A stretch of 63,988 nt of DNA, filler included, from Reticulomyxa filosa (lineage: Eukaryota; Protista; Foraminifera), in NCBI GenBank assembly GCA_000512085.1. It is 14 parts of 14 records of this genome, joined end to end, with 100 filler letters (N's around TTAATTAATTAA, not from the genome) between each part and the next. Parts side by side here need not be neighbours in the genome. Positions count along the whole stretch, not along the records: positions 57,989 to 62,244 come from ASPP01006174.1; 13 more parts are not named here. One strand, given 5' to 3'. Below, one piece after another: positions 1 through 63,988 of this stretch. The translations under genes and the position numbers were made by a program. The notes below the pieces were generated by a model. The model saw only the letters and a list, made by a program, of their open reading frames with translations. It did not search any database and was not told the DNA's origin. Every line of letters starts with the position of its first letter. Within the stretch, counting starts at the first letter, position 1.

Positions 1-329
1 TCTGAAAACAGTATTTAGGGGGGATGAGAAATGGACAGGCGCACAACTTGCAGTTCAAAGTTTTTTTAAAAAAACGATCCTGCTTGAAAAAATATACAAT
101 GTGAATTCTCATGACATATTTTTAAACATGTGAAGTTTACAAAGTAAACAAAAATAGAAGAAATAATTAAGGAATAAAAAAAAAGGTTGACAAAACGGGG
201 AAAGGGAGACGAGGAAAAAAAAACAATTTTGAAATATTTCAACCATAAACTGTACCCACATGTACCCCTTTCAAATTGTTCCCCTTTTTTTCAACATCAA
301 AAGAAACTTTTTTTTGTCATTGTACTTTG

Positions 330-938
330 ATCTGGTAATCCGCGTTTGTTGAAATCCCCCCAGCACAAGCGGTCAAACTGTACAAGTCGGCTTTGGCAAT
401 ACTTTCAAGTACACAATAGTTGATTCCACTATACCTCCAATCCGGTCAAACAACAATTCTGGTGCAAGTAAACTAGCACTGCACAAGTTTAGTATTTTGT
501 CATCATGTATTCAAAAAATAAAAAAATCTTTTCTTTTTCCATACACTCGTCAGCAATGCAAAATTAAAACACTCGTGCACTTGCACAACTGTTGCTCTTT
601 CAAGTCTCGAATCAACTCGAATTCACTGCTAGTGTTTGAAAAGTGCAGCGGATAGTTTGCGAATCAAATGCTCAAAGTACTTGTTGACATAAATCAACAA
701 CGGCAACTTCCATTCGACTGATTGCATGACGCAACGCAAAGCAATCGTAGATGGGTACGCATTGTGTTATTCCATGTCCGCTGTCCAACACACAACTGGT
801 CAATCGTCCGGAAGTGTACAATGCCAACACTAGAGTCAGCGCAAAAAATAAGTCAGTTGAGTTAAATGCTTCAAAGAACGTTTTGGCCATTGACGCAAGA
901 TTACGAACATGATTATCTACATTTTCTGTCAACAACAC
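330..938 (-). pseudogene. Actin/Arp1-like pseudogene (frameshifted)
   Basis: ORF 672-938 has LALYTSGRLTSCVLDSGHGITQCVPIYDCFALRHAISRMEVA, matching actin [36 protein letters not shown]. Shifted frames continue SSEFELIRDLKEQ and APELLF...ESIAKAD. Several frameshifts and deletions. Confidence 0.85.
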
Positions 939-1062
939 TGGATACTACATTACATACTTTTTATGTATATTGTGTTATATACAACATAAATCAATATTTT
1001 TATTATTTATGTGACTAAATATATATTTATATATATATATATTTTTTTTTTTTGTTGAAATA

Positions 1063-1568
1063 GATACACAATTTGTTCCTGTTCATGTGACAAAAATATT
1101 AGAATATTGAATATTTAAAAATTGAAAGAATTTAATTTATTCAATAAACACTATTAACGAATTAGCTTCGTAAAATATGGAACAAATAAATTATTAAATA
1201 TTTGAATTATCAATCATATCATTTATTACAAATGGTGAATATGAAAAATCAAATACCCATTTAGAATATCCATTGAATAATTGGATTTGTTCACCGGATC
1301 GAATATCCCATAAACGAACAGTTTTATCATATGATCCAGATAAGATTGTATTATATGTTCTGGATCATATGATAATGTAATTCGTTTTTGGGATATTCGA
1401 TCAAATAAAAATGAATTATTTATTATTAAAGGAGATGATAAAGAAGATGGTGAAATAATTTGTTTTAAATTTATTAATTCAAAAATAAAGATAACACAAA
1501 TTCATGCCATATGTTTCATTATTTGTCTTATGGTTCGGTTAAAGGTCCAATTCGTATTTGGGAATAAT
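1063..1568 (+). pseudogene. WD40 family-B pseudogene (C-terminal part) carrying a 156-bp internal inversion
   Basis: Reads TICSCSCDKNIRI...VKYG...ICSGSYDNVIRFWDIRSNKNELFIIKGDD...YGSVKGPIRIWE*, homologous to 7600-8106. In-frame stops present; 1197-1352 reads as WD40 only on the minus strand. Confidence 0.85.
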
Positions 1569-2192
1569 CTTTTTTTTTTTTGAAAAAAATTTGTTTTTGC
1601 TGTTCATTCTTTTAATTCTCAAAATTAAGTATTTTTGAACAAAAAATTGCTTTAAAACCCTTTTTCTTGCAATTTTACAATCAATCAAAGAGCAAAAACT
1701 ATAAACAAAAAAGATATTTTAACTACATAATTGCATATCACCTATTTCTTAATCGTTTTTTCTAGCCATTTTACAACCAAAAAAAAGGAAGTACATCGAT
1801 GTTTGTTTAAACAACACAAAATACTTTTTAATCTTCGTAATCATCAATGTTATAGTTCGAAAAACATTGCTGTTAAAGATCTTTTTCTCTTCAAGACACA
1901 ATTGATAAAAGAAATTTTGCTTTGCTTTTTCTCGTTCTTTATTTCTACTTGCTTTCCTTGTCAAATGTGAAAAAAAATTAGTCTTGATATTATAATTTTG
2001 TTTAGAGATGTAACAAATAGAAACTCTTTTTACTCTCTTTTCAAAATCGCTATGTCAAGAAAAAACAAAAAATTGGTTTGTATTTATAATCACTTTAGAC
2101 ACAAAATAAATGCTTTTAAAAAAAGGATTACAAAAGTTCAACGTTTTTACTCTTTAAACCCATCAAGAGCTATAGTCAAAAAAAAAATTGAA

Positions 2193-3351
2193 ATGAGTAC
2201 TGCCAACAAAAAAAAGAGTACAACCCCACAGTTGGTAAGTTCTTTGATTTGTCGTAAAACTCAATTTATTATATTTTGTGCACAAACAAACAAACAAAAG
2301 TCTGAAACAGTAATAAAAATAATACTTCAAAACTGGCTTCGAAGTTTGAGTATTAAATTAGGATGGATTTATAATTTTGATAAAATCATTGCAAAATATG
2401 TTAAGTATTATTTTTTTTTATAAAGTAGAAATTTTTTTGCTTTGACGTTAATCACAATCATTAACATAGGCAAAATATTTTCAATTGTTAAAAATTTTTC
2501 AAGGACACGAAAGTATAGTAAGGAGTGTAAGATTTTCATTAGATGGTCGAAAAATAATTTCAGCATCAAATGATGAGACCATTCGAATATGGGATGTTGC
2601 GTCAGGACAACAAATCCAAACTTTCAGAGGGCATTCCAGTTGGGTCCATCTTGCGGAATATTCTCCGGATAAACGTACCATTGTTTCGTGTTCATATGAC
2701 AAAACAATTCGATTATGGGATGTAAAATCAGGAAAAGAAATAAAGAAATTGGAAGGGCATTCAAATATGGTATGGTGTGTAAACTTTTCTCCAAATGGTG
2801 GCGATATTGTATCATGCTCAACTGACAAGACAATACGATTATGGAATGTGGGCACTGGAAAAGAAATACAGCAATTTGTGGGTCATTCTGATACTGTATG
2901 TAATGTACAATATTCTCCAAATGGTCAAATGATTGTATCATCATCTGAAGATAAAACAATTGGTTTGTGGAATGTAAAATCAGGTGAGAGGATAAAAGAA
3001 TTAAAAGGACATTTAGATATTGTAACTTGTGCAAGATTTTCTCCAGATGGTCAATTCATTGTTTCTTGTTCATGGGATAAAACAATTCGAATATGGAATG
3101 TGGAAACAGGAAAAGAAGTAAAAATATTAGGAGGACATAGATATTTTGTTACTGATGTGAAATATTTTCCAGATGGTCAAACTATTATCTCTTGTTCGGG
3201 TGATAATACAAATCGTTTGTGGGATGTAAAATCAGGAAATGAAATACAAAGATTGGAACATTCAGATTTGATTAGATGTGTTGATGTTACATCAGAAGGT
3301 AACACAATTGTGTCTGGGTCTGGGGATGGCACAATTCGAATCTGGGAGTGA
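2193..3351 (+). CDS. 7-bladed WD40 protein (family A) with N-terminal box exon; exons 2193-2234, 2301-2399, 2470-3351
   Basis: Seven GH...WD repeats in ORF 2485-3351. GT-AG introns 2235-2300 and 2400-2469 join in frame. Exon 2 encodes IILQNWLRSLSIKLGWIYNFDKIIAKY. Confidence 0.9.
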
Positions 3352-3541
3352 CTAAGCAAATAATATTTTTTTTTAGAAGATGTTGTTAAGTGATTTGAAT
3401 TTCCATAAAAAAGATAAAGAATAATCTTTTTGACTAAATATTTCATTAAATAATAAGAATTTCGCAAATAAATAATTTCAACAAGCAAAGGAAATCCAAT
3501 AAGTTCAAAGTTTGATTTAAAAGAATAGTACAAATAGAGGA

Positions 3542-4682
3542 ATGTCTACTGCACTATCACAATTAGTAAGTCTTTATTCAACATTTTATGAATATAGTTA
3601 CCATTTATGGCTGCTTAACAAAAATAGTCAAAAAAAGAAATAAAACTAATAATCGAAAACTGGATTCGAACTTTGAATATCAGATTGGGATGGATATCTG
3701 ATTTTGATAAAATTGTTATTAAATATGTTAAGCAAAACTTTTTTTTTATAAATGAAGCAAAATGTTTGTATACTATTAATAATCAATTCTTGAATTACAG
3801 GCCAGATACTTTCAATTGTTAAAAGTTTTAGAGGGAGAGAACACAATCAACTGCGTAAAATTTTCACCAAATAGCAGTAAAATTGTTTCATCAACAAACA
3901 ATTCAGAAATTCAATTATGGGATGTTAAGTCTGGAAAACAAATCTACACTTTCAATGGACACTCTGGACCCATTTATATTGCAAAATTTTCTCCCGATGG
4001 AAATAGCATTGCATCGTGTGCATATGATGGCACAGTACGATTATGGAGTGTCGATTCAGGAGATGAAGTTATGCAATTCCGAGGACATTCAAATTGGGTA
4101 GGAGATGTTGATTTTTCTCCAGATGGTGAAAGAATTGTATCATGTTCAATTGATAAGACAATAAGATTATGGGATGTAAAGACGGGAAAAGAGATTCAAC
4201 AATTAATGGGCTATCTAAGTAGTGGTCAAAGTGTGCAATTTTCACCAGATGGTCAAATGATTGTATCCTCTTCTGTTGCCAATGTATTTGTGATTTGGGA
4301 TGTAAAATCAGGCGAACCAATGAGACAATTGATAGGACATTCTAATATTATAAGGAATGCAAAGTTTTCTCCAGATAGCAAATTTGTTGTGTCATGTGCA
4401 TATGATAAAACCATCCGAATATGGGAAGTAGCATCAGGAAATATAATAAAAGTATTAGAAGGACATTCAAATACCGTAAATGATGTGAAATATTTTTCAG
4501 ATGGTCAAACTATTGTATCTTGTGCCGACGACACAACAGTTCGATTGTGGGATGTAAAATCAGGTTCTCTGATACAAACATTGGAAGAACATAGTTCTTG
4601 GGTGTTAGGGATAGACATTTCACCATCTGATAATGCAATTGTATCATGTTCTAAGGACGACACAATCCGATTTTGGGAATAA
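3542..4682 (+). CDS. 7-bladed WD40 protein (family A), tandem paralog of 2193-3351
   Basis: Same exon layout (MSTALSQL|gtaagt; EIKLIIENWIRTLNIRLGWISDFDKIVIKY|gttaag...acag|ARYFQLLKVLEG) and seven WD repeats. Confidence 0.9.
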
Positions 4683-5449
4683 AAAAACTTGAACATAAAG
4701 AACTGAAACAAAATTAAATCTTCAATGGAATCGATATTACTTCATTTAAATCGAATATGTTCTTGTTTTGATATTATCTTTGAAAAAAACAAAATGCATT
4801 TGTTCATTATCTAAATAATCATAAAATATCGTATTACGACAAACAATACCGTTTCCAACAAAGAATCAGCCATATATTTTTAAAATTAAAAACAATGAAA
4901 AATTATATGTGAAATCGACAGCAAAAACAAAGAATAAATCCATATAAACTTTATAATTTTGTTCATGAAAATCAATATTTTTTCAAATTCTTTTAATAAT
5001 ATCTACATCATAGAGGATCCAAAATGTGTTTAGTTTTTAATAAAAGTGACCAAGAAACATAAAAAAATTATTAGAGTTAAGATCTTACTCTTTGTACTTT
5101 TTGTAAAACTTGCTGTAGATACTTTTAAAATTTGATCTTTAATGAAGAAAATTACAGTTTATCATAATTTTTTGGTTAATTTCCAAAAAAACGTAGTTTA
5201 AAGAGGGATTTTTTTTTTTTTTAAACAGGCAAAATTACTATATTTTTGAAAAAGAATAAATTTTTTTTATTTTTTTTAAAAATTATGATTGACAAAAGAT
5301 CTTTTAAAGACATTTTCTTTTTCTACAAAGTACTAAAAAAAAATACTGGCTTGTATTGAAAGCCAGTGCCTCTACCTTTGACAATTGTTACAGCAAACTT
5401 TTAATATTTTCTAAAAGATAGATGAAACAATGGTAATTACGGTCAAGAA

Positions 5450-6600
5450 AAATGGTCAAGTGCCACTTCTGCTAATTTTTGCTCGATGTTGGAGCCAATC
5501 AAGGCGACAATGAAAATGTGTAATTCTTTCGACAATTTGGGAAAGCTTGCGCCAAGAGTCGTGAATTTTTTCGGATTTCAACAATATTGAAAGGCACGGA
5601 TTGAAGGCCCTTGACAGTGTGTACGTAAAGAAAGTTGTCGTATACGTGGAAAATTTGATCTGTGCCAGGTAGCACAATGTGAGGAGTCGCCTCGGTACTG
5701 CCGGAATGATCGTATTGTCCGATAAACTCATGTGACTCCGACAAACAATCACACAACTTTAGAGCCATAATGGGACGAATTTTTCTGTCAAACATCACTA
5801 GTTTGTAAGGGCCAATGGAAATTATGGTGTCAATCACATTTGTGTTTTTGATCACCTTTCACAACCGTATAATCCCATCCGTGAGGAATAAACACGATCC
5901 ATAGAGCAGGAGCTGATTTGGGTACACTCTTCACGTGTCACTTTCCATACGGTCAATGGACTATGATAACATGCACCGACTACCAAGTAGTCTCTGGATG
6001 TTACTACGGGCATCCCTTCTGGACGATAATAAACCAGATTCGCTTTTGAAAATAAAATTTTTCCAATTAAACATCAAAAAAGGCAAAACCACCCCCAAGC
6101 TAAGGAGTTAGAGCCATCAATTGCAATCAAATTGTTTTCAAGTGATGTAATTGACATCCCAAAGGAAAACAGTATTGAGTAGTCATTGAAGAGCCTTTTG
6201 CAATAAAATTCTCGAATGTGTCATAGTCTCATGGTTTTGTCAGCGCTCGTTTTGTTACAAAATGGACTCTATCACTCAACAATGTAATTCTATACATCTC
6301 TTTTTCGTGTCCCCAAAATATCAATTCGTGAATGCATATAAACGATGCCCTTAGGTGCGTCAATAGTTCAATCACTCCGTTTTTTCTTCCTCCGAGAAAT
6401 TAAGTGCTTGAGTGCGGAACGATAATGTCCACTCTCGAATCACCATAACTACTTTTTAGTTTCAGTTTTGAAAATTTTTTACATAAACATTGTGTTAAAA
6501 TGCATAGTGTTCACAACAATCTGTCCAACACGCCACCAATCCAAATGTTTACCAATTTCGTCAGTGCAGTTTATCTGACCTTCCAAACACGTACATATAT
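5450..6600 (-). pseudogene. Degenerate coding-like region, family not recognised
   Basis: Higher GC than flanks and broken short ORFs (5499-5855, 5456-5752), with WD-like scraps (ADKTMRL*HIR, TVFLWDVN). Confidence 0.3.
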
Positions 6601-6869
6601 CAAATTGATGAAGTAGTAGATAAAAAAGTTGAATGTATTAAGTTTATAATAATTTTTTTTTTAAAAAAAGTTAGATAAGACAATTACAGTACCATTTTCT
6701 GGACCTTTGAAATATTTTACAATAAATGAAACAACAAACAACTATCTGAAGCATATATCTTTACAAAAAAAAAAAGGATAAAAGTAATAATAAAAATATT
6801 ATCAAAGTTCCATAAAAAAAATTCACTTAGATCTTGTTTTTTTTTTTAATAAATTGTACTTGAATATCA

Positions 6870-8106
6870 ATGGAACCAGTTAAAGAGAATATAGAAGTAG
6901 TCGTACAACACTGGATTCGAAAACTTCAAGTAAAATTTGGGTGGATTAATGAGTTTGACAAACTTATTGTCAATTATGTTAGTTCATTTGTTTTTTTTTT
7001 TTTTTAAAATAATAATAATATTCAAATGTTTATTTGACATAGGCATCTGTCTTCATGTTTAATACATTTTGTGCATCATCAAAATTAATTAATACATTCA
7101 CTGGACATACAGAAACTGTGTGGAGTATTGATTATTCAACATTTAATGATTGTCAATTCATTTGTTCTGGATCATGGGACAAAACAGTTCGTGTATGGGA
7201 TGTCGATAATAACAAACAAGTTCAATCATTTGATGGACATTCAGGATATGTTTATTGTGTGAAATTTTCATCATATCATTATCGTAATTATCATCAAAAT
7301 ATTATTTGTTCTTCATCTTATGATAGAACAATTCGTTTTTGGGACTTTAAACATAATACACAATTACAAACATTTAATAAACACACAAATAGTGTTTATT
7401 GTATTGAAGTTTCATCATTTAGTAGTGGTAGATATTTGTGTTCTGGATCTGGTGATAATTCAATTCGTTTATGGGATCTTGAAACATCAAAATCATTATA
7501 TTGTATAAATGGACATGAAAATAATGTTCGATGTATTGCCATTTCACCATTACAAATTGGTAATCATCAAATAAATAATATTGGTGTAATTGGTGGAAAT
7601 GGATATACAATTTGTTCCGGATCAAGTGATAAAACCATTCGAATATGGGATATCGAAAAAGCCAAACAATGTAATTTATTCAGTGGGCATGAAGAAAGGA
7701 TCAGTGTGTAAAATATGGATCAAATGAATTATTAAACACAATATTATCTGGATCATATGATAAAACAGTTCGTTTATGGGATATTCGATCTGGTAAACAA
7801 ATTCAATTATTCAATGGACATAAACGTTGGGTGTATGATGTTGAATATTCATCATTTGTAATAAATGATACAATTGGTAATTCAAATGTGATATGTTCTG
7901 GATCAACTGATAATACAATTCGTTTTTGGGATATTCGATCAAATAAAAATGAACTATTTATGATCAAAGGAGATGATACAGAAAATGATGGTATAATTTG
8001 TCTTAAATTTATTGAATTGAAAGCGAAAGAGAATAAAAAAAATCAAACATATTACATGAATTTGTGTTATGGTTCATTTAAAGGCCCAATTCATATTTGG
8101 GGATAA
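6870..8106 (+). CDS. WD40 family-B protein with box exon; 1-nt frameshift near 7705 (sequencing error or pseudogene)
   Basis: Exon ENIEVVVQHWIRKLQVKFGWINEFDKLIVNY, then intron 6978-7042, ORF 7055-7711, and a shifted-frame continuation VKYGSNELLNTILSGSYDKTVRLWDIRSG...GPIHIWG*. Confidence 0.85.
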
Positions 8107-8465
8107 AAAGTTTATTCAATTTTTTTTTTTATTGAATGCAAACATGTAAAGATGTGTTGTTCCATATTACTTTGTTTAAAAAATTCAAAAAGTTGCGTTC
8201 AATATTTTTTAAAAATTTCAAAAGAGCAGGAGAGCATGTTAATTTTACACGATTAAATTTTCAAAAAAAAAAAGTTCTCAAGTATTGGAAGTGAAAATAA
8301 GGACTGATTTTCGTTATGTTTTAAAAGTAGAATAAAAGTGCTGTGTGAAAAAAAAAATTCGATATTGGATGGAAAAACGTTGGAATGATTTTTACTCGAA
8401 GGACAAGAATTTTTAAAACAAGCAAAAAAAAAAAAAAAAAGGGTGTCTCAAGAGCAAAAAAAAGA

Positions 8466-9338
8466 CTAGTACCAACTGTCACCACTTTTCCAATGGCGAT
8501 AGGCCACCCTAATCCTATCAAAAACGTTGCTGATACGATTTAGCTTTGGTCTGGCATCAATGCTATAGACAAAGTCAACGGCGTCATCAGTGATAAAGTC
8601 TTGATAAAACGAAGACTGGGATGAGTTAGAATTGGCATGTTCGTTGTCAAGTTGTGGCGAAGATGAAGATGTAGGTTGAGATATAGATTGAGATTGAGAT
8701 TGAGATTGAGAATGAGGTTGGAACTGTGGTTGAAATGAAGAAGATTGATGAGAGTCAGAATCAGTCCTTGGGACAGGGACAGCATAATAGTCGATAATAT
8801 AAGTGACCTCTTTTCCACAGCGATCGACGGTCCAATCATGTCTGTCGTACGGCAAAGGCATGCCAAACCACCAATGAAAGAACTGTGCTTTTTTCGAATA
8901 AATGCCATCCTTGCCTTCAAACTTGGCCAGCTTTGGTGTCGCACACGTATGCTTATGCAAGTCTTCATATTCCAATATCGCCTGCCATGTTTGCGCCGTC
9001 ACCATTTGGTGCATTGTCGCCACGCTCGCCGCGTCGTTGTATTCGATCGGCTTGTTGCGTCGCGACAGCGCGTGGTACAACTGGTTCGCACTTGGGTTCA
9101 ACCACGCTTGTCCGTCTTCGCTGTTCCCACGTCCGGTGGATGGAATCTCTCCCTCCGGAACCGTGTCGTTCGTTGTCGGACCTTTCGTGCGGATCACTTT
9201 CGCCTTTGAGTGCGGACACACGTGGTCGGAAGTATCAGGAGGCTCTGATGACAAGGAGGTCTGAGAGGAGGATTTTGGCAATAACAAGGTGCCTCCACTT
9301 CTTGGACACACTTTTGGTGGTTCATCGTTCGATGACAT
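8466..9338 (-). CDS. HCCS: Holocytochrome c synthase (cytochrome c/c1 heme lyase)
   Basis: N-terminal CP motifs; WLNPS..QLYHAL.R; H....TW..IL; P.L.KF.G....S.KA; PYDRHDWTVDRCGKEVTYIIDYY; IDARP. Confidence 0.93.
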   Translation of the reverse strand: MSSNDEPPKVCPRSGGTLLLPKSSSQTSLSSEPPDTSDHVCPHSKAKVIRTKGPTTNDTVPEGEIPSTGRGNSEDGQAWLNPSANQLYHALSRRNKPIEYNDAASVATMHQMVTAQTWQAILEYEDLHKHTCATPKLAKFEGKDGIYSKKAQFFHWWFGMPLPYDRHDWTVDRCGKEVTYIIDYYAVPVPRTDSDSHQSSSFQPQFQPHSQSQSQSQSISQPTSSSSPQLDNEHANSNSSQSSFYQDFITDDAVDFVYSIDARPKLNRISNVFDRIRVAYRHWKSGDSWY

Positions 9339-9385
9339 GTCGACACAATTTGTGAATGATTGAAAGGGGGAACTTTTTTTTTTTT

Positions 9386-9485
9386 NNNNNNNNNNNNNNN
9401 NNNNNNNNNNNNNNNNNNNNNNNNNNNNNTTAATTAATTAANNNNNNNNNNNNNNNNNNNNNNNNNNNNNNNNNNNNNNNNNNNN
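9386..9485. other. Artificial contig spacer N44-TTAATTAATTAA-N44. Also at 21454, 27580, 30825, 32386, 39193, 41799, 44438, 46052, 52962, 54074, 57889 and 62245.
   Basis: Identical 100-bp structure occurs 13 times; the 12-mer places stop codons in all six frames. Confidence 0.98.
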
Positions 9486-10282
9486 AAAAAAAAAAAAAAC
9501 AATGTTACTCTAAAAACAATAAAGTAATTACACAAAAAAATGGAAAGAAAAGTGTTTTCCACAATAATGACGCACCAATCATGCAATTGGTAAAAATATA
9601 AAAGCCTCGTGATGAAATGAGACGGTTTCATCCATTCCAACGCTTGGTGCAACCCACCAATGTCGTTTGCTCCAATTAACCATCCATTTTCGTAAAGTGC
9701 AACGCACATAAGTATAACTGCACTATTTTGCTTCCACAAATCGCAATGAAATTGCGAAATGAAGGCAGCAATTTTCATGAATTGGTCAAAGTAAACGTGG
9801 ATATGTGCTTCACTTAATTCGTTCGAGCGTTTTATTTGTGCGATCAAATGCGAAAAGCTTTGTCCGGAACTTGCGTATCAAAAGCAAATCAAAAATGCAC
9901 ACGTTGTCCCTTATTTGATTTCTTTTAAAAAAAAAAACAACAACTCAACGTTTGACAATAGATGGCGGCCAAAGTAACAATGAATCGGGACAAAGACAAA
10001 TGGAGAGATATTTGGTCTCTGTCGACTCGAAAGAAATCAACCTCCACCACTTCTTGTTTTTCAAATGTTTTCAATACAACGATTGGAGGAGGGATCTTTA
10101 CTGGTTTCTCCCGAGTCTTTTCCTCTTCCTTTTCTTTAGTGTTGTGTACAACACTTTGTGATATTGACAACGTGGCATGGGTATTTATATTGTTATGATC
10201 ATGTACATAAATATCATTTCCATAAGCATCGTTCATATCGCTGTATTTGAGTTGATTCAATGCTCTCGTTACTGTCGCTGTA

Positions 10283-10314
<32 letters not shown>

Positions 10315-12853
10315 TAGTTCGACAGGTCGCAATAGCAAATCGTCCCATTGTTTCCAATCGATCATCAACATCGCTTTGGCTATTGTGTCTTCTAACATTC
10401 TCCACAAATATTGTTTTAAATCGGTCGAGGTTTTGAAAGACTTGAACAATTGATACAACTCAAAGGATATGGTTCTATTGATGACCGAGTACCAAATATT
10501 TCCAGCACGCAGATGATCGAAAAGGGACATTGAGGTTGCGATGTGATGTCCGACTTCGCGGTGCATGCAATGCACGTTTTGAAACAAAAACAGTGCTTGA
10601 CACCATTTCTCGAGCAGCTTTGGCTGACGCTCATACAAAGAGGGCGTCTGTATTTATTTATGACCACTTCCAAACAAAGGAATGCAACACAAAATAAACA
10701 AAATAACGCAATTGTTATTGTCGAACCAATGCAGTGGCACTGAAGAATGTCCAAAAAGGCATAGTCCATAATCTTACCACGCTATGAGCTCTGTTGATGA
10801 GATTCACATCAGCGATGACTTTGCAAGTGTTGTTGGCACCCGAGAAGACGTCGAATGGATTTTGATTGCTGGGCTTCTGTTTCAAGTAACGGACGGAGGT
10901 GTTGCACAAGTGATGCATATAAGCGTTCGTGGCAATGTCAATCAAATTGTGCGTTCGAGACAAGTGGTGTGAAGTAGCTGAAGTCAACACTATGGACGTG
11001 GAATAGCGAAGTATATTAAACTCTTGTTCAATGAGCACGGCATGTGCGGCAATCTTTTGATACACGAACGTGAGCACCTGTCCAGTTCGTTTTCTCATTG
11101 TTGAATTACACAGCAATCTATACCACATCTCGGAGATTCCCATTCGATATCTCCTGTATCATCAATACAATGATCATTACGCAAATGCAGCGTCACATAC
11201 ACATATATAAATATATATACATATATATATTTATGGATATGCGCGTGTTAACTCTGCCATCGCAAGATCATTGAGCAAGAAATACCAAATGGGTGTTTTG
11301 GTCTCATGAATAAATTCTTTGGTTTTGTAGCGATTGTGGTAATCGGTGTCAATCCGCTCGCCTAAGCAATCGTGTGTAGGCTCTTCGGTCCAATGTTTTC
11401 CGTCATCGACCCATCCTGGGATGTCCACATTCAACGACAAGCTGTCGTAAAAAGGGTCGTTGCAATCGCCCAATTTGTCGACGTCATACATCATACACTG
11501 AGAAAACATTCGTTGAAGCACTTCGCTCGACATCCAAGAAGCAATGCAGTTTAGCATTCGTGCCACAAATTCGTTTGGTAACACACGAACATAACCATTC
11601 ACGTTTATGTCCGTTATGCTCGTGTTCATTCCATTACTTTCCCATATCTTTATATATGTACAAATACATGTATATATATTTTTTTTCTCCATACTCTGTT
11701 TTTGTGATGAAGATATATATATATGAACTGATTGCACACTCTGAACAACAACATCAGACGCTACGGCCAAGCAACACTTTCCAAGCATTTGTATCCTCCA
11801 TGCTATTTCTAAACTGTCTTTGCTCGTGCAATTCAACGACATGTTGGCAATAGTCCTCACTAAGTTTGAGTGTTGTGGCCAGGAGAAAGGGGAATCATGT
11901 TTTGAACAAACAAACAAAAAAAGACAACAAAAAACTTTGTGCAATGCTATGATTGTCGTCATCATAAACCATTAATTGCTTCTGTGGATTAAAGAGTTGC
12001 GAGGGAAATTGTGCATATGTCTGTGTCTCGTGGAGATGTAATTTAAGTTTAACAAATGTAGTATGAAATGCTGAAGTGTTGCACATATTCTCCGGCAAGT
12101 AGATCACATCGTGATGATCACTGCTAAAGGCATGGCTCAGCAGATAAATCATATATCCACACACGAGTCGACAAGTCTTTTGCGCATCTACATCCAATTC
12201 TATTTCAAAAACCCCACTTCTATTTCATGCACTTTGTCTATTCGTCGATGTCATATTTTGTATCCATATACACAACATATACATATACATGTCCAATATG
12301 TCAATTACTCAACGAATTTTGTTCGTTAATGCATTCGACCCTGGGTGATGCTTACAAAAACCACGCGGTAACATAAGTTCTGGATCTCCACATCCACAAA
12401 TATTATTATCTGCGAAAAAGAACACTACATCATGTCCTTCGTGATCTGCATTTTCATAGCAATCTGTACATTGAATACTAATCTCGTTAAGTTCACATGT
12501 TTTGCACCGAAATACGGCTACATTTCGATTGTCTCGTTTTCCACATACTCCTCTTTGTGGCGAGTTTTTCGTAAATGTTTCCTCAAATCCACGTCCTCCA
12601 CTTGCCAATTCTCCTAACCATGCAAAATAGTTCGAATATTGATTTGAGTCTTGGTGAGACCACAGTAAGAACTCCAATAATTTCCAAACTTGTTCTATTG
12701 ATTTCCATCGACATCTTCTTAATTGTTTATCTGTCGATTACAACACCGACTCTGTTTTTTGATCATACAGACGGTACCTCTTGAAGGAGAGGAAGCAAAG
12801 AATTGCTTCGCTCCTTCGATCGGATTTTTCAAAAAAAGATTCATTTCAGACAT
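9486..12853 (-). CDS. UBR-box (N-recognin type) E3 ubiquitin ligase, multi-exon, 3' end cut by contig edge
   Basis: CGK...FRCKTC...QCTDCY..ADHEGH...CGCGDPE....FCKHH zinc finger in 12309-12677. A chain of minus-strand exonic ORFs follows. ATG 12853 splices in frame via gtaccg...gacag. Confidence 0.8.
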
Positions 12854-13239
12854 TGAACTAGATATTTCCTCTCTTTATACTTTTTAAAAACGGAAAGAAC
12901 TAGAATTCTTTCGTATCCTGCACAAGTTCAGCCAGTACACCTAACTTCGGTTGCAAAAAACTTGTTTTTCTTCTTTTCTAGGATTAAAAAGAATTATAAT
13001 TCTAAAATGTCCCTAATATACATAAACCCATAAATAGAGAGAGATTCTTTTTTTGGGATGTGGATTTCTATTTAATATTTTCCTAAAACTAAAAAATAAG
13101 TATGATATGGTGAATCTTGCCAAAAAGGTAGCAAAGGAAACATAAAAATCTACAAAAGAATGAGGTTTTGTATTGAATGAATATTCATTTGTGTACCAAC
13201 AAAACAAATGGGACGTTTCTTCAAGAATTGAGTTCAAAA

Positions 13240-13659
13240 TCAAGACAAAACATCACTAGTGCGTTGTACTAATGTGTCAAGTTGCTCAATAAACTTGTGT
13301 GATTTAATTGGTTGTTCCATTTTATGAAATGGATCCTTCATCACAAAGTCACAATATAATCCGTAAACATCTTTCAACAATCTTTCCAAATTTTCAGTGG
13401 TTGGTGTCGCTGTCACAATAAATTTCAACCCCGTCAGAGTTTGATAACAATGCAATCGAAACGTTTCGTCTTCTACACTACTGATACCGTCATTTTTTGT
13501 TGGCAGTGGCGACAGTTGTTTTATCACTTCAGACATGCCATGAAAAATACCAGTGACACGAATCCAATCATTTGGTTTCAGTCTGGGATGCTTCACAAAA
13601 TCTTTGCAAAATACCAACAGGCCACTTCTACTTAGTATCAGCAATGAATGAATTGTCAT
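13240..13659 (-). CDS. TRAPPC4: TRAPP complex subunit Trs23/sybindin
   Basis: Longin/sybindin motifs: ILSRSG.L, FHGM....QLSP, FRLHCYQTLTGLKF, YGLYCDFVMKDPF..MEQPI. Confidence 0.92.
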   Translation of the reverse strand: MTIHSLLILSRSGLLVFCKDFVKHPRLKPNDWIRVTGIFHGMSEVIKQLSPLPTKNDGISSVEDETFRLHCYQTLTGLKFIVTATPTTENLERLLKDVYGLYCDFVMKDPFHKMEQPIKSHKFIEQLDTLVQRTSDVLS

Positions 13660-14126
13660 TTTTTAACAACAAAATACCTTTTTTTGTTTAAGTGCGTCTA
13701 CCTTTGTTTACAACTTCTTCGCATATTCATAAAAAAATTTGCGCCCGTGAAATGGCTGTAATGCAAATACTCAACGAATAAATTTCTTGTGAAGCAAGAA
13801 ACGTATCTTTTTTGCATTGTAGAAGTCTATTTATTTCATATACCGGGTAAAAGAAGATGATACAGTTAATAGTATTATGTTCAAAAGATTTGTGATAATG
13901 CAATTGAAAATGATCACTACTATTATGTAAATATCATGCACTAGATGAAAAAAAATGCGAGTTATGACAGAGTCTTGAGGAGTAATGAAGAACCAGAGAA
14001 GAATAGCGCTTTTTTTGCACTTAATAGTGTATAATGCAGACACTATTAGCTACATTTTAATAAGGAAACATTTATCCGATGATTAGCAAATAAAAAAACA
14101 AAATATTCAAGTACATTATCAGAAGT

Positions 14127-17100
14127 CTAAAGTATCCTATTTATTTCTTCAACAACAGAAATTAAGGAATTCACGTCAATGTCAACCTCTTGAGCAATTT
14201 GTTGTTGCATTTCAGGTGCAAACTCAAGAAATTTTTGTACGATATCTCCGTCAATAAATCCTACGGAAGGGAAGCGCTTTCCTTCCACTTTAAATTTTCT
14301 CCAATAGTTATGTCTACAACGACAGCAACAAACAAAAAAATAAGGAAGAAAAAATATTAACAGTAGTCCTCTTTTTTGGGTATATGTACATATATACGTA
14401 TATACGAACGTACATAAATACAACACTCAACTTAAACCCTCCAACACCATCAATGTGGGCATTCAACACTTTTTCAAGCCTTGCAAGCAATTTGAATCTG
14501 GCTTGAGGAATTGACAACAGTAGTCCGATGCTTCCATCAATAGTTCCAAACAAGTATCGTTTTAACTGGGAATTTTGCAAGGGAGACAAGTCCCAAATCC
14601 CGTTATAATCTTTGGCAAAGGTAGTTTCATCGCCAACTTTAGTATCCCTTTCTTGATCTTTTTTATCATGTTCCGGGTGTGGTTGAGTGGACTGGTACTT
14701 GTCTAAAAGTGCATCCGAAGAAGAGCTTGCATCTTCAGAAGTGTGTTGAATCGCCAAAAAGCCTTTGATCAGTACATTGGCTTGAGAACCGAGATGACAT
14801 CGAGAAAGGACTTGCAAAGTACTTCGTTCGTCGTTGTTGGCGGTATCGATATTGCGCATTAGCACCAGCAAATTGTCATACTTGTCTACCGCAACGACGA
14901 ATTGATCGTCATATGGAACGACTTTTCTCAGCCACGACAGATCACGATGCCGTGCGATCTCTTGCACGGTGTTGTCGCTAGGCGAGAATACATACATTGC
15001 AATCGATTGAATCTGATCTACCACCATTATGAAGTCACCACAAGTCTTGATATCTACTACGCGAACATTGCCCGTCAATGTTTGCAAATGCTTCAACGTA
15101 AATGGGTAAGCATCAACTTCGGTTGATACATTTCGTGTCCATTCAAAAACATAGACATGGCTTTTGTTTAAAGTGTCCCCCCCCCCACGTATAAATATGT
15201 CATCGTCATCAATCATAAAAGTAATTAATTAAAAAAAACCTGCTGACTCCCAAAAGCAAGTAATTGTCTCGTAATGCTGCAATGGCGTCGGGTGATGCTT
15301 GGGAAAATACTTGCTGATGTACTCGTTGCAACATTAATTCTGTATTGGGAGTCACTGTTGACTTTGTATTGTCGTTGTCAGAATGGACGGACAGATCGCC
15401 ACGACTTGAGACATTGGAAACTATGTACAGTTCTAATTTGCCTTTTGAGACGTCGCATTGATGTGGAAGCGCTTTGGACAGAGAGATGATGAAATACGTG
15501 ACGTTAGGATCGCATTGAAACGTGTGAGTTATGATTCGATTTACAGACCAATGACTACGCAGTGTTTTGCTAAATAATGGCTCAAACGTCTGATCATGAA
15601 GCAAGTGCAACCGAGTTACTCGTGGATTCCAATGAGGGTGAAACAAATCTTTTTTCACTCCTATTTTTCTTTTTCTTGTTGTGTCGCAAAAGTAGCAACT
15701 AAATACAATCGCTCTTTCGCATTATAAGCTATCCGACGAGGTTGTTCGTCTTAAAGTTTATATTCCCATATGAAAAAATCAAAAAATATTATACCCTTAT
15801 ATACACAATTTATTCTTTTTCAAATAATTCAAAAATAACAAACTGTTTTTGCAAAACTCAAAGGGACTTTTTGAACGTGAATTTTTTGAAATTGATCCAT
15901 GGAACCGACCATAAGCTGTTGTTGGACTGCCATAGCTAAATTATTGGGATATTCTTCTGCGTTAAATGCACAAAGTAATTCATTTCCGTCAAGTTGATAT
16001 CACAAACATACATTCGCTGTTTGGATCGAGAGATAACCGACGGACGATCGCACCCAGCAAATACGTAGTAATTGCCAAGACTGACAAAAGAAGATAACCG
16101 GATGGGATGGCTACCCAACGACAAACGTTTTTCTTTGAGCAATTCCACACAAGGAGTCTTGGTGCTCGAAGAGTGGCTTATGTTCACATGCGCCTCCACC
16201 AAAGAGCCGTCTCCCATTCCGACGAACAAATAAAGCTATTTTACCGTGAACACATTATACATCTATGTATAGTTATATGAATGAATGGACATACCCATGA
16301 AGCAGACTTAGATTGTTGGACGAGACCGGGACAAGTGAAGTTTGTGATGAGGACGCTCCTGGGCACCATTTGAGTTTGCAAATGAAAGGTATAAAACTTG
16401 TGGAAATCGGGCAAAGTGAGCAATTGAATGACATGTTGCTTCCACAAGCCGATGCAAGCAAAAGTGGACTTGTCATTCGCTGTCGCGGTCGGTGACAAAC
16501 AAACGCAAGAAATTTCGTTTTCCAAAGTCACACTGTTTGTTAATATCAACTCGGACGACTTACTATCGATTTCTAACAGGGACAAATGTCCGCCCGACAA
16601 TGCACATAACACCTTTGGCATTGTATTTATTTAATTTGTTTATTTTATATTGACTTAGGAGATCGATCTCAACAGAGAAGAGAAAGAAAAAAAAAAAGCA
16701 AATGAACTTGGTCACGATTGGATACGGCAGAATTGATTTGCGTTTGTTTATAGTGTTGAGGACGCCATCGATGCTTCAAAGCGAAAGGAGAGTGAATACT
16801 GAGTAGGGCAACCTCATAGGGCGTAACTTGGATAAACAGATCGTGATTCATATTTTCCAAATGTACAGTTTTCTCGTCTTTATTTAGCCCTTGCATTTCA
16901 ATTTCTTCCAATCCTTCCTCCGTCACTGTCAAAACCCGCGTAGCGCTAATGAATGACTGTGCCAAATATAAATGGAATGAGGAAGAAGAATCGCGATATA
17001 AACTCCACAGCCCTTCGATCCCTGGCATTTCAATGGCCGCTGTTTCTTCGATGCCAATCCCATTTCTCACTACTCGCAATGACCCATCTTTGCCAATACC

Positions 17101-19146
17101 GCTGCAGCATACCAATTGACATTGGCCTTGTCGCTCCAAATCCACTGCACACATATCTGTTATCGGGCCTTTGTGTTGTTATTGTTGTTGTTTGCTGTAA
17201 GTCCCTTCATTGAAATTCAACTTTAATTTATTTTGAACTTGTTTTTTTTTTTAAAGTTAAAGTTATTTGATACCAATGTTTTCAAACTCTTGCAATATTT
17301 CAATGGACTCTCCTCCTTGTTCTTTTATTGTTTTGTCATCTTTGCATTTTTCGGGCAAATGTTCGGCATTGACATCCACCTCATCAGATAGGGTGCTGTT
17401 GTCATGGATCATAATCAGCTGATGATCCCCATTTACACTGCCTACAAAACACTTGTCATTACCCAAATAACTAATGCAAGAAGGCGACACCACATCACCC
17501 AACACTTTCCATTCCATTGATTTCACTTCATTTTGTGAATTCGCTTTCAGTGTCATCAAATTCAACTTTCGATTCATTGCGTCTCCTTTTTTTTATTCGT
17601 TTTGTTATTATTAATGCAATGTGGTAGTTATTATAGTATTTGGCATTCTTTCGCTGTCCCTCTTGTATACATACACAAAACTTAAAAATAAAAAAGACTT
17701 GACATACCAATTAAAAATCTGCAATTCGAGTCCGAAGCAGTATGTAATGGATTGACGATATCGTAGGCAGTGTAAATGCCATGTGGTAGTTGCAGCTGCG
17801 CTTGCACCTGAATCTGTTGATAAGCATCGTCGATAGTGCAATAGGTGATCGAATCTCCGCCGATGAGTATCACTCCTCCTTTTCCTGCTCCAACTCTGTT
17901 GTCCATTTCCCGACGCTGAGCGGCGGGGATACGAATCAGCGTGTGACATCCATCTTCGGCCATGAGCGTGTCCGATGAGCCATTACACAAGCGCAGCGTA
18001 TTCACATTCAAACGGTACGTTTTCAAGTGCCTCGACGCGTTATAGTCTTGATATAATATTCCAATTGTCAAGTGCCACTCCTCCTTCTCGTCTTTCTTCT
18101 CATTGTCCCCATCGATGCTACTGACGTTTTTCAACTCATTCGTTTTCTGTTCATTGATCGATGAATGAGATTGTGTTCTCTCCTTCTCGCTTTGATCTAT
18201 GTTTATTAAGTTATTCGCCTTTTTTTTTTGTTGTTGTTTGACCTCATACACATATACATATACACATATGTATGTAATATGTACCTATGGACTGTTGTGT
18301 CCTCATATCAACGGCAAAGATTGCCAAAGACAAGATATCCAATTCATAAACGATGACGTCTTGTTCAGTAGTCTGTGGTTTGACCAAATGGCCGTTCGAA
18401 TCCAGTTCAATCACTGAGATCAAACCTCGGTAATTATGACATAACACAAAACGATTGCTTTCGTCCATACATACAAGTGATCCATCAGAACTCATCATTC
18501 TGCCCTTTCGCTACACTCAATGTCATTGTTTTTGGTTTATTTTTTATTTTTTATTTTTTATTTTTTATTTTTCCTTCTCAAATCAATCTCGCCAAATTAA
18601 ATAATTTTTGTCAAGTTCTTGAAATACACCACAAAACTTCGAAATTTCCAGAATCTTTTGTCACAAAGTGCTTTATAGATGAATCGAAGACTACAATCGC
18701 AAATTGAAGTGACTCTGTCAACAAAAAGAGATGATCTTGCTCTTTGTTTTGTGGGCGAAAAACCAATGCTTCGGTTATTCTTTTTTTTGTTTTGTTTTGT
18801 TTTGTGTGTGTGCAGATTGGAGGTCTTGGACACATTTAAATAATTGTTCCCCATACTCCTACCCTCTCGAAGGAATACCTTCCATATACCGGAAGCTCAT
18901 ACTCGCGAACCAAAGCTTCTTCATTTAAAGCGTATATTTCAATGATATTCGTTTTTCTGTCATAGCATTTGTTGATGCCTTTCCACATTTTTAATATTTA
19001 CAGAAATAAAACATAATAAATATTGAAGGCCCTTCTCCAACTGACATTAAGAGGGTATGAGTTTCATGTCCATTTATAAAGTTTCCATTAAAAGCATGAG
19101 TTACAATTGTTGGTCGTTGTGCTGTAACAATGTAATTATAGGCCAT
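14127..19146 (-). CDS. DDB1: DNA damage-binding protein 1 (CUL4 adaptor), multi-exon
   Basis: Start [13 protein letters not shown]; internal [49 protein letters not shown] and [11 protein letters not shown]; end [12 protein letters not shown]...VVEEINRIL*. Confidence 0.95.
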
Positions 19147-19389
19147 GTTTCGGATGGAATTTTTTCTAAAGTACCTCCCTTTCCGTCTAAAGACTAGTGC
19201 CTTTCACAAAAAAATAAGTTGGAAAAAAAGTTAGTCATATTGTTTTATTCGAGAGCCAGAGTAAAAAATGATAATCCAATAGATAAATCTGATTGTTTAT
19301 AGTATATATTCAACACATCAAAAAAATTTGTCTGCAAAACTATTATGTGTCCTGATCAATAATATGTGAATGGCTTAATAAATCTATAT

Positions 19390-19620
19390 ACAGCTAAAAT
19401 TTTTCTGGTATTGTCATGAAAAGATATTTAAATATGTGAATAATGTCAAGCATTTTCCAGACGGACAAATTATTTAAAAGACAGATCGTTCATAGGATGT
19501 GAACATAGGATACAATGTAAAAATGGAAAAAATTCAAATTGGGTAACATTGTGAATATTTCATCTGCTGCCAATACAATCGTAGCAGGATTTTATAACAA
19601 AACAATAAATTTAGCATGAT
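19390..19620 (+). pseudogene. Highly decayed WD40 family-A remnant
   Basis: Fragments YVNNVKHFPDGQ and ISSAANTIVAGFYNKTI match the last blades of family A. Confidence 0.55.
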
Positions 19621-19769
19621 AAGATTAAACAAAAAAAGTGTCACAATTGCAAATAATTGAAAATAAATTGAACAACTTAATCAAATTCTCTGGAAATGTG
19701 AAGATTGTTTATACAAATTTGAGGTTTATCTTTTTTAACTTTTTTATAAGGTTAATTTATTAATTTGTG

Positions 19770-20490
19770 TTATTTGTTACAAAACAGATAATTTGAAAAC
19801 TGAATTAGTAAAAAAAGATCAATAAATGATTGAAATACACAGATTTTAGAAGAAGAAAAAACAAATAAAAAAAAGAAACAGAGAAAGATATTACCAATTT
19901 TAAATTTAATAAAAATTGTCAAACATGATTTCATTTTTTTTTCTTCCAAGTTTACAAAATTGGGTGATTTTTTATTAATAAATGAAATGATCAAGCCATA
20001 AAATTAAAAAATAATAATTATAAATTTGGAAAAAATATTACTTTAACAGTGAATTGTGATAGGATCTTTGGATGTGAAGAATTTGGAACAAAAGGAGAAG
20101 AATTATAATAATAAAATTCCAGAAAAAGTGGAAAAATATAGGGGGAAAAAACTTTATTAAAAAAAATTCATTTTGGAAGTGGTGGAATAATTGAACTAAT
20201 AGTTGAATAACAGTTAGTTAATAATGGTTCAGTTGAATCCAATGGAGGAAATGGTTATGAATATAATGATAAAAGTAACGGTGATGGAAGTATTGATAGA
20301 ATTTCAAAGTCAAGATCAATTTTCATCTCAATTGAATACTAATATATCCAAACAAATTTTTGGAATTATTACATGTATTGGAGGAAATAAATATCAAAAA
20401 ACAAAGGTAGAAAAGACAGAATTGCAATTTATAGTACTGAGTTATCATCAGATACTTCTTCTGAGCTTACATCTCATAAAGCAGTTAATA
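19770..20490 (+). pseudogene. Decayed coiled-coil plus glycine-rich domain gene
   Basis: Broken frames give GCEEFGTKG, KIHFGSGGIIELIVE*QLVNNGSVESNGGNG, FGIITCIGGN and RIAIY; stops and deletions throughout. Confidence 0.5.
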
Positions 20491-20519
20491 TGATGTAAAC
20501 AATGAACGAATATTCAAAA

Positions 20520-21075
20520 CAAGTTGTAATATTATTTTTATTCAGATGATAAAATGATACGAATATGGGAGACAAATTCAAGAAAGCTTGTTCAAACATT
20601 AATTGGTCATTTAGAAGGAGTATTAAGTGGAAAATATTCACCAGATGATAAAATGATTGTATCATTATCTCGTGATAAAAAAATTATATTATGGAATGCA
20701 AAATCAGGTGATATATTAAAACTATTAATAGGACATTCTAATTATGTCATGCGTGCAGCATTTTCTCCAAATAGTCAATTTATTGTATCATGTTCATATG
20801 ATGGAACAATTCGGATATGGGATGTAGTATCAGGAAAACAATTGAAAATATTTTCAGAACAGTCATATTTTGTAAATGATGTAAAATATTTTTCAAATGG
20901 TCAAATGATTGTATGTTCAGATAATAAGACAATTCGTTTATTGGATGTGAAAGAAGGATATGAAATACAAAAATTAGAATGAAATATTTTTCATACATAT
21001 TGTATGGATGTTTCACCTGATGGAAATACAATCGCAGTAGGTTTTTATGATCCAACTATATGAATCTGGAGATGA
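20520..21075 (+). pseudogene. Truncated WD40 family-A pseudogene
   Basis: ORF 20554-20982 has about three and a half WD repeats. TGA replaces the Gly of LEG(H), and the last blade has a further stop. Confidence 0.8.
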
Positions 21076-21553
21076 TGAAGATTCACAATAAAAAACTTAT
21101 TCAATTTAAAAAAAAAAAAAGACAATTTTTTTTAACGTAAAATCCAACAACAGATATTTTAATAATTTTTTAAAATATTGTTTATCATTAATTCGTATCA
21201 ACAAAATAAAATATAATCAAACAATGTTTACATTTTGCAACATTTGAATTTATTTATTCTTTCAAAGTGTCGCAATTGTCAAAAATAAAATGCAAACATA
21301 AAAACAGATCAGATATTAATAAGTGGCAAATTTTCATGTAAATGCCTTAATTTATTTATTGATATTTTCCAACACTACATTATGTACTTCCTTTGTTCGG
21401 TACTTCTTGGAAAAAACTTGACGTCGTTCTAACCTTTTTGTAAAAAAAAAAAANNNNNNNNNNNNNNNNNNNNNNNNNNNNNNNNNNNNNNNNNNNNTTA
21501 ATTAATTAANNNNNNNNNNNNNNNNNNNNNNNNNNNNNNNNNNNNNNNNNNNN

Positions 21554-24500
21554 AAGCACCAACAAGAAAGATATTGGCGATGCAATCAAGAGATGGGTTT
21601 TTTTCAAATAGATCTTGGTGGATGCATTGTAAGATGTTGAAATGGATATTGCGACTGTTCCTGATTCAAGTATTAGTTCAAATTTATTTTTGCAGTTCAT
21701 TTCAATTCAAAAAATTTTTAAAAAACAAATTGAAAACAAAAGAAAAAGTTGTTATTAATATGCATTGTTTTGTGATATACAGACTTGGCGAATTGAACCG
21801 AACTTATTCGCATTTTTGGATAGCGAAACTTATACAGTCGACGCATGTCCAGAGGAAAGCCTTTACATGGGGCGCGATGTTGCAAAGAAATATGGATCGG
21901 GTTTAGAGAACCCACATATCTTTGACAACAACTGTTTGTTGTGTCATCCACAAATTGAACAGCGCTTCGGCATGCCAACCAAGTCGCTATCATACGCAAG
22001 CACATGCCTGGCCTCCTCGCCCCAAATTTTTCTCATATTCCCCATTCTGCTGTGAAGTCGACTGTGGCCAAGATTTGTACGTTCATGCCATGAGAGCTAT
22101 CAAAGATTTTTGGGTTTAGGTTTTTGGCTTGCAATTATTACTTCCATTGGGCTAACTCAATCAGTCCAGCGTGCGAGCTTTATTGCAACGTGGAATTATC
22201 GGAGATTTTTCCTGGCTCCACTGCGGCAGTCCTTATATGCTTATACAAATTACTCCTGCACAAGTTGGTTCGACCACGTCCCGGCAATCGTACCAGCCAC
22301 TCGCCCTTTGTATCCCAGACAAGAGTCCAAGCCTTGATGCCAATGCAAGACCAAACGGTAACTCTATCCGTATTATCAGTAACGCATCATACAATGTCTA
22401 TCTACGTCTTTGTACTGTAGTTGTGAAGACAATGTGTATCGCGAGTTATCAATGTATCATGGCGATTACGGTTGTTGCAAAGTCGTTTTGGAGTGTGCCA
22501 GTTCATCGTGTTTTTTCGATTGTACAGGTTATATTGCCCGCGGATGAATTGTGTCTACAGTAAAGAACAAGAGCGTGTTTGTCGTATAAATGGCTTTAAA
22601 TACTGGATACGAAAGTACGACGACAAAGATCCCCGACTACAAAGTACATGGGATATTCTTCAAACTGACACAACAAGCAACAAAGATGGAGCCATTGCGA
22701 ATTGAAGTGTGCAAACTCACGGTACGTAGTTGTGCAAAAATAATTATATTGCGCATATCCGTTAACATTTGTAGAGTGATGCAGAGCTATTGCAGATGAC
22801 TTGTGCTGACAGATGGTGACAAGCTCTCGAGAGTGAAGGAGGAGGAAGATCTTATTATCATTGCATGGACGTGAAGTCTTTTGTGCAACAAGAGCCAGTT
22901 TGTCCTTCTATGATATATTACGTTTTGCAGTATCAAATGTGAGTTACTTTTCGTTGATATTTGCATCGTGAGTATAACGGAGGACGTGACAACACAAGAT
23001 TGATATGTGGAAATGTTATAATATGATCGTTCAAATTATCCATCGGATGGAGGATGCGAATATCTTGGACCAATTATTTAATTGCGAACACGGGACGATG
23101 CAATGACGGGATACCAATACAGTCAAGCGAAGTCTTGTGACGAGTGGGCTTAAACATCATATTGAACAAAGTTTTGGATTCGCTGTCATTCTTTCGCGTG
23201 TCAAATCATACGTAGTCGAAAGATTTTGATCGTGACAATCTCTTATGTCAATTTCGGAGTCACGTTATATGATTCATCTTCTTGTTAATCATGGATATCT
23301 ATTCGATTCGGTGGTATTGAAGATGTTCCAAATGGATTGTTCGAAAGAAGTACGCAATGCACGGAATGTAATGCTTGCAATGCAGTCTACAATATCACTG
23401 TTTTCGCCATATGCGTTTAATTCAACTTGGATGTTCCATTGCCACTCCACTTTTTTTTTTTGTCGACGCCAGCGCTAATGCAAATTGCAGTTCTGTTTGT
23501 GTATAAAAGTGTCGAGGGTATATGGGTGTTAGTTGATCATACTTCAGGACTCACTCTCAATTTGACTAATTAATACAAAAGTATACAAAAGATTTGGCTC
23601 TGTCTATTCGAACGTCAATCCATCCGTGCCGATCAAGCAAGCATGTCAAAATTTACAAGCAAAGCCCGATCACGTATTACGAAAAAGTCACGCTCAATCA
23701 AAAGGATACATCCATTGATTTTTGCAACTCGGAGTCTCAATTGTCGCATCTTTTGGACATATTTACACATTCGAACATTGCCTCCAAGGTGTCGTACCAA
23801 GATACGAGTTTGGGAAGCAGTCAATTCCATTTCAAACGAATAATCCTCTGGGCAGCGACGCAAAGTCGAATTCCATATGTCCAATATCGCTATTGAATGG
23901 AGATGCCTAAGTGCAATCTTTACCTGTATGCAGCTAGGATGTGACAACGACAATGTTGTCAATGGCTCGCTTTTGTTTCATGTGACACCATGCAAAATGC
24001 GCACAACGATCCATTCGAGCCAGTGGTGGGCTGTGTACTATGACAGCACAATTCACAAAATCGTATATGGACTGGATTGTCTACTGACGCAATGGAGGTG
24101 GTCGCCATTATCATTCACATGTACGGAAAAGCAATTGACGTACCATTGTTTGGACCTTTTCCTGAGGCTTTCATCTCGCTCAATGTTTCAGTCGGACAAA
24201 ATCTTTTGGATGGCTATCTTCTGTCTTGTTATTCAAATATGCAGCCACAGAGATTGTAAATAAGTGCATTCAAAGCATCATGTCAGCATATATATATATG
24301 ACAAGTATTCCATGAAGACCACGTCTTGATTGTTGTGCGAACATTGAAAGCCTTATTCTCGATAACAGATGGTACTGAGTGCTGTTCGCAGACACTTGAG
24401 TACCTCCGATAATAACGCTGATCGAATTTCTTGCTCTCCAAATTCGTGCTGCCACATCGAGAATACCATGATCGCACCAATGGCCATAAATGTGACCATG

Positions 24501-25750
24501 TTACGAGCTCCCACCATCGAGAAGAGAGGAGGCCATGTGAATCCGTATCCATCGACTGAAGTCACGAGACAATTTACTTTTGATAGAATAATTGCGATAT
24601 ATACCAAAAGAAAGCAGTTTGGCAATGACACAGTCGCAGTGCAAAGTCCACAATCTATACAATATATGTACATATATATATGTACATATATATAATTAAA
24701 GAAATGAACGAGAAAGCCTTTACCGTGATTGTGGTGAACAAAAGCGTTGTATTTCACTATCAACTTGGATTTATACGCTCTTTATATCATATTGTCAGTG
24801 TATCAATCAAGACAATGCGAACATGGATCATTTCGTTGTGGAGTGGTTTCTTTTAGGTTTGGATAGAGAGAAAGAGGAGAGAAAAAAAAAAAAGAGATCA
24901 AATAGTACATATGGCAAGCGGCAGTGGATCTTATGAAAGGGAAACAACGACGACAACGTATTGGTCAAAGCAATGTGAGCCTCGTGAGAAGCAAGTGGTG
25001 CCCAGTCTATAGAGACAATGTGGATCAACATAATAAATTTCTTGGAGATGATTCACGCTTTTTGCCAAGACTATTTGTGTCGTCAAAATCGATCAAGGGC
25101 AAAGCTTCTCAAAGTAATTCAAGTTAAATATTTATTATTGTTGTTTTTTTTTTTGTAAGTAATTTAAATTAATTTGTTGTTGCTTTCTATCTAAAGTTAC
25201 AAGAGCTAGAATAAGGCCACAAACAGTGAAAGTAATGGTGATGGAACCAAAGCAAATACCGCTGCATTGTTTGAGCAATCGAATTCAAAGAAACGCAGTC
25301 AAAATGTAGAACATTTATTTCTGCAGAAACAGATGATAGCACTCAAATCATTCAATGCTTTAACATTGATATTGAAACATTGTTTCAAATATTAGAAGTG
25401 TCTGCGGGTTACAATATAAATGAGATTTGATATTCTCAAAGCAGCTACAAGTCGTCACAAGTATTGCATGCCTATCTATGATTGCCAATGTAAGAAGATA
25501 TCTCACATTTGATTAATATAAAACAAAATACCATCAATGAATCAATAATCTCTCCAAAATTGCTGCTGACACAAGCATAAACGGGGTACAACTCTATAAT
25601 CAAGTGAATACCTGCAGACAGTTGCGTGCAAGTTATACAATCAAAGGTCCTGATTGTGCAATCCTTTGTAAGTATCAATTCATTCTTCACAAGCATTGAT
25701 CTAGTGAAAAAGGACCCAAAGTGTTATTGTAATACTTTGCTGAAAGAATC
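21554..25750 (+). pseudogene. RNF213/mysterin-like multi-AAA+ ATPase pseudogene
   Basis: Broken frames give collinear motifs: FDNNCLL..QIEQRFGMP (~DNMLKILAIEMRF..GIP), LLPLG*LNQSS (Walker B ~LFFDEANT), LHCGSPY (~IAACNPY), SFGFAVILSRVK (~FFGLRDYYSLIK), ESRYM and VRNARNVMLAMQS (~SRYLL, CRNINRVKICMET), VVAIIIHM. Confidence 0.55.
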
Positions 25751-26522
25751 GCCGTTTGGTCAAATTGTTTGTTCCATTGTAATTTTTGAAGAAAATAAAC
25801 TTATTTTCATTGTTTTATTTAAAACATAATTTGTTTTTCGGTTATTGAAAATAAATTGATATCATTTTTTTAAAAAAAACGTCAGCAACGTAGTTTTTTC
25901 CGAAGGAAAAGAAAGAGAAAAAATGACAAAAAAGTCTCACTGTCATTTGAATACATTTTTTTACAGTATTAGAAAAGTAAGTATTCGAGCATGACAGAAG
26001 AAGTGATGCCAACTTCATTGTGTACAAGCAAGATTTTTGCTTTTTACTCGAGCCTGACACATTGTATCAGGTACAGCAAACTATTGGACGCTTGTTAAGA
26101 AAAATGCGCACAAAAATAAAAAAGATTTTTAAGTTTTATATATATAAGCAAATCACAAAATGTGTTCTTTGAAATTGCGAGGAAAATTGCGAAAACATCC
26201 CTGACAAAACAAGTTGCAAATGATCAGATTACAAAGAAAAATCATCTCTTGGTTTGCAAAATTTGTTAATTTTTTTAAAATAATGTATCTTCAATGACTA
26301 TCATAAAGTACGGTGAATAAAAAAACTCGAGGAATGGAAATAACTTTCAATCAAAGTGGAACAAAATTGAGTGATCACATCGTCAGTTGCAGTGTTTCAA
26401 AAAGGGGACCGTTTTGGAAATTTTGATGGAACATAATTTTCCAAAAAAATTTCCCAAAATTAAGTTAACTTTTTCTTCTTATCATTTTTGTTTTAAGAAG
26501 AAAATAGAAGCATTGATATAAA

Positions 26523-27418
26523 TTAGCAGCTTTCCCACCACTCTGGAGGTCCCAATCCAGCTCCATCCATACTTGCAATGATCACCATAGGTTCTTTTTT
26601 CAAAAGTTCTTTCAGCAACAGTGAGCCCTCATTGTTCATTTCGTCAGTAGAACTTAGTGCCCTATTAACGTTCGCAGTGCCGAGATGTAATCTCTCTTTC
26701 ACTTGCTTTTGAAGCAAGTCACTGTTGCTTTTACTCTTGCCATCGACAGTTTTGTCAATTTTCATGCTTTTTTCGTCCATTTCGGAAGAAATGTTGTCTA
26801 TGCCACTTTTTAGATTACTTTCACTAATATTTGGATCGACATCTATTTTGATAACATTTCTCGATTCTAACCCCCTTTCTGACTGAAATTCGATACGATG
26901 GCATTTTATATATACACGATCATACGTTTCAATTGCCAATTTGACTCCTTTGCTCGTCTTTCATTTTTATGAATTTTTTTTTTTAAAATAAAAAAAAGGG
27001 GTAAAAAAAAAATTGAAGAAAACCTGATAAACAAAATTCTTATGTTCCGGGTCAAACACGGATGGATATGGTAATAATGCATGCGGAATAAAAACTTGTT
27101 CAAAAAATTCCAAGCTGACGCGTATGCCACTTGGATCGCTGTGAACGACTTTGCCTTCAAACACTTCATCTACATAAGGACGGAATACTACCAACGAAAG
27201 ACAACTTTGCAGACAGTCCCACCATCACTTAGTTCTGAAATGTGTAACTCGCCAATTTTATCTAACCCCGAAACTGTTATACAAAGCCCATGATTTGGAG
27301 GAATAATCGTATTCACAAACTTGTGATGCAGTTTTGTTAATACTTCTTCCGTTATGTCTTCTTTGAAGTGTTTCGGCTTTATGTGCAACATGCAAGACGC
27401 TTGCAACTCGAAAAACAT
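26523..27418 (-). CDS. POLR3H: RNA polymerase III subunit RPC8/Rpc25; 1-nt frameshift near 27193, intron 26958-27023
   Basis: GLCI, KVVFR/LVVFRPYVDEVFEGKV..SD..GIRVSLEFFEQVFIP..LLPYPS, and C-terminal GLGPPEWW. Confidence 0.9.
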
Positions 27419-27700
27419 TGCAAGGACTTTGATTTTACAAATTTAATTCCAAAATATTGTTTATTAAAATAATCACATTACAAAAAAATATATAAAAAAA
27501 TTTACTTGCACTTTTTTACAAAAAAAAAAATTTTCTTACCAAAAAAAGGCAATATAATAACTACCTTATTTTTAAACTANNNNNNNNNNNNNNNNNNNNN
27601 NNNNNNNNNNNNNNNNNNNNNNNTTAATTAATTAANNNNNNNNNNNNNNNNNNNNNNNNNNNNNNNNNNNNNNNNNNNNAAAAAAAAACAAAAAAAACAG

Positions 27701-27948
27701 ACATTTTTGAAGAGAAAATCAAAAAGCATCGACTGAAAGAGTATTTCCCAGAATATGACGGAAAAGATGGTAATTATTCAGATGGAGTCAACTACATTCA
27801 AAAGCTATTTTTATCACAAAATCAAGACAAGTCCAGAGTCATTTATGCGCATGTGTCATGTGCCACCGATCCTGAGAACGTTGACAGAGTATTCAGCGCT
27901 GTCAGAGATATGCTTATTCGTAATGCAATGCAAAGAGGATTCGTTTAA
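27701..27948 (+). CDS. Heterotrimeric G-protein alpha subunit, last exon (absent from the ORF track)
   Basis: After an acceptor ...acag it reads IFEEKIKKHRLKEYFPEYDG...VIYAHVSCATDPENVDRVFSAVRDMLIRNAMQRGFV*, which includes the G5 (T/S)CAT motif. Confidence 0.92.
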
Positions 27949-28897
27949 AATTGACGTCGCCATTTTTTTTTTCCACTAATCTTCTTGTCTTTTTTAATTG
28001 TTGTATAAAGCGCTTTTTTTTAATTTTTTAATTTTTTAAAAAAAACGTTCCCCCCCTCTTTGTGCTCTTATTTTTTTGTGATTTGCTTGGAAAGAAAGTA
28101 AAGGGAAAAAAATTTTAATCATTGAGATCGGCTTGAGTTTGTTTTACAATTGACCAGGAAACAGATTTATATATATCAAATTTAAAAAAAAAAAGAAGAC
28201 TATCTAGCAATGGTCACACGACCTATTTTCTTTAGAGACAGCTTTGGTTGTTTTTTTCTTTGCATCGTTTTCAACTTCTTGCACAATTAAACGCGCATGT
28301 TGTAGTCTTGATTACTAGAACTGATTTATCACGCTTTTTTTTTCTTTTTGTTTGTGATGGTAGTTTATTACTATCATCATTGTTCGTGAATTTGTACAAT
28401 CTCTTTAAAATGTTTGACACTTTTTTTTTTTGCCACTTGATCCACTTTTCTTTTATCTTCAAATACGAAACCCTCATTTGCGGAATGCAGGAAGTGGGCA
28501 TGTTCACAGAAAAGATAATATGAGATTTATGCTCTGCCTAAAATCCAAGAAATGTTCAATAATTGGTTGGCACATTCCGCAATACTAATTACAATTTTTT
28601 GCAAGTGTGTTGTTGTGATTATATGTGGAACACGGCTTGAGTATGATGAAAACAACAAAGCATATATCCCTTGCGTTGAAAGTTTCTGTTCAAAAGATTG
28701 GATAAGTCCAATGCATAAATATCCAAGATAAAGGATAGTAAAAGTAATTACTGAAAAAGGAAAAGGAAAATAAACATTCGTGTCACAATGTGCGCTGATC
28801 CATTCAGATCAATCAATAAAATAAAATTAAAAAAACAAAACACTTGAAAAAAAAACAAAAATATTGCCAAAACGATATATTTTCAGACATTTTTGAC

Positions 28898-29920
28898 TCA
28901 AAGATTCCATATGAACTCGATTTTTTTGCTCATGGCATTGCTCTTCTCGATAAACTTATCCACGTTGGAAATAACATTATCCCACTCTTGTTGTTCTGGA
29001 AGGCTAGCCTGAGTCAATATCTGTATTAATTCGAACTTCTCTTTCGCGGAAAGATTTTCGATGTTACAATCACTCAATGTTGGACTTTCTTTGGACAGGG
29101 TGAGCTCCTCTGTTTTTACCAGAGTACGTACAGTGGTCATGGCATCTTCTTTGTCTTTTTCAAAATTCTTGGAAAACGTGGCTACGTGATTTTTTTTTTG
29201 CAGCTCTTCCTTTGAAATATCTCCAAGTTTTTGAAGCGCTGTAATTTTCCTCTGTTGCAAGTTTTTTCTCAATCGATCGTAGCAAGCCAACCCCAGCACA
29301 ATGCAGTTTTCGAATGTATACGTACACCGTGCAATTGACTGAAATATTTTAAATATAGAATCTAAACTGTTCAAATAAAAGGCGAAGTTTTTCCCACCTT
29401 TTTTGGAAAATTTCTGCATTTTGCGATATGGTTTTCCATGAAGTCGTAGTCTTTTGAAATTCTCTTTCCACCATTCCTCCCCATTCTTTGATTTGCTTAG
29501 ATATTGCCTTCGTCATACAATTTCGTATGCTAATGTTTGGCTCCTGATTAATTTCTTTCCTGAGTCTCGCCACTGTAGATTTCAACCTTTGGGCTATAGC
29601 TATTGAAGTGTCAATACTTACCTTACTCTGTGCCAATTCATTGACAATGGACAGACTCCAGTTCGACATTTCCTCCATTGTGTCCTCCAAATCTTTTTTG
29701 AGCTTTTCATACGTGCGCCTTCTAAAGCACAATATCGTTTTTCTTCTTTCAGCGCGCTTTCTAGATCGCGTATTGCCTCTACAGCTTTCTCATTGCATTT
29801 TTTGCTTTTTGCAAACTTTTCATTTCTTCTAACGTGCCTTGATCAGACATAAACTGAAACATTCGAAATATATTGTTTTCACGTTTTGCCTCACTATTTT
29901 CGTTCTCAATCTCCATTATC
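28898..29920 (-). CDS. Hypothetical coiled-coil protein (split ORFs)
   Basis: Charged helical ORFs 29349-29732 and 28898-29419; no family recognised. Confidence 0.4.
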
Positions 29921-30379
29921 AATTTGATTTTTGAAGGACTTTCGTGGAAAATTTTTCAAAATATTTAAAAAAAACAGGCAAATGAAAAACAGTAACAAAC
30001 AGAAAACACTTTTGTTGGTCAAAATTGAGGAATTTTTAAAACCCTTTTAAACGAACTTTTTAGTGTTTGAGAAGCACGTCTCTGTACAAAATATTTCAGC
30101 TTGTTAGAAAAAGGTAGATAAAAAAAAATCAAGAGAAAGAGAAGAAACAAACTAAAAAAGTAAAATAAGAAATAAAGACATTATGTAATGCAAAAATAAT
30201 CACAATGCTATAATAAACAGTTTTAAAAGAAAAAAATATGCCAAAAATTTCTTTTGGATAAAAATTACACTTGTTTTCATTTCTGAATTTCCAGTCAGAG
30301 CTAACAAAACGTCCTTCAATTTTTAAAAAAACTCTTTGATGTCGACCCGTTGTTTTTCTTTCATTCTGTGAGAAGTTAG

Positions 30380-30824
30380 TTGAAACTGATGAATGACGAG
30401 TATCTTTTAAGACTAGAGCCAGGTGCGCAAATTGAGATCAGAGACGACACAAAAAATACTTACAAGAACTCAGTGGACGCAGTAAGATTGAACAAAAGAT
30501 TGAAAAAAAACAAATTTTTGAAAAATGTACGCAATGACTTTTATCAGTTTAACAAGTTGACAAAAGAATTGGACACGATGATCAGACGTTTGAACGGAGA
30601 AAATTCAACGTACACTGCATTTCAAAGCGATCTGAATCAAACAATGACAAACACATTTAAATGGAAATTAAGTTTTTTTGAGGAATTGGCAAAGAGTAAA
30701 TCAAACATGGACACATTGATTCTGGACACAAATTTGTTGCAAAATATGATAGAGGATTTACCTAAAAATATTAACAAGAACAACAATGTTGCACAAAAAA
30801 ATCAAAAGACAAAACAAATGCTTG
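30380..30824 (+). CDS. Hypothetical coiled-coil protein, truncated at contig end
   Basis: About 148 open codons in AT-rich DNA. Confidence 0.4.
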
Positions 30825-31879
30825 NNNNNNNNNNNNNNNNNNNNNNNNNNNNNNNNNNNNNNNNNNNNTTAATTAATTAANNNNNNNNNNNNNNNNNNNN
30901 NNNNNNNNNNNNNNNNNNNNNNNNGTTTATCAAAGTTATTTTTTTTTGAGATGTAACCTCATTTCTAAAATCACACATGTATGTCACTCAATCAAAAAAA
31001 AAAAAAAAAAATCTCTTCAGTGAGTGAGTGAGTGAAAAACTAAACAGATCATTCCGCTGGGAATGTTGTTGCTTTGGATCTGGTAGTTCAGATCCACGAG
31101 TGATGCTTCAAAGTGTCCGTACGTATTTGTGAAGTTATAAATGGAACGAAATGAGTGCCAGGTCTTTTCATTAATCCAATCAAAATACTCTCCATATGAA
31201 GTATTATCTTTGATTTGAGTCTCATCATTTAAACTCTTATAAACTCTTGTTTGTGTTGTAATGGAGACAGGGGAAATCTGAAAACTCATACGTACCGAAA
31301 AAGTCTTTGAGCGAGTGAAAACTAGCATGCAACTCGTGTAACGCTGCTTACTCGTTTTCTGAGAGAGTCAGATGAAATAACGAAAAACTTTGCTTCGTTT
31401 CCAATTCCTCGCAAAATACAAGCACATCACTCATTTCAGCTTTTTTTTTAAAAAAAGAACTCTGTCTAACATTAAAAAAAGTGACACTTATAAATTTATC
31501 AAAGTTTTTTTTTAAGTGGACGAAGAGGTTTATAAAAATAATCCATAAGAACTTTACTGATACATTAAAGACATGATTTTTTTATTTAAAAAAAGTGATC
31601 AAGTAAAGTATGTTCAAAAAGGGACAAAGGTTCCCCGTTCTCATAAAAAATGATACAACATGTTTTACATTATAACAAGTGAAGAGTAAGATAAAAACTA
31701 ATGTTATTTGTTGTTTATTAAAAGAAAGCTCAAACGTTATTAATGTATACAGCAGGTTATTGAATTACCCCCAAATTGTCTTGCAATAATTTATTTACAA
31801 TATAATTTTGTTTATTCAAATACTTTATTTTTTTTTTTTTGTCGTTACAAAAAAGTTCTTTTTTTAAAAAAGGGCATTG

Positions 31880-32385
31880 CACATTTTGTTAATCTTGTAA
31901 GTTGGGAATTTCGATAATGAACAAAGTCACTTTTTCCACTAATGCCTTAAAAACCATTCCCAAAGAAGTCAATGATAAATTGATACTTCAATCTTTTGTT
32001 GCTGAGTTCGTCGTTGGCCGCGTTGGTAACACCTGCCCGCTCACTGCCGGCTAGGTTGATTAAATACAATGTAGACACTTGCTCAGAAAAGCCAACAGTG
32101 TCTTCACAGTCTAGTTAATGATTGTGAATAACTAGTATACTGTGAGAATGTGAGCTATTCTCATTCATTGTTGTTGATCCAGCAACACTTTTGGATTGGC
32201 CCAATTCAATCAATGTTAATAAATCGTCCATTATGAATTGGCTAGATTGTTGTATTCTAAGTTGTTTCGGAGCAACATTGTCGAACTGTAACAAATCTTT
32301 TAATTTTTTATTGTAAATTTCCAAAAAAGTTAAAGATAGCTCGTATTTCTTTTTATCTTTGTTTGCGGAAATGTGTTCGTAAATA
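31880..32385 (-). pseudogene. Kinesin motor-domain pseudogene fragment
   Basis: LTFLEIYN.KLKDLL; TTMNENSSHSHSI (switch I SSRSH altered); LINLAGSER (switch II DLAGSE altered); SINLSLTSLG; YRNSQLTRL. Internal stop, deletion and frameshifts. Confidence 0.9.
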
Positions 32386-32485
32386 NNNNNNNNNNNNNNN
32401 NNNNNNNNNNNNNNNNNNNNNNNNNNNNNTTAATTAATTAANNNNNNNNNNNNNNNNNNNNNNNNNNNNNNNNNNNNNNNNNNNN

Positions 32486-32519
<34 letters not shown>

Positions 32520-32521
<2 letters not shown>

Positions 32522-33082
32522 AAAACGTCAATCTTTTCAGCGTCAGCTTCTTTTGGGGTGTCTTGTTTTTGCTCGGTCTCTTGTGTGGGGACTTGCTTTT
32601 CGTCTTTGACACGTGCAAACTTTTCTTCCAACAACGTGTAATCGATTTTGTAGTGAGTGATGGTCTTTTCACTTTCTTTCCACAGTGTGTTTTCCGCTTG
32701 TATCTTTGTAAATTTCGTCCAATGGAATGGCTTCATTGTACTCGACTTTGGCTTGATCGCCATTATGTCTGACGACTCCGCCGACACGTTCTTGTTTTGG
32801 CTCTCTTTGCTCGTGCTTCCCACGCCACTCCATTCCTCGATTATACTCGAGTCCACGCCGTCCATTCGCATTCGATTTATTATCGACGCCGTCGGCATAC
32901 CCAACTTCTTCATTCGCTCGTATTTACCCATGTTCACTTCTATTCCCCATCCATTTTTTTTTTTTTTTGTTGTTCATTATGTTCGTTTAAAGCAAAAAGT
33001 CTCTCTCTCTCTGTGGTGCTCTTAAACAACAATTTCTCTATCAATAATTTAAAATAACCCACTCACTATTTTCTGTCGTCAT
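32520..33082 (-). CDS. Formin fragment: CCDC53-C-like helical motif followed by the start of FH2
   Basis: KYERMKKLGMP...IINRMRMDGVD, then MKPFHWTK...NTLW...IDYTLLEEKF. Confidence 0.75.
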
Positions 33083-33599
33083 GGTTTTTTTGCTTTTCTT
33101 TTTCCGACTTTGGGATTCAAAAAAAAAAAGAAAAAAACCGATCAAGCAAATGATGTTACTTCAAAATGAATTTTTTTTTTGAGGATTATCCTGGTTGTCC
33201 CCCTAAGAACCTTTTCCCTTTTTAAGCGAGAGAAATATTATCAATTTATAGATACAATACAAAAAATAAAAACATAGCCTTTCAATTTATTTAATACTCT
33301 CAAACAAAAAAAAAAATTAAACTTAAATGGAAATATTTTCAAATATTTGATTCTACTAAGCGTGTGGAAGTTTTAGTGAACTATGGGGCCACTCGTGTTC
33401 GTCATATTAGTCAAATTTCTCCCTCAATGACGTTTGAACTACTACAAGTACACAAAAATACGCATTTGCTGTTGCGCAAGATAAACTTTGTTCTTTTAAA
33501 TTATAACTTTGTCGTGAACATTCAAAATCAAAATGAATTCAATATTCAAAAGACAGTTAACATTTTTTAACAAAAACAAATTATTTATTATTATATGTT

Positions 33600-34094
33600 T
33601 CGTCATCACCATATTCGGATTGTTGTATCAAAAGAACCTGACACAATTGTATTGCCATCTGGTGAGACATCCACACCTGATACCTGTTTGTGATGTACTT
33701 CCAATTTTTGTATTTCATTTCATAATTGCACATCACATAATCAAATCGTAGTATCATATGAACAAGAAACAATAGTTTGATCATTTGGAAAATATTTCAC
33801 ATTGTGTATAATGTCTAAGTGCCCTTTCAATATGCAAACTTCTTTTTCTGCTTTTATATTCCATATTCGAATAGTTTTATCACGTGGAACGGATACAATA
33901 AATTTACCATCTGGAGAAAATTTTGCTCGCAATGCGGCATTAGAATCCATGACTAATTTCTTCAAGTTTTCACCAGATTTTGCGTCACATATAATAATTG
34001 TTTTATCATTAGATGCTGACACAATTCATATAACATTTGAATGACCAATCAAATTGTTTTATTTCTTTTCCGGAATTGATATCCACGATCGAAT
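33600..34094 (-). pseudogene. WD40 family-A pseudogene, 5' part missing next to the Tc1 element
   Basis: AKFSPDGKFIVS...KGHLDIIHNVKYFPNDQTIVSCSYD...DVSPDGNTIVSGSFDTTIRIW, with stops. Confidence 0.85.
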
Positions 34095-34096
34095 TA

Positions 34097-35143
34097 CAGT
34101 AAAATGCAAAGTAAAGTTGACACCTAAAACGGCACCTTATAGAGATAATTGATTTTCTACATGAAAAAACAACATTCAGACCTAATTTTTTAAAATGTCT
34201 ACAAATTGTGTACTTTTTAAATATTATTTTGATTTTTTATTACATCTTTCCTAATTGTTTAAAAAATTTGAATATTTTATTGATTTTTGAAAATTTTCGA
34301 GAAAAAGTTGACAATAGTGCCTACGTCGTAACCATGAAACTTGACAACTTTTTTAAAGCATTTTCAGAAAGTTCTAAATACGTATATATTTGTAAAAAAA
34401 AAGATTAGTCTTCTACGTTGTGTAGTTTTGAGAAAACTCAATTTTTTGCAGAATTTAATGTTATTTTTAAAATTTATATTATGAATGCATAATGGTTTTT
34501 GACTAATGTTTGATTGTCTATACTTATCATTGGTTTTTTTGCTTTTTTTTGTCCAGTGCCAAACAAGTCAAGTTAATTCAAAAGCATAAGAACTAACTTT
34601 TTTTGTAGTAAAATTATTTTTAATGAAAATTACCATAGTTAATCGCTTTTTGCCTTTTGTACTGCTTGTATTATATCTGACACTGACTTTGTTAAATTTG
34701 TTCATGTTTCTTTGTCAATTTTTTCCAATTCTAATTCTAATTGTTTCTAAAGTTCTTCTTTTGATCTGAATGGTCTATTTTTAAATATTTTTGTTTTCAC
34801 ATTCATGACTTACAGTAAATTTTTTTGCAACTTTGAGCGAACTACAGTCCTAACGCAACAGTTCAACAGCACGCCTTTTGTTAAAATTCTCAATCATTTA
34901 GCCATTTTCAAAAAAAATAATTAAAAAACTCAAATATCGAACTACACTTAGCTAAAAAAAAAGAAAAGAAAAATAAAGAATAAAATATTGAAATAATTTA
35001 ATAAAAACCAAAATTATATTTAAAAAGTACAAAATTTGTAGATATTTTTTTTAAATTATGTCTGAATGTTGTCTTTTCGTGTAGAAAATCAATCATTCTA
35101 TAAGATGCAGTTTTAGGTGTCAACTTTACTTTGCATTCTAATG
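34097..35143 (-). mobile_element. Non-autonomous, internally deleted Tc1/mariner-superfamily DNA transposon
   Basis: About 145-bp imperfect TIRs (cagtaaaatgcaaagtaaagttgacacctaaaac... / ...gttttaggtgtcaactttactttgcattctaatg) flanked by TA. Minus strand 34905-34630 has MAK*L..FNKRRAVELLR*DCSSLKVAKKFTVS fused to KNRPFRSKEEL*KQLELELEKIDKET*TNLTKSVSDIIQAVQKAK. Confidence 0.88.
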
Positions 35144-38100
35144 TATTTCCTGCGATCTTGACCCATTCTGAATGTGTTACAACGTGCTGTTATACTTTCT
35201 GAATATAAGAAGACAATAACTCACCAACTGTATTGTGACCTCTTTGTCGTTGGTTAGAGGACAAGTGGCATTTTGTCTTGCTTTCGTGTTAATATATCTA
35301 TTTATAATCACCAAAGGGTTTAATTATTAACTTTGAATTTCCTTAGTTCGTTTTATCTTTTGACTTTTCTTCCTTCATAACATTCTAATGAACTAATAGC
35401 TCATTTCTATCAATAATATTTTTCGCATTTTCCAAATCAATAGCACAAAAATGATTAATCTCATAAATAAGTCCAAATGCCAATAAATTAATATTCATCA
35501 AAAAATGCTCTTGAGCTTTATTACAGATTACCTTGTTATTTCCCAAGAATTTTACACAAGTATTTCATCATCATTTAATACTACAGCACAACCAAATATT
35601 GATGAGATAACAAATTCAAGTTCATCCTTTGAATTTTTTATTGGATACTTCATATAATATTTGAAACAGCAACTCGAAAGAATGGAATTGTTCCAAATCA
35701 AAATTGCACGACTAAAATCACTTTGTTTTCTCTATCTTTTTAGATATAAAAATTTCGTTATTTTTCCCTGCAATTGTAAATTTGTGTTATGTAATTAAAA
35801 AGAACATTTTATTCAATACATTTTGTGAAAAACTTTTGTAAAGCTAGTCTTTCCATCTATAAAAGCTTTCGTAAGCTGTTATTGATACTTATCGCCTTCG
35901 TGCCGTTTTATTAGTTCTACGTCCTTTTTTTCACAGCATGTTCCGTTTGAAGAAACAATTAATTTACCTTTTCATATCTTTTTTTGATTTGTCAAACGTT
36001 TCAGCTGTCACACAGTGCCTGATGTGCCTCTTTCACCATGGAAATACGAGCAGGCGCAATGTTTATTGTTTATCAACCAAAAAACTAGACTAACCAATAA
36101 AATGTGTTTGTATGAACTAATTATTGCTAAAGCACATTGTTGCGAAAAACTTCTGATTGATTTTTTTAAATTGCAGCATTAGTTGTTTTCGGTTCTTTTT
36201 TTTGAATAGTTTTTTTTGAAGAATTTTTTATGAAAACGTTTGATTAACTTACTAGTTTCTGTCGCTCAATAAATAGTATCTTGTTCAAATTTAGATTTTT
36301 ACACCAAAACAAATTCATTTTACCTTTTTTCTTTCTTTCGAATAACTATGCAACAAAAAACATGTTAGTGTTTCTATTGTCGAAGCAAAACAATCATATT
36401 GTCATTGAGATATAAAAAAATATATGGCATCTGGACTTTAAGTATTTTTTTTGTTAGTTCGCATATACTTTACACAAATCCCTTTCGTACTTAATTTTTA
36501 GTACTGCTTGAAAAATAACAAAGCTGATGTTTTCGATCTTTTTTGTTTTTACTTGTAAAAAAAAGTCCATTTTATGATTATTTTTTGTTAAATACATTTA
36601 CCAATGAAGCTAATTTTTCAACTATTGAATTTCTTTGACATTAGCAGCAAAAATTACATAAACTAATCTGCTGTCTTTGTAATCAGATCGCAAATAATTC
36701 AATGGAATTTCATTGTGATTAGCACGAAAATGCGGAACATGTACATTTGATATGGGAAGAATATTTGCAAATCTATTTGAGCAAAAAAAATGGAAAAGGC
36801 CGATAAGACAACACAAACATTGTGATTTTTCAAAAAATAAAATTGCAAACAATAAGTTTCAGAACTGCTGTTAATTTGCCCTCTGGCAATATGATCTAAA
36901 TATATACTTCAACCAAATGGAGGAGCAAAATCAATATGAAAATGCAGTGCAATTACAGGGGAAGACAAAAGAAATGAAAGACCATTATGATAATCCATGG
37001 AATTTAATACTAATTCAACAAAACAATTATATTGATTATTATTGCCGTTTTTGTGAATGAATTTCTGTATTGGCTTGTAGACATTGATTAGTGTATTAAC
37101 TTTTTTAAAATTTTATCTTTTGTCAAAAAAATCATAAAAATAAAAATATATTGATTTCACAAGCAAACAATTTGTAAAAAAAAATGTGTCATTCATGTGC
37201 TAATTTTTAGACAATCCATCTATTTATTTAGTCATATTAGTTAAGAAAGTAAATTTATCATTGAAAATAATAGACGAAATAAATCTAATTATAAATTTTT
37301 TATGACAACAATTATCATTTATGCAACACTTTTTTTTAGAAAAGTTTTTCAATCGGAAAATGTACAAAATAAAATCAAATATGATCTTATTTTTTAATTT
37401 AAAGAATGTGATATCCGTTCTAAAAAAATTACTCTTTTTTAGTTTGTTGTATATGCATTTCGTATTATTGTATTTTTTCATATGATATTTATTTACGATT
37501 GTAATGCTATGTATATTGTTAAGCCAATTTTATCGAGATTAGTATCTTTAAATTTATTGCAATAAACATCAATAATACTATATTAGAATGTATTCATTGT
37601 TATGTCAATTTAAGTATTTGTGTTCGCTACACAATCTCAGTTTTTTTGAATAAAATTATTTCCAAAATTGCGTGCCTTTGCGTTTGAACAAAGTACAAGT
37701 TTCAAAAACTTAACTTTGTGCTCCGCGTTTTTAAATGACTATTTAGAAATGTAAACAATTAAGTGACCATTTTTAAAAGCAAATAGTATGTCAAAGTAGT
37801 TTAAACTATTTCAATAACGTTTTTACTTTTTTCTTGCTATTGTTTCGAATTGTCTTAATTTTTTTAAAAATCTTTGGTTATTGTTATCTAAACCCTTTCT
37901 CAACGTGCATTTTTTTATATCAGCTCTCAGAAAAAAAGAACACTAAATTTTTTTCCCAAACAAAAAATAGTCATTCATGAACTATAAAGGAGTGCTCTCA
38001 CCACAATGAGATCGTTCTAGAGACGAAAATTTTTTTGGCACTCTCAATTTTTGGTGACTGTCCTTCGATCGGACAAAAGTGTTAAAAGTAAAAAAAGTGT

Positions 38101-38144
38101 GAACTTGTAAAAAAAAAAAAGAGTCAATGAAAGGGAGAGACATT

Positions 38145-38814
38145 TCAAGTACGATCAACAAAAAAAAGTGGCATTTCAGGCAAAGGTACGGAGGGTACGG
38201 GTAGTTGTTGCAGTGGCGGGAGAGTGTCGAGCGTGACATTGAAAGGGAGTACAGGAGGATAGGGTATGGTGCAGGGATCACTAGTGAAACGATAGTGCTG
38301 TTTGCGAGGTCTTCCAGTGCATGATTGTTGTTCAGGGGACTGTTCTTTGAGTCTTTTCGGAGGCGCAATAAGACGTAGCGACAAACCCCGCAAGCGCACT
38401 TCATACTCGGCACGACCCATGACTTTGGCGATCTTGGCCCAAGCACGACCATGTTCCCGGAACATGCGCGTCAAAAGCTGATCCTCTTCGGGACTGAAGG
38501 GTTGACGCACAAAAACGGGGACCTAGCGTGGGCTTTCAGCAAAGGCATCAGCAATCGCTTGTAGCGGTCTCGGAGCTGAGGCTCGGACCGCGAAGGCACC
38601 ATCTTCGATATCGTCGACCACACCGAGTTGCTGTGGTCGCGGTCCTCCACGTTGAAGAACTTGGCCGCGACCATTAATCCTATGTCGTCGGTCTTATTCC
38701 AGCCCCTGACCCGCGAGTACGTCAGTTGCAATAAGTGTGAATACACTTGCAAGGGGCTTCTTGTTCCAAGTTCACCCGCAACTTTTTTTTTTTTTTTTGA
38801 AAAACATCATTCCC

Positions 38815-38848
<34 letters not shown>

Positions 38849-39175
38849 TTAAACTGTATAAGTACTCTTTTAGGGTAGTCACATGTTTGACTGAACTTTT
38901 TTAACGTGTTCTCTTCCTCCTTCGACCACGGCCTTTTTGTTGTTGGTAGGTATAGTCAAACAGATTCAATTAAATTGGCGCGAATGAGTAACGTCAAACA
39001 CGGAAGCGAGGTGCGTTCCACAAAGGCAATCATGCCAACATGTTAAAAAAAAAAACAAAAAAAAAAACAACCCAAACAAACAACATGCTTACCCAGTAAT
39101 TGTCGGATAAGGGACCAACGTCTGGCGATATCTTTGAAAACATTGCAAAGGACTACGTTTCGTCTTTGCATACAA
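38145..39175 (-). CDS. Multi-repeat Myb protein, SNAPC4/SNAP190-like (partial; homopolymer frameshift near 38513)
   Basis: RSPLQCFQRY; RPWSKEEE; WNKTDD..L...WSTISKMVPSRSEPQLRDRY; PFSPEEDQLL.....HGRAWAKIA. Confidence 0.75.
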
Positions 39176-39292
39176 ATAACAAAAAAAAAAAANNNNNNNN
39201 NNNNNNNNNNNNNNNNNNNNNNNNNNNNNNNNNNNNTTAATTAATTAANNNNNNNNNNNNNNNNNNNNNNNNNNNNNNNNNNNNNNNNNNNN

Positions 39293-39662
39293 CGGTGACA
39301 ATAACACAAACTCCATTTTGTTCATATGGTTATCTCTCTTCGATCAACTTTGGAGGCATTGGCGGGGTTATTGGCCACGAAATATCCCACTGCTTCGATC
39401 CACAAGGATCCATTTACAGCGCGAATGGCAGCTATGATCCCTCCAGCGTTTGGAGCAGCTCCACACGCCAAGAGTATTTGTCTCGCGTACAACGCATCAT
39501 CAATCAATACAATAAGTTTGAAGTGGAGCCAGCCGTGTATGTCAACGGCACACGCACGCAAACAGAAAATGTTGCAGACAACAGTGGTGCCATGTAAAAC
39601 TGCCAGGAGTTGACTTGACTGATGAACAATTATTTTTTTTATGGGATGGGCCAGATCTTGGT
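39293..39662 (+). pseudogene. M13 (neprilysin/ECE) metallopeptidase C-terminal fragment, disrupted
   Basis: INFGGIGGVIGHEISHCFD (HExxH) and TENVADNSG, then a stop and apparent deletion, then LPGVDLTDEQLFF.GWA.SW. Confidence 0.85.
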
Positions 39663-40067
39663 TTGTTTTTGTGTTAACAAATAATGAGATTTTAATCCCA
39701 ATGGTTTGTGGGACAAATGAAATAAGTCACGCTAAATTAATAAAATTAACAGCCCAAACTTTCTACAGCTTATTATTTTACTTTTTAATCAATGTTCAAT
39801 TACTTTATGGGACATTGCATGAAATTATTATTCCTCCAAATCAATCCAAAAAAATTAAAATGGCTGACATTAACTTTCTTAAATCTTGTAAATCGTTATT
39901 TTTAACGTAACATTTTTAGGAAATTTGCAATGTCCCTCACGTAATGCATTTGAGATATTATTATTTTTTGTCAATTGCCTTGTATGTATGTTTTTGTGAA
40001 TTACTTATATAACAAAAATTTAAGAAATTCCAAATATTTTGAAAACAATATGACAAACATCAACAAA

Positions 40068-41798
40068 CTACTGCCATAATCGAATTGTTTCATCATAAGA
40101 AGATGACACAATCATATTACCGTCTGGTGAAATATCAATTTCTGTTATATATTTTGAATGTCCTATCAGCGTTTGTATTTCTAATCTTGATTCAACATCA
40201 TATAACCGAATTGTCTTATCATCAAACCACACAGCAATAGTTTGACCATCTGGAAAGTCTTGCAAGCCAAGTGGTTCAATAGAAGGTGTTACTATTTTTT
40301 TCAACTGCTTTCCTGATACTGCATCCCATACTCGAATTGTATGATCCTCTGAACATGAAAAAATGACTTTTCCATTCTTAGAATATTGAACTCTGTTTAA
40401 ATAGTTTTGGTGTCCATTCAATTTTTTTATCGTTATACCTGATTTCATATCCAAAATTGTGATTGCAAAGCCGTCATCTGATACAATTTGTTCGCCATCA
40501 GGTGAAAATCCTATATCGTTTATAAACTCTGAATATTTATTCCTTTGAATTATTCTTTGTTGTCCAGATTCTAAATCCCATATTCGAATTGTTGCATCCC
40601 TTGAACAAGATACAATATTTTTTCCATTTTGTGAAAATTGAACTCTTTTCACTGCCTCTGAATGTCCTTCCAATTTATTATATCCATTGATGTATCTACA
40701 TTCCACAATCGAATTTTATCATTTGAGCATGACACAATCATATTTCCATCTGGCGAAAATTCTGCATAGTTAATCCAACTTTTATGTCCTTTTAATATTT
40801 GAATTTGTTTTCCTGATGAAACATCCCATATTTGAATTGTATCATCATATGAAGATGAAACAATTGTGGTTCCATTTGGTGAAAATTTTACACTACTCAC
40901 ATGGTCTGAATGTCCATGTAAAACTTTGGATGGTTCAAACCATTTCATCTATTTTCGTTGATTTTTTTTTTTTTAAATGCATAATTTGATGTTTTTAAAT
41001 ATTTTTTTTAAAAAAAAACAACACAAAACAGACGCAAAAAGACATAACCACAAATCGGAAAATAATAAAGTTAAAATCATCAATCCATCCTTTCTTGATA
41101 GAATATGAACGAACCAATAGTTGGTGATTATGTTAATTTCTTTTTTTTCCTTTGTATTTGTTTTTTTTGACGTTATGTTCACACAAACAATCTAGTATAT
41201 AGTGGGAGTTGGGTCAACTTAACAAATAGTTTATTGATACCGATATCTTTCATCAATTCAGTTATTTTTATTTTTAAATGAGGTAATAATTCCTTTTTTC
41301 CAGCATATCCTCCAACAATATGGATAAATTTGTTGTCTTTAGATAGCATTGCAACACAATAACGCAATGAAAATGGAAGATCTTGTTCAAATTTGGTCCA
41401 TTTATTTTCGATGATTGAATATTTATAAATTTCTTTGGAATGAACTTTTATATACTCATCAGATCCACCAAAAAACAAAATAAAATCACTAACATAAGTA
41501 TATCCATAATAATATACTGGTCTCATAGATGTACAGTCTGTTACTTTATTAAAGTGAAACAGATTTTTATCTTCATCAAATGTTATGATTAGCCCTTCAT
41601 TTTTGTGAAATAATATCATTTTATTTATTTTTGTATTTTCATTTTTTAATATAAAACAATGAAATTTTACATCATTGCCAATTGGTATTTTGCCATGTTT
41701 AATATATTTAAATTTTTTCAAATCAAATACATCAATATTCTTTGGAGAATAAGTGATGAATAACAAATTATTATTACTTCCACCAATCACTGCACGCA
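40068..41798 (-). CDS. Kelch-like propeller, box motif and WD40 propeller gene (frameshifted; possibly a pseudogene)
   Basis: Kelch ORF 41179-41790 (ILFFGG...IYKYSI..NKW; IHIVGGY); box EINIITNYW...KKGWIDDFNFII near 41050-41140; WD40 ORFs 40649-40948 and 40068-40706. Confidence 0.75.
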
Positions 41799-41898
41799 NN
41801 NNNNNNNNNNNNNNNNNNNNNNNNNNNNNNNNNNNNNNNNNNTTAATTAATTAANNNNNNNNNNNNNNNNNNNNNNNNNNNNNNNNNNNNNNNNNNNN

Positions 41899-42099
41899 CA
41901 GGCCGGCAAAGCGCTGGGTCACGATCAGCGTGCCCACCGAGCCGTGAAAGCCGGACAGCCAGCGGCGGCCCTGCCAGTAGCCGGGCAGGTATTCGGACAA
42001 GTGCGGGTCGGACGACGGAATCAGACAGGCGGCAATGCCGTGTTGCTGCATGTGTTGGCGCAGGGCGGCCAGGCGGGCGGAAACAGGGGTGGCGGTCAT
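41899..42099 (-). CDS. Bacterial aminopeptidase P family (Xaa-Pro) protein, N-terminal fragment
   Basis: RLAALRQHM...IPSSDPHLSEYLP.YW..R.WLSGF.GS.GT.IVT. Confidence 0.92.
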
Positions 42100-42258
42100 G
42101 ATGGTTCTCGCTGGAATATTGTATTCATTTTGCGGCGCGAGACAGGGGCTGGCAAGACGGCCAATCGGACAGGACGCAATGTTCTGTAAACAGGACGCTG
42201 CGGTAGTGCGTGTTCATGCCAAACGGCTTGCTGCGCGCCTTACCCCGGCGCAGCAACG

Positions 42259-42282
42259 AAAAAACCCCGCCGTAGCGGGGTT
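42259..42282 (-). terminator. Intrinsic terminator downstream of phaA
   Basis: Minus strand AACCCCGC-TACG-GCGGGGTT-TTTT: GC stem, cUACGg tetraloop and U tail. Confidence 0.85.
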
Positions 42283-42305
42283 GGGCATGCCGGAGCGGGC
42301 CGGGT

Positions 42306-43487
42306 TTACGGACGCTCAACCGCCAGTGCCACACCCATGCCACCGCCGATGCACAGCGTGGCCAGGCCTTTTTTGGCGTCGCGGCGCTGCATTTCGTGCA
42401 GCAGGGTCACCAGTACGCGGCAACCGGAGGCGCCGATCGGGTGGCCCAGCGCAATGGCACCACCGTTAACGTTCACCTTGTCGGCGCCCCAGCCCAGTTC
42501 GCGGGCTACGCCCAGTGCCTGTGCGGCAAACGCTTCGTTGGCTTCCACCAGGTCCAGGTCTTCCACTTTCCAGCCGGCTTTGTCCAGCGCTTTGCGGGTG
42601 GCGGCAACCGGGCCGATGCCCATGATTTCCGGTTCGCAGCCGGTGAGGGCGTACGATTTGATCACGGCCAGCGGTTTCAGACCCAGCTGGTCGGCCTTGG
42701 TGGCGGTCATCAGCATCACGGCAGCGGCGCCGTCGTTGATGCCGGACGCGTTACCGGCGGTAACCGAGCCGTCTTTCTTGAACGCCGGGCGCAGTTTTGC
42801 CAGGCTGTCGGCCGAGGTGCCGGCCTTGATGTATTCGTCTTTGGCAAAGGCTACCGGGTCGCCTTTGCGCTGCGGCACCAGTACCGGCACGATTTCGGCG
42901 TCGAACTTGCCGGCAGCCTGGGCGGCTTCGGCACGGTTCTGCGAGGCCAGGGCCAGCGCGTCTTGCTCTTCGCGGCTGATGCCGTACTTGGCAGCCACGT
43001 TTTCGGCGGTAATGCCCATGTGGTACTGGTTGTACACGTCGGTCAGGCCGTCGGCCACCATGGTGTCTACCAGCTGGGTGTTGCCCATGCGGAAGCCGTC
43101 ACGAGAACCCGGCAGGATGTGCGGGGACAGCGACATGTTTTCCTGGCCGCCGGCAATCACGATCTCGGCGTCGCCGCTGGCGATGGCCTGGGCAGCCAGA
43201 TGCACAGCGCGCAGGCCGGAGCCGCATACCACGTTCAGGGTGGAGGCCGGGGTGGATACCGGCAGGCCGGCTTTGATGACTGCCTGGCGCGCCGGGTTCT
43301 GGCCAACGCCAGCGGTCAGTACCTGACCCAGAATCACTTCGCTTACGTCTTCCGGCTTCACGCCGGTTTGTGCCAGCAGGCCTTTGATCACGGTGGCGCC
43401 CAGTTCCGGGGCCGGGATCTTGGCGAGGGAGCCGCCGAAGCTGCCAACGGCGGTACGCAGTGCTGCAACGATAACGATGTCTTGCAT
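42306..43487 (-). CDS. phaA: Acetyl-CoA acetyltransferase (beta-ketothiolase)
   Basis: [28 protein letters not shown] and LCIGGGMG motifs; GGAG RBS upstream; directly downstream of phaC. Confidence 0.95.
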
Positions 43488-43560
43488 GGTTTTCTCCAGG
43501 TTGTTCTGTTCTGTGCCAGATACGGGTGAAACCGCAATCTAGCACAGAAGTCTTTGCAGA

Positions 43561-44437
43561 TTATTGCAGGGTGGCCAGCTGGGCCGGCATGGCTTTGGCT
43601 TGCACGTATTCGCCCGGGGCGTCGCACAGCGCCGGCAGTTCCTTGCTGCCAAAGGCTTTCGGTGCGGCTACCTTGTCACCGGACTGCGGTGCCAGCCAGG
43701 CGTCCCAGTCTTTCCACCAGCTGCCGGGGCGGCTTTCAGCGCCGTCCAGCCAGGCATCGGCACTGGCGACCAGATTGTCGTTCACCCAGTAGTTGCGCTT
43801 GTCTTTGGTCACCGGGTTGATGGAGCCGGCAATGTGGCCGGAGGCGCCCAGCACGTAGCGGCGCGAGGCGGCACCGCTGAGGTATTGCACGCCGTCGTAG
43901 GCCGATTTCCACGGTACGATGTGGTCTTCGCGGGCGGCAAAGATGTACAGCGGGATGTCGATCTGCGATACGTCGATCTTCACGCCGCACAGCTCGATGC
44001 TGCCCGGCTTCGTCAGCGCGTTATTGATGTAGAACTCCTTCAGGAAGAAGGTGTGCATCGGCAGCGGCAGGTCGACGGCGTCGTTGTTCCAGTACAGCAG
44101 GTCGAACGGCGGCGGGGTCTTGCCCAGCAGGTAGTTGTTGACCACGTAGTTCCACACCAGGTCGTTGGCGCGCAGGCTGGCGAAGGTGCGGCCCAGTTCC
44201 TTGCCGCTGACGATGCCGCCACTGCCGGTGGCCAGCTTGGCTTCGCGGGCCTGGATCAGCTTGTCGTCGATGAAGACCTTGATCTCGCCCGGGTCGGTAT
44301 GGTCTACCAGCGAGGTCATGAAGGTGGCGCTGTCGATGTAGTTCAGCTTGCGGTGCTTCATCACGCACAGCGCGGTGTTGAGGATGACGCCGCCAATGCA
44401 GAAGCCCAGCGCGTTCATCGACGGCTGTTTGGTGATC
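43561..44437 (-). CDS. phaC: Class I poly(hydroxyalkanoate) synthase, C-terminal part
   Basis: Lipase-like box GFCIGG; [27 protein letters not shown]; EDHIVPW; SGHIAG; GSWW.DW..WL; APGEYV. Confidence 0.96.
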
Positions 44438-44537
44438 NNNNNNNNNNNNNNNNNNNNNNNNNNNNNNNNNNNNNNNNNNNNTTAATTAATTAANNNNNNN
44501 NNNNNNNNNNNNNNNNNNNNNNNNNNNNNNNNNNNNN

Positions 44538-45725
44538 TCCTCCATTTCCCCTCCATTTCCCCCTCCCTCCTCCTCCCTCCTCCTCCTCCTCCTCGGCCAT
44601 CGGTAGAGTCTCCTCGACTTCGATCGATCCCTCGACGTCCGTGCACTCGAATGTCTCGTGCGTGGTGGAAGAACTCATCTCTCATGTGCGACGCTTCCCA
44701 CAAACGCTTCTTTTCCTCTTTGCGCTTCTCTCGCAACGCCACCAACGCTTGGTCCTCGCGCTCCTCGCGGGACATAAACTTCACCTTCACTTTCGCTCCG
44801 CTCTTCACCGCCAGGATACCTCCGATCCCGACTGTCACATTTTGCATTCCTGTGGCAGGCTTTTTTTTTTATTTTATAATTTCCATTGAGTGTTTATTTT
44901 TTTTTTCCTTTGTATTTATCCCTCCCCTCCCCTTTTTTCTTTCTTTTCTCAAAAAAAAAAAAAAATTGGTGGACAAGTAGCGAAATTGCGCGGAGGATAA
45001 AAGTGACTAAACTTGGGTTCCCATGCTTCGTGCGACTGATGCTTCTCTCATGACACTGTGAGATCTTAAAAGATCTTCCGATCTCTGAGCAATGACGGTT
45101 TTGTTTGTAGACGAGCTGAGCAGTCCACTGCTCCCTCCTCCACTCCTCCTCCTCCGCCACCACCGCCACTGCTTTTGCGCGAGTTAGTGGCGTTGTTGTT
45201 ATTTCCAAGAAGAGAGGCACCAGCTGAAAAAGAAGAAGAAGAGAAGAAGAAGAGATGGTACCAGTGGAAGTGCCAGTAGTGGCAGCAGCACTCCCACCAC
45301 CTCCAATCGCATTAGTATTTGAAGAAGATAAAGCAGATGATGACGATGATGATGATGAAGAAGAAGAGCCGCCCAAGTTGGTAGTGTCGTCGCGTTTCTT
45401 GTCGTGACTTCGACTGCGACTTCGCGACTTGCTTGTCCTATCTTTGCCTTTGTCCGCACGATCTCTGTCCCGATCACGTCTGATATTGTTTGCAATGCAT
45501 ACACACCACATGTTTGCATTCGTATGTGTCCGCACACAAATGGACAATGCAAACAAAAGATTCGAAAAACTGTAAGCGAGAGTGGTGACCACGGTCACGA
45601 TCACGATCACGATCACGATCGCGATCACGGTCACGGTCGCGTCGGGTGCGACTTCGACTACGACTTCGGCTATGGCTGCTTCGGCTTCGACTGTGACTAT
45701 GACTGCGACTATGACTGCGAGGCAT
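44538..45725 (-). CDS. RS/RD-rich protein, probably the DDX23/Prp28 N-terminus (partial, spliced)
   Basis: RS and RD dipeptide repeats, then KVKFMSREEREDQAL..LREKR (~DDX23 KPKFLSKAEREAEAL). No helicase core within the contig. Confidence 0.6.
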
Positions 45726-46151
45726 TGAGAGATGCGGTGTGGACGAACATTGTTTTTTTTTTTAGTTGCAAGTTGTCCCCCGCTGTTTTTTTTACAACTA
45801 TTTTGGCATATGACCTTTTAGCCAACTAACGCAACAAAGGAAAATTTAAAAATAATAAATATGCTGATAACAAATGCTTTTTTTTTTAAATTGAAGCCCC
45901 TTTTGTTTGAAGGGCAAATACTTTTGGCCCAAATAAAGAAAAGTTAAAGTGGAACAACGATAATATAGCACCGGACTCTTTTGGAATAAATTGTAATTTT
46001 AATACAGCTACAAAGAGAAAATATCAAAATCCTTCAGCATTAAAACAAAACNNNNNNNNNNNNNNNNNNNNNNNNNNNNNNNNNNNNNNNNNNNNTTAAT
46101 TAATTAANNNNNNNNNNNNNNNNNNNNNNNNNNNNNNNNNNNNNNNNNNNN

Positions 46152-46188
<37 letters not shown>

Positions 46189-46284
46189 GGGAGTATAGCG
46201 ATAAAAAATAATCATTGTGATAATCTTGCCATCAATGCCATTTTAAACCTGCTTCTGAGGAATCTCAATGAAAAATCACCAAAG

Positions 46285-49200
46285 ATGCCCTCATTGGCTG
46301 AATTGTGGAAAGTGATCATTGAAAATATGGAGTCTTGGCCGAAGACGATTCAGGACGTGATACTCGAGCCATCCCCCAAAAAAACAGAGTGGACAGTGGA
46401 GATATTTTTGGAGTGTTTGCCAAAGGAATGGAAGCAATTGAAATTGGCAGAACATATTGGCAATTGTTTGTCGCTACAAAACGACCTTGCCACAAAAAAT
46501 AAGTACTTAGAGGAGATGATTTTATATTTGTTGGATGAACACGTAAAACGCTTCCACTCAAATGAAGAAGCGGAGGCACTGAAGAAGATAGTGGATGATA
46601 AAGATATATCCAAGGCGATGAAAGGGGGAAAAGGTATGGGAATGAGCATTGTGCAGCAATGGTTGGATGACTGTTTGAAATTCATTAAAAAAAGCATTGA
46701 CAAGATGGACCAGAAAAGTAATGACATGATGGACGACAAGAAAAAAAAAGTGCAAGATGAGTGTAATCTGTTGGGGTATTTTCTGCCTCTTCTGAAAGAT
46801 CAGATCAAAAGTAAGAGTGATGAAGATCACATAAAAATAGAGTTAACATGTAATTTATGGTATTGCATGTTTTCATTATTACCGAATGTAAACAATGAGA
46901 TATCTTCATTGCTATCGGCCTATATCGTAAAAGAGAAAACGAAGAAACAGAAAGGGGACGAAGTAAACGAACAACTTGTATTATGTTGTTTACGAAATTG
47001 CTTTGATTTTTCGTCGACCTTTTGCGATTTGATTATACGTTGTTGCAATGGCGACGCAGCTTGGAGCCTGTTATGGACGGAGTTATCTTTGTGTCCGGAT
47101 TATTCAATCGACTCCAAATGGAGAAATTTGGAACGAACAAATGTGGATAAGGTAGCGGAAATTTTACTTAACATGATCAAGCTGCTATTGCCAAACGATA
47201 TATGTCAAAATTGGAGCCCGAACTCACCTCCAAATCTGAAGCAGCTGTGTCAATTGATTTTGAAAACCTCCAAAGATAAATGGAAGGAAGACAAATGCGT
47301 AGCATATTTGATTGATCTGAGAACAAACTTTTCAACAACAGAAATGATAAATCGCGTGTCTCAATCATTGAATTGGACACCAGCAGTAGCCGCAATAGTA
47401 AAAAAGTTCATGAACGATTCGATCCCTAATTTAAAAGAGCATGAACAATGGTTGGACGAGATGCTTGTCACTTTGGCTCAGCACTGGTCCCTCCAAACTG
47501 GCAAGTATCCTGATATGCCCGCTTTGGCAAAAACTTTGGTGTCTTTAGACTGTGACAGAGACAAAAACGGAGTGGGTCTGTTTTGCCACTTATTGCAGCA
47601 GCATGGTTTGGAGCCATCATTGGCATCTGTATTGAAGCACCGATTACAGCATAAAAACTACGTTGATTGCGATTCACTTTGGCTAAAAGACTTTGCCGAT
47701 TTTATTGCAACTAAGGAATCTAGCAGTGACACAATGGACACTGTTGCATGTATACGAGGTGGTTATGTCTTGTGTCAAAAAAAAATGAAGGTAATTCTCG
47801 CTTTGATAGAGGAAAAATGCAAACGCATTGGCAATGCCTCTTTTTCTCAAAGCTGCAGTCTGTTTTATGACCAATTTGTGAACTCTGAAAATATTATTTT
47901 TGATGATTGGTTGGACTGGATTGTCATGGAGTGGCTCCCGATGATGAAAATAGAAAAGGAGTACCTCCAAATTCTGCAAGGTTATCATGCAATAAGAAAG
48001 GGCGGAAAGTTAGAGGCAGAAAAAGAAAAAAACTTATTACTTGGCATTGGATTGCAGATGACAGTCATTGCACTGTCCAGGGTCATTCCAAATGCCAGTA
48101 TGTTCACTGCTACTTGTTTGGCCGTCAAAAGTGGAGCCGTAGACGCCATTGCAGTGTGCAATTCATTATTGCCTGCCTCCTTTTCTCCTATAATCACTCG
48201 TGTGTTACAACAAATTGAAACGCCTTTAAGCCCTTCCAATCAGAACAATACTTGCAAGCATATCCTTCAATTATTGTTCAACGCGTGCTTCCACACCGAT
48301 CCAACCTTTGCGGAAATATGCACCGAACATTGGCTGCATGATGATGACCAAAAAAATGACGTACCTCTTCCTAAAGATAAAGGCATCCCATTTGCTCGAG
48401 TCATGCTAGATCACGTGAGCAAACGTTACGGTATCAAGAAGGAGCAAGTACATGTATTGAAATCGAGTATGTTGCCATTCCACACATTTGTGCAAGAAAT
48501 TGGCGCAATGCTGCTTTCTAAACAATTGGAATTGCAACAATTGCCTACAAGCGTTTCTTCTTTCATCCGTTTAAGTTATTTGCAAACTGATATCATCAAA
48601 GCAAGAACTATAATTAGGCTGATTGAACTTCCAGGGGACAACCCAAATCAAAAAAATGACAAATCAAACCAATTGTATCCCATATTGCAATTGCAAAAAA
48701 TGGAATGAATGGATATGTAGCCCACATAAAAATATCAAAACAGAAGAAAACTCGCAAAACTCGATTTGGGAGTATTTCGGTGAACATTTGACAGAGCTTG
48801 GTTGGTTTGAACTGCTTCAGTTGCGATTTGTAAAGGTAAGTGCAAGAAAAAGGGATGGTGAAATGTTGCAATTGGAAATATTGGCAAACGTGTTGAAAGT
48901 ACACGATATAATTTCTGGAAAGATCTATGAAAACTTGAAAAAGCTGTATTGTGGCAAAGAAAAGGATCGTATTCTACGTATAAATGAAATGATGGAATGT
49001 TTTACTTGTGAGGAGCCTGATTGTGATATTGTGAACACATTAAAATGCCTAAGCGCATTGACCGACAAACAGATCAATCGTGATCGACCAAAGGCAAAGG
49101 TATTAATGGGACAATTGCTTCAAAATGCGAAAGTGAATTTGTCTAATGAAATGTATGAGCTGATTAAGGAAAGAGTGAGTGGGAAATATGGGAAAGACTT

Positions 49201-49837
49201 GATAGAGACACGAAGGGAAGACTTGCTTCGTGTCATTGATCAAGTCACAGAAGATCCAATTGCACGATTGTTATTACAATCAATGCACAATCTAAACTGG
49301 GAGGTAAAAGGATTTTGGAACGCTTCTTGTCGATTAGTCGGAATGACTGATGAACAATTAAGACAGATCATTAACTCTGAGCACTCTCACAATTCTGATC
49401 CACTTGCGCAAACACGAGCTTTGCGCGAATTGTTGCTGTTGGTGATCAAAAATGAAGATGTTGCCTCGCAATCTGATTTACAATTGTGTGTTGACATTTT
49501 GTTGCCAAATAACAACAATACTATTCAACAGCAAAGTAAAACTGCTATTGACAGTATCGAAATGTGGATGCAACAAAAGCGTTGTATCGATCAGTGCTTT
49601 TGCTTGCACATTGCACAGTGCATTGCCAAAACAGAGCAAAATACTGTCGATGTCCAATCCATTTGCAATCATTGCATTAATTTGTGTTTTAAACTGAAAT
49701 TGATTTCCAAAAAACAATATCGATTATGCCGTAACATTGTTAATGACACATCTCACGAAGGTCGTGCACGTGCTATTCTGGATCTTTCTACTCAATTGAA
49801 GTCGCGAGATTTTATTGCATATTTAGTCGAAGAATGA
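46285..49837 (+). CDS. Large helical hypothetical protein (~1180 aa if the frameshift near 48700 is corrected)
   Basis: 807-aa and 404-aa ORFs overlap across an A6 run; no recognisable motif. Confidence 0.75.
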
Positions 49838-50289
49838 AAACGCTCAAATCAATTTGCAGAAACAAACTGATAATATATACACATATATAATAAGTAAATA
49901 AATCAAATTGTTCAACAAAAATGTATTGTCTTATTTTTTTCTTTGCAATTGAATTGTGAAAATCATTCCCAAAAAAAATAAGCACTTCTTTCGCATTTTT
50001 TCAAAGGGTACTTTCTGATAAAACAAAAGATTACTTATGCTTTTCTGGATGGTCTTAATACCCGTTTTTTTACAAGTAAATCTTGATGTTTTTATCTTAG
50101 ATCACAACTTTTTCGCACAACAACCTTTTCAAAAATGAACTGGAAAATCACTTCGATCTGTTCAATGTGTACAAAGACACAATTTTGGAAAAATATATCT
50201 TTTCATTTATGTTTAGTCTTTTCTTGTGTCTATGTCTCTTTATGGGAAACTTGTAACACAATGCCATCAATTTTTTTTTTAATAAAAAA

Positions 50290-50500
50290 CAAAATTACTC
50301 GAATATGGGCTAGCACAATTCGATTATGGGATGTGTTCTAGAGATACAATTCAAATTGTTTTGTACAAACGTGTTAAAATAACAAAACATTCAATTATAA
50401 ATGTATTGTCTGGAGAACTGTCCATATTTTTAGTAGATTCAATGGGGCGCAATTTTCATCAGATAGTTTTAAAATGGTCTCTTATTCAGACGATGTTCGA
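50290..50500 (+). pseudogene. Scrambled WD40 remnant
   Basis: TRIWASTIRLWDV and AQFSSDS scraps. Confidence 0.35.
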
Positions 50501-50861
50501 ATATCAAATGTGTCTTTAAGGAGGCAAATTTAATTATGTTCATTTCCTTGCATGTTTGAAAATGAAAAATTGTGTATTGACTATAAGTTAGCATTCGAGG
50601 TGTGAGATACAAACTTTTTTTTGCAAAACGAAAGAGAAGCATAGTATCAATAAGCCATCATGAGGTACTAAAGTATTGAGCATTAAGCATTAAATATTGT
50701 GAAGGTTGATTGCATCCAAAAAAACATTTCTGTTGGATGGTGCGTCTAACCAACACAAAGGCAATAATAAAGACAAAACAAGAAAAAAAGATTTGATTTT
50801 CGGAAGAAAAAAAGAATAAGAAAACAAAACAAACAAAAGAAAACAAAAATCGAAATTTGCA

Positions 50862-52961
50862 CTAGTCCAATTTTGTTTTCAAGTACAAAGCTTGCAGTTC
50901 CTCGGAAATTGCAAAAGGAATGAGAGAGATCTTCCTCAATTCTTCTGCATAGGAATATAATTCATAACACTGAGCGGATAACCTTTCCAATTCCTTGAAT
51001 ATTGTATTTTGTGTAATTAAGCCAATGGTTTTAATTTGTTATTTGTTGTTTGTTATTTGTTGTTTGTTGTTTGTTGTTTGTTGGGAAAAACTAACTTGAG
51101 TATTTGCAGTATGTTTCAGGCCGGGCATTGGATTATACTTGAAAAAAGTTTTGATTTGATCTATCATAAACCACAATATTTTCATAACGCGCAAACAAAC
51201 ATCAGCGAGATGGACTTGAATCTCATTTGCGAAGCTACGAGCCGTTTTTGTGAAATGCAGCGAAAAGATGCCATCTCTTGACTGTGGCGTTGGAGTTGAA
51301 AACAATGGCAACACGCCAGCTTTTTTGATGCATTCCAGTGCGTTGTTGTAATATCCAGGGCCTTTGTTATAATAGTCAAAGAAGTTGGATATTTCAACTG
51401 CTGCAATTAAGTCGCTTTGCACATCTTCCGTCATTCTTTGAATCGATCCGATTGAGTCCATTTGTTTTGCCTTTTCATTCAACTTATATATATATACACA
51501 TAAATTATATAGTATTACTAGCAAATATCAACAAAAACAAACAAAAAAACTGCAAGCAATTTTTGGATGAATCCAGCAATAGCGTCTTTCTTTGAGTCGG
51601 AAATGGAGTCTGAACTGACCAAAGGAGAAAAGAGTTTGAACAGGGTGCGTCCGCATTGCAAATAGTCGCCAATGATGAGCAACAGCCAAATGGAGTGTTC
51701 TTCGTAGCCACGTGACAAAGCAACCGAGACGGCTTCCTTCGCCATCAACCGGGCACGAAGTGCGCCAAAGCGGGTTGCGATCAAACCGCCTTCTACGCCT
51801 CCAGAGTCGATTGCCCCCAAGTATAGGTTCAGTGCAGGTTTGCGATTTGGGTCTGCAAGTATGGCAATTAGTGTCTAAACAACAACAACAACAATAAAAG
51901 GATGAATATTTGAAATCCAAACTTTAGTTTTACGTATACATATATACATATACATATATATATATATATTATATATGTATACGTAAAACTAAACTTGACA
52001 TGAAGACGAGGTTCGAATGTACTCCAAGGTTTGTTCTTCCTTGGACTTTGATTTGGACATGCGGGATTGAAAAGGTGCAAACGACTGTTCGTCCAAGATG
52101 AACAAGTAGTGGAAGGAGTAGAAGGGGTCGAGTAGCAGTAGACGAAGAGCGACGGAGTGAAGAAGCGAGTGTAGACTGACGACGGAACTGGAATGTCTGG
52201 ATCGAGAAGGGAAAGGAGCAAGGAGATAGTCTTCAGTGACATGCAGCAGACCATAGTAGCGCAAGGCAATGCCCAAGTGCAACGACTCCAAAGAGCGGCG
52301 ACGTTGTTGTTGTTGTTGAAGCAATACAAGTACTGACTTTTCAAATTGTTGCGTTTGCAACAGCCACAAAGGATACAACAGCCAATTGTCTTGTTGAATG
52401 GCGATCTCTTCGCCTTCCTCCATTACCCATTGTTGCAAGTGTGCCAACGTCCAAGGTGTATAGCGTTCTTCAACGTCATCAACATTTACTTTGTCGTTGT
52501 TGTTTGTCGTTGTTGTTGTTGTTGTTGTCGTTGGATCGAAGCAACCACTCAGGCAATGCATTCGCTTCGTCATACAAAGTACTCAATTTGTACCATAGAA
52601 AATCCTCAATGGTTTCGATGACGACAGCAATGCCAAAGTCTTGCAGCTCCACGTCATTGAAGGGTCGATACACTTTTGCCAGCAAGGAGTAGATGACTAA
52701 TTCGAACGGGTCCGCTTTCGTTTTGTTTTTGTCGTTGCCGCTTTTTTTTTTTGGCTTTTTTTTGCTCTTGTACTCCTCCACCAAGCGTTTCCACACCGCC
52801 TCGTCCAGTGCAATGGCACGTTGGCTCAGCTTTTCAACCAACGCCATCCCGCTCTCTGCTTTGTTATCCGACCCTTGCTTTTTCCATTCTTCCAGCTGCG
52901 GCATTTGTTCCAATAGTGATTGCAATGCCGCCTTTATTGTATTTTCTTTCACACACACACA
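50862..52961 (-). CDS. NUP93: Nucleoporin Nup93/Nic96, C-terminal part, multi-exon
   Basis: DPFELVIY; TIEDFLWYKL; TLAHLQ; LY..LL.TQQFE.SV..L; SLHLGIALRYYGLL. Confidence 0.8.
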
Positions 52962-53061
52962 NNNNNNNNNNNNNNNNNNNNNNNNNNNNNNNNNNNNNNN
53001 NNNNNTTAATTAATTAANNNNNNNNNNNNNNNNNNNNNNNNNNNNNNNNNNNNNNNNNNNN

Positions 53062-53379
53062 CGATCTGGTCAACAAATTCAAGTGTTCAATGGACATACA
53101 AGTGAAGTGTTATCTGCTGAATATTCACCATTTGTAATAAAGAATATTGATGGTGATTCAAATGTGATATGTTCTGGATCATATGATAATACAATTCGTT
53201 TTTGGGATATTCGATCAAATAAGAATCAATTGTATATCATCAAAGGAGATGAGCAAGAAGATGGAATAAGATGTCTTAAATTTATTGAATTGAAGAAGAA
53301 AGAGAAGACTAAGAACGGTACGTATGATTTGAGTTTGTGTTATGGTTCATTCAATGGTCCCATTCGGATTTGGGGATAA
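53062..53379 (+). CDS. WD40 family-B protein, C-terminal fragment
   Basis: FNGHT..V...EYSPF...NVICSGSYDNTIRFWDIRSNKN...YGSFNGPIRIWG*. Confidence 0.9.
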   Translation, partial: RSGQQIQVFNGHTSEVLSAEYSPFVIKNIDGDSNVICSGSYDNTIRFWDIRSNKNQLYIIKGDEQEDGIRCLKFIELKKKEKTKNGTYDLSLCYGSFNGPIRIWG

Positions 53380-54470
53380 TTTGCTGTTTTGTTGGACAAG
53401 AAATAAAAGTTTTTTTGTTTGAAAAATTTGATAAAAAAGGAAAGTAAGTTATTCGATTTATTGAGCACACACTAAAAGATATGTTTTATTTTGTTTTGTT
53501 GTTTAAAAAAGTTGAAAAAACAGCGTTCAATTTTTTTTAAAAGAAATGAAAATTCTATATAAATATTCCAATTACATAATAAATGTATTTAATCATGACA
53601 ACAGAGTTGATAATTTTTCATTTTGCATTGCATAACACACTTTTTATATGAAACTTATTCAAAATTGAGTTTGATAAGATTAGGACAGATCAATGGTTTA
53701 GATATATGTTAAGCAAAACAATTTAATTTTGACATAGAGTATTGAATAAGGGCGCATCTGGAACCTCGTTCCTTGTGTTCTCATTAGATAATTTCTTCAT
53801 ATCAAATTCAATTTTATGAATATCATCAAAACATACCAAATTAAAGTGTCCTAATTCAATCAATTTAATTATCGAATTATGCAAAGCAAATATATTCTTC
53901 CAGATATCATATTTTACAATAGGCTTTTACATCATTTGAATAAGTTTGATTTATAAAAAGTGGTTAATGAGTTTTAAGTTCAGTGTGAGTTTTTTAATTC
54001 TCTCTTGCAAATGCAAGCAGGTTGAAAAGAAGAACAAACAGTAATAATGATTGACTTTTGTAAAGTTGGATTTNNNNNNNNNNNNNNNNNNNNNNNNNNN
54101 NNNNNNNNNNNNNNNNNTTAATTAATTAANNNNNNNNNNNNNNNNNNNNNNNNNNNNNNNNNNNNNNNNNNNNTTTTTTTTTTTCCCTAGGGGCAAAGCA
54201 AAGTTGTTTGCAATTTCGCATGATTTGTAATGTCCAATTAATTAAAGGAAAGTTTTCACACCTTCGATTACAAAAAAAAAAAAAAAAAAGAGCCACTTTC
54301 TTTTTTCAATCGACAATGGGATCATTGCAAAGCAAACAAACAAATAAAACCATGGCAATACAAGCACTAAAATTACAATGACAACTGGTTTATGAGCACC
54401 TCTTTTTTTTTTTTTTTGTGCGTGTGTATGTGTCAGTGGACAAAAGATAAAAGAATGGGATATATTGAAT

Positions 54471-56450
54471 TTATTCGGTTTGATAATGCAGCTGATGGAC
54501 GCGATGGGTGTTGTTTGGCAGTTTGTTGAGAGAGTGAAGAGAAGTGGGAGGAGGAAGGACTGATGAAACGGATGCAGGAGGAGGTGGAGCAGCTAGTTGG
54601 GAGGACAAATGAATAATGGAGTGATTGAGTTGTCTGACGGAATGGTTCAACTGATTTGCGGAGTCAGTGAATGTGCAAACCATAGTGCTCAGCTTATCGA
54701 TGGAGTCAATTAGTTTATCTATCGTCGTGCCTTTCACACGAACAAAAGGCTCTTCTTCTTCTTCTTCTTCTTTATCTACATCGTCGTCATTGTCATCGTC
54801 GTGTCGATTATGGCCATGTCTATTCTCCTCTTTGGCATTGACAACATCTCGTTGTTGTTGTTGTTGTTGTTGTTGTTCGGACTCGTGACGATGCGAAAAT
54901 AAGTGAAGGGAAGTGTTCACGAACTGTGTGCCGTCTGACGGACGATTCACAAATGGTGGTAATGAATCGTCCATTTGCAATGATTGCTGTTGAATCTTGG
55001 GATTAGATTGCAACACCGATTTGTCTTGCACTGGCTCCATTTTTTTCTCGTCCTCCATTTTTTGTTTATTCTTATTATTCACATTAGTATTATCATTGCC
55101 ATTGTCATTATCGTCATCCTCATCATTATCATCATTATCATCATTATCATCATTATTATCATTATCATCATTATCATCATTATCGTCATCATCATTGTTA
55201 TCGCCATCATTAGTATCTTTCTCATCATTATCGTCATCGTCATTGTTATCATCTTTTTCTTGCTCTTCTTGCTCTTGTGGCTCCATCTGTGTTTGGAATT
55301 CATCCTCTTTTTGCTCGTCTTCTCCAATTGTCACGATGAGATTGGAATCGAGGAAAGTTAGGTCTTGCATGTAAAGGAATCTGAGTGCTTTCTCTTTCGT
55401 TTCGCAACGGATTCGATACACGTTTTGTTTGTCATCATAACTTAGTGACTCGGTTTCTTCCATTCCGAATAAGTCCCTTACATCCCTTTCCTTTATTCTC
55501 GGCAGATTGCGGATCACCACCGTCTGTCCATTTCTTGGCTTACTCCTTAGTACATACATACGTACACATAATACATGTATACTCTTGCTCTCTCTATTTC
55601 TGTCTTACTCCAAACTTTTGCATACAATCCCAAACTGAGAGCTCTGAGTTTTCGGCTGGCTCTGTTTTGCTGGGACTGTTTTTTTGACAGGCTCCACATT
55701 TTTGCCTTCATCTTTGTTGTTCATTTTCTTTTTTTTATTTATTTTTTTATATAAAAAAAAAATTTATAAAAACTGAGACTCTATTTCTTTCTCGTCCCTT
55801 TTTTTTTTTTGATCTACTTTTGGGACACACATAAAAAAAAAAAAACACGAAACATTGAGTTGGTTGAATTTGGTAAAGACATCTGGAATGGTGACTCGGA
55901 TGATTTGAAGGGGCTTGATTTGATTTATCCCTTTCCCTTGCTTGCACTGTTTATATCTCCTCTGCAAAAAATCCTTTTTCGATTTTGCAATAATTTCCAA
56001 TTCCAATGTCAAATTCGATCCGGGTATCTCTTTTGGATTTAGTTGTCGCAATACTTCTTCGTTCTTTATTTCTTCACGGAGCCCCTTTGAATTCTTTTGT
56101 GTACGTATATGTATATGTACATGTTGTTTTTATTCGGATTAACTCCCAATGCAAGATATATACATATATGTACAGCAATGCAAATCGATACGTTTTCCCT
56201 CTCTCTTTTTCTCAACGGTAAAGTACACTCGCACGATGCTACTTGGGCTAACACTCGTAGACTCCTTTACTACGTTTATGAATGCTTCCCATTTCTTTAA
56301 AAATTAAAAAATCGAATCATATCCAAGTCATACATATATAAAAAAAAGGTTAATGCAATCTTTTCACAAACTTACCTCAATCTTGCTTTCTGTGAATGCG
56401 GACATTTGCTTCTTAAAAATAATGAGCAAAAATGGATTTTTTTTCTCATG
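54471..56450 (-). CDS. RRM-like domain protein with D/N-rich low-complexity tract, multi-exon
   Basis: TVVIRNLP...ERDVRDLF...IRCETKEKA..L...IVT in 54471-55559; upstream exonic fragments inferred. Confidence 0.55.
55085..55252. repeat. Degenerate (TCA/TTA/TCG)n trinucleotide tract coding poly-D/N
   Basis: Seen directly in the sequence. Confidence 0.9.
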
Positions 56451-56889
56451 CTCCGTCCCTTCTTTTGTTCTTTCTCTTGTTGGTGTCGCAGTAGTCAGTC
56501 GGACAGAACTTCAAAACTCCGTATTTAGAATTAGTGAAAAAGAATTTCATAGGTGTTACTGCAACAATTTGTGAAATACAACACGGCTAATATTTTTACG
56601 CAAAATTGAATTTTTTTAAAAAAAAGTGATATAAACCTTGCAGTATAGGGGCGTAAGGAAAAGACAAAAATGAATAAAAACGGAAAAATCAATATTTGTC
56701 AAAAAAACACTTGTTTCCAGAACTGAGAATTGTTCAAAATTTTTTTTTTTTTAACCAGCGAAACAGTGGAGTTTTGTGAACGTCTGAGTATGAAGTTTAG
56801 GAACCCTTTTTTTTTTCTTTTTCTAAAGCTTGCTTGTTGTTCACTCGTTAATTTGTGAAAAAATTATTATTAATCAGGAAAAAAAAAAA

Positions 56890-57727
56890 ATGAGTGAAAG
56901 TAATGAGAACCCACCCGCGCCAACAACAGAAAATGTAAATGAGGAAAAACCGCAACAAGAGGAAACAGTATTTGTTTCAGCGAATGAATCAGAATATGCA
57001 AATAACGAAGATGTCCAGAAAAAAAACAAGACTCAAGAAGAAATAGGAACAGTTGAAGTCCAGCAGCAAAGCTGAGACATTTCAATTTAATGTTGGTATT
57101 GCACAATTAATTAGGTATTTTCTTTTTAAGAAATTTCTTTACGCGAATAGTTCGAAAAAAAAACGTATGTATGCATAACTTAAAAAAAAAGTATATACGT
57201 ATAACAAAAGAACATACATACGTATGATAAAAAAAATATTTTAATTATGAATGCCATTTATTATAATGATGAAATTTGTTTGATAGAGTTAATACCAAGT
57301 GCGAGTGATGCAATATACAAAATAAGATACATATCGCAGACGAACCATGAAATGTTTGAGAAATAGAAAGAACTTAAAATTGAAATTATCACCGATCAGA
57401 TGAAAAGTTGTTAATAATGATAGATGCTGAGATCGTGATGAAGAAAGAATATATTGTGAATAAACTTGGAACAATTTCCCGAAATTAGATAAAATAATTT
57501 ATTGAAGCAATATCTGCATGTGCAGAAATTTCTAGTATATGCTAGTTTTGTGTTATCTTTTATAGCGCATATTTAGTAAGTGAGCTCGTATTTGTGATAA
57601 GCAAGCTCAACGATGATAAACAATATGTGGGAAAGTACATCTAGATACACTGTTAGTGTTCGTAATGATAGCGATAACCCTTACTAAATAAAACGTTGTA
57701 CCGATTATACTTGTACTTAAAAGATTA
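56890..57727 (+). pseudogene. HSP90: HSP90 pseudogene (N-terminal ATPase domain, intron retained), truncated by a Tc1 end
   Basis: AETFQFNVGIAQLI; ELIPSASDAIYKIRY; VNKLGTISR; FIEAISACAEISSIC*FCVIFYSAYLVSE.V.VISKLNDDKQY. Many stops; absent from the ORF track. Confidence 0.92.
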
Positions 57728-57729
57728 TA

Positions 57730-57888
57730 CATTATGATAAAAAAAAAAGTTGACACATAAAATGCCACCTTATATAGATTATTGTGTTTCTCCAAGAAAA
57801 AATAACATTTAATCAAAATTTTTTAAAAAATATATACAAATTGTGTAGTTTTTAAATATCATTTTGGTTTTTTATTAAGTCTTTCTAA
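57730..57888. mobile_element. Diverged terminal inverted repeat of the Tc1 family seen at 34097-35143, cut by contig end
   Basis: TA|cattatga...aaagttgacacataaaatgccaccttata...tacaaattgtgtagtttttaaatat aligns with 34097-34250. Confidence 0.85.
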
Positions 57889-57988
57889 NNNNNNNNNNNN
57901 NNNNNNNNNNNNNNNNNNNNNNNNNNNNNNNNTTAATTAATTAANNNNNNNNNNNNNNNNNNNNNNNNNNNNNNNNNNNNNNNNNNNN

Positions 57989-58021
<33 letters not shown>

Positions 58022-58075
58022 GTTTATTGTTATTATTATTATTGTTATTGTTTTTGTTGTCACTTATTATTGTTC

Positions 58076-58612
58076 TCATACTTTGGCGCGCAGCCACTTT
58101 CCACCAATAAATTTTTGCTTTGCTACCATTTGCTTGGCTGATTCGAAAAAAGGGATGCACAATGGCTGCAGTTGACTTGGGAAGGATGGCTTACTGGCGA
58201 AACGAGTGTTTCCAAAAGCTGAGGCATTTGCTGCTGTTGATGTTGTTGCTGTTGTTGCTGCCTTTGGTGTGGCCGTCGTCGATTTGTCACTACCTTCCGC
58301 TTGTGCTTGCGATTGACCGCGCTTTATTATTTTATCGATTGCTTTAAATCCTGTCACCGAATCGTCCAACACTTGGTACACTTCAATCAGGCCTCGAAAT
58401 TTACCAGTCTTTGGGAAAAAGTGAGACACTGGCAGCGTGTTGTTCGAGTTCTTAAACTTCTTCTTCTCACCTTCCTTCACTTCTGTTGCTATCACCGTTA
58501 TCGTTGTATCCACCGCGTCTTTCACTTGTGCACCTATGGCATCCAGAGTTGACCCAACTGCATCTAATGTTGAGCCCACTGCATTCCTTGCTCCGGCTAG
58601 AGCTTGCCACAT
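58076..58612 (-). CDS. Hypothetical protein, N-terminal part
   Basis: MWQALAGARN(AVGSTLD)x2..., T/A-rich linker, likely introns; continues beyond the contig. Confidence 0.55.
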   Translation of the reverse strand: MWQALAGARNAVGSTLDAVGSTLDAIGAQVKDAVDTTITVIATEVKEGEKKKFKNSNNTLPVSHFFPKTGKFRGLIEVYQVLDDSVTGFKAIDKIIKRGQSQAQAEGSDKSTTATPKAATTATTSTAANASAFGNTRFASKPSFPSQLQPLCIPFFESAKQMVAKQKFIGGKWLRAKV

Positions 58613-59143
58613 CACAATAAATAATCGAGAAAAATGTATGTATTTGTAATAACTAATAATAATGACCAAAAAAAAACTTCTTGCACAAAGATAAAGTTTA
58701 AAACTTGTCGTGATAAAAGTGGTAACTGATATTCTTATTTCACAATCAACAGATTTTCTTTGTCATTTAAAATGAGAGGCACGCAAAGATTAGACTTTGA
58801 GACACTTTTTCTCGTTTTGGATAATTACAATTTTTGATTTAATAGTAGTTTTAATTTTTTTTTGAATGTATTAATGTGGGACACAAAATTACATAATTAT
58901 TTTTCCAAAACAAAAACACAGCATTTGCTTTATCGTAGATTTCAAATATAAATATATGCTAAACCTTCAAATATTAAGATAGACGCTCGAATTAACTTAA
59001 AAAAATATTAACAACAGCAAATGACTTCCGGTTTATCAGAAATAGTAACTCTCAGCATCATTGAAGATTGATGAGTAATCTTTTTTGTCATAAAATCAAT
59101 TAATTAAAAGCTGTCTAAACAAAAACTCACTAAGTAAAGACAA

Positions 59144-60735
59144 ATGCCAGGAACCTTTCAAAAACCGTTGTGTGTGTCAACAACTTTAAACAGCCCGGAA
59201 AGGGCAAGCACTACCTCTAGATCAATGTCCCCTGAATTTATTTTTGGTACGAAGAGCGTGGGTGCCCCTTCTCCTCCGGAGAAGCGAACTGGGAAACCAC
59301 GATCTCAATCCTTTTTGATTCATCGTCCCGAATTTTCAGCAAAAGGCCTGCCGTTGAGTAAAACTCCCAAGCCGGACCGAAAGCCACGATATTCGATGTT
59401 ATCGTTCCAGGAATCCTCCGAAAACATCAAGACGAGGCCAATCAAGTCAACCCCTGCAAAAGCTGAAAGCCAAGAAATTGTCGAGCTGTCGCTGAATGAC
59501 ATATCTAAACTCCAAGAACTGCGAGAAATTTTCAAAGAGTTTACTAGTGCACTGTCTGTGCAAGAGCAGCTGCTAACAAAAAATTTTACACCGTAGAAGC
59601 AAATACGAATAAGAGCCTGTTGATTGACAAGCATGGATTACTTTGTCGCATCCGACAAATTGGATTGGCAACCGGAAAGCGATTGGAGGAGCTCCAAAAC
59701 GAGCAAAACTTGGCCATGGAAAAGATGAAAGAAATTTTGGAGTTTGAGACAAATGCCAAATCCCAACATAAAAAAGCATTGGAGTTACAAATAGAAGTGG
59801 ACAAAGAGATACAAATCATTCAAGAGAAACAAGCAGTTGTGGATGCCGAATTGGCAAAAGCGCAGCCTGCCATTTGTGAGGCCAAAAATGCTGTTGGGAG
59901 CACAAGTTAAGGTAATGTGAGTTGTTTCTTTGTGTTTTCATTATTATTACATTGTTATTATTTTTAAAAAATAAAAAAAATAAAAAAAGAGTGCGTATAC
60001 ATATTTTGCAAGACCCACTCACTCAATAAAACGTACGCAAATATATACGTATATACAAAAAAAAAAAAAAAAAGCAAAAACAGATTGGAATGAATTGCGC
60101 GCATATAAAAATCCCAAGGATGTATTGAAAACAGTAATGACAGTGGCTGTTGGTAACGAACATTTATTTGTTTATACGATGTGCCCTTTTTTTTCTGTTT
60201 TTTATTTTTTTTAAAAAAAACAACTAAAAATAAAAAAAAAATGATGAATAAAGCATTGGTAAAAAATGACTCCAAAATATTGTGTTTGGGGACAAAAGAC
60301 AAAAAATCGACTCATCCCCCTGGTCAAGACGACCATTGGGCTGAAATCAAGCGCGAAATAAATTATGACTTGGTCAAAAAGCTAATGAGTTTTTTGGATA
60401 GCAATGCTGCAGAAGATCTGGATCCCAAAGTTGTCACTTTGATCAAAGAAATACTAGAAAATATCACTTATGAACAAGCTGTCAATGCATCCAAAGTTGC
60501 TGGGCCTGTGTTTTTGTGGATCAAGTCCGTTCTTTTTTACTCCGAACTGCTTGTTGAAATTGTTCCTTTGAAAGACCATATTTGGGAACTCAAAGAGCGA
60601 TGGAAAGACAAAAAAGATGAAATGGCTTTGCTCAAAAGTCAGGAGATCGAATTTGCTGACAAAATACAAAAGTGCCGCGGAGAAATGCTTGAAATGACTG
60701 GATATAAACAAAGTGGGGGGTATTACTTTTTATGA
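59144..60735 (+). CDS. Stand-alone dynein stalk plus microtubule-binding-domain protein (~440 aa); introns 59906-60074 and 60153-60253; 1-nt frameshift near 59580
   Basis: IQEKQAVVDAELAKAQPAICEAKNAVGS-TTKTDWNELRAYKNPKDVLKTVM...W..IK...YEQAVNASKVAGPVFLWIKSVLFYSELL..IVPL aligns with dynein heavy chain CC1-MTBD-CC2. Confidence 0.85.
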
Positions 60736-61171
60736 AAACTTTTTGTTTTTGCTCTCGTATTCATAATTTTTTTTTTAGTCAAAAGATCTTAACTGTGATA
60801 GTGTCCTTGTTTAGCATTCATTTTTTTTAGAAGTTTGTATGAATAATTTCTTGTTAACGTAGTTGCGTATATGAATAAGGCGTGTCATGAGATTGTACTA
60901 CAATTTGATTTCTACTCACCATCTCAAGTATAAGTTTTATATTAACTCTTTTACTGCAGTGCTTATAACCACTTTCACTCGATTACATACGGTATATATT
61001 TTTGTAGACTCTGAAACTAAGTCAAGTCAGTGGGACCAAAGCTCGAAAAAATCCTATAATAAAAAAGGGGGATAAAAGCAAATAATCAAATTTTACTCCT
61101 TATCCCCACAAGTGTCCTATTTTCATTTTTTTGCAACAAAAACATCAAATCAACCATTTGGTGTACTTATA

Positions 61172-62244
61172 ATGTATTTCCTGGAGAAATTGACACATCT
61201 CAAAGTGCTGAAGCTTTGGTATTATGGATTTGAATTGCCAGTAGAGCGTTACAAGCCGATGATAGAAGTTTTCTACTACTGTGGCAAAAGGATCCGTGCA
61301 AATTTTTTATTTTTTTTTTGCAAATTGTTCATGAACTCTTTTTTTGAAAAGAAAACAATCCACGCACATTAAAACTCAGTCTAACTTTGTAATCTTCGCG
61401 CATCAATCAGACAAATCAAAAAGTGTCAAAATCACTTTTGATTGTGATATTAACGTGAACAAATGTTCCATTCAAATAATCGACAACAGTTATTACTGTT
61501 TAGTCCTGCCAATTAAGCAAGGTTCGTTTTCTTGGATCACTTTACTTTTTTTATTTTTTTTAAAAAAAAAAAAAAAGAAATGTTCGGTTGTTGATTGGGT
61601 GACACTTGAATCGCACCCAATCAACAAAAGATATGTATAGTGACGAAAATGACGATTGGCCAACAAGTGACGAGTTGATAGTCTCAAAGAATCAGGTAAT
61701 CGAATGCCGCTTTTGTGGAAATGTGATATCGGACAATCGACGAAAGAGTCAAGAAGAAAAAGGGGACACACACGTGATCGAAAAGATTTATCCATTGCCT
61801 TCTGAGTATTGGCTGGAATTGAGCGATTTGTGGTTTTGTTGTGCGCAGCATCAAATTGAATTTTCTCCAACAGCAATCCACGCAAAAGCCAACTGTCTGT
61901 TAACAGGTCAGTTGCATATGATTTTCCATCCGAACAATATCCTTGCCCAGTCGGTCGTCGTTCGTCCCGCTCAACAACAGTCACACACCACACATTCCAT
62001 TTCCACGTGGTCTGACACGCTCATTCATGCGTCACACAAAGACGAAAGAGATGTCTTTGACTGTCTTTGCAGCCGATGTGGAGTTACTTTGGGACAATAC
62101 GTTTCCAATGCCCACTTGCACAATGACACCGTCTCACCACTTGTCGAAGCTATGGACGTCGATATCGCAATTGAAGAAAAGGATGAAGAAAACGACAATA
62201 ATAACAATAGCAATAATAACAATAATAATAATAATAATAATAAT
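61172..62244 (+). CDS. UBE3D/Ipa1-like (HECT_2) E3 ligase, partial
   Basis: IECRFCGNVI; IYPLPSEYWLELSDLWFC; LCSRCGVTLG. Start codon uncertain. Confidence 0.75.
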
Positions 62245-62344
62245 NNNNNNNNNNNNNNNNNNNNNNNNNNNNNNNNNNNNNNNNNNNNTTAATTAATTAA
62301 NNNNNNNNNNNNNNNNNNNNNNNNNNNNNNNNNNNNNNNNNNNN

Positions 62345-63815
62345 TGATAATGGTAATGGTAATGGTAGTGATAGAAATGATCCACTACCATCGAGTGCGA
62401 TCGTCACGTCAAAGCGCGACGAAAAACATAAGCGAATGCCGTCGTTATCTCAAAATCCTTTGACATTGTTATTGGAAAATGAAATGACACCGACCAATAC
62501 GTTGTACACTACGTTCAATGTTACTGCCGAGCCAATTAAAGCTACAGTTGCAACGACGTCAGGTAATCCTTTGCGTCTTCAACAGCAGCAATCACAATCA
62601 CAATCACAATCACAATCACAACAATCCCATGATCATGTAATGGACCTAAACAATCGTCCCAGCAACGCGACGATAGACACAATTCACACGGTGACAATGG
62701 ATGCATTGTCTTACAACACACGCGACCCGAAAAGTGTGACGCGTACCATGGGGACAGAAGAATATACGTTGCTGCATAGTATGCATAGTAACACGAGCAA
62801 AAGTGTGCAGCTTATCGACGCGCAAAGGAAGAGCAGTATATCGCGACAAAACCTACGTATTCAAACCAATCCCGCGCTCCTCCCTTCCACCACCACGCCG
62901 GTGACTCAGACCATCTCCACGACAACAACGACGACAATGACGATGGCGTTGCACGACGGTGACGATGACGACGACGATAATGATGATGATGATGATGATG
63001 ATGATTTTCCCCATCATCATCACACTTGTGCAAACGACAAATTTCCTGACATTTTTGACCACAAAAAGGAGATTACAAAGCATAGCTCTGATAACGACGG
63101 CGACGATTATGACAACAATGATGGTGGTCGTCATACCTTTGAAAAGAAGGACAGGCAAGAAGGTGAAGATGAGAATGAGCATGAACGTGAGCATGAGGAG
63201 GACAAAAACAATGGACGGAAGAGAAGTACAGATGTAAATGCAAATATAAATGTAAGTGCAAATACAAATACAATTGCAAATACAAATGCAAATGAAAAGG
63301 ATAGCTACAATTGCCATCGACCACAGCAAAACGCAACCTCGAAAAAAAACAGTGTTCAAAAGTTTTCTCTTTCTTCACCTACACGGTATTGCAATGTATT
63401 TCCTCGCCATGTCAGTATGAGTCACAAGCATGGTCAGGAGCAGTTCTATGACGACGAGAATGATAATAACAATAACAATGACAATAACAATGACAATAAC
63501 AATGACAATAACAATGACAATAACAATGACAATAACAATGACAATAACAATGACAATAACGAGGATGATAGCTCTGACAGCCATCCATTGGAAACCACCG
63601 ACCGCGCACACTGGAATGGTGAAGACGATGGAGACGAGGACGAGCAAGAGAGGTGGATGTTGTCCACCCACAATGGCGTCGCACAGGCGCGCAAAGACGG
63701 CACTCGCAACAATCTTTTGTCCTCGTTACAGCCACGTTTATCCAAACACTTGTTGAAATGCCTTCCCGTTGATGATAACATTCGACTTCATAAATTTTTT
63801 GAAACGATGAATAAG
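62345..63815 (+). CDS. Internal exon of a low-complexity (D/N/T/Q-rich) hypothetical protein
   Basis: About 500-codon open frame; probable donor aag|gtttg near 63815. Confidence 0.6.
63477..63560 (+). repeat. Perfect 12-bp tandem repeat (AATGACAATAAC)x7 coding NDNN
   Basis: Counted directly. Confidence 0.95.
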
Positions 63816-63988
63816 GTTTGTCCTGTTTTGTTTGTTGTTATTGCGCTGTTGTTGCATTTGCCATCAACAATGCTACATGGCACATGTAAGGGAGCATTCA
63901 TACACATTGACGTATACTTACTTACTTATTTTGCTTAACTTGTTCATTTATCTAAATGTTCACCCTTTTTTTTTTTTTTTTTTTTTTT

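What the first reader, a model, noticed from the sequence alone, without database searches (positions are those of the whole stretch)
59144..60735. Motor-less dynein: a small spliced gene encoding only the stalk and microtubule-binding domain
Seen: an S/P/K-rich N-terminus is followed by dynein CC1, MTBD and CC2, then a stop. Two GT-AG introns splice in frame and restore the expected register (STTKTDWNELR vs SIKKQHLVEVR). A divergent gene lies ~0.5 kb upstream and a UBE3D-like gene ~0.4 kb downstream on the same contig, leaving no room for a tail or AAA+ ring. Known: the stalk normally sits inside AAA4 of a >4000-aa chain, and coiled-coil registry sets microtubule affinity. Inference: this may be a dynein-derived MAP, tether or dynein competitor, which would be relevant to foraminiferan reticulopodial transport. 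One 1-nt break near 59580 is unresolved.
Basis: partly seen in the sequence, partly recalled or inferred. Interest (0 to 1): 0.85.

Follow-up and report, generated by a model that had tools for sequence, protein, structure and literature searches.

The report
Motor-less dynein stalk gene family
A giant freshwater amoeba carries a small conserved gene that keeps only the microtubule-gripping arm of the dynein motor and none of its engine, and it belongs to an apparently undescribed family that may act as static microtubule clamps.

Summary
The piece is Reticulomyxa filosa contig ASPP01006174.1. The gene is deposited as hypothetical RFI_07906 with two wrong splices. dN/dS is 0.04-0.15.

About a dozen relatives share one layout: a disordered, often basic tail, a short TRIM-like helix, dynein CC1-MTBD-CC2, and a conserved terminal hairpin, with no AAA ring. 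Both stalk arms have invariant lengths (68 and 45 residues). Three sister groups of motor-less stalks join them on one branch (100/100). The stalk is closest to cytoplasmic dynein-1.

Best reading: a natural fixed-registry stalk that works as an ATP-independent microtubule-binding protein or tether (0.55). Binding is inferred, not shown, and this copy lacks the helix-6 arginine. The 1-nt break is absent from five relatives and most likely a homopolymer assembly error (about 0.7); no reads were listed. I found no paper describing such a family. Toxoplasma PDB chain 9ya2_L (probably ICMAP2) has the same fold.

The parts
59144..59470 (+). Exon 1, start codon and low-complexity S/T/P/K-rich tail (109 aa, net charge +11)
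   Evidence: First 13 residues and the KPRSQSF motif align with L001; composition. This supports 59144 over the deposited start at 59225.
59471..59587 (+). Exon 1, conserved short strand plus amphipathic helix; shortened TRIM/B-box-type coiled-coil element
   Evidence: Conserved in L001, P0006, P0034, P0007, P0008. A profile of this module from families A, B and D hits TRIM3 at E 1.5e-05. Modelled as E8-12 and H16-52 in P0006.
59578..59587 (+). A6-T4 run that holds the 1-nt frame break (a -1 shift is needed)
   Evidence: Absent in P0006, P0007, P0008, P0034 and upstream of P0005. The deposited model skips it with a 26-nt, 42% GC intron that removes part of the conserved helix.
59620..59679 (+). 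Exon 1, conserved strand-helix motif ending in an invariant Gly
   Evidence: 68% identical to L001; Gly invariant in alignment A7; E157-161 and H162-170 in the model.
59683..59905 (+). Exon 1, stalk coiled coil CC1 with the conserved proline at 59866-59868
   Evidence: Gly-to-Pro distance is 68 residues in every family-A member that holds both; dN/dS 0.085.
59906..60074 (+). Intron 1 (169 nt, GT-AG)
   Evidence: Junction matches intronless L001; the alternative donor at 59912 leaves a stop in frame.
60075..60152 (+). Exon 2, MTBD helices H1-H2
   Evidence: 88% identical to L001, dN/dS 0.042.
60153..60253 (+). Intron 2 (101 nt, GT-AG)
   Evidence: Junction matches L001; same acceptor position in L002.
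60254..60735 (+). Exon 3, MTBD H3-H6, CC2 (proline at 60565-60567), terminal motif and stop
   Evidence: dN/dS 0.087 vs L001 and 0.149 vs L002.
60271..60336 (+). Insertion of about 17-20 aa between MTBD H2 and H3, at the position of the axonemal-dynein flap
   Evidence: Alignment; low confidence in the model (residues 64-75). The same site carries basic inserts of 123-383 aa in P0005, P0007 and P0008.
60484..60486 (+). Asn in MTBD helix 6 where cytoplasmic dynein-1 has a tubulin-contacting Arg
   Evidence: Alignments to mouse and Dictyostelium chains; family survey; role of this Arg from a simulation study, PMC13191692.
60673..60735 (+). Family-specific C-terminal motif: end of CC2 and a predicted beta hairpin, not found in dynein
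   Evidence: Nearly invariant columns; E419-421 and E424-426 in the model; Pro-to-Gly distance is 45 residues in all members.

Best explanation
This is a functional member of a family of motor-less proteins derived from the cytoplasmic dynein-1 stalk. SHOWN: architecture, splicing, selection, family, dynein stalk fold, invariant arm lengths. INFERRED: the strand-helix motif before CC1, the terminal hairpin after CC2 and the N-terminal strand and helix pack into a small cap in place of AAA4 and the buttress. This cap would fix the CC1/CC2 registry, as the SRS scaffold does in engineered SRS-MTBD chimeras. The protein would then bind microtubules without ATP and at a set affinity, helped by a basic tail or a basic H2-H3 insert that binds tubulin acidic tails. 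It would act as a static MAP, tether or spacer on reticulopodial microtubules and could compete with dynein for its site. The frame break is most likely a homopolymer under-call in the assembly.
For: Fold: Z 21.2, rmsd 2.9 over 237 residues to the mouse stalk 5ayh; MTBD model Z 17.2, rmsd 1.7. Origin: the profile ranks cytoplasmic dynein-1 (3.7e-37) above dynein-2 (2.4e-27) and axonemal dyneins (1.7e-22 or weaker). Selection: dN/dS 0.04-0.15, also on both sides of the break. Arm lengths 68 and 45 without an indel across members about 30% identical. Conserved stop, with unrelated neighbours in L005, L006, L008, L010. Basic charge sits in the tail (+11 to +34) or in the H2-H3 insert (+16 to +71). 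Registry sets affinity and the flap contacts the next protofilament (10.1101/590786). A chain with the same fold sits on Toxoplasma intraconoidal microtubules (Z 10.6; PMC12819142). Assembly error: the paralog in the same assembly is also one base short at an A6 run, and relatives have K-F (or K-W, K-V) at the break position.
Against: No binding data. The helix-6 Arg is Asn in this subgroup and variable across the family, and H1 has lost one of two lysines. I had no model coordinates, so the cap contacts and the registry (alpha or beta+) are untested; pTM is 0.56. No reads or transcript for this copy were listed. The closest relative, L001, also has two compensating 1-nt breaks nearby.
Confidence: 0.55

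Rival explanations
1. Conserved and expressed, but the stalk/MTBD fold is reused as a rigid spacer or protein-interaction arm (for example a dynein regulator or cargo scaffold) and does not bind tubulin through H1/H3/H6.
For: Helix-6 Arg lost and H1 made acidic in several members. MTBD-like folds occur in non-dynein axonemal chains of unknown role (9fqr_Xl Z 11.9, 9e5c_2e Z 7.7).
Against: MTBD exons are among the most constrained parts (exon 2 is 88% identical). H3 stays basic. Foraminiferan alpha2/beta2 tubulins have altered surfaces (PMC5455982), which could explain changed contacts.
Confidence: 0.2
2. A dimeric microtubule cross-linker: the TRIM-like helix pairs two chains antiparallel and presents two MTBDs. 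This is a special case of the best reading.
For: The module matches the TRIM3 coiled coil (E 1.5e-05) and Brat (0.04), and TRIM23-like and NCOA4 clusters at 0.90. TRIM coiled coils form antiparallel dimers (own knowledge). Reticulomyxa has microtubule bundles that splay (PMC2113829).
Against: The signal comes mainly from sister groups B and D. In this group the helix is cut to about 30 residues. Only single chains could be modelled.
Confidence: 0.12
3. The family is real, but this R. filosa copy is a recently broken allele or pseudogene. As a statement about the break alone I give this about 0.2.
For: The frame break is in the assembly. A second paralog exists (L002). No reads were listed.
Against: No other lesion in 440 codons; dN/dS 0.04-0.15; splice sites intact; the break sits at an A6 run, as does the 1-nt deficit in L002.
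Confidence: 0.06
4. Programmed -1 ribosomal frameshift that gives a short tail-plus-helix product and a full product. About 0.07 as a statement about the break.
For: 59581-59587 reads A AAT TTT in frame, a canonical slippery pattern, and the needed shift is -1. L001 has A AAA AAC with a -1 break 4-5 codons further on.
Against: Five relatives are continuous here. The two sites are not homologous. L001 also needs a +1 shift 80 nt later. No downstream structure stands out (z -0.61 and -1.38).
Confidence: 0.04
5. One piece of a split or trans-spliced dynein heavy chain that reassembles with motor pieces encoded elsewhere.
For: Split DHC1 genes exist in Basidiomycota and trans-spliced ones in Giardia (PMC5100056, PMC4540427).
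Against: The reported splits leave the stalk attached to AAA modules. Here both arms end in conserved non-dynein sequence, CC2 stops before the RW motif that leads to AAA5, and L001 runs on past the stop into UTR-like sequence.
Confidence: 0.03

Closest known systems
Cytoplasmic dynein-1 heavy chain stalk and MTBD (PF12777; PDB 5ayh, 3err, 3vkh)
   Same: CC1-MTBD-CC2 fold, both stalk prolines, H1 Glu-x-Arg, H3 Trp and H6 Ser; best match by sequence and structure.
   Different: No tail, linker, AAA1-6 or buttress; about 440 aa against more than 4000; conserved non-dynein elements on both arms; helix-6 Arg replaced; H2-H3 insert.
Engineered SRS-MTBD chimeras (PDB 3err, 3j1t; 10.1101/590786)
   Same: A motor-free stalk whose two arms are held by a foreign scaffold, which in the chimeras sets the registry and so the affinity.
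   Different: Natural and under selection; the clamp here is inferred, much smaller and of unknown registry.
Toxoplasma PDB 9ya2 chain L, probably ICMAP2 (PMC12819142)
   Same: MTBD-like fold (Z 10.6, rmsd 2.9, 123 residues) in a non-motor protein. The paper says ICMAP2 binds the microtubule as a dimer and that its deletion separates the two intraconoidal microtubules.
   Different: 11% identity, no long stalk aligned. Chain identity is my inference from size (162 of 1678 aa) and numbering. The paper's text does not mention a dynein likeness. No evidence of shared origin.
Split DHC1 of Basidiomycota and trans-spliced Giardia dyneins (PMC5100056, PMC4540427)
   Same: Part of a dynein heavy chain on a separate gene.
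   Different: Those pieces rebuild a motor and keep the stalk with AAA modules.
DNAHX non-motile dynein (PMC11785096)
   Same: A dynein-derived protein without motor activity.
   Different: Keeps the full heavy chain and, by its section heading, loses microtubule binding through stalk insertions; the opposite reduction.
TRIM/B-box coiled coil (TRIM3 8amr, Brat 6j9r, NCOA4/ARA70)
   Same: Helix pattern and following strand-helix motif.
   Different: No RING or B-box; helix cut to about 30 residues in this group.

Membership tests
Dynein heavy chain (motor) | Six AAA+ modules with P-loops | tested here: not met
   No AAA Pfam hit in any exon or full relative; no coding room in the flanks.
Dynein heavy chain (motor) | N-terminal tail and linker, more than 3000 aa | tested here: not met
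   About 440 aa; complete relatives are 523-729 aa.
Dynein heavy chain (motor) | Stalk leaves AAA4 and CC2 continues through an RW motif into AAA5 | tested here: not met
   No AAA4-end or RW motif in families A-D; present in most long hits.
Dynein stalk/MTBD domain (PF12777) | CC1-six-helix MTBD-CC2 by sequence profile | tested here: met
   P0001 29.5 bits, P0006 30.8, P0007 55.6 against a cut-off of 24. The window's single exons and the mis-spliced deposited model do not reach it. The joined window model was not searched.
Dynein stalk/MTBD domain (PF12777) | Three-dimensional fold | tested here: met
   Models of relatives P0006 and P0001: Z 21.2 and 17.2 to 5ayh.
Dynein stalk/MTBD domain (PF12777) | Basic tubulin contacts on H1, H3 and H6 | tested here: inconclusive
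   H1 keeps one Lys and Glu-x-Arg, H3 keeps Trp and Lys-Arg, H6 Arg is Asn.
Microtubule-associated protein | Binds microtubules | not testable with these tools
   Needs co-sedimentation or cryo-EM.
Split or trans-spliced dynein | Ends are raw dynein sequence that joins partner pieces | tested here: not met
   Both ends carry conserved non-dynein motifs.
Split or trans-spliced dynein | Genome lacks an intact stalk-bearing DHC1 | not tested
   The rest of the R. filosa genome was not searchable here.
TRIM/RBCC | RING and B-box domains | tested here: not met
   No such Pfam hits.
TRIM/RBCC | Long antiparallel dimerising coiled coil | tested here: inconclusive
   Module profile hits TRIM3 at 1.5e-05; shortened in this group; dimers could not be modelled.
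Programmed -1 frameshift gene | Conserved slippery site with downstream stimulator | tested here: not met
   Site not conserved; five relatives continuous; folding z-scores unremarkable.
Pseudogene | Neutral decay, dN/dS near 1, several lesions | tested here: not met
   dN/dS 0.04-0.15 and a single lesion; a very recent break cannot be excluded.

The most novel reading that the evidence does not exclude
Foraminifera have built a whole class of microtubule-binding proteins by cutting the stalk out of cytoplasmic dynein-1 and capping it with a TRIM-derived module. These registry-locked arms, tuned to the divergent retarian tubulins, cross-link or gate the reticulopodial microtubules that carry very fast two-way transport. 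The MTBD is then a mobile domain reused in several lineages, including Toxoplasma ICMAP2.
Probability: 0.3. Interest if true: 0.88.

Novelty: new variant of a known kind. Interest (0 to 1): 0.72.

Why it matters
The dynein stalk is normally treated as an inseparable part of the motor, and motor-free versions are known mainly as laboratory constructs. A natural family under selection, with fixed arm lengths, would let the registry-affinity model be tested on evolved sequences. It also offers named candidates for the proteins that organise foraminiferan reticulopodial microtubules, for which MAP and motor data are lacking (PMC5455982). The proteins are small, and intact members can be expressed directly.

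Tried and rejected
Reads: the look-up of sequencing runs listed no run; this does not show that none exists. No reads were laid, so the break is untested directly.

Whole-protein searches and folds used database proteins returned by the tools (P0001, P0003, P0006). In scripts I checked only the junction codons and the summed length.

The metagenome locus scan gave an error with A4 and no confirmed locus with A5. The profile search with A3 returned only three proteins already known, with candidates capped at 8000. The R. filosa genome paper is not held. Ten paper searches found no description of a natural stalk-only family, but most subscription journals are missing from the library. Chains 9fqr_Xl and 9e5c_2e could not be named.

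Rejected: the deposited 26-nt intron (42% GC, removes conserved helix residues); the deposited intron-1 model (inserts about 24 foreign residues); a frame break in the UBE3D-like neighbour (an acceptor at 61630 opens the frame); repeats as a cause (only A/T-rich simple repeats); axonemal origin despite the flap-position insert. Nothing here looked human, toxin-like or viral.

Full report
Source. The 4256-nt piece is identical to contig ASPP01006174.1 of Reticulomyxa filosa assembly GCA_000512085.1. The gene is deposited as hypothetical protein RFI_07906 (ETO29220.1, UniRef X6NSF0), with an automatic 'dynein heavy chain coiled coil stalk domain-containing' label. The deposited model starts at 59225, skips the frame break with a 26-nt intron and mis-splices intron 1. 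So the locus was called by a program, but I found no sign that it was studied.

Observation. Searched exon by exon, the second part of exon 1 matches CC1 and exon 3 matches MTBD-CC2 of cytoplasmic dyneins first. The joined window model was not searched or folded. L001 looks like a transcript, but the tools do not say so. A second R. filosa paralog, L002, has the intron-2 acceptor at the same place. The neighbours lie 531 nt upstream (divergent) and 436 nt downstream (UBE3D-like), with no room for AAA modules. The first 13 residues and a KPRSQSF motif align with L001, which supports the start at 59144.

Selection. Per exon, dN/dS is 0.085, 0.042 and 0.087 against L001 and 0.149 against L002. 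Synonymous sites are near saturation, so these values are rough. The helix before the break and the motif after it have pN 0.40 and 0.31 against pS above 0.9. The N-terminal part and the stalk therefore behave as one gene.

Family. An unbiased search of 1.84 billion representatives ranked short proteins above all full-length dyneins. Family A (P0001-P0009, P0017, P0034, P0057) ends in the same motif, 10-12 residues after a conserved Gly. Its members lie on contigs with unrelated neighbours. Families B and D carry a full TRIM-type helix before the stalk; family C holds partial stalks. None has the AAA4-end or RW motif. In a 67-row tree, family A is one side of a branch at 100/99 and the four groups together at 100/100, with no long dynein inside (quick tree of 141 rows). 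Left out of the careful tree were two proteins with two stalk copies, four long-branch dyneins and most fragments. The tree is midpoint-rooted, and no known foraminiferan full-length DHC1 was in the set, so the branch may reflect shared descent from that dynein and more than one excision is possible. The organisms of the metagenomic relatives were not identified; that they are foraminifera is inference. The family profile ranks cytoplasmic dynein-1 above dynein-2 and axonemal chains.

Structure. The model of P0006:172-598 (mean pLDDT 78.9, pTM 0.56) shows a strand and helix, a disordered linker, a strand-helix motif, CC1, the MTBD, CC2 and a terminal hairpin. It matches the mouse stalk at Z 21.2, rmsd 2.9 over 237 residues. 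The MTBD of P0001 matches at Z 17.2, rmsd 1.7. The distance from the motif Gly to the CC1 proline is 68 residues, and from the CC2 proline to the terminal Gly 45, in every family-A member that holds them. The linker and the H2-H3 loop, by contrast, vary by hundreds of residues. I infer that both arm ends are tied into one cap that fixes the registry. I could not read coordinates, so the contacts and the registry are untested. The N-terminal module matches the TRIM3 coiled coil (E 1.5e-05) and TRIM23-like and NCOA4 clusters (0.90, a lead only). It is cut short in family A.

Mechanism. In dynein, a half-heptad shift of CC1 against CC2 switches microtubule affinity, and a foreign scaffold can fix it (10.1101/590786). 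A capped stalk would therefore bind without ATP at a set affinity. Basic charge is present either in the tail or in an H2-H3 insert, at the site where the axonemal flap contacts the next protofilament; I infer added binding to tubulin acidic tails. Against this, the helix-6 Arg, a tubulin contact in a simulation study (PMC13191692), is Asn in this subgroup and varies across the family. Retarian alpha2/beta2 tubulins have changed surfaces (PMC5455982), which may explain this or may not. I give 0.55 to a static MAP or tether, 0.12 to a dimeric cross-linker, 0.2 to a non-binding scaffold, and small values to the rest.

The break. A -1 shift is needed between about 59578 and 59593, at an A6-T4 run. 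P0006, P0007, P0008, P0034 and the frame upstream of P0005 are continuous there. L002 in the same assembly is one base short at another A6 run, which hides the conserved end. L001 has two compensating breaks, at A8 and A7 runs. All four breaks are compatible with A-run errors. The window site does fit a slippery pattern, but it is not conserved and has no stable downstream fold. My estimate for the break is 0.7 error, 0.2 recent lesion, 0.07 programmed shift. No run was listed to test it.

Known context. Split and trans-spliced dyneins rebuild a motor. DNAHX keeps the heavy chain. The fold search also found MTBD-like regions in three chains whose sizes or residue numbers do not fit a dynein heavy chain: 9fqr_Xl, 9ya2_L and 9e5c_2e. 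9ya2_L is probably ICMAP2, which holds the two Toxoplasma intraconoidal microtubules together (PMC12819142). Motor-free MTBD folds thus have unremarked precedents. That lowers the claim of a wholly new category and raises the odds of a microtubule role. Ten paper searches found no account of a natural stalk-only family.

Verdict. A real, conserved, motor-less dynein-1 stalk gene in an apparently undescribed family. It is not a dynein heavy chain by membership and probably works like a registry-locked stalk. New variant of a known kind; interest 0.72.

Noticed in passing
PDB 9ya2 chain L: The 162-residue chain on Toxoplasma intraconoidal microtubule 1, probably ICMAP2, has a dynein-MTBD-like fold (Z 10.6). 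The source paper's text does not mention this.
   Followed up: partly
PDB 9fqr chain Xl (1335-1507) and 9e5c chain 2e (136-427): Two axonemal chains that do not fit a dynein heavy chain by size or numbering match the MTBD fold (Z 11.9 and 7.7). Not identified; EFCAB5 for the first is only a guess from its length.
   Followed up: partly
L002:93-563: Second R. filosa paralog, deposited as 'cytoplasmic dynein' ETO21959.1. An A6 run one base short hides the conserved C-terminus.
   Followed up: yes
L002: about 930-1275, + strand: A reading frame downstream of the paralog that looks by eye like DAD1/OST2 and is not among the called genes.
   Followed up: no
L001:483-491 and 567-573: Two compensating 1-nt breaks at A runs about 80 nt apart, in the region homologous to the window's break.
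   Followed up: partly
P0013, P0153 (L011), P0016: Sister family B: an N-terminal SAM-like region by eye (no Pfam support), a full TRIM-type helix, then the stalk.
   Followed up: partly
P0036, P0041 (L012), P0107, P0035, P0031: Sister family D: long basic tail, full TRIM-type helix, acidic linker, stalk.
   Followed up: partly
P0015, P0020, P0027, P0032, P0071, P0111: Partial stalks fused to short LxxG(Y/F)xR motifs, sometimes inside the MTBD loop; P0027 has two copies. May be shuffled gene fragments.
   Followed up: partly
P0005 (L006), P0007 (L008), P0008 (L007): Very long basic inserts (123-383 aa, net charge up to +71) in the MTBD H2-H3 loop.
   Followed up: partly
P0029, P0043 and Atlas row 7: Other apparently motor-less stalk proteins outside this branch or not placed: one with two tandem stalks, one single, and a mostly oomycete cluster that pairs Impact_N with PF12777.
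   Followed up: no
window:61172-62244 (+): UBE3D-like gene. Introns at about 61296-61379 and 61522-61630 give an open frame that runs into an Asn repeat at the contig end; the deposited model ends at 62100.
   Followed up: partly
window:58017-58612 (-): Divergent gene without a Pfam match; it begins with short A-V-G-S-T-L-D-type repeats.
   Followed up: no
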